DNA from: Eledone cirrhosa
Taxonomy: Eukaryota
Length of the DNA stretch: 64,000 nt
Reading direction: 5' to 3'
Assembly: GCA_964016885.1 (NCBI GenBank)
Contig: OZ024753.1
Span: 7,068,001-7,132,000 of the forward strand
Part shown: positions 1 to 64,000 of the stretch, piece by piece
Layout: every line of letters begins with the position of its first letter
Position numbering within the stretch: the first letter of the stretch is position 1
Program-made: the position numbers and the translations under genes
The notes under the pieces: model-generated
The model's database searches: none
Told to the model about the DNA's origin: nothing
What the model saw: only the letters and a program-made list of their open reading frames with translations

Positions 1-110
1 GAAGTTCTCCCAAGAGCTTACACAGAAATATATTTACTATGAAAGTAATGAGACAGGTTTCACTGCAATTAGAAACATATATATTTCAGGTCTAGCAAAA
101 TATCAAATAA

Positions 111-268
111 ATAATTGTTTCTACTTTTGGCACAAGGCCAGCAATTACCCAGTGCATTACTGGTACTTTATTTTATCGACCCCGTAAGGATGAAAGGCAA
201 AGTCAACCTCGGCGGGATTTGAACTCAGACCGTAAAGGGACGTAACTATGCTAGAAAGCATGGCGTCC
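111..268 (-). mobile_element. tRNA-derived SINE, main family, short-tail form, 5' truncated
   Basis: Reverse complement of GAGTTCAAATCCCGCCGAGGTTGACTTTGCCTTTCATCCTTACGGGGTCGATAAAATAAAGTACCAG...GCTGGCCTTGTGCC..AGTAGAAACAATTATT, repeated throughout the window; central part resembles the MetaSINE domain. Confidence 0.9.
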
Positions 269-292
269 ATAATGGTTCTTAATTTAAGCATA

Positions 293-440
293 GTGGAGGC
301 GCGTGGCTTAGTCTAAGCGTCTTGGACTTATGCTCATAATGTCGCGGGTTAGATTCCTGGGTTGGATTGTGGATTGTGTTCTTGAGCAAAAGACTTCATT
401 TAGCGTTTTTTCAATTCAATTCAATATATTTGGCAGAAAT
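293..440 (+). mobile_element. CORE-type tRNA SINE (second family), degraded
   Basis: GGAGGCGCGTGGCTTAGT A box, GGTTAGATTCC B box, then TGTGTTCTTGAGCAAAAGACTTCATTT CORE-like block; homologous to 700-851 and 13265-13551. Confidence 0.75.
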
Positions 441-699
441 TAAAACATAGATGTTTCAGCTGCCATGTAATGAGGGGAGGGGGGGGGGGGGGGGGGGCAA
501 CATTTACACAGTCCGAAACACAGTGGTCCAACACCGGTCCAATTTCGCCTTGAATTGTCGCGTGGTTGACACGTTGACTACTTCTTCTGGAAGCCGATTC
601 TAGGGTCCCCAGAGATGCGGATCGAGAAAGCAACTTTCCGTCTATTTAGGCGAAAGCGTTGCTGAAAATGACTACCAGCAATATACCTGGGGATTTAAA

Positions 700-851
700 C
701 CTGTGATGGACTGGCGTCATTTTCAGCCGAGTATACTGGAGCAACGTGAAATGAAGAGTTTTGATCAAGAACACAACACGCAACCCACGAATCGAACCCA
801 CGACGTTATGATCGTAAGTCCAACACCCTTATCACTAGGCCACGTGCCTCC
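700..851 (-). mobile_element. CORE-type tRNA SINE
   Basis: CTGGAGCAACGTGAAATGAAGAGTTTTGATCAAGAACACAAC...GGCCACGTGCCTCCA matches 13433-13551. Confidence 0.8.
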
Positions 852-859
852 ACTTATGG

Positions 860-1268
860 CATGTAAGTACGTTCTTTTACGATCTGAGTTCAAATCACGG
901 TGAGGTTAGCTTTGTCTTTCATTTTTAAAGGGTTGATAAAATAAAACACTAGCAACGCACTGGGGGTGATTTTATCAACATTCCCCACCCCGCAAATTGT
1001 TGGCCTTGTGCCTTAATCAGAAACCATTGTTATCATTATCAACATTTAGGGTGGTGGATTGGCAGTATCGGTAGAAGGTCGGACGCAGTGCTTTGCAGCA
1101 TAGAGTTACATCCCCTTACGTTCTGCTTTCAAATCCCGCCGAGGTTAACTTTGCCTTTCATCCTTACGGAGTCGATAAAATAAAGTACCAGTCACACACT
1201 GGGGTCGATTTAATCGACTTTCCCCTCCCACAAAATTGCTGGCCTTGGGCATATACAAGAAACCATTA
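860..1268 (+). mobile_element. Two tandem main-family SINEs (860-1030 degraded; 1049-1268 full length, long tail)
   Basis: A box TGGCAGTATCGG, B box TTCAAATCC, conserved body and tail. Confidence 0.9.
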
Positions 1269-1565
1269 TAGAGTCTCTATTTAAAGATGTAAAAATAATG
1301 TAATAAAAATTGTATTTTATTTTAGTTCTGATTTGTATTGTCTATTTATCTACATTAGATTTCTGTTTTGTGTGAAATGTGTTTTATTATTTCGTGTGTA
1401 ATATTATTATGTCATATATGTCTACCGCTAAAATAACATTTTACGAAATCTCTGCTTTGAATATGAACATTTCAATTTTAATTAATTTCTCTATTTTAAT
1501 AGTAGTTTTTGCATATTTCCTGGACCAAATGTATTTGTGTATCATGGTGATGCAATGAAGACATT

Positions 1566-2480
1566 TCATCATCATCTTCATCATCATCATAATCAGCATC
1601 ACCCGGCGGCCTCAGCCGAAATCGATTCAATATGGTGCCCTTACGCTTTCCGCATGAGTTTGGGGCTCATGCCAAGCCACATTATTTTATAAAGCTCCTG
1701 TTAGTAAGATTTAACACATGAGATATCGTTACCACCTCCACCACAATTACACACTTAACATGCTTGCTATGTTTGCTTCGTACACTCTAAACTCAGATCT
1801 TATCATCATCATCCGGCGGCCTCCGCCGAAATTGATTCTACAATTGATCTCCACGTGGGTCTGTCGTTCATTGCCGTTACCAAATCCTGGATTTCAATAC
1901 CAGAATCCCTGGAAATGACATCAGGATACCCCCCACTCCTGTTATTAATGACTGCTTGTGGTGTCCAAAGAACTAATGGGTACACAGCCTCAGAGGTGGC
2001 ACGATGGCAGTGGCCTGCAAATCAGGATAGGAGAGCTTGTGCCCCCTGTTATTAGTGACTGCTTGTGGTTTCCAAAGCACTAATGTGGACACAGCCTCAT
2101 AGGTGGCACGATGTCAGAGGCCAGCAAATCTTACTCTCCTTTTACGTACAACGATAGATATGCGTGGGGGGGGGGGGGGGGGCTGCCTATATCCCTCTCA
2201 AAATCATATGTCGTCACCTTATGTTCTGAATGTGTCGAAGTAGGCGAGTGTAGGTGCCATCAAGGCGATTTTATTGTTTGGATGGAAGCGTCCATGTTTC
2301 ACTTCCATATAGCAAGATTGGTTGAATTGTTACTTGGGAGAGTCTGATTTTGGGGTGGTTAGATAGATTTGAGTGCCAAACTCGATCCATCTTGTTGCAA
2401 GCTGACCTTGCTTGGGTCTTTCTGGTGATTAAATCCTTCTCAGAGTCCATGAGCCAGGACCCAAAAAGTTTCACGAGGAA
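1566..2480 (-). mobile_element. RTE-clade LINE 3' relics with (TGA)n tails, internally duplicated
   Basis: Minus-strand peptides FGSWLMDSEKDLITRK...PILLYGSETWTL (2271-2474) and YPDVISRDSGIEIQDLVTAMNDRPTWRSIVESI (about 1810-1930); (CAT)n at 1566 and 1802; duplicated block 1941-2010 / 2048-2112. Confidence 0.8.
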
Positions 2481-2534
2481 CTATTAAGTACATGGATTAT
2501 AATGTATTCGTATCATTTATAACTGTTAAGAATT

Positions 2535-3240
2535 GTATACGTTATATTCAGTATTCGTGCCCAATCTTATCTATGGTCATGAATCTTGGAAAATGACCGG
2601 AAGAATAAGATCAGGAATACAAGCATCCAAAATGAGACTCCTCCGATGGTTCTTTGGAGAAACGTTACTCAATAGAGTGCATAACTCGTAGATCAGAGTG
2701 CTCCGTCCAGATAGAGCCGCTAATTCTCCGAATTGAGAGATCACAGCCCTGATACTTTGGGAAAGTAGTTAGAATGTCTCAGGAAAGAATCGTAGGAGAA
2801 ATTTTAGGAACAAAACCAACTGGCTGGAAACCCAGAGACAGAACTCCGAGCAAGATGGTCGTATAACATCCAAGAGTTCGGCTTGTGTCGCTTCTTGGAG
2901 ATCCAATCGGATCAGATGGAGCCGCTTGCACCTGACACCACGCACTGGAAGGTGTGTTTGAGGACTGAGACCCCACGCCGCTCTCAGGAATAAGTGGGCG
3001 AAGAAGAATAAAAAGAAGAAGAATGAGAAGAAGAAGAAGTGAAAGAAGAAGTGAAAGAAGAAGAAGTGAAAGAAGAAGAAGTGAAAGAAGAAGAAGTGAA
3101 AGAAGAAGAAGAAGAAGAAGACGAAGAAGAAGAAAAAGAAGAAGAAGAAGAAGAAAAAGAAGAAGAAGAAGAAGAAGAAGAAGAAGAAGAAGAAGAAGAA
3201 GAAGAAGAAGAAGAAGAAGAAGATTAAAAGAAGAAGAAGA
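2535..3240 (+). mobile_element. RTE-clade LINE 3' relic ending in a (GAA)n tail
   Basis: Peptide IYGHESWKMTGRIRSGIQASKMRLLRW...RIERSQ...YFGKVVRMSQERIV with stops and frameshifts; (GAA)n 3000-3240. Confidence 0.8.
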
Positions 3241-3362
3241 AATGTGTGAATGAGGCTAAAGATGAGAGAAGAGGTAAATATAAATGAGGTGGGTTTATTT
3301 AAAAAAAATAAAAGGTGAGAGTTGATGATATTAAATCAAAGATTGGTGGGGCAAATATTTGA

Positions 3363-4920
3363 TATACACTACAAGATTTACATATATACTTATCGGCATA
3401 AACATTTGAACTCACAATATAAAGCATCCTATTCAAATATATGTTATACACTACAAGATTTACATATATACTTATCGGCATAAACATTTGAACTCACAAT
3501 ATAAAGCATCCTATTCAAATATATGTTATACACTACAAGATTTACATATATACTTATCGGCATAAACATTTGAACTCACAATATAAAGCATCCTATTCAA
3601 ATATATGTTATACACTACAAGATTTACATATATACTTATCGGCATAAACATTTGAACTCACAATATAAAGCATCCTATTCAAATATATGTTATACACTAC
3701 AAGATTTACATATATACTTATCGGCATAAACATTTGAACTCACAATATAAAGCATCCTATTCAAATATATGTTATTCACTACAAGATTTACATATATACT
3801 TATCGGCATAAACATTTGAACTCACAATATAAAGCATCCTATTCAAATATATGTTATACACTACAAGATTTACATATATACTTATCGGCATAAACATTTG
3901 AACTCACAATATAAAGCATCCTATTCAAATATATGTTATACACTACAAGATTTACATATATACTTATCGGCATAAACATTTGAACTCACAATATAAAGCA
4001 TCCTATTCAAATATATGTTATACACTACAAGATTTACATATATACTTATCGGCATAAACATTTGAACTCACAATATAAAGCATCCTATTCAAATATATGT
4101 TATACACTACAAGATTTACATATATACTTATCGGCATAAACATTTGAACTCACAATATAAAGCATCCTATTCAAATATATGTTATACACTACAAGATTTA
4201 CATATATACTTATCGGCATAAACATTTGAACTCACAATATAAAGCATCCTATTCAAATATATATTATACACTACAAGATTTACATATATACTTATCGGCA
4301 TAAACATTTGAACTCACAATATAAAGCATCCTATTCAAATATATGATATACACTACAAGATTTACATATATACTTATCGGCATAAACATTTGAACTCACA
4401 ATATAAAGCATCCTATTCAAATATATGTTATACACTACAAGATTTACATATATACTTATCGGCATAAACATTTGAACTCACAATATAAAGCATCCTATTC
4501 AAATATATGTTATACACTACAAGATTTACATATATACTTATCGGCATAAACATTTGAACTCACAATATAAAGCATCCTATTCAAATATATGTTATACACT
4601 ACAAGATTTACATATATACTTATCGGCATAAACATTTGAACTCACAATATAAAGCATCCTATTCAAATATATGTTATACACTACAAGATTTACATATATA
4701 CTTATCGGCATAAACATTTGAACTCACAATATAAAGCATCCTATTCAAATATATGTTATACACTACAAGATTTACATATATACTTATCGGCATAAACATT
4801 TGAACTCACAATATAAAGCATCCTATTCAAATATATGTTATACACTACAAGATTTACATATATACTTATCGGCATAAACATTTGAACTCACAATATAAAG
4901 CATCCTATTCAAATATATGT
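3363..4920. repeat. 82-bp minisatellite, 19 copies
   Basis: Unit TATACACTACAAGATTTACATATATACTTATCGGCATAAACATTTGAACTCACAATATAAAGCATCCTATTCAAATATATGT; only about 3 substitutions seen. Confidence 0.98.
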
Positions 4921-5074
4921 TTCAACATTGTTGGAATGCTGACTAATTTCCCTACGTAATAAAACTAAATAAAATAACTCATGACATGATATTTCATTGC
5001 ATGTATCCTTAGAATAATTAAATTCACCTCTAAAACATGGAGAACTAATTCAGAATAATGTATGACCTCCGTTG

Positions 5075-5088
5075 TATATATATGTGTG

Positions 5089-5140
<52 letters not shown>

Positions 5141-5198
5141 TGTGTGTGTGTGTGTGTATGTATATATATATATATATACATATGTATATGTGTGTGTG

Positions 5199-5235
<37 letters not shown>

Positions 5236-5240
5236 GTATA

Positions 5241-5285
<45 letters not shown>

Positions 5286-5458
5286 CATAAAATATATATA
5301 TATATATATATATATAATACATAAAATATATATATATATATATATATACACATATGTATATGTGTGTGTATATATATATATATAATATACATAATATATA
5401 TATATATATATAATATACATAATATATATATATAATATATATATATATAATATACATA

Positions 5459-5490
<32 letters not shown>

Positions 5491-5620
5491 CATAATATAT
5501 ATATATAATATATAATATATATATACATATATGTATATATATAATATATAATATATATGTATATAAATATATATATAAATATATATACATATGTATGTAT
5601 GTATGGATGTGTGTGTGTGT
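5075..5620. repeat. Compound (TA)n/(TG)n microsatellite
   Basis: Direct reading. Confidence 0.95.
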
Positions 5621-6209
5621 ACTATGCAGGCGAGTGAGTTTATGCATTTTTCTAACTCTTATATTTTTATACAGCCATATATACATTTTTTGGTTTAAAT
5701 TTTTCCTTTCCACAATAAAGTGTATATCACACTTAAAATAGACAATTCTGGAATATTTACCGTTCTTACTTCTAAGTTCGATGACGGAAATTTATCATTT
5801 TAATTCAATATTTGAATTTAACTGAAATATTAATGGGAATTGGAAGAACTGCGTTGGCACTGAATTCTTGCTGGAGTAGCTACATTAGTTGAATTTAATC
5901 AAATTTATAACATCAATTATATAGTAAAATGGCGCCTGTAAACCTCAAACAAAAATCACGTGTCTCATTAGATAACTGACCTGTGGATCAGTTTAATGAA
6001 GAGGTAATTAATCTATTTGACAGGGCTTTTCTAGATATATTGCGAGCAAATATTTGTTGCATTTTTTAAAATACATAGTAATAAAATGAACCTTTCCTCT
6101 TTTAAGCAGAGTAACAAATAAAACGGTCATGTTTTTCTTTGAAGTCATAAAAGGTATATTATAATTTGGTTAGTGATATGGATTAAATATCAGAGAGCTA
6201 TAGTTTCAG

Positions 6210-6315
6210 TACAGGCATCAATTAAGTAATGTGAAGAAAACCAGGACCAAAGACTTAAAGGCAATATCAGAGGCAGCTGAAAGGAGTTCCAGCTGGATTT
6301 GCTGAAAGTGGAACA
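6210..6315 (+). mobile_element. HERO-like (RLE-type) non-LTR retrotransposon C-terminal relic
   Basis: KTRTKDLKAISEAAERSSSWI(frameshift)LK resembles the HERO/NeSL C-terminus xISEAAERASxWLWLK. Confidence 0.6.
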
Positions 6316-6734
6316 AAGTTGACCTCCATACCGTTTGTGGACAACTTGTTTGTATTTTAGCGCACGCTGAGGTAAGTAACACTGAGTCAGCTCTGTTTGT
6401 AGTGTTGGCGGCGACGGTGAGAATGTTGACGTCACACTGCTACCATGACTACTAAAATTATTTTTCCTAACAGAAGAAAGCGTTTAAATATGAGTTTGAA
6501 AGAAGGGACAAACGGAGATAATTTCCGTAGATCTTGTTAACAAAATCTCCATACGGTTTAAATACACAACAAATCTCCGAGGTTAGAATGGTTAAATATC
6601 AGCAGAAGGGCACTTAGGAGTCATGATCTGGATGCATCCCGACCCCGTTGGAGTGTAAGAAGTTGAGGGCCGAAATACTCACTTGAAGAGGTGAGGGGTT
6701 CTTCTCTGAAGACCTGCTCTCTATCTCTCCTTCG

Positions 6735-7010
6735 TACCGGTCGCTCTCCGACAGATTTGCGGTCGTGCCCTTGCCAGTGGAGACTTCTGGTGTCCTTGGC
6801 CCCAGGGCTACTTCCCTACACACCACCATAGGCACTGAGCTGGCCAGCCGCAGGTGTGAGCTTCGCGAGATGGAATGGCTCTTCCAGCGCGTCTCCCTTA
6901 TCATCCTCCGGGGAAACGCCTTCTCCATTCTGTCAGCCGGGGCTGTGGGGAGGCAGCCAGCACGTGGAACCCTATTTGTTCACCATACAGAGAGATGGGG
7001 AGGGGTGAGA
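6735..7010 (+). mobile_element. CRE-clade non-LTR retrotransposon, restriction-like endonuclease C-terminus
   Basis: YRSLSDRFAVVPLPVETSGVLGPRA...REMEWLFQRVSLIILRGNAFSIL matches the CRE pattern F.P..VET.G..GP.A...L.QR.S....RGNA. Confidence 0.75.
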
Positions 7011-7525
7011 GATGGAGGCGATGACAGTGGGAGTTCGGCTCTTCCGTGTTCGGACCTGGTGTACGTGAGAGATGGGGAGAGCGAGAGAGATGGAGGTGAT
7101 GACAGTGAGAGTTCGGCCCTTCCACGTTCGGACCTGGTGTACGTGAGAGATGGGGAGGGCGAGAGAGATGGAGGCGATGACAGTGGGAGTTCGGCTCTTC
7201 CGTGTTCGGATCTGGTGTACGTGAGAGATGGGGGAGGGCGAGAGAGATGGAGGTGATGACAGTGGGCGTTCGGCTCTTCCGCGTTCGGATCTGGTGTACG
7301 TGAGAGATGGGGAGAGTGACAGAGATGGAGGCGATGACAGTGGGCGTTCGGCTCTTCCGTGTTCAGATCTGGTGTACGTGAGAGGTGGGGAGGGCGAGAG
7401 AGATGGAGGCGATGACAGTGGGAGTTCGGCCCTTCCATGTTCGGACCTGGTGTACGTGAGAGGTGTGGAGGGCGAGAGAGATGGAGGTGATGTCACTGGG
7501 AGTTCGGCCCTTCCACGTTCGGACC
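7007..7525 (+). repeat. 78-bp GC-rich minisatellite, about 7 copies, derived from the CRE 3' end
   Basis: Unit GAGATGGAGGCGATGACAGTGGGAGTTCGGCTCTTCCGTGTTCGGACCTGGTGTACGTGAGAGATGGGGAGGGCGAGA; a single-copy equivalent is at 37229-37272. Confidence 0.95.
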
Positions 7526-7857
7526 ATATCCTTGTGGTTAGAATGTGGGCTTCACTCATTTGAATCACATATAAATGTGGTTTATGTTATATATTAGAAC
7601 TGAGCTCAATACACACACATACGCAACTGTGTGGTGAGATCAACAAACCAGATGCTTTTGTATATTCTAATCGATGACTGAAAATCACGATCTTGTTTCT
7701 TAAAATCATCCTTAAGAAGTAAGTAGCCATGAGAACCAGCTTTTAGCTTTAATAACTGAACTGAATTCTGCTCACAAATTCCTATATATTCAAATTTGAT
7801 TATGCAAATTATGAAACATTTATTTTTCTCATTTATTTTGTTATTATTCAATATTAG

Positions 7858-8365
7858 GGTGAGTTGAAATCCCGCCGAGGTTAACTTTGTCTTTCATCCT
7901 TACGGGGTTGATAAAATAAAGTACCAGTCACGTACTGGGGTCGAATTAATCGAATTTCCCCTCCTCCAAAATGTCCTGCCTTGTGCCTAATAAAGAAACT
8001 ATTATATAACATATAGGGCGGTGGTTTGGCAGTATGGGTAGAGTGTCAGGCACCATGCTTTGCAGCATAGAGTTATGGCCCTTTACATCATGAGTTCAAA
8101 TCCCGCCGAGGTGAGCTTTGCCTTTCATTCTTAAGGGGTCGATAAAATAACGCAGCAGTAATACACTGGGGCCGATTTAATCAACTTTCCCCTCTCCCCA
8201 AATTTCTGGCCTTGTGCCTATATAAGAAATCAGTATTAGGGTGGTGGTTTGGCTTTGCAGCATGGAGTTACGGTCCTTTAAGGTCTTTGTTCAAATCCCG
8301 CCGAGGTCGATAAAATAAAGCACCAGTAATGTACTGGGGGTAAATGCTGGCCTTGTGCCAAAAGG
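7858..8365 (+). mobile_element. Cluster of three main-family SINEs
   Basis: Copies at about 7858-8003, 8016-8235 and 8238-8365. Confidence 0.9.
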
Positions 8366-8367
8366 TA

Positions 8368-8748
8368 GATAGATCAACCCTCAACACCAAGAGCACGTTT
8401 TGTAGGTGTTCCCGTCTCACCTCTGTTTGTCTTCCTCAACCTAGAGGTTTATATACAGAGAAGGCCCATTCACTCGGGCCATTTTCGCAACATTCACCCA
8501 CTTTTCAGCGAATTTACTGGGGTGTAGATTCTCTCTCTTCTCTTTCACCTTCCTTCTGACATGGTATTTAAAGGAGGAGATGAGTTGTTGTCCGGAGAGG
8601 AAAGTGTTTGCCCTCAGTGCTTTTATAGATAGATAGCCACAGGGGCACAAAAGAAGGGGACAAACACAAGGGGGAAGTTTAGATACAATAAAAACGTGTA
8701 AAATACTATCACAAATGCAATTTATAGATAGATAGGTTGATAGATAGG

Positions 8749-8786
<38 letters not shown>

Positions 8787-9250
8787 TGTTTCTTTATTAG
8801 CCACAGGGGTACAAAAGAAGGAGACACATACAAAGGGGGAAGTTTACATACAATAAAAACGTGTAAAATGTTATCACAAATGCAATTAAAAAAGTTAGTC
8901 GATTTTCCCCAATAGGGGGAGACAGTTTATATGGGTAACACATACCCCCGAAAAAAAATGTGCAACCCTCATCTCCAGGAGTACGAAGAGTTTGTACTCC
9001 CTTCCTCTCCTCCTCCTTTTCCTCAACCTACAGGCTGATATAGAGAGAAGGCCGATTCACTCGGGCCATTCTCGCCACTTTCACCCACCTTTCATAAAAC
9101 TTGCTGGGGTACAGCACCTCTCTCTCCATCCTGATTCTTCTTCCAAAGTGGTATTTGAAAAAAAGAATCAGTTGTTGGCCGGAGAGAAAGGTGTCTGACC
9201 TCAGCCCTTTCAACCTTGTCCACCATACAACCTCTTTCGCCATAGCTATC
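8368..9250 (-). mobile_element. Tx1/L1-type LINE 3' ends (two copies plus a duplicated tail) around a (GATA)n tract
   Basis: AKEVVWWTRLKGLRSDTFLSGQQLILFFKYHF..RIRMEREVL.PSKF.ERWV; tail CCCCTGTGGCTAATAAAGAAA; homologues at 38505 and 43120. Confidence 0.65.
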
Positions 9251-10149
9251 ACATGATAGATAGATAGAGAGAGAGACAGATAATAGCTATTTTACGTGAA
9301 TCATATTTGCCCACAAAAACACGCACTGAAAAGTACTGACGTCATGCTAGAATCGATGCGAAGTGGTTTCTACCTACGTTAAAATGACGTTATGTTGTTT
9401 ATGATGAGGGGCAGACAGAGGTCAGTGACAATGATGGCATACAAATACCTGACCTTTTTTTTGTGTGGTGGTGGGGGTGGGGGGTAGTCTATCTATAAAT
9501 ACTCGGCTGGGTCAGCTGCGATTGCTGATGCATTATGTAATTACTAAGTATCCTCCTACGTACATATATACACCGTATTGAAAGCAAACAGATGGTAGAG
9601 GGTGCATTGTTGGTATACGGAATAATATGAAGATGAAGGGGGCACGAATAGGAGGCGGAAAAAGGAGAAACGTAATGGAATAATCTGAGAAACGGAAAAT
9701 AATTATTTCCAACTAAATTTAGCCATTTTCCAATATATCTATCAACTATTAATAACAGATTTTTCATGTGCACATTCTTGACATTTATATTAAATCAACA
9801 TTTAAAGATGTAAAAATAAAATCATAACGAGTTTTTTTTTTATTATTCTATTTTGATATTAAATTTTATTTTTTTCATTATTTTCGTCCATACCATATTT
9901 ATTTCTGCGGAAATAGGAGGAATGCTTAGAAAGATTAAGAATGGTAATCTAAAAGCAATATATATGCGAGTTATTTTTCACTGGATTTCTACGCCAAAAA
10001 TAAGTATGAGAGGACATGTAAATGCTCTAAGCTTCACAATGGAATAATGTTGTTGCATTTGCAGTTATTACAGTGTATCGAAGAAGTCTTACAAATAACA
10101 GGTTTATTTTAGAAAATTAGTCTACTAACGTAGATGCATGCATAGTCCC

Positions 10150-10478
10150 GTAATACCTGATGGAGTAGTGAAGGCGGCATATTGACAGATGAGGTTTATA
10201 GAGCAATATTTAAACCTGGCAGAGCCCGTCTCTTCTCTAGGTCTGAAAACATTAGATTTCCTCCAGAGAAGTATCAATGGCGAGAGACTGGAAGAGAAAA
10301 GGTGATATAGAGGAAGAACCGACCCCAGTACTATACTGCTACTTTTTTTAATCGACCTCGAATGGATGGAAGGGAAAATTGAACTCAGCGTTATTCGAAT
10401 TCAGGCAGCAGAGAGTCGAAACAAATGCGGTGAGTTATTCAATCCGACATTCTAACAGCTCTGCCAATTCGTCGCCGT
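10150..10478 (-). mobile_element. SINE with the main-family head and body but an alternative 3' tail
   Basis: Tail block CCTGGCGGAGCCCATCCCTCTCCAGGTCTGAA shared with 18500, 36636, 36790 and 39597. Confidence 0.7.
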
Positions 10479-10717
10479 ACTAACCTATATAGTAATTGGG
10501 GAACGCTTCGTTTTTTACTAGGGCTCAGATTTACATGTATTTTCATGGGACTGACAGATTTTGGTGAAAAAAGAGCTCACTAAATGTCGATTCTTAAATT
10601 TACTTCGCTTAAATAATCCCTTACTAAATTAGACATAATATCAGTAGTGTAACATCCGTATCCATCTCATTGTTGATTAAGACGGTGTATGCAAGACGCC
10701 ATTATTGAATACACCCT

Positions 10718-11390
10718 GGACGGTGGATTGGCAGTGTCGCATAGAGTTACGGCCCGTTCCATTCTGAGTTCAAATCCCGCCGAGGTTAACTTTACCTTTC
10801 ATCCTTACGGAGGCGATAAAATAAAGTACCAGTAATACACTGGGGTAATTGCTGGCCTTGTGCCAAAAGTAGAAACAATTATTGAATAAACGCTGGGCGG
10901 TGGATTGGCAGTGTCGGTAGAGCGTCAGACACGATGCTTTGCAGCATAGAGTATTGGTCCTTTACGGTCTGAGTTCAAATCCCGCCGAGGTTAGCTTTGC
11001 CTTTCATCCTTACGGGGTCGATAAATGACAACATCAGTAATGCACTGGTTCGATTTAATCGACTGTCCCCTTTCCCAAAATTGCTGGCCTTGTGCCTAAA
11101 TCAGAAACCATTAATGTACTGACCCCGAGCACATGAGAGGCCGTGTTGACATCGTTATGTTTTTATCTAACAACTTACATACCTCGAACAAATATATTAA
11201 CTCATTTCATCCGAACCCTGCAACGATTCTAAAAACATTCAGTTTGCTGTCCTTTACGGTCTGGGGTCAAATCCCGCCAAGGTTAGCTTTGTCTTTCATC
11301 CTTACGGGGTCAATAAATTGCAGTGGGGTCGATTTTATTGACTTCCCTTCCCAAAATTGTTGGCCTTATGCTTAAATCAGAAACCGTTAT
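10718..11390 (+). mobile_element. Three main-family SINEs
   Basis: 10718-10882, 10895-11112, 11245-11390; repeated flank ATTATTGAATA at 10701 and 10878. Confidence 0.9.
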
Positions 11391-12232
11391 ATGGGAAGAC
11401 GAAATTAAAAGTTAGAAAATTTCATGTATTATTTTTTTACATCATATAATTAGTTGATATTATCTCTTCTTTTCTTATATACAATTATATATTCTATATT
11501 ACAAAATTATGCATTATTATCTAACATTCTTATATTATACAAATATATATTATTATCTCCTAGTTTATATTCTATAATTATGTTGTCTTTGTTATACTGT
11601 ATTGTAAAATTACACATTATAATCTGTTATTTCATAATGTATAATTTTGTATACATTATTTCATAATTCAATTATTTCATTTTATATCAAAAACTAAAAA
11701 CATAAACATTATTTTAGGCAAATTTGTATATTTCTTCTGACACTTTTTACTCACAATTTGATTTGAGTATACATAGATGGAAATCGGAATGACTAAGATT
11801 ATTATTGAAACTATTGATTTTAACATAAATCTCTTGTGACGCTAAACTCCGCCAGATTCAGACTGCGCATTAACATGTGATATCTCTTTCTACAAAGTTC
11901 CATCACCAGCAGCAGAGTTCAAAGAGCAAAGAACAAGACCAGTCCACAAGTTGACATAGACACAGACACCCAAATATCCGCAGAATGGAATATACGTTTA
12001 AGGTATAGCTCAGTTGTTTACTGGTATATATATTCGATCAAGATTCAAAGACAAACGGCAAAGTTAACCTTGGTAAATTCAGATATGTATTGAAATTGAG
12101 GTGTATTGAATCCACCAGGTTTTGACAAACTGCCCTAAGAAATGCCGTTTATAACATAAACAGAAGACCAGGATATGTGGGAAAGGGTTACTTGATTAAA
12201 TAGGCCCCAGTACATAGTCGGTACATTATTTT

Positions 12233-12335
12233 AATCCCGCCGAGGTTAACTTTGCCTTTCGGGGTCCATAAAATAAAGTACCAGTAATGCACTGGGGTAA
12301 TTGCTGGCCTTGTGCCGAAAAGTAGAAATGATTAT
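12233..12335 (+). mobile_element. Main-family SINE 3' fragment
   Basis: ATCCCGCCGAGGTTAACTTTGCC...AGTAGAAA. Confidence 0.85.
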
Positions 12336-12507
12336 TCTATTGGCCGCGGGGCGCATGAAAGGCAAAATTAGCGTCAACGTGTTTTCAGAGTAATATGATA
12401 ATTATTGTACTCAGCCATGTAGAGCGATAAACCATGTGTTAGTTATTTGAATATGGCAAAGCCGGCCATTAATCGCTTGTATACAGGAAACCGTCTGGCC
12501 TAGCTGC

Positions 12508-12600
12508 TGATATGCAAATCTAGCTGATCAGTGGGTTTGCTAATATGCAGATCTGGCTGATCAGTCAGTCTGCTAATATGCAAGTCAGGCCGATCAGTCT
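12508..12600 (+). promoter_or_regulatory. Three 33-bp repeats carrying octamer or octamer-like motifs
   Basis: ATGCAAAT 12512, ATGCAGAT 12545, ATGCAAGT 12578, each followed by a CTGATCAG-like palindrome. Confidence 0.5.
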
Positions 12601-12654
12601 CTGTATATTTTAGAAATATCATATATTTTCACTAGCTTTGACAGTGGGCAGGTA

Positions 12655-12715
12655 AACAGTATACTGTACTGATGAAGGGTAATCACTCAGAAATATTAGT
12701 GCCTGCAGTTCTGTT
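12655..12715 (+). ncRNA. Type I hammerhead ribozyme motif (cleavage triplet mutated GTC>GCC)
   Basis: AACAG-TAT-ACTGTA CTGATGA A GGGT aatc ACTC A GAAA TATTAGTG CC TGCAGT-T-CTGTT. Confidence 0.8.
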
Positions 12716-12820
12716 ACATCCCAACACAAGAATGACGGGGACATTCTACTGACATGGCTTTAAAGAGTCTGTTTGCATAATTGCAAACGAATCGAATATT
12801 ATTATTAATATTCGAAAAGA

Positions 12821-13013
12821 TGGCGGTGGATTGGCAGTATCGGTAAAGGGTCGGACGCCATGCTTTGACGCATAGAGTTACGGCCCTTGCCATTCTGAGT
12901 TCAAATCCCGCCGAGGTTAACTTTGCCTTTCATCCTTACAGGGTCGATAAAATAAAGTACCAGTAATGCACTGGGTAATTGCTGGCCTTGTGCCAAAAGT
13001 AGAAACAATTATT
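12821..13013 (+). mobile_element. Full-length short-tail SINE with 18-bp target-site duplication
   Basis: ATTATTAATATTCGAAAA at 12801-12818 and 13008-13025; empty site present at about 54587-54605. Confidence 0.95.
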
Positions 13014-13264
13014 AATATTCGAAAAACTCAGATTACATTCATTGTATTCAGCCACTTAGAGCGATAACTATTTGTTAATTATAATAATTATACATATGAC
13101 TATACAGAGATCCTACATTGGTGAGCTGATGATACTTTAGTGTTAGCAGTTTACACTATAACTGAAACGTGTGTAGATGATAATAAAATGTTTCGAAGTA
13201 TCATCATTGGTTTGTCACTTGATTTAAATTATGACGATCTGTATTCTTCCATAAGCGATTAACC

Positions 13265-13551
13265 TAAAGTCTAAAGTCTGTATTAAGCCAGAAGTCTCGT
13301 TTGGCCGGTGCCTATCCCGGTTTCATGGCGTGAAGCGACTGAGAGTACAAGATTCCTCATGGACTAGACGCCAGTCCATCGCAGAGTTAACCTCCCAGCT
13401 ATTGCTGGTGGCACTCATTTTCAACTCAGTATACTGGAGCAACGTGAAATGAAGTGTTTTGCTCAAGAACACAACACGCAACTCAGTAATCGAACCTACG
13501 ACATTATGATCGTAAGTCCAATACCCTTACCACAAGGCCACGTGCCTCCAC
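13265..13551 (-). mobile_element. CORE-type tRNA SINE, near full length
   Basis: tRNA head at 13470-13551, CORE-like block, GATGGACTGGCGTC block, (CTTTAGA)n-like tail. Confidence 0.8.
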
Positions 13552-14249
13552 AATTGATTAATACATTCATCTCTTTAGCATTTGGTAATGTACGAATGTT
13601 ACATCCACTCTTATTCATTTCTAATAACCGAACGTATAATTGTGATACGTATGCAAAATAGTAATGAAATTTCAAATAAAACTTTAGACCTTTTAAACCT
13701 AACCTGTACCATTTTTATTTTAAAATGTTTGTATAAACGTTTATGAATATTTCCATATTTCCATCAGCGTTTCTTGTAATTGAACATTAAATTATTAATT
13801 TAAAGAGAACTCATTTGATAGCTTTTGTGGGAAATGACTAGATAATTTCAACTCTGCAGAAAACAGGCCTAAATGCACCAAATCATCTTATCTTTAATAC
13901 TTTGATGTCGGTTCTCACAATTTGTTTCGAATTTCACTGATAAAAATATCAACGTTTCCATTTGCTGTGATGTTTTTATCAAAATCAAGTGTATCATATA
14001 CAGCAGTGAATTCCACCTTGGAGCGCACGTTTCATGGGGGAAATATTTAAATATTTAAGGGGATCAATTTAAAAGTGATGTTAATGCTTTTCAGGTTTTG
14101 CCTTATTACATTTACACCAAAGCAACATTGGTACACATTACTGTCGGAAACTCCTGCCTCATATCCACGTGTTATACTGCATCTGGCTTCCCCTATTCGC
14201 CAATTTGTTTACACTTTGAGTTTATCATCGCTGCTTCCATATCACAAGG

Positions 14250-14311
14250 GGACATAACAATTTTCGAGATGTTGAGGTGAGGCATAGTACACAAAAGGTT
14301 GGGAACTACTG
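14250..14311 (-). mobile_element. hAT/Charlie-like terminal inverted repeat (one end only)
   Basis: Reverse complement begins CAGTAGTTCCCAACCTTTT; partner end not found. Confidence 0.4.
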
Positions 14312-14457
14312 ATATTCAGGGATTGCCAATAAAAATTGTAATATATGTTTATAGCAAACATCTGTGAATTCGAAACTGTAAATGTTTAATATATCCATAT
14401 TTCTTTCTTTAATTATCAAGAATCCTGGAGAACCAATAATATAATAATATATATACA

Positions 14458-14539
14458 TGCTTTCTGAAGATCCGAACATTTCCATTGGAAGTCCCTAGAA
14501 TCTCCAATCTTTTGTGAGGTGAAACCGTCGGTAAAAGCA
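14458..14539 (+). ncRNA. Type I hammerhead motif with a long stem II insertion
   Basis: TGCTTT CTGAAGA TCC..(ATTGGA/TCCAAT)..GGT GAAA CCGTCGG TA AAAGCA; intact core, 6-bp stem I. Confidence 0.75.
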
Positions 14540-14988
14540 AAAGGAATAGGTCAATATTTAAATTATATTTTTTAATTTATTTTAAAAAATTGTTTGAATC
14601 TTGCTTGCTCCGCTTATCTCAATTTTATAGTTCTGGTATGTCAAATTAATACCATAGAACAACCACTGTATCATAGACACCCTATATATTTCGAGAGGTA
14701 TTTAGTACCTGTGGGGATATTGATCTCCTTTATATATATATATATGAGAAATAGGATTTCGCTTCAAGCATAGCTTTATACAATATGCATAGAAATACGA
14801 TTTTAGGAAGCCGTAGCTTCTGTTGGATAACACCAGAGGGCATTAGCCCCGGGTGTTCGCATAGCTACGGCTTTCTAAAATTGTTTTTCTTTCGAAATAC
14901 GAAATTTCTATACGAATTATATAAAGCTATGCTTGAAGCCGAATCCTATTTCTTTTCTATTATAAGTTGAGCCAACTTATGCAGCTTC

Positions 14989-15040
14989 ATATGCAAATGA
15001 GATTAATCAGCTCATTTACACAGACGAAAAAACTACATGT
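14989..15040 (+). promoter_or_regulatory. Octamer plus PSE/TATA-like candidate promoter
   Basis: ATATGCAAATGAG (identical 13-mer at 50659) followed by ACGAAAAAACTACATG. Confidence 0.5.
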
Positions 15041-15056
15041 TCTCGCCTGTTTTCAA

Positions 15057-15151
15057 GTCCAGCAGTCGCAGAGCAGTGGGAGGGATCGTCCTGACGATAG
15101 CCAGTCAAGCCTGAAATTCATAGACGGTTGTCCCCCTTGCTTCTGCTGGAC
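15057..15151 (+). ncRNA. Type I hammerhead ribozyme with extended stem I
   Basis: GATCGTC CTGACGA TAGC cagtcaa GCCT GAAA TTCA TA GACGGTT; distal pairs GGGA/TCCC and GTCCAGCAG/CTGCTGGAC. Confidence 0.85.
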
Positions 15152-15474
15152 AACACCAGCGAGCGTTAGTCCCCCCGGTGTTCGCATAGCTACGGCTTCC
15201 TAAAAACGTATTTCTTTCGAAATACAAATTTCTATACATATATACATATATATATATATTTTACTGGGAATTCTATAATCACAACTTTTAGTAGTGAACG
15301 TATTTTATAGAAGTTCGGATGTTTTATCTAACAGATAGCAAACTGAATGTTGGCAGGAGCGTTTTAGGGTTTCGATGAAATGATTTGATATATCTGTTCA
15401 GGGTATGTAAGTTGTTAGATTAAACACAATGATGTCAGCATGGCCTTTCATGCTCCCGAGGTCAGTATATTAAA

Positions 15475-15695
15475 GGGTTTCTGATTCAGACACAAGGACA
15501 ACAATTTGGCGGGAGAGGAGAAAGTCGATTAAATCGACCGCAGTGCGTTACTGGTACTTTATTTTATCGACTCCGTAAAGACGAATGGCAAAGTTAATCT
15601 CGTCGGGATTTGAACTGAGAACGTAAAGGGCCGTAACTATATGCCGCGAAGCATGTTGTCCAACGCTCTACCGATACTGCGGATACACCATCCGT
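15475..15695 (-). mobile_element. Main-family SINE, long tail
   Basis: Full head-to-tail match. Confidence 0.9.
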
Positions 15696-15749
15696 TGCCA
15701 AAAATAATACACCAACGAAGGACCGGGGTAGATTTAGTCATGTGTGAGA

Positions 15750-16305
<556 letters not shown>

Positions 16306-16309
16306 TAAA

Positions 16310-17310
16310 AGAGAAAACACAGGTAAGCGAAGGATTTTATCCAGGTATTTACGACCGTTTCATTGGTAAGTGCAACCTTATATTGCTATACTGCAAATAG
16401 CAGCCACTCAATTATAATTGTTGTTCACAGTCTAAATTTTCAAAATAGTAAGTTACTCTTGAAATAATTCTTAATATATAGAGAAAAACATTTATTTGGA
16501 ATTGTATTTACTAGTATAGAGAGAGAGGAATCAGGAGGTGAGGGGACAAACGGAATAGTATAGAAAGAGAGGAAGGGGGAAGAGGTAGGAAGTAGAGTGA
16601 GAAACTGAGATGGAGAGAGGGGTAGAGGTCAAAGGATTCTTTGGTCAGTTTTGATAGCAGACTTCATGTCGTGGAATGTAGTGAGTTAAAGAGAATTAAA
16701 TTGATCATAGTGGGAGGGAGGGAGAGAGAGGGGGGAGAGAGAGGGGGAGATATAAAGAGATAAATATAAATATATATATGTATAAAAAATAAAGATAAAG
16801 ATAATAATGACAAAAATAAAGCAAAGAAGGGGTGAGAAAGAAGAAAAGAAAAGATAGCCAAGAAGGGGAAGGAAGGAAGGAAGAAAACGAAGAAATAGAA
16901 GAGGAATGAGGGAGAAGGGGGGATATATGTATTGGTTTTGTGGGTAATTAAAGGGTTTAGATATAAGAGGGTATAAAGTCTAAGTATATGCAGTTTGTCA
17001 GTTGGTAGTAAGAGGTTAAGGGTTCGATTTGTAGTGCGAACACTTCTCTTTGAGTCTATGGTTACAATAAAATAATGAAACGTTCCCAGTTATGTAACTA
17101 CCCTTGCAAACAAGACCTGGCAACTGAGGGAAAGTAACCATCAATACACCCTGAAGTTGAAAACATTATCGAACGCGCCCCCATATCGGAGTGGTATGAG
17201 AAGCTATCGATTATGCGACCTTGAGCTGTTCCACATCTTGAGTTCGAAGAATAAGTTACTCAAAAATAAAATCGAAAGATCAATTTATTGTAACCATAGA
17301 CTCATAGAGT
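16310..17310. mobile_element. Penelope-like element: GIY-YIG C-terminus (+, 17090-17310) preceded by an inverted pseudo-LTR (-, about 16310-17075)
   Basis: VTTLANKTWQLRESNHQYTLKLKTLSNAPPYRSGMRSYRLCDLELFHILSSKNKLLKNKIERSIYCNHRL; 17046-17072 is the reverse complement of 17284-17309 and continues HRLKEKCSHYKSNP-stop. Confidence 0.75.
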
Positions 17311-17319
17311 ATAATGATA

Positions 17320-17445
17320 ATATATATATATATAATCATATATATATATATATATATATATAATCATATATATATATATATAATATATATATATATATAA
17401 TCATATATATATATATATATAATCATATATATATATATATATATA

Positions 17446-17481
<36 letters not shown>

Positions 17482-17499
17482 CATATATATATATATATA

Positions 17500-17575
<76 letters not shown>

Positions 17576-17657
17576 CATATATATATATATATATATATAT
17601 AATCATATATATATATATATAATCATATATATAATCATATATATATATATATATATA

Positions 17658-17740
<83 letters not shown>
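17320..17740. repeat. (TA)n array punctuated by ATC
   Basis: Direct reading. Confidence 0.95.
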
Positions 17741-17742
<2 letters not shown>

Positions 17743-18074
17743 TAGGTGATGGCCACGGCTAGAACTATTTTGAAGAAAAGTCATCTCGATAAAGATCACT
17801 CTAGTCTAAACGGCAATAAATTTCACACAGAATCATAAAGAAAAAATTAAATTTCCAAATGATAAAAAAATATAAATACAATTTTGTGTGAAAGTGTTTC
17901 GAGATGTCACCCGCAACACATAAACACGAAATTGACAAGAAGTGTACGTTTTCCAATAATTAAAGTATCGATCTGTGGGTATTTAAATAGATTACGAATC
18001 TATTTAATCATAACAGTGTTAGGTGTGATGACAAATATATAGGCATTGAAGTGTTTTGAATAATTATCATCCAC

Positions 18075-18200
18075 TTCTTCACCTTCTTCTTCTTCTTCTT
18101 CTTCTTCTTCTTCTTCTTCTTCTTCTCCTCCTTCTTCTCCTTCTTCTTCTTCTTCTTCTTCTTCTCTTTCCGTTTCTTCTTCTCCTCCTCCGCCTTCTTC
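18075..18200. repeat. (CTT)n microsatellite
   Basis: Direct reading. Confidence 0.95.
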
Positions 18201-18605
18201 TTAGTATCACTACTACCATTTTTATTAATTTGATATTACTCATTTTTGTGAGTATTCTTTTATATCGAAACAAAAATCAATCCGTTAAGCAACAAAAACA
18301 GGAACAGCTGGAACTATATAATAAAAACCAGTACCGCTACTAACAAACAAAACAAAAGGAAGTTGACCAAACACAAACTAGGTAATCAACGACATATTCA
18401 ATATATGTACACACCACACATATATGTATGTATGGCCCCCTAACTCCTGATAGAATCGACGGCCGCTGCATTACATATGATATTTCTTGGGCATTTGAAG
18501 CCTGGCGGAGCCCATCCCTCTCCAGGCCTGAGTACAGTTCAGTAAATTAATTCCAGAGATTCAACCCTGTCAGGCCCTTGAATCTTTCTAAATTCTCATT
18601 CTTCC

Positions 18606-18638
18606 TTCTGGTGAAGGACTAGCATCCGAAACGTTAAA
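18606..18638 (+). ncRNA. Minimal PLE-type hammerhead relic (core A6>G)
   Basis: TT CTGGTGA A GGA ctagca TCC GAAACGTTA AA; truncated relative CTGATGAAGGACTA at 53346. Confidence 0.55.
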
Positions 18639-18791
18639 ACCCTATTCCTACTATTTCAAGCGTTAAACTAATATATTCCTTCCATATACTGTACACATAT
18701 GTTGCTGTTTACGTCTTACATACACACAAACACACACATATATGTATATATACATTACACAATTATCAAAGTTATGTTCAAATCATTTAAT

Positions 18792-18838
18792 TGCTGACAA
18801 TCGTTTCTTCCAAATTTTCGTCTGAAGTCATCGGAGCA
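18792..18838 (-). ncRNA. Hammerhead motif (core U4>C)
   Basis: Minus strand: TGCT CCGATGA CTTC agacgaaaatttg GAA GAAAC GATT GTC AGCA. Confidence 0.65.
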
Positions 18839-19399
18839 TTATCAATGTTTGTACATATAATATCCTGCTCTGTAAAACACCTGATGTTCTTACATTGAGC
18901 TATTTGTCTTACTGGTAATAAGGTAGTAATACATTACTTACCTTTCCTGTTTATAGTTGTTTATAGTATATACATGACTATAAATAGTATCATTATTATT
19001 ATTATATGTATATATATAATAATTACTAGAACATTCACCTATTCTCGATATATGGTTACCTAAAGAATTCAAACTACCGTCGGTTTCACATACGTCGTTG
19101 TTAAATCGTCGCGGTTGACGTAATATTTTAATAGAAATTCCGAATAAGGTCAGCGTCTATATGTTTAGATATTATTTATATTAAATTTGGATTTGAAAAA
19201 TCATATCTTTGGTTGTATTTCTGTCTTTTGGAGGTGATGGTGTTGGTTCTGCTGGCAGGGTGGAAGGAGATGGAGGTGTGACGTGGGGATGATGGCGGAC
19301 GTAGTGTTGTTGGATGCTTTTTTTTTTTTATTCAATGAAAAAATATTATGTTTGTTTATGGTTTACTGCAACGGAAACAGTTTTAAATACAGTTTATAG

Positions 19400-19499
19400 C
19401 ATTATATGTATATATTGTTTATACACACACACACACACATTTATATATATATATATATTATGTATATATATATATATAATATATATATATATAATATAT

Positions 19500-19577
<78 letters not shown>

Positions 19578-19922
19578 TATATATATATAATATATATATA
19601 TATATAATATATATATATATATAATATATATATATATATAATATATAATATATATATAATATATAATATATATATATATATATATAATATATATATATAT
19701 ATATAATATATATATATATATATAATATATAATATATATATAATATATAATATATATATATATATATATAATATATATATATATATATAATATATATATA
19801 TATATATAATATATATATATATATAATATATAATATATATATAATATATAATATATATATATATATATATAATATATATATATATATAATATATAATATA
19901 TATATATATATATATAATATAT

Positions 19923-19965
<43 letters not shown>

Positions 19966-20009
19966 TATATATATAATATATATATATCTATAATATATAT
20001 ATATCTATA

Positions 20010-20041
<32 letters not shown>

Positions 20042-20432
20042 TATATATATAATATATATATATATATAATATATAATATATATATATATATAATATATAT
20101 ATATATATAATATATATATATATATAATATATAATATATATATATATATAATATATATATATATATATAATATATGATATATATATATATATAATATATA
20201 TATATATATAATATATAATATATAATCTATATATATATAATATATATATATATATAATATATAATATATATATATAATATATATATATATAATATATATA
20301 TATATATATAATATATATATATATATAATATATATATATATATATAATATATATATATATATAATATATAATATATATATAATATATAATATATATATAT
20401 ATATAATATATATATATATATATAATATATAT

Positions 20433-20516
<84 letters not shown>

Positions 20517-20557
20517 AATAATATATATATATATATATAATATATATATATATATAT

Positions 20558-20588
<31 letters not shown>

Positions 20589-20683
20589 ATATATATATAT
20601 ATATTTATAATATATATATATATATATATATTTATAATATATATATATATATATATTTATAATATATATATATATATATATAT

Positions 20684-20769
<86 letters not shown>

Positions 20770-20885
20770 TATATATATTTATAATATATATATATGGATA
20801 AAAATTTATAATATATATATATATAATATATATATATATTTATAATATATATATATAGATAAAAATTTATAATATATATATATAT

Positions 20886-20918
<33 letters not shown>

Positions 20919-21008
20919 ATATATATATCATATATATATAATATATATATCATATATATTATATATATATATAATATATATAATATATATATGTAATATA
21001 TATAATAT

Positions 21009-21053
<45 letters not shown>

Positions 21054-21326
21054 TATCATATATATTATATATATATATAATATATATAATATATATATGT
21101 AATATATATAATATATATATATAATATATATAATATATATATATAATATATATAATATATATATATAATATATATATAATATATATAATATATATATGTA
21201 ATATATATAATATATATATATAATATATATAATATATATATATAATATATATAATATATATATATAATATATATAATATATATATATAATATATATATAT
21301 ATATAATATATATATATATATAATAT

Positions 21327-21394
<68 letters not shown>

Positions 21395-21707
21395 TATATA
21401 TAATATATATATATAAAATATATATAATATATATATATAATATATATATATATAATATATATATATATAATATATATATATAATATATATATATATAATA
21501 TATATATATATAATATATATGATATATATATATATGATATATATATATATGATATATATATATATATAATATATATAATATAAATATATATATGATATAT
21601 ATATATAATATATATAATATAAATATATATATGATATATATATATATATATATATAATATAAATATATATATGATATATATATATATATATAATATAAAT
21701 ATATATA

Positions 21708-21751
<44 letters not shown>

Positions 21752-22248
21752 AATATATATATGATATATATCATATAAATATATATATATATATATATAT
21801 AATATAAATATATATATGATATATATATATATATAATATAAATATATATATGATATATATATATATATAATATAAATATATATATGATATATATATATAT
21901 ATATATAATATAAATATATATATGATATATATATATATATAATATAAATATATATATGATATATATATATATATATATAAATATATATATGATATATATA
22001 TATAATATAAATATATATATGATATATATATATATAATATAAATATATATATGATATATATATATATATAATATAAATATATATATGATATATATATATA
22101 TAATATAAATATATATATGATATATATATATATATATATAATATAAATATATATATGATATATATATATATATAATATATATATGTATATAATATATATA
22201 TATATATATAATATATATATATATAATATATATATATAATATATATAT

Positions 22249-22279
<31 letters not shown>

Positions 22280-22412
22280 ATATATATATATATATATAAT
22301 ATATATATATAATATATATATATATAATATATATATATATAATATATATATATATAATATATATATATATATATAATATATATATATAATATATATGTAA
22401 TATATATATAAT

Positions 22413-22446
<34 letters not shown>

Positions 22447-22539
22447 ATATATATATATAATATATATAATATATATATAATATATATATATAATATATAT
22501 ATAATATATATATATAATATATATATAATATATATATAT

Positions 22540-22570
<31 letters not shown>
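19400..22570. repeat. Giant interrupted (TA)n array, about 3.1 kb
   Basis: Direct reading; AAT interruptions, then GAT/AAAT interruptions. Confidence 0.98.
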
Positions 22571-22571
<1 letters not shown>

Positions 22572-22689
22572 TTAATTATTAAAATAACAGATTAAATTTT
22601 AAGCAAAAATCTACGGTTCCTATATATTTTATATATATTTATCCTTGTCGAGCCCTCTTTGGATTTTAGTCTTCAGATTTATTATTATT

Positions 22690-24500
<1,811 letters not shown>

Positions 24501-24778
24501 GACATATATAACAGACATATATAAATATGTATGTGTGTGATTTTATGTGTGTGTCTTTATTAATATAGTTATATATAGGTGTGTGTGTGTCCGTCCTTGA
24601 GTTATCAGCTATGTTTGTAGGTGTGTTTTAATGTGAGAGTGTGAGAATGTCTTCGTGCTGTATAATATATTAAATAATTTCGTATATGGATGTCAAAATG
24701 TTGGGCCATTTTACAAGTGTTCCGTTATATTATTTTACCTTAAATACGGCGGATTATTTTATATTATTTTACCTTAAA

Positions 24779-24971
24779 GGCGGTGGATTGGCAGTATCGG
24801 TAGAGAGTCGGACACCATGCTTTGAAGCATAGAGTTACCTCCCTTTATGATCTGAGTTCAAATCCAGCCGAGGTTAACGTTGCCTTTCATCCTTACGGGG
24901 TCGATAAAATAAAGTATGAGTAATGCACTGGGTAATTGCTGGCCTTGTGCCAAAAAGTAGAAACAATTATT
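24779..24971 (+). mobile_element. Short-tail SINE with ATTATTTTACCT flanking duplication
   Basis: Full match; flank repeated at 24729, 24763 and 24966. Confidence 0.9.
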
Positions 24972-25139
24972 TTACCTAAAATACCATGCGAACATTTCCT
25001 ATAGAAGCTCGACTGAAACTGGGGAAGAAATTAAGGATTTTCACTGAATACTAAAACTGATACAAATAGAGAGGTGTGAGTGAGGGAGGTAAATGTATTG
25101 AGTGAGAGAGAAAGAGAGAGAGAAGGAGAGAGAGGATAA

Positions 25140-25490
25140 AGGGAGATAACGAAGGAGGGAAAATTAGATAAAGGCTGATAGAAAGCGTGAGAGAGAGAGG
25201 GGGGATAAAGACAGATAAGAAAGGAGGGAAAACGAGATAAAGGCTGATAGAAAGTGTGAGAGAGAGAGAGAGACAGAGAGAGAATGAGAGACAGAGAGAG
25301 ACGGAGAGAAAGATAGAGAGAAAGAGATAGATAGATAGATAGAGGGCGAAGATAAAGAGAGGTAAGAAAGGAGGAAAAACGAGATAAAGGCTGATAGAAA
25401 GCGAGAGAGAGAGAGAAAGGGAGAGAGAGAGATATACAGAGAGATCATGAAGGAGGGAAAACGAACTAAAGGCTGATAGAAAGCGTGATA
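25140..25490. repeat. Four degenerate purine-rich repeats separated by (GA)n spacers
   Basis: GGAGGGAAAACGAGATAAAGGCTGATAGAAAGCGTGA at about 25153, 25223, 25369 and 25452. Confidence 0.85.
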
Positions 25491-25502
25491 TATATATATA
25501 TA

Positions 25503-26221
25503 TATAATAACTAGAAATTGATTAACATATAAATAAATATGAATAATCGCAGGAGATAATTTTTACAAGTGTGTAACCACACATAGCTAGGTAGGTAACT
25601 AAATAAAGTTGACCAGAACTTCAAAAATAGTTACCTTATAATATGATTAATCTTCCCTGTATATATTCCATTAAAGAGATATATTTCACCAACTAATCGG
25701 ATGGTAAACCACGGAAGTGGAGACTTGGATTGTCAACAAGGAAGAAGTTCCAGCGATCCGTGTTTACACTTCAACTTCAAATCAGCGACTGGCCAGCACC
25801 ACGTGTTATATCTACTAGAAATACACACATCATACTAGCTTCGTCCCAGTGGCATGAATAGGGTTATCGACAACTAGAAACAGCAGTCGAGTCCTTTCAA
25901 CAGAGTTAGCTCTACAATTAAGGAGCCGTATTGATATATCTATATCCAAAATTAAGATAAATCAAATGAATATAATCTAAATCAAAATTATGGGTGTCAT
26001 GCCAGAAAGACATGCGCCATATCACCCACAAAATAAGCTCTAAGATTCTGTGATTATTCATGTTTATTTATATGTTAATCAATTTCTAGTTATTATAAAA
26101 TGCTCGGACCTATTCGTTAGAATCTTAGAGCTTATTTTGCGGGTGATATGGCGCATGTCTTTCTGGCATGACACCCATAATTTTGATTTAGATTATATTC
26201 ATTTGATTTATCTTAATTTTG
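25503..26221. repeat. Nested inverted-repeat element
   Basis: 25947-26049 versus 26119-26221 near perfect; 25503-25551 versus 26048-26097. Confidence 0.9.
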
Positions 26222-26223
26222 TG

Positions 26224-26277
<54 letters not shown>

Positions 26278-26599
26278 TAACAGGATGATGGAGGCGGGCG
26301 GCGGCACGAGGGTGATAATAGGTATTGATACAGCAACGCTAGATATAGACTGCAACAGATACACGATAAAGTAGGCAAGGGTAAGTTATACAAAACCTTA
26401 GGTGTAAATTCTGCATTTAGATGCAATGCAATGCAATATATATATATATATGTGTGTGTATACGTATATGTCATGTGGAATATACTTTAAAGTAATGTCT
26501 GCTTATCAGAACTGGAGCAGACATAGCACCCACAAGCAGGCAGACTCATGCACTCACAGGCTCAGACTCATACCCAGATATTCGGCTATATACATAATT

Positions 26600-27298
26600 T
26601 TTTCTGATATAGGCACAGGGTCAGCAATTATCCCAGTGTATTACTGGTACTTTATTTTATCGACCACGTAACGATGAAAGCCAAAGTTAACACAATGGTT
26701 TCTGATATAGGAACAAGGCCAGCAATGATCCTAGTGTATTACTGGTACTTTATTTTATCGACCACGTAACGATGAAAGCCAAAGTTAACACAATGGTTTC
26801 TGATATAGGCACAAGGCCAGCAATGATCCTAGTGTATTACTGGTACTTTATTTTATCGACCCCGTAACGATGAAAGCAAAAGTTAACACAATGGTTTCTG
26901 ATATAGGCACAAGGTCAGCCTTATCCCAGTGTATTACTGGTACTTTATTTTATCGACCCCGTAACGATGATCGCCAAAGTTAACACAATGGTTTCTGATA
27001 TAGGCACAAGGCCAGCAATGATTCCAGTGTATTACTGGTACTTTATTTTATCGACCCCGTAACGATGAAAGCCAAAGTTAACACAATGGTTTCTGATATA
27101 GGCACAAGGCCAGCAATTATCCCAGTGTATTACTGGTACTATATTTTATCGACCCCGTAACGATGAAAGCCAAAGTTAACACAATGGTTTCTGATATAGG
27201 CACAAGGCAAGCAATGATCCCAGTGTATTACTGGTACTTTATTTTATCGACCCCCGTAAGTATGAAAGGCAAAGTTAACCTCGGCGGGATTTGAACTG
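26600..27298 (-). repeat. SINE-derived 98-bp tandem array, about 7 copies
   Basis: Unit is the SINE body and tail closed by CACAATGG; last unit continues into the B box. Confidence 0.95.
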
Positions 27299-27983
27299 AA
27301 ATATATCAGATCTAACATATGTTTCGATACCATTGAACCGGAAAAGAACAGGAGTCTTTATTCAGGGCGGTGGATTGTTCTGTACCGGTAGAGCATCGGG
27401 CACTTTGCCCAATAAAGGGCCATAACTCTGTGCTAAAAAGCACGGTTTCCGACGCTCTGACGACTCTGCCAATCCGCCGCCCTGGCTACATATATAATAT
27501 CGACACTTAGATTTGTAGTTAGACGTACCAACAATAGTTCTTTCCTCCATGAGTACCTTCTTCGGGAATGTATTATATGAACGTTCTGCTTGCTAGAAAT
27601 AGCAGAACAATCTCACTCAATTCACATAATTTGCGATCGAAAGGCCGTGCGTTCGATTCCCCAATATGACGGGGCGTTGAGCACATGAACAAGACATTTT
27701 ATTTTATGTTATTCCATCAATGGATTGGCCTTATATGTAAAGTGTCGGAAACATACTTTGCGTCATACAGTTATGACCCTTTATCCTGCTGTGATTCTCA
27801 TATTAAAGTACCAGTAACACACTGGAGTCAATTTACTTCAGACCATACCCCTTAAAATTGTTGGCCAGAAAATATTTTATGTCATTCTAGTTCACTCAAC
27901 TGACAGACATGAGTTGTACCTTTAATTTAAGGGCGCAAATATTGTCACCCATTGCGACACACAAAATCATCTTGAGTCCTACA

Positions 27984-28235
27984 TTAAGAGTGCACATGTC
28001 TGGAAAAGACAGAGTTACATTCTCCTGAATTAAAAATTAAACATGCAGGCTTTTCCGTTGATAGAATGTTGGAGTACTCGATTTCGGGAACGTCGTTGGG
28101 AGAAAGGAAGGTTGATAAACAAGAAGATACGATTTCAATAGATTTCACCTCCGATAACCACCTTATATCAAAATGGATTCTAAGTAGTAAACTATATTTT
28201 AGTCTGAGGGTAGTATCGATATTAACAACCAACCA
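27984..28235 (-). mobile_element. Degenerate Penelope-like GIY-YIG C-terminus
   Basis: IDTTLRLKYSLLLRIHFDIRWL...EIEYSNIL...FNSGE...SRH aligns loosely with the 17090-17310 peptide. Confidence 0.45.
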
Positions 28236-28516
28236 TACACGCTTCCCGCTTCGTGTCATAATAAATAATCAATGTTATTGAAATTCAAGCAAGAAAGATT
28301 CTATACTTCACGGCCACTAGATATTTCGATAATTTCAAATAAAATAAAATAAAATAAATAAAAGCATTCCTCTTTAGAAAATCGGTTTATTGGGGCGATA
28401 TAGTTCATAGTTCTGGGCATATATCGTGCAGATGTGAATATATGAATTGCGTATATAAATGTGTATATATAAATATATATATATATATATAATAACAATA
28501 ATAAAACATACACACA

Positions 28517-28563
<47 letters not shown>

Positions 28564-28792
28564 AAAAAACGTATATATATATATATATGTGTATATATGG
28601 ATATATATATGTTTTTTATTTTATTTTAATTTTACTTTATTTTACTTGATGTTATTGCATTTTATCTGGTCCTGTTTTTCATATCTTTTGCGCCCAGTTA
28701 CCTTATATAAATATTAATGCTTGCGCTTATCTAACCTCCCATGTTATGTATCTTCCAAATGTTCTTGTGAAAAAGATTTTAAATTTTATTAT

Positions 28793-28841
28793 TAACTCTG
28801 ATGAAATCGGCCTTATGCTAGGATGAAACGATCATTAGTTA
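28793..28841 (+). ncRNA. Hammerhead motif (stem III mismatch)
   Basis: TAACT CTGATGA A ATC..GAT GAAAC GATC ATT AGTTA. Confidence 0.6.
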
Positions 28842-28904
28842 TTAAATGTTTGAAAGATTAAACGCTCTTTGATTATTATTTACATTGTATGGATATATGC
28901 ACAT

Positions 28905-29116
28905 CTATCTATCTACACACACATATATATATATAATATATGTATATATGTATATATATATGTATATATGTGTATATATATGTATTTATATATATGTATA
29001 TATATATATATACACACACATATATATCTATATATATGTATATATGTGTATATATGTGTATATATATGTATGTATATATATGTATATATATATATACACA
29101 CATATATATATCTACA

Positions 29117-29168
<52 letters not shown>

Positions 29169-29190
29169 TATATATATATATACATATATG

Positions 29191-29249
<59 letters not shown>

Positions 29250-29285
29250 GGGGGGTGTATGTGTGTATAGTATATATACACATAT
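28905..29285. repeat. Compound (TA)/(TG)/(CA) microsatellite
   Basis: Direct reading. Confidence 0.95.
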
Positions 29286-30148
29286 AATTAGTAAGATAGA
29301 CACATGTAGCACTATATATATCTGTATATATGCGCGACAGTGTGTATAGTTGTAGACAACAGTATTGAAATTTGCATGTATATGAATTTTCAATTCTTAC
29401 ATAGCGTTCATTTCTTTTGATTGGTTGTAAGTTATTAATTTCAAATACACTGATTATAGTATTGAATTCCTAATGGTCCATTGAAAACAAGGTGTATTGA
29501 AGTCATAATAATGTCTTGGACAATCAATGCCACGAATTCTGTCAGACATCTTCATTCCACCCCATTAATTGGCGCTTGTAATTGATCTATATCTATTATC
29601 CTTAGAAACATAAAGGTCAGATGCATAATTGTAAGAAAGGAAAATTTTATTCAGATACAATTGAAGAATACTGCTCATTATTTTCGAAAATTTACTACAA
29701 ATACTCTATGTCTTCTGTTAAATTCATTATATTTTGATTCACATTTAAAACTAAATCTTCTCCGCCTAAAGAAATCTACTTATAGCTGCGTTTGTAGTTC
29801 AGCATGTAAATTGCTTGGTTTGGCTTTGGCTTAACTTAAGGTCGTCGTTCCGTCTACGTTTACTAAGTTTCCGCCATTTGAAATATTTTTCTAAGTATAC
29901 GTCGGTATACGTTGTTACATTCATTTATGTGAATGAATATGTATAAACCTAATTCTATATACAGTGTGAAATTGGTTCTCAGCATATAACTTATGGCCTT
30001 TCGTAGATTTTAATATATTTTTCAGTTCCAACATTACATTTTTTTTACTTGTTCCTACGTTCCTGTTATTGCTACACCGTTTCGGTCATTTCTCCTTTCT
30101 CACACGATTAAACGTCTCTAATTTGTCTTCATAATCACCACTCTCAAA

Positions 30149-30497
30149 ATAATTGTTTCTACATTTGGCTCAAAGCCAGCAATTACCCCAGTGCAATACT
30201 GGTACTTTATTTTATCGACCCCGTATGGATGAAAGGCAAAGTTAACCTCGGCGGGATTTGAAATCACACTATAAAGGGCCGTAACTCTATGCTGCAAAGC
30301 ATGGCGTACGACGCTCTACCGATACTGCCAATCCACCAAAATAATGATTTACAATTTAGGTACAAAGCCAACAATATGTGGGGAGAGGAAAAGTGGTGAC
30401 GTCGACCCTAGTATGTGACTGGTATTTTATTTGATCAACAGCTAAAAGATGAACGGCAAAATTGACATTGGTGGGATTTGAACTCAATCCACCGCTC
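30149..30497 (-). mobile_element. Two tandem main-family SINEs
   Basis: 30149-30337 and a more diverged 30340-30497. Confidence 0.9.
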
Positions 30498-31568
30498 TAA
30501 AAATAATAACTATGTAATCACAATCCATATTTATAAGCTATCGCTACCCGTGAAATAGAATATTACGATAGGAAAGTAAGTTTTGGGTGGTAACATTCAA
30601 AAATGTAGGAATAGTGTGCCTTTATAGTTTGTTTATTTTCATTCCTTGCTTGCTGATTGGAGACGGAATTCTCAACATGTGACAATTCCACACATGTATT
30701 AAGCTTTGCTAGTTAAACACGTACTGAGTGCATTATGATAACTAACTAGTGGACGTTACAAGATTAAATTTAAATATTTAACCAAAAGCTAATTAACAGA
30801 AAACATGGAATAAACTTATTTTTCACATGTTAACAGTTAATAATTAATTCGGAAACTTTAAACAGTTGATGGGAGAAAATAATTGTACACGAAAATTATG
30901 TAAAGAAATTATCGAAGACAAGAATTATATGGATTCAAGGTAGAATTTGCTTAAGATAGGAATCTTGAATATTCATATTAACTGTATTGTGGCATTATTC
31001 GTTGATTCTACGAATTAAAATATTTAATTTCAATTTTGAATTGTTATTGAAAACAAGATAGTTATGAATATTTGATAACAACTCTATCTGTGAATGTGTA
31101 TTCTTTGGAAAATATTTCAATATTCAACATCATTTCTTTCATTCCAATTTATTTTTCTATTATCTTTTATTATTATTTTAGTGTTTGCATATTCAATTTA
31201 ATACATCAAACAGTGTAACTCGTGAGTACTACTTACGCAATTCTCTCAGTAATGCTTAGGTAATTCTCATGAATTTCAAAATATACTATCTGATCACAGT
31301 GGGAAGCTCTAGGTACAAGTTTCCATATACCAATTGATTCTGATCTTATTATTGGCAAACAGAAAAAGAGAGGTAACTGGCAAAAAGTGTATGAGAGTTG
31401 ACAGATTATTGAACAGGATCTAATTACACGGTTATATTATCTGCCTTCAAATTTCTACCAGTCTTCATATTGATTTTCAACCTTTTGTGTTTAGTAAAAT
31501 GCACAACAGACGACAACAATGTTCGGTTTGACAACTGTAGTCTATCACAATGTATATATCGTTGGGTC

Positions 31569-34279
<2,711 letters not shown>

Positions 34280-34326
34280 ACCCGAACATTGTACTTGACT
34301 GTTGTATATTTTACCAAACAAAAGGA

Positions 34327-34377
<51 letters not shown>

Positions 34378-34384
34378 AAAGAGA

Positions 34385-34460
34385 CAGGACCCCGTCGGCT
34401 GAGCTCCGGTCGTTTCGACAGCAAGATCCGAACTAAGCCACCAGTATTAGAAAGGCGGGA
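34385..34460 (-). repeat. Single-arm copy of the CGAAAC..GAGCTCAGCCGTCGGGGTC dispersed family
   Basis: Matches 38907-39020, 51881-52003 and 53471-53550. Confidence 0.7.
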
Positions 34461-34660
34461 TTCTAGCTGAACTTATGAAGGTGTACATTCCATATATGGG
34501 CATGCAGTGAAAGCAAAAAAAGCAAAAATATTTAATAAAAAAAATCCTAAAAGTTTGTTATTTTTCTTGTTTATCACGGGGAGTGGTCAAGGATCTAGGA
34601 TGCGGTTTACATAGTTAAATTCCTTCATAGTGGCGGGACGCTAAACAGGCCTGAAAAACG

Positions 34661-35103
34661 TGTTGTTGTCTGGCATGTTCGTATAGTACTATACGAACAT
34701 GCCAGGCAACAACATGACGGTAACATAGACAACATAGAAATTATAATAATATCTAAACATAGAAATGACCTAGCAGATAGGCAAATCAGAGAGGCTAGTG
34801 AAATAGAAGTTAGAAGGCCAAGGCTAAACAGAAAGCATGAATGGAATAACAACACTGACCGAAGAGAAGTAGAAATAAATAAATAGATAAATAAATAAAT
34901 AAATAAATACATACACAAGCACAATAACAACACCCAAACAAATAACACTGACCGAAGAGAAGTATAAATAAATAAATAAATAAATAAATACATACACAAA
35001 CACAATAACAACACCCAAACAAACAACACTGACCGAAGAGAAGTATAAATAAATAAATAGATAAATAAATAAATAAATACATACACAAGCACAATAACAA
35101 CAC
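34661..35103 (+). mobile_element. Penelope-like GIY-YIG C-terminus with a 5' fold-back palindrome and a tandemly repeated 3' region
   Basis: YEHARQQHDGNIDNIEIIIISKHRNDLADRQIREASEIEVRRPRLNRKHEW; palindrome 34661-34714; three 81-93 bp units from 34851. Confidence 0.7.
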
Positions 35104-35119
35104 AGGAAACAAGTACCAC

Positions 35120-36046
35120 CAATCTCTGGGAGGGCCCTGTAGAAACAGTAGACAGCTTCTGCTACCTAGGTGACCGAATTAGCAACGGAGGTGGGTGCTC
35201 AGAAAGTACAATAACTAGGGTAAGAACGGGATGGAAGAAGTTTAGGGAACTACTACCACTGCTAGCTGCAAAAGGCTTCTCCCTCAGAATGAAAGGCAGA
35301 CTGTATGATGCGTGTATCCGAACAGCGATGTTGCATGGTAGTGAGACCTGGGCGCTGAAGGTGGAAGACTTACGTAGATTAGAGAGAAACGAAGCCTGCA
35401 TGCTCCGATGGATGTGTAACAGTAATATACGCGAACGACAAAGCATAAATGAATTGAGAGAGAGACTGAGCATAAGAGGAATCAAATGCTGCGTGCAGGA
35501 GAGGCGGTTACGCTGGTATGGACATGTGATGCGTATGAAGGATGACAGCTGCATAAAAAGGTGCAGAGCACTAGAAGTTGATGGAAACCGCGGAGTGGGG
35601 AGACCCAAGATGACTTGGGATGAGGTGATAAAAGCCGACCTTACCCAACTACACCTCTCAAAGTCAATGACACACGACCGTGACTTCTGGCGTCACGCAG
35701 TAATACAGGGTACCCGACCTCCCATGGGTACATGCTGAAGCATATAAACAATATGCCCCCCCCCCCCCCCCCACCGCAAGGTGGTCGTGGAGGTGCCACG
35801 GCAAAAAAGCTCCCAGCCCACACTGTAAAGTGGACGTGTAGGCGCCACGAAAAAGCACCCAGCACTCACTGTAAATGAGGTTGGTGTTAGGAAGGGCATC
35901 CAGCTGTAGAAATCAAGCCAGATCAGTTCCTGTATGAGCAAGGCATGGTCAGCCGACCAGACACTGCCCACAACAGGACAACCCGTCTAACCCATGCTAG
36001 CGTGGAAGAACGGACGTAAAACGGTGATGATGATGATGATGATGAT
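35120..36046 (+). mobile_element. RTE-clade LINE, 5'-truncated, with intact ORF end, 3' UTR and (GAT)n tail
   Basis: VETVDSFCYLGDRISNGGG...GWKKFRELLPLL...MLHGSETWAL...RRLRWYGHVMRM...RGVGRPKMTW; open to the stop at 35738. Confidence 0.95.
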
Positions 36047-36097
36047 ATTCATATATATATACAATACATACGCACACATATTCAGACAAATATCTAC

Positions 36098-36146
<49 letters not shown>

Positions 36147-36171
36147 TGTACTTATATATATATGTGTGCAC

Positions 36172-36207
<36 letters not shown>

Positions 36208-36579
36208 ACTTACATACTTATATATATATGTGTGTGTATATATCTGCGTGTGTGTGAGTCGGGTGTGAAATCTAGAACGACAAACGTGATTATAACACAT
36301 GCGTAAACTGAATTAGATAAAGAAATGATAGATACGAAATAAGAAATACAAAAAAAACGATACACGAAATAGAAAGTTAATCAAGAATAGACTGTACAAT
36401 TCCAGACACGTATTACAGGAACAACTGAAAATTCCTCTTGATTGATTCAATATAAATGATTGTAGAGACTAGCATGAGGAATACAACAGAGAAGACTTTG
36501 TATCAACAATAGATATGTTTCGGTTCAAGCAGACTAATGCCATGATAAAAAAAGGATAAATATCCTATAAATATCTTGT

Positions 36580-37010
36580 GGCGTTGATGAGGCACCTTCA
36601 AATGGCGTGTCTAGGGCACTTTTAAACTTTTAATCCCTGGCGGATCCCAACCCTCTCCAGGTCTGAACATAGCCGATTTTTTTCTATAGAGGAAGAATTG
36701 ACCCCAGTACTGAACTGGTACCATAACTCCGTGTGGAGTCATAGAAGCACCGTCAAACGGCATGACAAGAGTACTTTTAAACCTTTAATCCTGGCGGAGC
36801 TCAACCCTCTCCAGGTCTGAACACAGCCAATTTTTTCTATAGAGGAAGAATCGACCCCAGTCCTGGACTGTTACTTTTTTTTTATCGATCTCTAAAGGAT
36901 GGAAGGCAAAGTTGACCCCGTCGGGATTTGAACTCAGAGCACGCAATGAGGTGGGACGAATACTGTAAAGTATTCTATCCGACGTGTTAACGACTCTGCC
37001 AATTCGCTGC
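36580..37010 (-). mobile_element. Alternative-tail SINE with duplicated tail
   Basis: Tail block at 36617-36720 and 36773-36870; head ends at 37010. Confidence 0.75.
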
Positions 37011-37069
37011 CTTGATGGAATGATGTAGAACCAAACTGAAGCAGGTCAAATGTCCAATGAATACAAAAT

Positions 37070-37275
37070 AATAGGCGACGAGCTGTCCAGAGGCAGGTGT
37101 GAGTCTCGCGAGATGGAATGGCTCTTCCAGCGCATCTCCCTTACCATCCTCCGGAGAAATGCCTTCTCCATTCTGTTCGCCGGGGTTGTGGAGAGGCAAG
37201 CATGTGGGACCCCATTTGCTCAGAATACCGAGAGATGGAGTTGATGACAGTGGGAGTTCGGCTCTTCCGTGTATG
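37070..37275 (+). mobile_element. CRE-clade 3' fragment, second copy
   Basis: IGDELSRGRCESREMEWLFQRISLTILRRNAFSIL...ERWS-stop; collinear with 6828-7050. Confidence 0.75.
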
Positions 37276-37399
37276 GACACATTGCACCCGTCATGAGGAT
37301 CATGTGATCATTTCATTTTACTTGCCACTTATTCAGTATCAACTCCGAACATTGTACTCATCTTGTTCTGCCTATTGCACTTTACGTAATGGTTTCTTA

Positions 37400-37822
37400 T
37401 ATTGGTTTCTTATATAGGCACATGGCCAGCATTTTGGCGGAGGGGCGAGTCGATTAAATCGACCCCAGTGCGCGACTGGTACTTTATTTTATCGACCCCG
37501 TAAGAATAAAAGGCAAAGTTAACCCCGGCGGGATTTGAACTCGGATCATAAAGGGCCGTAACTCTATGCTGCAAAACATGACGTCCGAACCTCTACCGAT
37601 ACTGCCAATCCATCCACAACAATAAAACTAATAATTGCTTCTTCTTTGGGCACAAGTCCAGCAATTATCCCAGTGTATTACTGGTACTTTATTTTATCGA
37701 CCCCGTAAAGATGAAAGGCAAAGTTAACCTCGGCGGAATTTGAACTCAGGTCATATAGGGCCGTAACTCTATGCTGCAAAACATGGCGTCCGTACCTCTA
37801 CCGATACTACCAATCCACCGCC
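37400..37822 (-). mobile_element. Two tandem main-family SINEs (long and short tail)
   Basis: 37400-37615 and 37631-37822. Confidence 0.9.
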
Positions 37823-38219
37823 ATCATTGCGCTTTACATACTAATTATGAAAGTGCCTCTTGTTAAACATTCGTGATCATCTTAATTATTCTATCAACAT
37901 AATTCTCTTATTTTCTCTCCAAATGTACTTTCCTTCACATATTATGTCGCATGATATTCTTTTTCTGTTATCTTTTAATATTGTCGTAATAAAACAGTTG
38001 TCACATGATATACATAGTTCCGAAGAAATAATGTCATGCTTCTATTGAAATATCATACGTAACCTTTAAATGTAAAAATGTTTTATCAATGAAATATCGT
38101 TGCTAATATTTTTACGAATTTACATCACACAGATATGATTCGACCGCTGATATATGTATGTATGTATATATATTATGAAATACTGTTGGCTTCACGATCA
38201 CAATAATTTCTATAGTTTC

Positions 38220-38266
<47 letters not shown>

Positions 38267-38385
38267 TATGTATGTATACATAGTTATTATATATAAATGA
38301 ATAGTGAGAGAGAGAGACAGAGAGAGAGAAAGAGATGTAAGATCCTGAAGGCGGTATCAATTTTGTATGTACATACATATATATA

Positions 38386-38433
<48 letters not shown>

Positions 38434-38504
38434 AAAGAAGAGATATGTATCATAAGAATGGAGGAGAGAAAATATTGTGATGCAGTATATTATCTATTTA
38501 TCTA

Positions 38505-38890
38505 TCTGAAATACCACTTCAGAAAGAAGGTGAGGGTGGAGAGAGAGGCGCTACACCCCAGTAAATTCGCTGAAAGGTGGGTGAATGTGGCGAAAATGGC
38601 CCAAGTAAATGGGCCTTCTCTGTATATAAACCTGTAGGCTGAGGAAGATGAACAGAGGGAAGACAGGAACACCTACAAAACGTGCTCTTGGTGTTGAGGG
38701 CTGTTCTATCTACGGGGTGTAAAACAACCCCGCAGTAACGTTACCCCCCCCCCCGCTAATGGGGATTTCAATTGTTTTATTATATCTAGTTTATTGTTAC
38801 TTATCATTGTTACAGATTTTATGTAAAACCCACGCCGTCACGTTTTGTAATGTCCCATTTTTGTACGCCCCTGTGGCAAATAAAGAAATA
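38505..38890 (+). mobile_element. Tx1/L1-type LINE 3' end
   Basis: LKYHFRKKVRVEREALHPSKFAERWVNVAKMAQVNGPSLYINL-stop; tail CCCTGTGGCAAATAAAGAAATA runs into (TA)n. Confidence 0.65.
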
Positions 38891-38906
38891 TATATATATA
38901 TATATA

Positions 38907-39097
38907 TAGGAGTAAGTAAGACCCCGACGGCTGAGCTCAAGCCGTTTCGACGGCTAATTCAGTACAGAATTAGCCGTCGAAACGGCTTGAGCTCAGCCGT
39001 CGGGGTCTTACCTACTCCTATTACCCACTCTACTACCCTAAGTATTGAGTACTTTGGTGCGTTATGGTCCACCTGGTTCCTTACCACATTTCCTTCG

Positions 39098-39098
<1 letters not shown>
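38907..39098. repeat. Fold-back palindromic element (54-bp arms) with 3' extension
   Basis: 38907-38960 / 38967-39020, one mismatch; homologue at 51881-52082. Confidence 0.95.
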
Positions 39099-39179
<81 letters not shown>

Positions 39180-39473
39180 GTGTATATTCCTTATATGGTG
39201 AACAACATCTCTAGTAGACACGTCTCTGTTTTTTATCCTTGTGAGACTTTTACATCTCGGTTTGTACAAAAATGGTAAATTTATAAACAGCATTTCTGAA
39301 CTTCCAAAGTTTCCCCATGAGAATGTGGAGGGCTGTTGGCTCTCTAACCCTACTTTTGTTTTTATTGTAGGTAAATAGAAAGAAAGACAGAGAGAATGCA
39401 ACAAGGAAAGAGAGAGAGAAAGAAAGAAAGAAGATAGAAAGAAAGAAAAAAGAAAGAAAAGCAGAAAAACAAA

Positions 39474-39508
<35 letters not shown>

Positions 39509-39554
39509 GCAAAAAGAAAGAAAGATGAACTCTCGTAACTCTTGTTGGTTTCTT

Positions 39555-39655
39555 AGAGGCGCCATATTGACATACGACGTTTCTTGGGAATGTTAAGCCT
39601 GGATGAGCCCATCCACTCTCCAGGTCTGAATACAACAGATTTCTTTCAGAGAATG

Positions 39656-39719
<64 letters not shown>

Positions 39720-39846
39720 GTATAATTTGTTTTATCGACCACGAAAGGATGAAAAGCAAGGCTGGCCTCGACGGGAATCTGAACTCAGAGAGCCGCGAAC
39801 CGTTACAAGTACTGCAAAGCAATCTGTCCGACATTCTAACAACTCT
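39555..39846 (-). mobile_element. Alternative-tail SINE with an internal (GA)n expansion
   Basis: Tail block 39555-39655, (GA)n, body and head 39717-39846. Confidence 0.7.
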
Positions 39847-40216
39847 GTAGGCAAATACACTCAACAATATACACAATATATTCATCAGCTGAATTCTTGT
39901 AGGCTTAGTCTTCATAATTGAAGTGTGTCCGTTAGGATTTTAAGTCGTCAGACACGTGTATATTTTGTTTATGACGTGCGTATGTAATAGGAAAAATGGC
40001 GTGGTTTCAACAAATTTAGACTGCATCACACGAAGTCGACAGTGTGAGTTGTATTAAAAACTGGTTGGGAATCATAGAAAATAACAAGGAACATATCTGA
40101 ACGAAAGCAGAAAATCACGGCCGAAGTGTCTGTCGTTGCTCTCTGCTATTTAGTAATGTAATGTGATGTGATGTGAGCATTGATTCTATAACGAATCGTC
40201 TTGTTTGGTTCGAAAT

Positions 40217-40283
<67 letters not shown>

Positions 40284-40287
40284 AGTA

Positions 40288-40318
<31 letters not shown>

Positions 40319-40689
40319 TATGTATATGTATATGTATATATATGTATATATATGTAGAAAAGTGGCCGTATTCTGTGAAATGCCAATTCAAAGAGACAGT
40401 AAAATCAATATTAATCAGTTACGCATTGTTATGAAAGTCCACAAGAAGAAGAAAAAAACGACTAAAAACAAAACAAAAAAAAAAAACAAAGTAAAAATCA
40501 ACCAATCACGTACTTGAATATCGAAGAATTATGTGCCAATAAACGTCCTTATATCTCTTAGAGACTCAGGTAAATTATGATAAATATAAATATCTCGAAA
40601 GAGAAATAAGCAGAACGTGAAGCCTAAAAGAGAAACATTTGCACGGGGGTTATTGAAAAAACAAGCAGAAAACCTATTGAAAAGGATTG

Positions 40690-40779
40690 AAGTGTAAACG
40701 TATAGACAAGTGTAAACATATAGACAAGTGTAAACGTATAGACAAGTGTAAACGTATAGACAAGTGTAAACGTATAGAC
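40690..40779. repeat. 18-bp minisatellite, 5 copies
   Basis: AAGTGTAAACGTATAGAC. Confidence 0.95.
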
Positions 40780-41090
40780 AACAAATAGCAAAATAGTATT
40801 ACTAATCACGACTCACATGAGAGGGAACGTATAGTAAATAAAACTAAATAAAAACTAGAGAAGTAACTCACTAAATATAAGCAGAATCGCCTACAGCACT
40901 GCGCATGGTAGGAGAGCAAATGCACGAAATATGTAAAACCATAATAATATTGATAATGAGGGAAAATATGTCGATTATTGTAAATATTAAACATGTCTGC
41001 TAAGTCGTTATTGAAGAAAGTGCTTCAAGCTAAAAACATTGTAAATATACATATACACTCACACCCACACACACACCCACACATACATAC

Positions 41091-41161
<71 letters not shown>

Positions 41162-41335
41162 ATGTATATATATATGTAAATATATATGTATATATACATG
41201 TATATAGATATATATATTTATATATATACGATCACTACATCTGTTTATCTATCTATGTATATCTATATCTATCTATCTATCTATCTATATATATATATAC
41301 ACAAAAAGAGAGAGAGAGAGCGAGAGAGATAGAGA

Positions 41336-41366
<31 letters not shown>

Positions 41367-41559
41367 TGAGAGAGAGAGAGAGAGAGAGAGGAAGGGAGAG
41401 AGAGAGAGAGGGTGGGAGAGAGGGGATATTCTTTTTTTTTAAATCCCAAAATACAGAATTATTCTTGCTTTGAAGTTATCTTTAAAAGCAAAATAAATTG
41501 TACCAACACGAGCAGAATTATATTGAGTGCTGATATATATATATGTGTGTCTATATACT

Positions 41560-42512
<953 letters not shown>

Positions 42513-42552
42513 GTTGTTGGCCTTGTGCCAAATTTAGAAACAAGTATTGCCA

Positions 42553-42995
42553 TGGTGGATTGGCAGTATCGGTAGAGCGTCAGATATTAGGCTTTGCAGC
42601 ATAGATTTATGGCCCGTTTCGTTTCGGGTTCAAATCCCGCCGAGGTTCACTCTAACTCTCATCCTTACGTGGTTCGATAAAATAAAGCACCAGTAATACA
42701 CTAGGGTAATTGCTGGCCTTGTGCCAAAAGTAGAAACAATTATACAAGCTACTGCAGTAATTAGGAGATTGCTTGCTCCCAACGGGAGTCGATATGGGGG
42801 TCGATAAAATAAAGTACCAGTAATACACTAGGGTAATTGCTGGCCTTGTGCCAAAAGTAGAAACAATTATACAAGCTACTGCAGTAATTAGGAGATTGCT
42901 TGCTCCCAACGGGAGTCGATATGGGGGTCGATGAAATAAAGTACCAGTAATACACTAGGGTAATTGCTGGCCTTGTGCCAAAAGTAGAAACAATA
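42553..42995 (+). mobile_element. SINE followed by 127-bp tandem duplications of its tail plus flank
   Basis: AACGGGAGTC at 42781 and 42908; three tail copies. Confidence 0.9.
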
Positions 42996-43119
42996 TATAT
43001 CTTTATTAACGCTGAATTTATTCATATTTGCCAATAATTGAAAAGCAGGATTAATCGGCGGGCAGGATTTGAACTCAGACCATAAAGGGCCGTAACTCTT
43101 TGCTGCAAAGCATGGCAAT

Positions 43120-43622
43120 AATGATTTCATTTATTGGCCACAAGGGCCGACATATAGGGGACAATACAAAAGACTGGGACAGTGGGGTTTTACAGAAAAA
43201 TCGAATAAACAATATGAATAACAATAACAAAGTAAGGAGAAATATACAACAAGAAAAATTCCCGAATAGAGGGTGGGGGGGGGATGACCATCCAGGGTTC
43301 ACTCATATACCCCACCAATCCTGAACAACCCGAAGCTTCCAGAGCACCCGGAAAGGGCACCCCTCTCCTCCTCAAATTTACGGACCTACAGGCGCATGAT
43401 CAGAGTAGGCCCACTCACAAGGGCCATACTCGCCACATTTACCACCTTTCAGCCACCTTTCAAATGTACTGGGGGGGGGGGCACTTCTCTCTCCACCCTC
43501 ACCTTCCTTTCCAAGTGTAACTTGCAAAAGGTTGATGAGGAATTGGCCGAAGAGAAACGTGTCTGTCTTACGTCCTTTCGACCTAGTCCACCATAACACC
43601 CTCTTTCGCTACTGCCACGATG
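43120..43622 (-). mobile_element. Tx1/L1-type LINE 3' end, diverged subfamily
   Basis: LWWTRSKGRKTDTFLFGQFLIN..., tail CCCTTGTGGCCAATAAATGAAAT; flanked by SINE pieces at 43060-43115 and 43628-43746. Confidence 0.65.
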
Positions 43623-43819
43623 GTGTTAATAATTGTTTCTAGTTTTGGCACAAGGCCAGCAATTATTCCAGTACATTACTGGTACTTTATTTTATCGGTC
43701 TCGTAAGGATGAAAGGCAAAGTTAATCTCGGCGGGATTCGAACTCAATAAAAAGACGTTTGTAAAGAGATGTTGCAGGTGGTTACAACGAAGAAAAGTCA
43801 CGTAGAATATACAATACAA

Positions 43820-43861
43820 GCATACACACACACACACTTATATATATATATATATATACAT

Positions 43862-43913
<52 letters not shown>

Positions 43914-43989
43914 ACACACATATATATATATATACATACACACACATATATATATATACATACACACATATATATATATATATACATAG

Positions 43990-44076
<87 letters not shown>

Positions 44077-44139
44077 GACACATATATATATATATATACA
44101 TACACACATATATATATGTGTGTATGTATATATATACAT

Positions 44140-44180
<41 letters not shown>

Positions 44181-44222
44181 TACACACATATATATATGTA
44201 CACATATACATATACAGATATA

Positions 44223-44265
<43 letters not shown>

Positions 44266-44285
44266 ACACATATATACACACTTAT

Positions 44286-44334
<49 letters not shown>

Positions 44335-44360
44335 CATATATACACACATATATATATATA
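43820..44360. repeat. Compound (TA)/(CA) microsatellite
   Basis: Direct reading. Confidence 0.95.
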
Positions 44361-44371
44361 TTGCAGAAACT

Positions 44372-44800
44372 ACTTGTTAATTTATATATTAGTATATATA
44401 CGTACATACATATATGTATACAGACGTAACTGTAGTATGTATATATATACATACATACATGCACACATATATATATGTACGTAAGGAAAGTATATACTTT
44501 CAGACGTTCAATCATCTGGCAGGAAGGTATACGTTGCTGACGATAGCTAATACGCTTGAAACTAGTACAGCGTTCCTTTGTCAGTGTTGAACAAACGAGC
44601 GACGATAGTTGCTAGACACTGTACGGCTTAATTCGGGATGTTTGTTTACAAACACACCGAGCATTATAATAAATGTTCGATGAATCCATACGTACATATA
44701 TATATATGTGTACATGTATGTATATATATATATATAACATACTACTGTACGTCTGTATACATATATGTATGTACGTATACATACTTATATTTAAGTAACA
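44372..44800. mobile_element. HHR cassette enclosed by about 115-bp inverted repeats
   Basis: 44372-44487 is the reverse complement of 44685-44800 (CAGACGTAACTGTAGTATG / CATACTACTGTACGTCTG). Confidence 0.8.
44506..44592 (+). ncRNA. Type I hammerhead ribozyme, intact core, extended stem I
   Basis: AAGG-TAT-ACGTTG CTGACGA TAGC taatac GCTT GAAA CTAG TA CAGCGT-T-CCTT; distal CTGGCA/TGTCAG and GTTCAA/TTGAAC. Confidence 0.9.
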
Positions 44801-45140
44801 GCCGTACTACGAGTGACAAACGAAATTTCGTTTCATTTTTTCCATTTTATATATTGTTTTATCAATTCTTCCGTCTCTTTATTTTATGTCGATGCCAGGA
44901 ATTTTGAATATTATTTGATGGAATTGAATTGGTAATCTTTGCTCAGGTAACAGAAAATCTGTTTATGTTGCCCTATGGCAAATATGTGTTATGGTTGGTT
45001 CATTTCATGTTTGTTTCCAGTTCCTTTGTCTGTTTGTTAGTTGTGTTTTTTCGATAATGATGATGATGATGGTTAAAATTCAACAAGAAAGATTTCAAGA
45101 AGAGAACATGAATGATGATTATAATCCATATATATATATA

Positions 45141-45184
<44 letters not shown>

Positions 45185-45759
45185 TAAAGAATGTTTCCAT
45201 TCTAAATTCATAGCAGAAAATTTACTTTAAACAACATCTATTTATCTCATTCGTTCCTTTGTACTAATGTTATATCTAAGACTTAAGAAATATGTGTTAA
45301 GATGAAAATACATCCCTTTAGGTAAATATCTCATGAATATAGATTTGGATTATTTCGAAGCAACGAATTCTGACGTCAATGACCACTTTGATTCCTCTAA
45401 CAATGAGGAGATGTATCTTGATGAAATTAATGTATGTTTATATTTATTTCTATTGGAAAATATATATGTCAAAGACGTACAATGAGCGCATGCAAGTCTA
45501 TCCCTGTAAGTGGTTTGCTTCGCATCCACATATCTGCTGATTCGATTACACTGTACGATACCTAGGTCAAGAGGTCCCATGAAACGAAAACATGCCTCGT
45601 CAAATATTTTTCTGATACTAATGAAACGAATCAGGCAATGTCTTAACAGTTTGTAGAAAAAAATATTTATTCTCCCACGACGTCAGCAATTTAAAAGAAA
45701 ATGTCTGTTGTTTTCGTTGACATCGTATTTACGCATAGCGCCATCTATTTTGGTAGAAG

Positions 45760-45928
45760 CGAAAGTCGATTAAATCTACCCCAGATCGATCCTGGTACTT
45801 TATTTTATCGACACTGTAAGAATGAAAGGCAAAGCTTACAACAGCAGGATTTGAACTTACAACGTAAGGGCCGTAAGTCTAAGCTGCAAAGTATGTTGTC
45901 CACCGCTCTAACTATACTGCTTATCCAC
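45760..45928 (-). mobile_element. Diverged main-family SINE
   Basis: GGTACTTTATTTTATCGAC..GAAAGGCAAAG..GATTTGAACT. Confidence 0.8.
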
Positions 45929-46396
45929 CCTTATTTTAACCTCGTATTAATAATATGAATTCATATTCGCAAATAACCTAAATGGAGTAAGAATTACTGG
46001 ACTGTATTTGAATGCATATCGTATACAAATGTAACTAAATTTATCGAGATATTTAGTCTGGCAAACGAACAATTTCCGTGGCTCTTGCCTTCTCGTTAGG
46101 CTAACAAAACACATAGACATATATTTGAGAGGAGAGGGTAACTGAATACCTTCACATGAATAGCAAGACTGTTACTATTATTATCGGACTTAAAACAACG
46201 AAAGGTAAAGCTCATCCGATGGGATTTGAACTTACATAGAAATAGAATGCAACTTTATAGCACAAGACATTGGATCACAATTGCTTCTACCACACTCGTA
46301 AATGTAACAATGCTAATTTGTTACTGATGAATATTGATTATGAGCTTATATTAAGGAAATGAAGACTCACACGCATGCAAAAACACAACATGGACA

Positions 46397-46439
<43 letters not shown>

Positions 46440-46819
46440 CTAAGGGGTCATCTCTCCCGGAGATATATTGTATATATATATAAATCATACATACGAACAT
46501 CCAGAAAATGAATGCATACATACACACACCTACATACACACACACACACATAAACAAATACAAACACTTATGAAACTTTATAAAGTAATGAAACCAGAAG
46601 AACATGGATACATACATACTCAAAAATGCTCTCGACTCAAGGTCCTTGGTCTGGTGACAAGAGAAGGGAAACACGTTTCAAGAGTATTGTTGGAAGGGCG
46701 TGAACGAAGGTGAGTCACTAGATTTGGCTCAAAAGCGATGAAGATTGATACCTCCAACACACTGAACCCTCGTTCTGTGACACGATATCTGATCCACCTA
46801 GTTTTCTTACGTAGTGTAT

Positions 46820-46890
46820 GTAACTTACATCGTTATAAGAACACCGAGTACAACTAATTTAGCGAGAAGAGTGGCTGAAATATTTATAGG
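46820..46890 (-). promoter_or_regulatory. Possible TATA-Inr core promoter and short first exon
   Basis: Minus strand: CCTATAAATA, ATTAGTT about 30 nt later, then GTAAGT donor about 30 nt further. Confidence 0.3.
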
Positions 46891-46951
46891 ATTCTTACAC
46901 CGTCACATGAAACACCGACACTTGCAAAATTCGCAGCACACAAATGTATTT

Positions 46952-47000
<49 letters not shown>

Positions 47001-47111
47001 TTTATATACGCATTATGTTATACATAAAACTTTACACCTTCGAAATATATATAATGAAATGATGATATAAAGCATATATCTTTCGTTTATTATTCTTTCT
47101 CTCTCTCTCTC

Positions 47112-47143
<32 letters not shown>

Positions 47144-47452
47144 TTTTTCTCAACCTGATTAGTTTTATCGTTACTTTGGTATATTATTGTGTGTTAGTTT
47201 AGCCTACCACAATGTTCGATTTGTCAAGCTATTTAAACGTATGTTATTACTCTAAGGACCTTACGGGGTCGATAAAATAAAGCACCAGTAATGTACTGTG
47301 TAATTGCTGGCCTTGTGCCAGATGTTGAAACAGTTATTACTCTAAGGACCTAACTTATCGAGTGCTTCGCTAACTCATCATTTCATATAGGTAGGCCGAA
47401 TTTGCTTGCAAACCGCCAGAGATTCGATTTTACTGATTTCCAATTATATATA

Positions 47453-48975
47453 TATACTAGCAGTAAAGCCCGGCGTTGCTCGATGTCGCTCAGTAGCTCT
47501 GTTAAAGTTACAATGTTAAGTTTCTTTTTGGGCTTAAAAACTGTAGTGTCTACTGTGCAGACTTGCATGTGGTGTTTTTGATTAATATTCCCTCAACCAA
47601 CAATATGCCTTATGAAGTTAAGAAAACATAACGATAACCCCAATGTTATAACAAAAGAGGATGCTGGGGATAAAAACTGCACTGGTTATTTATTAACAAA
47701 GATCGAAAATGTAAACACTGCAACGCAGAGAAAAACATTAGCGTAACCAAATTATCAGTTATGTCTGTCTGCACGCCTATATCACCTCTCTGCACGACTG
47801 TCTGTCTGCACGCCTATATCACCTCTCTGCACGACTGTCTGTCTGCACGCGTATATCACCTCTCTGCACGACTGTCTGTCTGCACGCGTATATCACCTCT
47901 CTGCACGACTGTCTGTCTGCACGCCTAACGAAATTTACAGATACATATATTTTAAATAAACTTATATAATTTTTGCTTTTTTTTACGAAATATTTGCTTG
48001 TTTTACGTAGTCTTTAAATAGACTTGTTTTCAAGTAAAAATATTGTTTTAAAAGGCTTTTAAATGGAAATGAAGCAAAACGGAAGCTTAGTGTTCGAACT
48101 GATGAAGCTGTGTTAAAGTTACAATGTTAAGTTTCTTTCTTGGCTTAAAAACTGTAGTATCTACTGTGCAGGCTTGCATGTGGTGTTTTTGATTAATATT
48201 CCCTCAACCAACAATATGCCTTATGAAGTTAAGAAAACATAACGATAACCCGAATGTTATAACAAAAGAGGATGCTGGGGTTAGAAACTGCACTGGTTAT
48301 TTATTAACAAAGATCGAAAATGTAAACACTGCAACGCAGAGAAAAACATTAGCGTAACCAAATTATCAGTTATGTCTGTCTGCACGCCTATATCACCTCT
48401 CTGCACGACTGTCTGTCTGCACGCCTATATCACCTCTCTGCACGACTGTCTGTCTGCACGCCTATATCACCTCTCTGCACGACTATCTGTCTGCACGCGT
48501 ATATCACCTCTCTGCACGACTGTCTGTCTGCACGACTGTCTGTCTGCACGCCTAACGACGAAATATTTGCTTGTTTTACGTAGTCTTTAAATAGACTTGT
48601 TTTCAAGTAAAAATATTGTTTTAAAATGCTTTTAAATGGAAATGAAGCAAAACGGAAGCTTGGTGTTCGAACTGATGAATTTTGCAGGTCAATATTTTGC
48701 TGGCTCGACAACTGTTAAAGCCAGCGTAATTTTTTACGTAAGACGCTCAATGTAAACAGAACAAAGGGAAATAACTGATCACTTACGCTCAAAAATCGAT
48801 ACATTATATTCGATTTCGTCACATAGGGTGGGTCAATTTGAAATGTTTTTTTTTCCGATGTCTTCGCTAGGGCTCAATGTACAAGTATAGCAATTTCGGT
48901 GCAATTCCGTGACAGATTCTAAGAGGAGATGTGTGCCAAAAATCGATAGACAGACAGACAACCACAGTTTTATAT
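47453..48975 (+). mobile_element. Non-autonomous Helitron/Helentron (DINE-1-like) element with internal duplication
   Basis: Starts ATACTAGCAGTAAAGCCCGGCGTTGCTCG, ends CAGACAGACA..TTTTATATATA; 611-bp duplication (47495/48106); 37-bp GTCT-containing tandem units. Confidence 0.6.
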
Positions 48976-49001
48976 ATATATATATATATATATATGGCCG
49001 T

Positions 49002-49757
49002 GTGCCTTTCATCCTTACGGGGTCGATAAAATAAAGTACCAGTAATACACTGGGTATTTGCTGGCCTTGTGCCTAACGTAGAAACAATTATATATATATA
49101 TATATAATTGTTTCTACGCTAGGCACAAGGCCAGCAATAACCCAGTGTATTACTGGTACTTTATTTTATCGACCCCGTAAGGATGAAAGGCAAAGTCAAC
49201 CTCGGTGGGATTTGAACTCAGATTGTAAAGGGACGTAACTATGCTGGAAAGCATGGCGTCCGACCCTCTACCGATACTGCCAATCCACCATCATATATAT
49301 ATATCTATATAATGATAATATAATGATAATCAAAATGCTTACTCATTTAGGCACAAGGCCAACAATTTTTTGAGGGGGAGGGGAAAATTCGATTAATCGA
49401 CACCAGTACGTTATTGGTACTTTATTTTATCGACCCCGTAAGGATGAAAGGTAAAGTTAACCTAAAAAAAAATTGAAAACAGAAAGTACAAAGTCTTAAC
49501 TAAACACCACTAAGCAATTTTTCCAACCCCCTGCCTTTCCAATCCACTGCACTTCACCATCAAACATAATAATTATTTCTACTTCTAGCATAAGGCCAGC
49601 AATTACCCACTACATTACTGGTACTTTATTTCATCGACCCCCGTAAGGATGAAAGGCAAAGTTAACCTCGGCAGGATTTGAACTCAGACCATAAAGGGCC
49701 GTAACTCTTTGCTGCAAAGCATGGCGTCCGACCCTCTACCGATACTGCTGATCCACC
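49002..49757. mobile_element. SINE cluster: tail-to-tail pair (49002-49290) plus two minus-strand copies
   Basis: About 95-bp near-perfect arms centred on (TA)n near 49097; further copies 49330-49550 and 49569-49757. Confidence 0.9.
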
Positions 49758-50141
49758 AATAATTGTCTCAGTCCAACGCCGTTAATAATAACAATAGAGA
49801 AACTTAAGTAACGTACCCTTGGAGGTGGAAAAATATAGGCAGAGGTTCTTGCAGGTATCGAACGCCACGGTTCAAATATCATTTACAGTGGTTCACTATT
49901 ATTATAGTCCGTCGCGTTAGGACGATGGCATTTCAAATTTCAATTTTTTTTTTTTACTTCAGGTTTATATATATAAACGTGTGTGTTTATGTGTATCTTT
50001 ACACACAGCCACACATATATATAAACACACACACTCACACACATATACGTATATATATATAAACATTTGAGTCCCGGGTTCAATCGAAGGTAACGACTGA
50101 AGCAAAGTACTCTAGTCCTGTAGAAGCTGTATATATACTAA

Positions 50142-50301
50142 ACCGACGCCATGCTTTGACGCATAGAGTTACGGCCCTTGCCATTCTGAGTTCAAATCGC
50201 GCCGAGGTTAACTTTGCCTTTCATCCTTACGGGGTCGGTAAAATAAAGTACCAGTAATACACTGTGTAATTGCTGGCCTTGTGCCTAACGTAGAAACAAT
50301 T
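50142..50301 (+). mobile_element. Short-tail SINE, 5' truncated
   Basis: Body and tail match. Confidence 0.9.
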
Positions 50302-50317
50302 ATATATATATTTAAGT

Positions 50318-50550
50318 AGAAGGAATATTAAATTTGTTGGTAATTCAACAAATATAAATGTTTATAACTGATTCAGAGCACTCAACAGTTATTCTGGAGT
50401 ATAATATACAATGATATAAAAATAAATGGAAACTATATTTATAAAACCATATTTATTCTATTATATATATTTCAAGGGTACAAAAAATGTTGGTACGCTA
50501 TCATCAGATAAAATATGAAGTGTGTTTTATAAATATTGACATAACCAAGG
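50318..50550 (-). mobile_element. HHR-bearing element family B, copy 1 (HHR 50454-50515)
   Basis: Minus strand: TATTTTAT CTGATGA TAGCGTAC..GTACCCTT GAAA TATATA TA ATAGAATA; collinear with 61730-61968. Confidence 0.8.
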
Positions 50551-50658
50551 ATAATATATTTTAACGGTTCAAGTTATCCATATATATATATATATATAAA
50601 TATATATATAGCATGCATGAAACTAAATATATGTATAACCATTTGTCTATACCATCCA

Positions 50659-50715
50659 ATATGCAAATGAGCATCCCAGGTAAACTTTCATCACCCGAAA
50701 CGAAATCTATATGGA
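50659..50715 (+). promoter_or_regulatory. Octamer plus PSE/TATA-like candidate promoter
   Basis: ATATGCAAATGAG, TCACCCGAAACGAAA at 50691, CTATATG at 50707. Confidence 0.5.
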
Positions 50716-50731
50716 GTATAGTCCATGCCCA

Positions 50732-50818
50732 TGTCAGTAACGGTTGAGTGAAAGCCTCTGACGAGAGGTTAATGAATCTTGAAACAGCGTTGTCTGGCAT
50801 TTTCGAACGCAACTGACA
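50732..50818 (+). ncRNA. Type I hammerhead ribozyme with extended stem I
   Basis: GCCT CTGACGA GAGGTT aatg AATCTT GAAA CAGCGTTG TC TGGC; distal TGTCAGT/ACTGACA. Confidence 0.85.
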
Positions 50819-51074
50819 GAATCTTTTACGGTTTCCCAGAGAAAGATAAAGAAACAATTTATCGTTACGAAAAAGTATTTTTTACCTTTGATACTGCGGC
50901 TAACATATGTTTATTGTACATAAACATATAATATATGACTTCATGCATACCCTATTATACTTAAATGCTTTCTTAGTGTTACTGTAAATAAAAGAATGTA
51001 TATATAGATATATATACAAGTATATATATATGAAAATGTATATATATATAAATATGTACGTATATATATATGTG

Positions 51075-51105
<31 letters not shown>

Positions 51106-51137
51106 ATTTATATATATACGTATATATATATACATGC

Positions 51138-51171
<34 letters not shown>

Positions 51172-51880
51172 TGGTATATATGAATATGTCTGGGTTTCTA
51201 TGTGTATATAAGTGCAATTGTTTATGTGTGTATAAAAAGATAAAGATACACATATATATATATAAATACACACACACATATATATATCGTTGTGTGTATG
51301 AATACATGTGTATATGTATGCGTGTATGCGTATGTATGTATGCATATGCGTGTGTGTGTGTGAATATATATGTGCGTGATTGTGTGTACGAAGGCATCGC
51401 TCAGACGCATATAAATGGAAATAAACTGTAAACTGAATTTCTCTACTGAATAACAATTCCAGATAAAATGGAGGACATATTTGATGTTAGCTAGGATTAA
51501 TCATCAAAGGATGTAATTTTCAGCGTCCTGTTCTATTGTACCGTTTGCCAATGATCAACGTAATAGCTTCACATTGATTGGTTTATAGTCTGCCAAGTGA
51601 AGAATCAGAATCACTATATGCAAGAAAAAAATAACTACTTAAAACATGGTACATAATAATAATAAAAAAAACAAATGTACGTGTAACAATGAAATTGCTA
51701 TAAATAAAATCCTTTTTAACTGTGTAGTGATGTATACTTTCAAACGCGGTTTATCACGTCTCTATCATTCTCTACACGCATGTATGTATATATATATATG
51801 TATATGTATATATGTATATATATACACACACACACATATATAAATATGCATGCAATTACACACACACACACATATATGTA

Positions 51881-52078
51881 TAGGAAAAAGTATGACCCCG
51901 ACGGCAGAGCTCAGGCCGTTTCGACGGCTATTTCTGGACTCTGAGTCCAGAAATAGCCGTCGAAACGGCTTAAGCTCTGCCGTCGGGGTCATACTTTTGC
52001 CTACTTCCCACTCTACTACCCTAAGTATTGAGTACTCAGGTGCGTTATGGTCCATCTGCTTCCTTACCACAATTCCTT

Positions 52079-52082
<4 letters not shown>
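51881..52082. repeat. Fold-back palindromic element (61-bp arms) with 3' extension
   Basis: 51881-51941 / 51943-52003, three mismatches. Confidence 0.95.
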
Positions 52083-52118
<36 letters not shown>

Positions 52119-52644
52119 AAATGCATATATACAAATAAATACACAAACAAGCACAGACCCACACATAGAAACACACATGGAAACAGAGATAGGCAGACAC
52201 ACATACGTGCTCACACACACACATACACATATATAAATATATACATTTTTTAACACGAATTCTTACTTTCTGCTACTCGCTTTTTTTTCTTTGTATCATT
52301 CATGTTTATCGTTCTAAAAGAGAACCACACTTCTTCCCTGACGTCACATAAAATTGTTTGTTTTGTAGCTTAATTACTATAAATTAATCTTTTATCTCTC
52401 GTCTCCGACTCCACTGGAGAGCGTTTGGCATATGTCAGACACTGTGACCTCAATTGGTCCATATCAACGCTTGGTAACCATGGAGATTTGTGTCCTTCGT
52501 TTTGTATTTTTTATATATAAAAATAATTTTTAATGGTTTCCTCGTAAAGAATTGCTTTTCGTTGTTTTGTTTCCGTTCGTTGACTTGTTCTTTTTTTTTT
52601 GTTAATTTTCTTAGGGTTATATATAGGGTTATATATATACATAC

Positions 52645-52743
<99 letters not shown>

Positions 52744-52792
52744 AACACAGAGACACACACACACACACATATACATATACATAAATACACAG

Positions 52793-52871
<79 letters not shown>

Positions 52872-52979
52872 CATATGCCACTGGTTAGGCGGCATTGCGT
52901 GGTCAGTGTCATCATTGAAATATGTATTGCAGCCTTATCAATAAAGGACTTTAACTACTTCGGATTTTCTCATTCTAAA

Positions 52980-53145
52980 TATACACGGTCTTTCCTACGA
53001 GGAACAGGTACGTAGAGTGCTTGATACGAATTGCATCAATATTTACCGTAAGTATATGTATATACTACCAAAATTAGATTAAAGATGCCATGTCTGAGAA
53101 ATCAGAAGTATGTGCCATACCACCTATGGAATAAACTCAAAGATT
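52980..53145 (+). mobile_element. Possible CR1-type LINE 3' relic
   Basis: HGLSYEEQ... and LWNKL resemble the CR1 terminal motifs L.YEERL and WN.LP. Confidence 0.3.
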
Positions 53146-53367
53146 CCAAGTAGTAAATCCGATTAATCTTTTAATTTAATGTTATATATATGTATCACTT
53201 TTCGTTGCTTCACCATTTTTGTTTGTTTACACTCGTGTTCCCTTTATTTACGTGTCCCAACGACTTTTTTCTAGCCGTTGCTCGCACCAACCGGAGGCAT
53301 ATGGTCTTTAAAGGGATGAAATACCAATGATGGTTGGAAGATCACTGATGAAGGACTAACTTTATTA

Positions 53368-53465
<98 letters not shown>

Positions 53466-53927
53466 AGATTCAGGACCCCGACAGCTAAGCTCCAGCGGTT
53501 TCGTCAGGGTGACCAGAAGAATGTATACACATATTTATTAGAATGGCGTTGAAATTTGTGTATATATATATATATATACATTGGATGTGAATTATATGTA
53601 TGCCTGTCAGCATACAATTATAAATTGCCACTTAAACACAAACGTATCAATGGTAATATCACGACTTTGCAATATATAGACAGGAAGAAAAACTTACATT
53701 GACATATTGAACGAAAGCTAGAAATTAAAGACTGTAGAGAACGCTTAGACAGATGTTTACCAGCGCAACTTGAGGTTAAGTTGGGCAGATGTGTTAGAGA
53801 ATGCAGTAAATCATACCTGGGAAGCCATCAATTTTGTACAGATTTGTTAGTGTTCGTTTATTTTGCAGACAACAAAACGAAACCCAATAATATACAGTAT
53901 GTAACTAATGTTCACACACCAACAATG

Positions 53928-54150
53928 GATTCTTATATAGGCATAAGGCCAGCAATTAAATCGCCCCCCCCCCGTACGTGACTTGTACTTTATTTTATCG
54001 ACCCCAGTACGTGACTGGTACTTTATTTTATCGACCCCGTAAGGATGAAAGGCAAAATTAACCTCAGCGGGATTTGAACTCAGATCATATAGGGTCGTAA
54101 CTCTATGCTGCAAAGCATGGCGTCTGACCCTCTAACGATACTGCCAATCC
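53928..54150 (-). mobile_element. Main-family SINE with a short internal duplication
   Basis: GTACGTGACT(T/G)GTACTTTATTTTATCGACCCC twice. Confidence 0.9.
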
Positions 54151-54387
54151 GAAATCTATAAGTAAGGATAACCTTCCAATTGCTGATGGTATTTTCCGTA
54201 ATAAACACATTGGCTTTGTCTATTATAATGGAGCATCAACAATAGCAACCGTGAATTTTATTTCTTAATATCGCGAGTGTTAATGGCTTGTAATTCTGAT
54301 AAGAAACATAGATTATAACAACCTGAAAAAGATTAGAAGAGAAATACAAAATTAGGGGGAAGAACCGTTTGATAATATAGATACTAT

Positions 54388-54665
54388 AGATATCATATAT
54401 TTTCACTAGCTCTGACAGTTGGCAGCTAAGCAGTATACGCTACAGATGAAGAGTAATCACCTAGAAATATTAATGTCTGCCGTTCTGTATATATACCAGC
54501 ACAAGAGGTAGAACAGCGAGGACATTCTACTCACATGGCTTAAAGATGGCGTTTGCATAATTGCAAACGTATCCAATATTATTATTATTATTAGTATTCG
54601 AAAAACTCAGATTTGCATTGCATGTATTCAGCCATGTATAGCAATAAAACTATTTGTTAGGTTAT
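54388..54665 (+). mobile_element. HHR element family A, copy 2 (HHR 54431-54487, core U4>A)
   Basis: CAG-TAT-ACGCTA CAGATGA AGAGT aatc ACCTA GAAA TATTAATG TC TGCCGT-T-CTG; collinear with 12612-13085 minus the SINE. Confidence 0.8.
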
Positions 54666-54735
54666 ACTATAGATAATAAAGCTAATATAGATAATATCTT
54701 CACAATAGAACACGACTAAAACAAAGGCTGATTCG

Positions 54736-54792
<57 letters not shown>

Positions 54793-55033
54793 CTGTGTAT
54801 ATATATAAATATATGTGTATACATATATATATACATATATATATATGTATGTATGTATGCATGTTCAGAGCCCGGACTGTCTGCTGACAATATATTGAAA
54901 CGGGAAATATTGCAAATGAAGTTGATATCAACGTTTGACACGATATCATTCTACATTATGTACAAAAGATATCGTTCAAAATATCTACGCAACTATTTTA
55001 GAAGACATATTTTTTACGAACGGTAATAGGAGT

Positions 55034-55110
<77 letters not shown>

Positions 55111-55360
55111 ATATACATATATATATATATATAAATAAGTATATATTTAGATATATGTATATATATATGTATGTATATATACATACATATATATATATAC
55201 ATATATATGTATATATATGTGTGTGCGTGCGGGTATATATATACACACACACAGACATACACACACATATATATATATATATCTCGAGTGATGCGCATCC
55301 ATATGTACATATTTATGTTCGTGTTTCTATCTATCTACCTAACTATCTAACTATATATAA

Positions 55361-55391
<31 letters not shown>

Positions 55392-55394
55392 AAT

Positions 55395-55425
<31 letters not shown>

Positions 55426-55430
55426 AAAAT

Positions 55431-55524
<94 letters not shown>

Positions 55525-55929
55525 TAATATATATATATTAATATATATATATATATGCGTACCAACACATACACAAACAATCATATGTACATATGTAGAT
55601 ATATGCATACACTAACTAGTACTAACAACCATGATATGCAGTTTCGTTGAGAAGCGTCTGAGAGTTATTATGATACATCTTGTTAAAGAGCTAGCGTGTA
55701 AATTGATAAATGTCGTTTCTTTCAATAGAGTGGCGCCATCTTAAGAAGAATGTTTTGGATTAAGAAGCTGATGTCTGTCTGTACAAAACAAGATAGGTAG
55801 GACTGCGGTAGGGTGATGACTATTCAGACGATAATGTATGTATTGTAATCATAATGGTATTTCTTTGCTTCCATCAAATCATTGTATTTTATTCAGGCGG
55901 ATTGGTTGGTACAATAGATGGCTAGTTAG

Positions 55930-58900
55930 ATGTTTGGTTGGAATAGTAAGGTGGTTAGTTGGTTGGTTGGAATAGTAGGGTGGTTAGTTGGTTGGTTGGA
56001 ATAGTACGGTGGTATAGCTGGTTGGTTGGAATAGTAGGGTGGTTAGCTGGTTGGTTGGAATAGTACGGTGGTATAGCTGGTTGGTTGGAATAGTAGGGTG
56101 GTATAGCTGGTTGGTTGGAATAGTAGGGTGTTTTAGCTGGTTGGTTGGAATAGTAGGGTGGTATAGCTGGTTGGTTGGAATAGTAGGGTGGTTAGCTGGT
56201 TGGTTGGTTGGAATAGTAGGGTGGTTAGCTGGTTGGTTGGAATAGTAGGGTGGTTAGCTGGTTGGTTGGTTGGAATAGTACGGTGGTATAGCTGGTTGGT
56301 TGGAATAGTAGGGTGGTATAGCTGGTTGGTTGGAATAGTAAGGTGGTATAGCTGGTTGGTTGGTTGGAATAGTACGGTGGTATAGCTGGTTGGTTGGAAT
56401 AGTAGGGTGGTATAGCTGGTTGGTTGGAATAGTAAGGTGGTATAGCTGGTTGGTTGGAATAGTAGGGTGGTATAGCTGGTTGGTTGGAATAGTAGGGTGT
56501 TTTAGCTGGTTGGTTGGAATAGTAGGGTGGTATAGCTGGTTGGTTGGAATAGTAGGGTGTTTTAGCTGGTTGGTTGGAATAGTAGGGTGGTATAGCTGGT
56601 TGGTTGGAATAGTAGGGTGGTTAGCTGGTTGGTTGGTTGGAATAGTAGGGTGGTTAGCTGGTTGGTTGGTTGGAATAGTAGGGTGGTTAGCTGGTTGGTT
56701 GGTTGGAATAGTAGGGTGGTATAGCTGGTTGGTTGGAATAGTAGGGTGGTTAGCTGGTTGGTTGGTTGGAATAGTAGGGTGGTATAGCTGGTTGGTTGGA
56801 ATAGTAGGGTGGTTAGCTGGTTGGTTGGTTGGAATAGTAGGGTGGTTAGCTGGTTGGTTGGTTGGAATAGTAGGGTGGTATAGCTGGTTGGTTGGAATAG
56901 TAGGGTGGTTAGCTGGTTGGTTGGTTGGAATAGTAGGGTGGTATAGCTGGTTGGTTGGAATAGTAGGGTGGTTTAACTGGTTGGTTGGAATAGTAGGGTG
57001 GTTAGATGTTTGGTTGGAATAGTAGAGTGGTTAGATGTTTGGTTGGAATAGTACGGTGGTATAGCTGGTTGGTTGGAATAGTAGGGTGGTATAGCTGGTT
57101 GGTTGGAATAGTAGGGTGGTTAGCTGGTTGGTTGGTTGGAATAGTAGGGTGGTTAGCTGGTTGGTTGTAATAGTAGGGTGGTATAGCTGGTTGGTTGGAA
57201 TAGTAGGGTGGTATAGCTGGTTGGTTGGAATAGTAGGGTGGTATAGCTGGTTGGTTGGAATAGTAGGGTGGTTAGTTGGTTGGTTGGAATAGTACGGTGG
57301 TATAGCTGGTTGGTTGGAATAGTAGGGTGGTATAGCTGGTTGGTTGGAATAGTAGGGTGGTTAGCTGGTTGGTTGGTTGGAATAGTAGGGTGGTTAGTTG
57401 GTTGGTTGGAATAGTAGGGTGGTATAGCTGGTTGGTTGGAATAGTATGGTGGTTAGCTGGTTGGTTGGAATAGTACGGTGGTATAGCTGGTTGGTTGGAA
57501 TAGTAGGGTGGTATAGCTGGTTGGTTGGAATAGTAGGGTGGTTAGTTGGTTGGTTGGAATAGTAGGGTGGTATAGCTGGTTGGTTGGAATAGTAGGGTGG
57601 TATAGCTGGTTGGTTGGAATAGTAGGGTGGTATAGCTGGTTGGTTGGAATAGTAGGGTGGTTAGTTGGTTGGTTGGAATAGTAGGGTGGTATAGCTGGTT
57701 GGTTGGAATAGTAGGGTGGTATAGCTGGTTGGTTGGAATAGTAGGGTGGTATAGCTGGTTGGTTGGAATAGTAGGGTGGTATAGCTGGTTGGTTGGAATA
57801 GTAGGGTGGTATAGCTGGTTGGTTGGAATAGTAGGGTGGTATAGCTGGTTGGTTGGAATAGTACGGTGGTATAGCTGGTTGGTTGGAATAGTAGGGTGGT
57901 TAGTTGGTTGGTTGGAATAGTAGGGTGGTATAGCTGGTTGGTTGGAATAGTAGGGTGGTATAGCTGGTTGGTTGGAATAGTAGGGTGGTATAGCTGGTTG
58001 GTTGGAATAGTACGGTGGTATAGCTGGTTGGTTGGAATAGTACGGTGGTATAGCTGGTTGGTTGGAATAGTAGGGTGGTTAGTTGGTTGGTTGGAATAGT
58101 AGGGTGGTATAGCTGGTTGGTTGGAATAGTACGGTGGTATAGCTGGTTGGTTGGAATAGTAGGGTGGTATAGCTGGTTGGTTGGAATAGTACGGTGGTAT
58201 AGCTGGTTGGTTGGAATAGTAGGGTGGTATAGCTGGTTGGTTGGAATAGTAGGGTGGTTAGTTGGTTGGTTGGAATAGTAGGGTGGTATAGCTGGTTGGT
58301 TGGAATAGTAGGGTGGTATAGCTGGTTGGTTGGAATAGTAGGGTGGTATAGCTGGTTGGTTGGAATAGTACGGTGGTATAGCTGGTTGGTTGGAATAGTA
58401 GGGTGGTATAGCTGGTTGGTTGGAATAGTAGGGTGGTTAGTTGGTTGGTTGGAATAGTAGGGTGGTATAGCTGGTTGGTTGGAATAGTAGGGTGGTATAG
58501 CTGGTTGGTTGGAATAGTAGGGTGGTATAGCTGGTTGGTTGGAATAGTAGGGTGGTATAGCTGGTTGGTTGGAATAGTAGGGTGGTATAGCTGGTTGGTT
58601 GGAATAGTAGGGTGGTATAGCTGGTTGGTTGGAATAGTAGGGTGGTATAGCTGGTTGGTTGGAATAGTACGGTGGTATAGCTGGTTGGTTGGAATGGTAG
58701 GGTGGTTAGTTGGTTGGTTGGAATAGTAGGGTGGTATAGCTGGTTGGTTGGAATAGTAGGGTGGTATAGCTGGTTGGTTGGAATAGTAGGGTGGTATAGC
58801 TGGTTGGTTGGAATAGTACGGTGGTATAGCTGGTTGGTTGGAATAGTAGGGTGGTATAGCTGGTTGGTTGGAATAGTAGGGTGGTTAGCTGGTTGGTTGG

Positions 58901-61255
58901 AATAGTAGGGTGGTTAGTTAGATGTTTGGTTGGAATAGTAGGGTGGTTAGTTGGTTGGTTGGAATAGTAGGGTGGTATAGCTGGTTGGTTGGAATAGTAG
59001 GGTGTTTTAGCTGGTTGGTTGGAATAGTAGGGTGGTTAGCTGGTTGGTTGGTTGGAATAGTAGGGTGGTTAGCTGGTTGGTTGGTTGGAATAGTAGGGTG
59101 GTTAGCTGGTTGGTTGGAATAGTAGGGTGGTTAGCTGGTTGGTTGGAATAGTAGGGTGGTTAGCTGGTTGGTTGGTTGGAATAGTAGGGTGGTTAGCTGG
59201 TTGGTTGGTTGGAATAGTAGGGTGTTTTAGCTGGTTGGTTGGAATAGTAGGGTGGTATAGCTGGTTGGTTGGAATAGTAGGGTGGCTAGCTGGTTGGTTG
59301 GAATAGTAGGGTGGTATAGCTGGTTGGTTGGAATAGTAGGGTGGTTAGCTGGTTGGTTGGTTGGAATAGTAGGGTGGTATAGCTGGTTGGTTGGAATAGT
59401 AGGGTGGTTAGCTGGTTGGTTGGTTGGAATAGTAGGGTGGTTAGCTGGTTGGTTGGTTGGAATAGTAGGGTGGTTAGCTGGTTGGTTGGTTGGAATAGTA
59501 GGGTGGTATAGCTGGTTGGTTGGAATAGTAGGGTGGTTAGCTGGTTGGTTGGTTGGAATAGTAGGGTGGTTAGCTGGTTGGTTGGTTGGAATAGTAGGGT
59601 GGTATAGCTGGTTGGTTGGAATAGTAGGGTGGTTAGCTGGTTGGTTGGTTGGAATAGTAGGGTGGTTAGCTGGTTGGTTGGTTGGAATAGTAGGGTGTTT
59701 TAGCTGGTTGGTTGGAATAGTAGGGTGGTATAGCTGGTTGGTTGGAATAGTAGGGTGGTTAGCTGGTTGGTTGGTTGGAATAGTAGGGTGGTTAGTTGGT
59801 TGGTTGGAATAGTAGGGTGGTTAGCTGGTTGGTTGGAATAGTAGGGTGGTATAGCTGGTTGGTTGGAATAGTAGGGTGGTTAGCTGGTTGGTTGGTTGGA
59901 ATAGTACGGTGGTATAGCTGGTTGGTTGGAATAGTAGGGTGGTATAGCTGGTTGGTTGGAATAGTAGGGTGGTTAGCTGGTTGGTTGGTTGGAATAGTAG
60001 GGTGGTTAGTTGGTTGGTTGGAATAGTAGGGTGGTTAGCTGGTTGGTTGGAATAGTAGGGTGGTATAGCTGGTTGGTTGGAATAGTAGGGTGGTTAGCTG
60101 GTTGGTTGGTTGGAATAGTAGGGTGGTTAGCTGGTTGGTTGGTTGGAATAGTAGGGTGGTATAGCTGGTTGGTTGGAATAGTAGGGTGGTTAGCTGGTTG
60201 GTTGGTTGGAATAGTAGGGTGGTATAGCTGGTTGGTTGGAATAGTAGGGTGGTTAGATGTTTGGTTGGAATAGTACGGTGGTATAGCTGGTTGGTTGGTT
60301 GGAATAGTAGGGTGGTTAGCTGGTTGGTTGGTTGGAATAGTAGGGTGGTTAGCTGGTTGGTTGGAATAGTAGGGTGGTTAGATGTTTGGTTGGAATAGTA
60401 GGGTGGTTAGATGTTTGGTTGGAATAGTACGGTGGTATAGCTGGTTGGTTGGAATAGTAGGGTGGTTAGCTGGTTGGTTGGAATAGTAGGGTGGCTAGCT
60501 GGTTGGTTGGTTGGAATAGTAGGGTGGTATAGCTGGTTGGTTGGAATAGTAGGGTGGTTAGCTGGTTGGTTGGAATAGTAGGGTGGTATAGCTGGTTGGT
60601 TGGATAGTAAGGTGGTTTAGCTGGTTGGTTGGAATAGTAGGGTGGTTAGCTGGTTGGTTGGAATAGTAGGGTGGTTAGCTGGTTGGTTGGAATAGTAGGG
60701 TGGTTAGCTGGTTGGTTGGAATAGTAGGGTGGTATAGCTGGTTGGTTGGAATAGTAGGGTGGTATAGCTGGTTGGTTGGAATAGTAGGGTGGTTATCTTG
60801 TTGGTTGGAATAGTAGGGTGGTTAGCTGGTTGGTTGGTTGGAATAGTAGGGTGGTTAGCTGGTTGGTTGGTTGGAATAGTAGGGTGGTTAGCTGGTTGGT
60901 TGGTTGGAATAGTAGGGTGGTTAACTGGTTGTTTGGTTGCAATAGTAGGGTGGTTAGCTGGTTGGTTGGAATAGTAGTGTGGTTAGCTGGTTGGTTGGAA
61001 TAGTAGGGTGGTTATCTTGTTGGTTGGAATAGTAGTGTGGTTAGCTGGTTAGTTGGAATAGTAGGGTGGAATAGCTGGTTGGTTGGAATAGTAGGGTGGT
61101 TAGCTGGTTGGTTGGAATAGTAGGGTGGTTAGTTGGTTGGTTGGAATAGTAGGGTGGTTAGTTGGTTGGTTGGAATAGTAGGGTGGTTAGCTGGTTGGTT
61201 GGAATAGTAGGGTGGTTAGCTGGTTGGTTGGAATAATAGGGTGGTTAGGTGGTTG
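55930..61255. repeat. G-rich satellite, 29/30/33-bp units, about 5.3 kb
   Basis: GGAATAGTAGGGTGG(TA/T)TAGCTGGTTGGTT(GGTT). Confidence 0.98.
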
Positions 61256-61398
61256 GTAGGTTGGTAGGCTGGTCGGATGGTCGGATGTTGGGCTGGTTAG
61301 CTTGTTGGATGGACGGATGGTAGGTTGGTAAATATGTTTAGGCTTACCATTTTTGTTATATATTACCGTCTAATCTCCCTATATTATTTATAGTGGAT

Positions 61399-61590
61399 GG
61401 CGGTGAATTGGCAGTATCGGTAGAGGGTCGGACGCCATGCTTTGACGCATAGAGTTACGGCCCTTGCCATTCTGAGTTCAAATCCCGCCGAGGTTAACTT
61501 TGCCTTTCATCCTTACGGGGTCGATAAAATAAAGTACCAGTAATACACTGGGAAATTGCTGGCCTTGTGCCAAAAGTAGAAACAATTATT
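61399..61590 (+). mobile_element. Full-length short-tail SINE with target-site duplication
   Basis: ATTATTTATAGTGGAT on both sides (61383 and 61586). Confidence 0.95.
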
Positions 61591-61606
61591 TATAGTGGAT
61601 TGGCAG

Positions 61607-61640
<34 letters not shown>

Positions 61641-61729
61641 TGTATGTATGTATGTATGTATGTATGTATGTATGTATGTATGTCTCATGGTCGGGTCACT
61701 GGCGACTAAACTGGCAACCCCACCAAGGT

Positions 61730-61968
61730 TTCTTGGTGAGGAGGGTCACTATTTATAAAACAAATTTTGTATTTTATCTGATGAAAGCGCACCAAGACTG
61801 CCTTGGTTACCCTCGAAATATATATAATAAAATAATTATGGTTTTATAAATATAGTTTCCATTTATTAATATATTGAATATTTGCTCCAGTAATTTATTG
61901 AGTGCTCTATATCAGTTACAAACCTTTAAGTTTGTTGGAATCCCAACAAATTAAATATAACTCCTGCA
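61730..61968 (+). mobile_element. HHR-bearing element family B, copy 2
   Basis: Homologous to 50318-50550 in opposite orientation; ends in (TA)n. Confidence 0.8.
61770..61834 (+). ncRNA. Type I hammerhead motif, intact core
   Basis: TATTTTAT CTGATGA AAGCGC ACCAAG actgc CTTGGT TACCCTC GAAA TATATA TA ATAAAATA. Confidence 0.8.
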
Positions 61969-61985
61969 TATATATACATACAAAC

Positions 61986-62020
<35 letters not shown>

Positions 62021-62051
62021 CACAAACAAACACAAACACACATACACACAT

Positions 62052-62126
<75 letters not shown>

Positions 62127-62416
62127 TATACACACACACATATATATATACACACACAAACACATCCAGACTCCCTCGTGCTCAAACATGGATGTATGTA
62201 CGTGTCGCACTATAGGTAAACAATTTTCTATTTTGTTTATTATAGTGATAGATCACCTAACTACTCTTGGGTGACTCGTCCAGTTATGTTAGCATCAATC
62301 TCAATATCATACAGAATATATTTGTCGCCATTTTAGCATGCGATCTACAATCTGTCATGGCTTTATCTATATTTATTTCCTACCATTGCACATATCTGTA
62401 TTGTCTCTATTGTCCT

Positions 62417-62484
<68 letters not shown>

Positions 62485-62586
62485 CTAGTTGTATTATTAG
62501 TAGTAGTAGTACTAGTAGTAGCAGTAGCAGTAGTAGTAGAAGTAGTAGTAGTAGTCGTAGAAGTAGTAGTAGTAGTAGTGATATTG

Positions 62587-62656
<70 letters not shown>

Positions 62657-62779
62657 AAAGTAATAGTAGTAGTGGTAACAGTAGTAGTGGAAGTACTAGT
62701 AGTGGTAGTAGTAGGAACAGTGGTAGTAGTAGCAGTAGTAACATCATTAGTAATAGTAGTAGTACTAATAGTAGTAATC

Positions 62780-62830
<51 letters not shown>
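62417..62830. repeat. (TAG)n microsatellite
   Basis: Direct reading. Confidence 0.95.
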
Positions 62831-63032
62831 ATATGAAATCATATCCGCTCTCTTGCTCTGGAACCCTGACTCCAGCCTGACTAGGAGTAGGAAGCTGTCA
62901 TTCCCTGACGTTATCTCTAGGGATACGGGAATCAGTAGACAGGACCTGGGGGCAGCGATGGGGGACAGGGTATTCTGGGGCATGAGAGTGAGATCCATCA
63001 TCTCGACAGTAGTCGACGAGTGATGATGAGTA
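62831..63032 (+). mobile_element. RTE-clade LINE extreme 3' end
   Basis: EIISALLLWNPDSSLTRSRKLSFPDVISRDTGISRQDLGAAMGDRVFWGMRVRSII, then TGATGATGA; related to 1800-1930. Confidence 0.75.
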
Positions 63033-63112
63033 GTAATATTTAATATTTTCCACACCATCATTACTAATATCTCCCTTTTCATTATATCCTTCATATTCCC
63101 AACTATCTATAC

Positions 63113-63272
63113 AAAGGTAAATTCCGTTATAACGAAATTTACCGGGTATAAAAAAAATTCGTTGTACTGAAAAATTCTTTATAACGAGATCGACTTAACA
63201 CATCGAGCGTGTGGCCGAGCAATGAAAGAAATTTCGTTATAATGGTATTTGCTATAACCGAATTTTACCTGC
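63113..63272. mobile_element. pogo/Tigger-like MITE
   Basis: Imperfect TIRs AGGTAAATTCCGTTATAAC / GCTATAACCGAATTTTACCTG and subterminal TTCGTTATAA repeats. Confidence 0.55.
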
Positions 63273-63329
63273 ATTACTATTATTACTACTATTACTCTTC
63301 TTACTATTATTATTATTATTATTATTGAG

Positions 63330-63912
63330 CTGGACTTTGCCTTTCATCCTTACGGGGTCGATAAAATAAAGTACCAGTAATACACTGGGTATCTGCAGCA
63401 TCGGTAGAGGGTCGGACGCCATGCTTTGACGTATAGAGTTACGGCCCTTGCCAATCTGAGTTCAAATCCCGCCGAGGTTAACTTTGCCTTTCATCCTTCC
63501 GGGATCGATAAAATAAAGTACCAGTAATGCACTGGTGTCGATTTAATCAACTTGCCGCTCCTCCAAAATTGCTGGCCTTGTGCCTATAGCAGTAATCATT
63601 ATTATTTTATATTATTAAAGTACCATAATAGGGCGGTGGATTGGCAGTATCGGTAGAGGGTTGGACGCCATGCTTTGCAGCATAGAGTTACGGTCCTTTA
63701 TGATCTGAGTTCAAATCCCGCCGAGGTTAACTTTGCCTTTCATCCTTACGGGGTCGATAAAATAAAGTATCAGTCACGCACTGGGGTCGATTTTATCGAC
63801 TTTGCCCTCCCCCTAAAATTGCTGGCTTTGTGCCTATAAAAAAAAAATATTATTAAAGTACCATAATGCACTGGAATAATTGCTGGCCTTGAGCAAAAGT
63901 AGAAACAATTAT
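63330..63912 (+). mobile_element. Cluster of main-family SINEs
   Basis: Fragments and full copies at 63330, 63398, 63632 and 63855. Confidence 0.9.
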
Positions 63913-64000
63913 TATTTCATATTATATATTGTTTCATGTTTATTATCCTGTATTCACCAGTTTTATGCGTCTATCTACTGTATGACACGGACCCAGTGCA

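What the first reader, a model, noticed from the sequence alone, without database searches (positions are those of the whole stretch)
14748..15238. Best-preserved retrozyme-like insertion: 324-bp monomer, partial tandem and inverted 5' piece
One unit carries octamer, TATA-like box and HHR. About 95 bp is repeated at both ends, an inverted segment precedes it, and (TA)n flanks both sides. Partial-tandem plus inverted 5' architecture is typical of PLE insertions, yet there is no coding sequence, and the size matches satellite 2 and retrozyme monomers. It predicts a roughly 324-nt RNA or circle joined at the AUA site (15120-15122).
Basis: partly seen in the sequence, partly recalled or inferred. 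Interest (0 to 1): 0.8.

Follow-up and report, generated by a model that had tools for sequence, protein, structure and literature searches.

The report
Decayed solo retrozyme with Penelope-type ends
This is one old, mutated copy of an abundant 324-base non-coding repeat that carries a self-cutting-RNA motif and was likely pasted in by Penelope-type jumping-gene enzymes; with a single damaged ribozyme motif it would not itself make the small RNA circle, so it is mostly an ordinary relic of a known kind of element.

Summary
The layout is real. A 72-nt inverted arm (14747-14818) meets a 422-nt direct arm of 1.3 units (14816-~15237; 98/99-nt end repeats, 87 of 100 columns identical). There is one type I hammerhead core (15091-15122), short (TA)n tracts on both sides, and no coding match. 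The inverted arm runs about 40 nt past the right end, like the Penelope 'tail'. Public runs hold thousands of related contigs. Their majority letters give a palindromic helix III (AUGCAU), a better-paired helix II, and a TATATA box 43 nt after the octamer; this copy has lost all three (about 7% diverged). A second, otherwise unalignable hammerhead element at 50659-50820 shows nearly the same octamer-TATA-cleavage spacing.

The predicted 324-nt circle cannot come from this locus, which has one hammerhead. It may come from multi-unit family members, which I could not show. No RNA was tested. Best reading: a dead solo copy of a retrozyme-like, non-autonomous Penelope element, likely reverse-transcribed across a cleavage junction. 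This scan has already reported younger two-armed retrozyme arrays and the promoter cassette on other DNA of this genome; this 324-nt family had no sequence look-alike there.

The parts
14731..14745 (.). left (TA)n tract, likely insertion target
   Evidence: sequence
14747..14818 (-). inverted, 5'-truncated arm: unit 14863-14953 with a 19-nt deletion between two ATTTCT words; its outer ~40 nt are the 'tail' beyond the right end
   Evidence: 64 of 72 letters identical
14816..14818 (.). 3-nt overlap (GCT) where the two arms meet
14816..14913 (+). upstream partial repeat R1, starting 17 nt 3' of the cleavage position; carries no hammerhead
14914..15237 (+). one full 324-nt unit, 43% GC, non-coding
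   Evidence: related contigs cover all 29 bins of 14747-15237 in X1 and X2
14914..14953 (+). ~40-nt segment that forms the tail on the left arm
   Evidence: one RAD-run loose end into (AT)n at 14954, 99 reads, probably one locus
14989..15001 (+). extended octamer ATATGCAAATGAG (octamer 14991-14998)
   Evidence: 13-mer occurs only here and at 50659; highest summed-depth bin is 14985-15001
15034..15039 (+). decayed TATA box: TACATG here; majority letters at 15036 and 15039 give TATATA
15057..15151 (+). long hairpin enclosing the hammerhead (9-bp perfect base, 15057-15065 with 15143-15151)
   Evidence: fold -39.6 kcal/mol, z -2.8, 2 of 200 shuffles as good
15091..15122 (+). type I hammerhead core; helix II with two mismatches; helix III AUUCAU (majority AUGCAU); predicted cut after 15122
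15139..15237 (+). downstream repeat R2; the 3' end merges with the TA tract (boundary 15233-15241)
   Evidence: 25 contigs in X1 have loose ends running into (AT)n/(AC)n from 15225
15238..15259 (.). right TA-rich tract
   Evidence: sequence

Best explanation
This is a decayed, single-hammerhead copy of an abundant 324-nt non-coding repeat family, likely a retrozyme-type passenger of Penelope-like elements that was likely reverse-transcribed into a (TA)n tract and would not release a monomer or circle itself. Inferred cycle for the family: an internal octamer + TATA block would start transcription near the base of the hammerhead hairpin (about 15057-15065). In copies of two or more units, two hammerheads would pair through the palindromic helix III and cut after AUA. 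The 324-nt piece would be ligated to a circle. A Penelope RT/GIY-YIG enzyme supplied in trans would cut a TA tract and prime from both DNA ends at two sites about 40 nt apart. Here one end likely copied about 91 nt (left arm) and the other 422 nt (right arm), passing once across the cleavage junction, and the two arms joined at a 3-nt overlap. Shown: layout, motifs, multi-copy family, this copy's departures from the majority. Inferred: promoter function, cleavage, circle, identity of the enzyme, two-ended priming.
For: The layout matches the PLE description in PMC8557442 (partial tandem, inverted 5'-truncated copy, 30-40-bp tail at one end, microsatellite bias; passages); here the tail is about 40 nt. 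Family: 3557, 3400, 40 and 1495 records laid in X1, X2, X4 and X7 (X1 and X2 are one sample); every bin is covered in X1 and X2, and overlapping pieces of 130-210 nt tile the unit. Shared right end: 25 contigs in X1 continue from 15225 into TATACATATAT. Signs of selection on the ribozyme: 15118 reads G in 464 of 468 and 53 of 55 reads of X5 and 333 of 336 and 28 of 33 of X7, giving AUGCAU; the window's 44537 element has a different perfect palindrome, ACUAGU. A subfamily seen in loose ends has helix II GAAC/GUUC where the majority has (A/U)GGC/GCCU, so paired positions change on both sides (table 7). A U-U pair at the base of helix II and a one-pair helix III with a palindromic tetraloop are described for axolotl retrozymes (PMC7229834). 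Promoter block: octamer-to-TATA 43 vs 47 nt, TATA-to-cut 88 vs 86 nt, octamer-to-cut 131 vs 133 nt in this element vs the 50758 element, although the two hardly align overall (2 of 300 shuffles score as well); the chance of an octamer in a given 21-nt slot is about 0.0015. Age: 36 changed places in 491 nt against X1, about 7%, which fits the 13% between R1 and R2 if both decayed from one template. No RT or GIY-YIG match in 150 of 167 complex ORFs of 55 aa or more in the window.
Against: No molecule with two hammerheads or a whole unit plus junction was seen; no listed piece spans the stretch. The longest listed piece across 14913/14914 has only 26 letters on the short side (X4 record 17), below the tool's 31-letter bridging rule. 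640 loose ends and 35 joints were not shown, so a minority of copies attached to coding sequence is not excluded. The tail end at 14953-14954 rests on this copy, one RAD stack and one contig joint. Rfam hammerhead models do not hit. The runs hold at most 0.32 of the words and may be a related population or species. In the 2026 preprint only 1 of 9 tested dimer elements cleaved in vitro, so motif presence does not ensure activity. No partner PLE was identified.
Confidence: 0.75

Rival explanations
1. The unit is only the truncated terminus (pseudo-LTR) or an internal-deletion product of a coding Penelope-like element, copied from that element's linear RNA, with no independent 324-nt RNA cycle.
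For: Same layout and tail as coding PLEs; single hammerheads are mostly attributed to truncated PLEs (PMC4209133); Xenopus retrozymes match pLTRs.
Against: The end-to-end period is 324 nt with no ORF; the best-supported loose ends show subfamily variants and TA tails, not one shared outside sequence. The hammerhead is canonical (4-bp helix II, long helix I), unlike the minimal PLE type at 50470 and 61778, which does not align with it (tested for the 50470 copy).
Confidence: 0.12
2. Same family and enzyme, but the template was a linear uncut 1.3-2-unit transcript (or the RT jumped between cut monomers), not a circle.
For: The right arm stops 17 nt short of the second cleavage position, as it would near the 5' end of a linear RNA cut there; a weak helix III makes single hammerheads cut poorly.
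Against: One copy cannot separate the routes; circles are the main form in coral, mussel and axolotl retrozymes.
Confidence: 0.35
3. This very locus is active and yields a 324-nt RNA or circle.
For: Core nucleotides and helix I are intact; the 324-nt stretch folds well as a circle, z -3.3, 0 of 100 shuffles as low.
Against: One hammerhead only; helix II has 2 of 4 pairs, the helix III palindrome is broken, and the TATA box is changed at two places. About 83 more nt upstream would be needed for a second hairpin.
Confidence: 0.04
4. A DNA-level repeat (MITE-like or satellite-derived) whose inverted ends and ribozyme-like motif are incidental.
For: The two ends do form a 28-nt inverted pair.
Against: The inverted arm is an internal part of the unit with a staggered end, not a terminal inverted repeat; palindrome and helix changes are compensatory; descriptor hits far exceed shuffles.
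Confidence: 0.03

Closest known systems
Metazoan non-LTR retrozymes (coral, mussel, axolotl; PMC7229834, passages and parts 3-4 of 6 read; preprint 10.64898/2026.07.22.740005, parts 1-3 of 5 read)
   Same: Non-coding unit of 170-400 nt, GC under 45% (43% here), canonical type I hammerhead with weak palindromic helix III, U-U variant at the helix II base, dispersed solo 'monomer' copies described, PLE proposed as mobiliser.
   Different: This locus has 1.3 units and one hammerhead, so it fails the preprint's 'active' definition; RNA not shown. It carries an octamer + TATA block, whereas a 2020 review passage says metazoan retrozymes do not seem to harbour promoters (PMC7761336).
EN+ Penelope-like elements and their non-autonomous derivatives (PMC8557442 passages; PMC4209133 parts 1-2 of 4)
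   Same: Partial tandem, inverted 5'-truncated copy, tail of about 40 nt at one end, TA microsatellite target, hammerhead in the terminal repeat.
   Different: No RT/GIY-YIG ORF; canonical rather than minimal hammerhead; partner clade not identified (Naiads target (TA)n but are reported to lack canonical hammerheads).
Newt satellite 2 (Coats, Zhang and Epstein 1994; only its title and one citing sentence seen)
   Same: About 330-nt hammerhead unit with an internal Pol II promoter and a one-pair helix III.
   Different: That promoter is called snRNA-type. Here the octamer lies only about 43 nt before a TATA box, closer to an octamer-TATA mRNA-type layout (recalled comparison with H2B and immunoglobulin promoters, not tested). 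Large tandem arrays not shown here.

Membership tests
Non-LTR retrozyme | type I hammerhead with conserved core | tested here: met
   core, GAAA, AUA and 7-bp helix I present; helix II and III degraded in this copy, better paired in majority letters; no Rfam hit
Non-LTR retrozyme | small non-coding unit (about 170-400 nt, GC under 45%) | tested here: met
   324 nt, 43% GC, longest frame 88 aa without Pfam hit
Non-LTR retrozyme (active element) | at least two consecutive units each with a complete hammerhead, at this locus | tested here: not met
   1.3 units, one hammerhead; filed only as a solo (monomer) derivative in the preprint's sense
Non-LTR retrozyme (family level) | dimers or multimers exist elsewhere in the genome | tested here: inconclusive
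   no genome held; related records run from R into the tail (joints) but no listed piece spans a whole unit
Non-LTR retrozyme | self-cleavage and circular RNA in vivo | not testable with these tools
   needs bench work or RNA reads
Penelope-type insertion | partial tandem plus inverted 5'-truncated copy | tested here: met
Penelope-type insertion | 30-40-bp tail at one end only | tested here: met
   left arm ends about 40 nt beyond the right end; the right boundary is uncertain by about 4 nt either way
Penelope-type insertion | microsatellite target shared by copies | tested here: met
   TA tracts at both ends; 25 contigs in X1 with the same right end
Autonomous Penelope-like element | RT plus GIY-YIG ORF | tested here: not met
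   no such hit in 150 of 167 complex ORFs of 55 aa or more in the window; heavily broken remnants could be missed
Newt satellite 2-type promoter | snRNA-type promoter (octamer plus proximal element; recalled) | tested here: inconclusive
   octamer present and spacing to TATA conserved in two elements; no proximal element tested, transcription not tested

The most novel reading that the evidence does not exclude
The family is a self-promoted retrozyme: each 324-nt unit carries its own octamer-TATA promoter aimed at the base of the hammerhead hairpin, a layout kept across otherwise unalignable families in this genome, and this copy is a fossil of a Penelope reverse transcriptase priming from both ends of a TA break and reading across the ligated cleavage junction of a circular RNA.
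Probability: 0.4. Interest if true: 0.6.

Novelty: new member of a known kind. Interest (0 to 1): 0.33.

Why it matters
As a locus it matters little: it is old, has one damaged hammerhead and cannot give the predicted circle. As a family it adds a 324-nt member to a retrozyme set in a probable cephalopod genome. No paper describing cephalopod retrozymes turned up in two searches ('octopus' + 'hammerhead ribozyme', 5 papers, 4 listed; 'cephalopod' + 'retrozyme', 2 papers, 1 listed; listings only, apart from PMC8557442), and the O. vulgaris repeat annotation has 0 occurrences of ribozyme, retrozyme or hammerhead in its main text. The supplement of PMC7229834, which lists more invertebrate retrozymes, could not be read. 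The useful points are testable: fixed ends 40 nt apart tie the family to Penelope enzymes, a link so far proposed from co-occurrence and phylogeny, and the conserved octamer-TATA spacing bears on how retrozymes are transcribed. Younger multi-unit arrays already noted in this genome are better material for both tests.

Tried and rejected
No whole genome is held, so copy number, arrays and coding neighbours could not be counted. Sequencing-run search: no RNA holder listed; no evidence either way. Rfam: 0 hits at gathering score in the window; 5 sub-threshold hits of unrelated families in 14600-15400, taken as chance. BLAST of 14747-15222 against the window found no second copy at E 0.05; the first attempt was swamped by TA repeats. 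The 44537 element aligns weakly but above all 300 shuffles; the 50758 element does not (2 of 300); the minimal-hammerhead element at 50470 does not (292 of 300). One search was dominated by a very abundant repeat at 15475-15700, so it was repeated on the element alone. Summed contig depth was not used as a copy number. TATAAAG at 14920-14926 as the promoter TATA was considered and set aside: it lies upstream of the octamer, and the 15034 site has the spacing shared with the 50758 element. A-to-I editing scars: no excess (3 of 36 changed places have G in this copy and A in X1). In one search the cleavage position of the 50758 element was entered one base too far; one search corrects it. The left flank 14455-14730 does not align with the element or with the 61778 or 28798 elements. 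The three-sequence alignment was too poor for pair counts and was not used. The searches for the newt promoter and for two-ended priming gave nothing relevant in their listings beyond one citing paper; the 1994 newt paper was not read.

Full report
Observation. 14816-14913 and 15139-15237 are a direct repeat (87 of 100 columns identical; 0 of 300 shuffles), giving a 324-nt unit (14914-15237). 14747-14818 is an inverted copy of unit 14863-14953 with a 19-nt deletion between two ATTTCT words (64 of 72 letters identical). The arms overlap by 3 nt (GCT, 14816-14818). Both outer ends run into short TA tracts (14731-14745; about 15238-15259). The octamer is at 14991-14998. A type I hammerhead core lies at 15091-15122 with AUA at 15120-15122 and 7 contiguous pairs in helix I, inside a long hairpin with a perfect 9-bp base. 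A core-plus-helices descriptor gives 5 hits in the window against a null mean of 0.03. Rfam does not recognise it. The longest frame in the element is 88 aa; 150 of the 167 complex ORFs of 55 aa or more in the window were scanned, with no RT or GIY-YIG match and only two below-cutoff hits in one distant ORF.

The family. No genome is held and the window has no second close copy, so I laid public runs. Thousands of related records lie on the element (3557, 3400, 40, 1495 in X1, X2, X4, X7; X1 and X2 are one sample), while the flanks 14300-14346 and 15240-15427 have almost no depth. All 29 bins are covered in X1 and X2, and overlapping pieces tile the unit. The runs hold at most 0.32 of the words, so they may be a related population or species. 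The host is probably a cephalopod; this rests on a recalled likeness of the repeat at 15475-15700 to an octopus SINE and on earlier scan notes, and was not tested.

What the majority letters show. This copy differs from X1 at 36 places in 491 nt at 30% share or more, about 7%, which fits the 13% between its two end repeats. Three groups of differences fall on functional motifs. (a) 15118 is G in nearly all reads (464 of 468 and 53 of 55 in X5; 333 of 336 and 28 of 33 in X7), making helix III the palindrome AUGCAU that would let two hammerheads pair; this copy has AUUCAU. (b) 15099 is G in most and 15098 is A in about half of the X1 depth, so helix II has 3-4 pairs in the family and 2 here; a subfamily in the loose ends has GAAC/GUUC, with changes on both sides of the helix. 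(c) 15036 and 15039 give TATATA at 15034, 43 nt after the octamer and 23 nt before the base of the hairpin. The element at 50659-50820 has the same 13-mer (found only twice in the window) and nearly the same spacings (47 nt octamer to TATA, 86 vs 88 nt TATA to cut, 133 vs 131 nt octamer to cut) although it barely aligns otherwise. The element at 44491-44594 has TATATA 76 nt before its cut and a different helix III palindrome, ACUAGU, but no octamer.

Ends. In X1, 25 contigs leave the reference at 15225 and continue with a TATACATATAT-type tail, so the right end is shared with other copies. The left arm ends about 40 nt further along the unit (14953). Independent support for that second end is thin: one RAD stack of 99 identical reads at 14954 and one contig joint. 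Two ends about 40 nt apart, a partial tandem, an inverted 5'-truncated copy and a microsatellite target are the PLE features described in PMC8557442 (passages).

Mechanism. Inferred for the family: internal promoter, transcription through two or more units, paired hammerhead cleavage after AUA, ligation to a circle (by analogy with PMC7229834, parts 3-4 of 6), then copying by a Penelope enzyme in trans. The reading that both DNA ends primed comes partly from earlier scan notes and fits this copy's layout; it is not shown. One point follows from the sequence if the copy arose by reverse transcription: the right arm crosses the cleavage position once, 115 nt from its 3' end, so the template was not a single cut linear monomer read once. 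It was a circle, an uncut longer RNA, or involved a jump. The arm stops 17 nt short of the second cleavage position, which a linear template cut there would also explain; one copy cannot decide.

The upstream repeat lacks the hammerhead, so the locus has one ribozyme motif, with helix II, helix III and the TATA box all degraded. It would not release a 324-nt monomer. The prediction applies only to multi-unit members, which short contigs could not show: no listed piece spans a whole unit, and the longest listed piece across the unit junction has 26 letters on its short side. No RNA data were available. 640 loose ends were not displayed, so a coding partner that shares the terminus is not excluded.

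Comparison and novelty. It works like a metazoan non-LTR retrozyme and looks like a non-autonomous PLE insertion. It fails the 'two complete hammerheads' test of the 2026 preprint (parts 1-3 of 5; supplements not seen), which also describes solo monomer copies and argues that animal retrozymes derive from PLEs. PMC4209133 (parts 1-2 of 4) already proposes circles as templates for more-than-unit copies. An internal promoter is known for newt satellite 2 (title and citing sentence only), while a review passage says retrozymes seem to lack promoters. This scan has already reported two-armed retrozyme arrays of 310-478 nt and the octamer-TATA cassette in this genome (349 notes fit the words, 8 shown); these are unchecked notes. 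The 324-nt unit had no look-alike by sequence and nothing was noted nearby.

Verdict. Real, well explained, a new member of a known kind, and a poor specimen of it. Interest 0.33.

Noticed in passing
window 44491-44594 (+): Second canonical hammerhead element: TATATA at 44491, core 44537, perfect helix III palindrome ACUAGU, GUA triplet 44565-44567; weakly related to the 324-nt unit. It sits between 106-nt inverted repeats (44375-44480 and 44692-44800, 97 of 111 columns identical).
   Followed up: partly
window 50659-50820 (+): Third hammerhead element with the same extended octamer, TATA-like box at 50708, core 50758, 3-4-bp helix III and GUC triplet 50792-50794; helix I degraded.
   Followed up: partly
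window 50313-50549 (-) and 61732-61970 (+): Two copies (193 of 244 columns identical) of a separate element with a minimal PLE-type hammerhead (long helix II, GAAA-TATA-TA), next to TA tracts. The 50470 copy lies back to back with the 50758 element.
   Followed up: partly
window 28798-28845 (+): Another hammerhead-descriptor hit between two (TA)n arrays; no clear alignment to the 61778 element (8 of 200 shuffles as good).
   Followed up: partly
window 14441-14722: The left flank is itself a multi-copy repeat bounded by TA-rich tracts; on the minus strand it has GAAA-TATA-TA near 14682-14693, possibly a cut-off minimal hammerhead. It does not align with the other elements tested.
   Followed up: partly
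window 15475-15700, also 26601-27279, 42674-42999, 50150-50300, 61400-61590: Very abundant short repeat (summed depth about 20 times the element's peak), recalled as an octopus-type SINE; tandem forms of 98 and 127 nt occur.
   Followed up: no
window 55927-61257: 5.3-kb array of a 30-nt G-rich unit (175 copies, 91% matches) with strong GC skew.
   Followed up: no
window 3352-4921: Very homogeneous 82-nt minisatellite, 19 copies, 99% matches.
   Followed up: no

What the first reader, a model, noticed from the sequence alone, without database searches (positions are those of the whole stretch)
44372..44800. Intact HHR enclosed by inverted repeats disguised as microsatellite
The cleanest ribozyme in the window (GTA site 44565-44567, ACTAGT stem III, rod-like stem I) lies in a 200-bp core between 115-bp inverted arms rich in TA/CA, which repeat masking would hide. 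A GAAAGTATATAC box precedes the hairpin but the octamer position is replaced by the inverted arm.
Basis: partly seen in the sequence, partly recalled or inferred. Interest (0 to 1): 0.7.

Follow-up and report, generated by a model that had tools for sequence, protein, structure and literature searches.

The report
Penelope-style insertion of a hammerhead retrozyme
A small self-cutting-RNA (hammerhead) motif sits between two real inverted repeats in an animal genome, most likely an old, truncated copy of a non-coding parasite pasted in by Penelope-like retrotransposon enzymes, which makes it a tidy but largely ordinary example of a known process.

Summary
A type I hammerhead core (44537-44567; GUA site; palindromic stem III; long rod stem I) lies in a 197-bp core between TA-rich inverted arms at 44375-44487 and 44685-44800 (103 of 120 columns identical, far above microsatellite background). 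'Intact' needs a caveat: stem II is 3 bp and lacks the usual G10.1-C11.1 pair, and no partner copy for dimer cleavage lies nearby. New anatomy found here: a 16-bp palindrome at the inner junction, a 47-bp tail beyond the right arm only, and a likely 9-bp target-site duplication (44355-44363 / 44848-44856) at the edge of a TA microsatellite. These features are all described for Penelope-like element (PLE) insertions. Four diverged relatives lie in the same window. Two have 325- and about 430-bp tandem units without an ORF, three have an exact octamer upstream, and one repeats the inverted-copy-plus-tail design. Best reading: a 5'-truncated monomer of a non-autonomous hammerhead retrozyme, inserted by PLE machinery, whose inverted copy took the place of the octamer region. 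Arms differ at 7% of sites, so the insertion is old; nothing shows selection. Cleavage, expression and copy number are untested. New member of a known kind.

The parts
43839..44361 (.). TA/CA microsatellite at whose end the element sits (likely target)
   Evidence: TRF period 2, score 486
44355..44363 (+). left copy of a candidate 9-bp target-site duplication
   Evidence: exact match to 44848-44856; the word occurs 5 times on the + strand, 2 of them here; strict null 36 of 9044 stretches, loose null 7-40%
44364..44374 (.). 11 unassigned bases between the duplication and the left arm
   Evidence: no similarity to the tail (228 of 500 shuffles as good)
44375..44487 (-). left arm: inverted copy of the 3' part of the element
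   Evidence: 103 of 120 columns identical to the right arm
   Evidence: one of 4 complex perfect palindromes of 16 bp or more in the window; hairpins predicted at the matching place in 3 of 4 relatives
44506..44592 (+). rod-like stem I carrying the type I hammerhead
   Evidence: predicted fold
44537..44567 (+). hammerhead core: CUGACGA, 3-bp stem II (44545-44547/44554-44556), GAAA, palindromic stem III 44561-44566, predicted cut after 44567
   Evidence: sequence, descriptor, constrained fold; cleavage untested
44640..44679 (+). two small 3' hairpins (44640-44653, 44658-44679) also predicted in relatives E1 and E2
   Evidence: folds; second hairpin 91.7% paired with one compensatory change, not significant with 3 sequences
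44685..44800 (+). right arm: TA-rich 3' part of the forward copy, possibly an expanded internal spacer
   Evidence: spacer between two shared landmarks is 123 bp here against 31 and 32 bp in E1 and E2; inferred
44801..44847 (+). one-sided 47-bp tail with a second perfect 16-bp palindrome (44818-44833)
   Evidence: similarity to E copies weak (19 of 500 and 424 of 500 shuffles as good)
44848..44856 (+). right copy of the candidate target-site duplication
14747..15240 (+). relative B: 72-bp inverted 3' copy with a 40-bp tail on the left only, then 1.3 tandem units of 325 bp with octamer (14991) and hammerhead core (15091), between TA runs
   Evidence: similarity to the finding's core z 8.6
12395..13135 (+). 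relative E1: permuted unit of about 430 bp, octamer at 12512 plus two one-mismatch copies, decayed hammerhead (12669), split by a 207-bp insert
   Evidence: z 8.2 to the finding's core
54385..54705 (+). relative E2: decayed hammerhead, no octamer upstream
   Evidence: z 7.4
50655..50900 (+). distant relative C: octamer (50661), box, hammerhead core (50758); linked through B, not directly to the finding
   Evidence: B-C 0 of 500 shuffles as good with the octamer region included, A-C 46 of 500

Best explanation
44364-44847 is most likely an old, 5'-truncated monomer of a non-coding hammerhead retrozyme that was reverse-transcribed and inserted by the enzymes of a Penelope-like element (PLE). Inferred steps: a tandem or circular transcript of the family (octamer, TATA-like hairpin, rod with hammerhead, 3' hairpins, TA-rich 3' part) is bound by a PLE protein; the endonuclease cuts both strands of AT-rich DNA at the end of the TA microsatellite; reverse transcription starts at two nearby internal sites on the two target ends, so one cDNA carries the tail and the other does not; the longer cDNA stops at the TATA-like palindrome, the shorter one after about 115 bases, and the two are joined head to head, giving inverted arms, a junction palindrome and a 9-bp duplication. 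The hammerhead would cut multimeric family transcripts at GUA as a dimer through its palindromic stem III; this solo copy, lacking the octamer and a partner, is probably a dead relic. Shown directly: motif, arms, palindromes, tail asymmetry, relatives. Not shown: cleavage, transcription, the helper PLE.
For: PLE insertions are described with an inverted 5'-truncated copy at the 5' end that creates flanking inverted repeats, a 30-40 bp tail at one end and TA-microsatellite targets (10.1101/2021.04.23.441226, passages), and with palindromes at the inverted junction, a two-way TATA box and 8-10 bp duplications (PMC3846280). A PLE protein cuts and extends both strands of AT-rich DNA, prefers an ATT motif and starts at two internal sites that define the tail (PMC11167929, passages). 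Here: arms, junction palindrome and one-sided tail and a 9-bp duplication that contains ATT (36 of 9044 under the strict null). Relative B repeats the design with the tail on the other side and a 325-bp tandem period. A profile built without this copy finds it at E 6e-4. Type I hammerheads with a tiny palindromic helix III are the metazoan PLE and retrozyme form (PMC4209133). No Pfam hit in 78 of 79 non-simple open frames of 70 residues or more, so no helper ORF is seen in the window.
Against: The tail (47 bp) is longer than the 30-40 bp described and its likeness to the relatives is weak. The duplication is AT-rich, and a loose null gives 7-40%. The arm is not a mirror of the 5' repeat as in the rotifer example; it copies only the 3' part. 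The copy is a monomer, so the tandem criterion for an active retrozyme is not met. Stem II lacks the G10.1-C11.1 pair called highly conserved in PMC4209133. No close paralogue is in the window, no genome is held, and no family alignment of near copies could be made. B does not score against a profile of the other four, so the group is loose.
Confidence: 0.62

Rival explanations
1. It is the 5'-truncated end (solo pseudo-LTR) of an autonomous, ORF-bearing PLE, with the same insertion mechanism but no separate non-autonomous family.
For: Most PLE insertions are 5'-truncated and leave a single repeat (10.64898/2026.07.22.740005, Discussion); most minimal hammerheads occur as single motifs thought to be truncated PLEs (PMC4209133). 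Nothing upstream of the box survives in this copy.
Against: Relatives B and E1 show short tandem or permuted units (325 and about 430 bp) with the unit's own 3' end upstream of the octamer and no ORF. They are distant relatives, so this is indirect.
Confidence: 0.2
2. A non-autonomous DNA transposon (Mutator-like or foldback MITE) with TA-rich inverted repeats of about 115 bp captured a hammerhead fragment.
For: Long inverted arms and a 9-bp duplication fit Mutator-type elements (recalled, not from a call).
Against: The arms are not terminal: 11 bp and 47 bp separate them from the duplications. The distinctive part of the arm occurs only at these two places in the window (16 shared 14-mers seen exactly twice). 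Relative B shows the same inversion with an unrelated arm sequence.
Confidence: 0.08
3. A plain retrozyme monomer was already in place and a later local template switch or repair event in the TA-rich DNA copied its 3' part in inverted form.
For: The window holds other fold-back structures, for example 34670-34705 and 49003-49192, and long TA runs.
Against: Both arms lie inside one candidate duplication, which points to a single event. The fold-back at 34670-34705 follows a fragment similar to relative C, and the one at 49003-49192 is made of the abundant dispersed repeat.
Confidence: 0.08

Closest known systems
Insertion architecture of endonuclease-bearing Penelope-like elements (PMC3846280; 10.1101/2021.04.23.441226; PMC11167929)
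   Same: Inverted 5'-truncated copy next to the forward copy, one-sided tail, palindrome and TATA-like box at the junction, 9-bp duplication, AT-rich or TA-repeat target, type I hammerhead.
   Different: No ORF; total length 484 bp; the inverted part is low-complexity TA/CA DNA; tail 47 bp; helper element not identified.
Metazoan non-LTR retrozymes (PMC7229834; PMC7761336; 10.64898/2026.07.22.740005)
   Same: Non-coding, low GC (core 40%), type I hammerhead with weak helix III; unit sizes of relatives (325 and about 430 bp) fall in the 150-450 bp range; solo monomers are described.
   Different: This copy is a truncated monomer with an inverted arm. Circular RNA and cleavage are untested. Relatives carry an octamer, whereas PMC7761336 says metazoan retrozymes seem to lack promoters.
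Newt satellite 2
   Same: Tandem unit with a dimer-type hammerhead; said to have an internal snRNA-type promoter (PMC2220036, passage citing Coats 1994). That this promoter includes an octamer is recalled, not read.
   Different: No sequence comparison was made; this copy lacks the octamer; promoter activity of the relatives is untested.

Membership tests
Type I hammerhead ribozyme | Core CUGANGA, GAAA and NUH intact, three stems, open stem I | tested here: met
Type I hammerhead ribozyme | G10.1-C11.1 pair and a stable stem II | tested here: not met
   U-U (or A-U in the bulged register) next to the core; 3-bp stem. This lowers the expected activity; it is not a core nucleotide.
Type I hammerhead ribozyme | Match to an Rfam hammerhead model | tested here: not met
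   0 hits at gathering in the window, none at E 10 in 44480-44688; relative B is missed too, so the models seem not to cover this form
Type I hammerhead ribozyme | Self-cleavage at the predicted site | not testable with these tools
   needs an in vitro assay
PLE-type insertion | Inverted 5'-truncated copy adjoining the forward copy | tested here: met
   also in relative B
PLE-type insertion | 30-40 bp tail on one end only | tested here: inconclusive
   one-sided extension of 47 bp against 11 bp; 40 bp in B; homology of the tail to relatives weak
PLE-type insertion | AT-rich target and 8-10 bp duplication when visible | tested here: met
   9-bp exact duplication at the end of a TA array; strict null 0.4-0.9%, loose null 7-40%
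PLE-type insertion | Palindrome at the inverted junction | tested here: met
   16-bp perfect palindrome 44486-44501
Autonomous PLE | RT plus GIY-YIG ORF between pseudo-LTRs | tested here: not met
   no Pfam hit in 78 of 79 open frames of the window; a decayed ORF could be missed
Non-LTR retrozyme | Tandem 150-450 bp units, at least two with complete hammerheads (active form) | tested here: not met
   this copy is a monomer; B has 1.3 units and one hammerhead
Non-LTR retrozyme | Non-coding, no LTR, PBS or PPT, dispersed related copies | tested here: inconclusive
   3 direct and 1 indirect relative in 64 kb; no genome-wide count; PBS and PPT were not searched
Non-LTR retrozyme | Linear and circular monomer RNAs in vivo | not tested
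   no RNA data could be examined
MITE or Mutator-like element | Inverted repeats at the very ends, next to the duplication | tested here: not met
   arms end 11 and 47 bp inside the duplications

The most novel reading that the evidence does not exclude
This genome holds a diversified group of non-autonomous hammerhead retrozymes that carry their own octamer-based, snRNA-like promoter, as newt satellite 2 does, and are inserted with the full Penelope signature (inverted copy, tail, junction palindrome, duplication). That would give direct structural evidence that PLE enzymes mobilise retrozymes, so far argued from co-occurrence and phylogeny, and a short natural substrate for testing how PLE inversions form.
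Probability: 0.3. Interest if true: 0.55.

Novelty: new member of a known kind. Interest (0 to 1): 0.27.

Why it matters
The single locus is an old relic and matters little. Its value is as an example: two non-coding hammerhead units in one window carry the insertion marks of Penelope-like elements, which bears on the open question of which machinery moves animal retrozymes, and three relatives carry an octamer although metazoan retrozymes are said to lack promoters. Low-complexity arms also mean that standard masking would cut such insertions short.

Tried and rejected
No genome is held for this window. Rfam: nothing at gathering in 64 kb, only chance snoRNA hits at E about 10. Sequencing-run search: 19 of 24 listed rows hold some of 24 words of 44480-44695; five organism labels in five studies hold 6-16 words and the rest under 5, which is no evidence; no RNA holder listed. 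An exact 18-base core word gave 8 metagenome loci, 0 of 8 with a hammerhead core upstream or wider similarity, and 0 viral loci. RNAalifold on five unanchored rods gave no useful consensus. Covariation in the 3' hairpin is not significant (153 of 500 shuffles). Tail homology is not picked out by an unbiased tile search; the motif that finds the four tails (0.37 expected) was designed from them and is not counted as a test. Assembly artefact is rejected because the arms differ at 8 of 111 aligned sites. Selection on the ribozyme is not needed: the chance of no change in 13 core bases at half that divergence is 0.62. A junction-born origin of the palindrome was considered; relatives have a hairpin at the same place, so it may be ancestral. 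Look-ups of earlier scan notes by sequence and place returned nothing. Three primary papers were not held.

Full report
Context. The window is AT-rich animal-like DNA full of TA microsatellites and an abundant dispersed repeat. It resembles octopus DNA by my recall only; no genome is held and the organism was not determined. None of 78 non-simple open frames of 70 residues or more that were scanned (of 79 listed) hits Pfam.

The ribozyme. The sequence shows CUGACGA at 44537, GAAA at 44558, the palindrome ACUAGU at 44561-44566 and GUA at 44565-44567. Stem I is 6 bp (44531-44536 with 44568-44573) and continues as a rod 44506-44592. A strict type I descriptor passed 4 loci in the window against 0.11 per shuffled window in 100 shuffles. 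Against the word 'intact': stem II has three pairs beside a U-U mismatch and lacks the G10.1-C11.1 pair that PMC4209133 calls highly conserved. The fold is not more stable than chance (19 of 200 shuffles as good). The active-compatible fold costs 1.4 kcal/mol over the minimum and makes up 2.5% of 2000 sampled folds; the program cannot model a 2-nt loop III. Rfam finds nothing. A 1-2 bp helix III with a palindromic loop is the usual metazoan form, poor as a monomer and active as a dimer (PMC4209133); the palindrome can form a 6-bp duplex between two molecules (-4.8 kcal/mol). No close partner copy lies in the window.

The arms. They are 44375-44487 and 44685-44800, with 103 identical, 8 different and 9 gapped columns of 120. 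The score is 156 against at most 100 in 3161 window tiles and 75 in 1000 shuffles; 16 of the 28 shared 14-mers occur only at these two places. Dustmasker hides 102 of 113 and 95 of 116 arm bases but none of the core. The 7% difference rules out an assembly echo and marks the insertion as old; an unchanged 13-base core is expected with probability 0.62 without selection.

The box is part of a perfect 16-bp palindrome (44486-44501) at the arm-core junction. A second one (44818-44833) lies beyond the right arm; only 4 complex perfect palindromes of this size exist in the window. A 9-mer at 44355-44363 recurs exactly at 44848-44856. It occurs 5 times on the + strand, and words ending outside the pure TA run match in 36 of 9044 random stretches (27 of 2877 TATATA-bearing ones), though a looser null gives 7-40%. 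Taken as a target duplication it defines a 484-bp insert at the end of a 520-bp TA array, with 11 bp outside the left arm and 47 bp outside the right arm. The arms are therefore not terminal.

Relatives. The core aligns with E1 (12610-12818), E2 (54385-54604) and B (15020-15240) at z 8.2, 7.4 and 8.6, but not directly with C (50695-50890; z 1.7). C links to B when the octamer region is included. A profile of the other four finds this copy at E 6e-4; B and C are not recovered when left out, so the group is loose. An exact octamer lies 101, 35 and 41 bp upstream of the box in E1, B and C, none in E2 or here; 1.1% of random positions have one. B has a 325-bp tandem period, a 72-bp inverted copy of its 3' part on the left and a 40-bp extension on that arm only, all between TA runs. 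E1 is a permuted unit of about 430 bp once a 207-bp insert is removed. Between two shared landmarks E1 and E2 have 31-32 bp where this copy has 123 bp, which suggests that the right arm is an expanded internal spacer; the downstream landmark is only weakly similar (19 of 500 and 424 of 500 shuffles as good), so this stays an inference. In public runs, five organism labels in five studies hold 6-16 of 24 sampled words of the core, roughly 1-4% divergence.

Comparison with the literature. PLE insertions often have an inverted 5'-truncated copy at the 5' end that yields flanking inverted repeats, a 30-40 bp tail at one end and microsatellite targets (10.1101/2021.04.23.441226, passages). Rotifer PLEs show a 31-bp tail, a two-way TATA box, an 18-bp palindrome at the repeat's 5' end, 8-10 bp duplications and palindromes at inverted junctions (PMC3846280, passages and one section). 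A purified PLE protein cuts and extends both strands of AT-rich DNA, prefers ATT and starts at two internal RNA sites that define the tail; its hammerhead needed the protein and was dispensable for insertion in vitro (PMC11167929, passages). Non-LTR retrozymes are 150-450 bp non-coding hammerhead repeats (PMC7229834, passages) proposed to be PLE derivatives, with solo monomers common (10.64898/2026.07.22.740005, first part of the text, passages and Discussion; its supplements were not seen). PMC7761336 (passages) says they seem to lack promoters, while PMC2220036 (passage) and PMC6765202 (passages) report polymerase II transcription of newt satellite 2; the octamer in that promoter is recalled, since the primary papers were not held. 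PMC4209133 was read in parts 1-2 of 4; PMC8967140 in passages. Ten full-text searches listed no paper that, by title, abstract start or the passages read, describes this family or an octamer-bearing invertebrate retrozyme; subscription papers, repeat databases and supplements were not covered.

Mechanism and rivals. The simplest single event is a PLE-driven insertion of a non-coding hammerhead unit: a double cut at the end of the TA array, two cDNAs primed from two nearby internal sites, one stopping at the TATA-like hairpin and one after about 115 bases, joined head to head (0.62). Every enzymatic step is inferred. A truncated end of an autonomous PLE uses the same chemistry (0.2). A MITE (0.08) fails on non-terminal arms and on B's unrelated arm; a later local inversion (0.08) is disfavoured because both arms lie inside one duplication. 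Two earlier scan notes on other genomes reach similar readings; they are unchecked and are not counted as support.

Verdict. Real, well formed and explained by known biology: a new member of a known kind, interest 0.27. The more novel reading, a promoter-bearing retrozyme group with full Penelope insertion marks, has probability 0.3 and would merit 0.55.

Noticed in passing
window 14747-15240: Octamer-bearing hammerhead unit in 1.3 tandem copies (325 bp) with an inverted 3' copy and a one-sided 40-bp tail, between TA runs; a clearer example of the same design.
   Followed up: yes
window 12395-13135 and 54385-54705: Two related units with decayed hammerheads. E1 has three octamer-like repeats 33 bp apart and is split by a 207-bp insert with an 18-base repeat at its ends; E2 has a reverse octamer at 54611 and a second box-like stretch downstream.
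   Followed up: partly
window 34603-34720: Fragment similar to relative C (0 of 500 shuffles as good) that ends in a perfect 36-bp fold-back palindrome (34670-34705).
   Followed up: partly
window 50300-50540 (-) and 61745-61983 (+): A separate AT-rich family, 80% identical between the two copies, each with a type I hammerhead passing the strict descriptor (50507, 61778).
   Followed up: no
window 14464-14533, 13126, 28798, 46324: Further hammerhead-like cores; 14464 passes the strict descriptor with a long stem II region, the others look decayed.
   Followed up: no
window 100-270, 49003-49192, 63300-63930 and many more: Very abundant repeat family (matches of up to about 400 bp) that forms tandems and head-to-head palindromes; one copy has a hammerhead-like word at 43532.
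   Followed up: no
window 56000-62000: About 6 kb with extreme GC skew (0.64-0.86), probably a G-rich tandem array.
   Followed up: no
window 19400-22600 and 31400-34300: Kilobase-long almost pure AT arrays (GC 0.2-1.3% in 2-kb bins).
   Followed up: no
window 47495-48679: Direct tandem duplication of about 600 bp, 90% identical.
   Followed up: no
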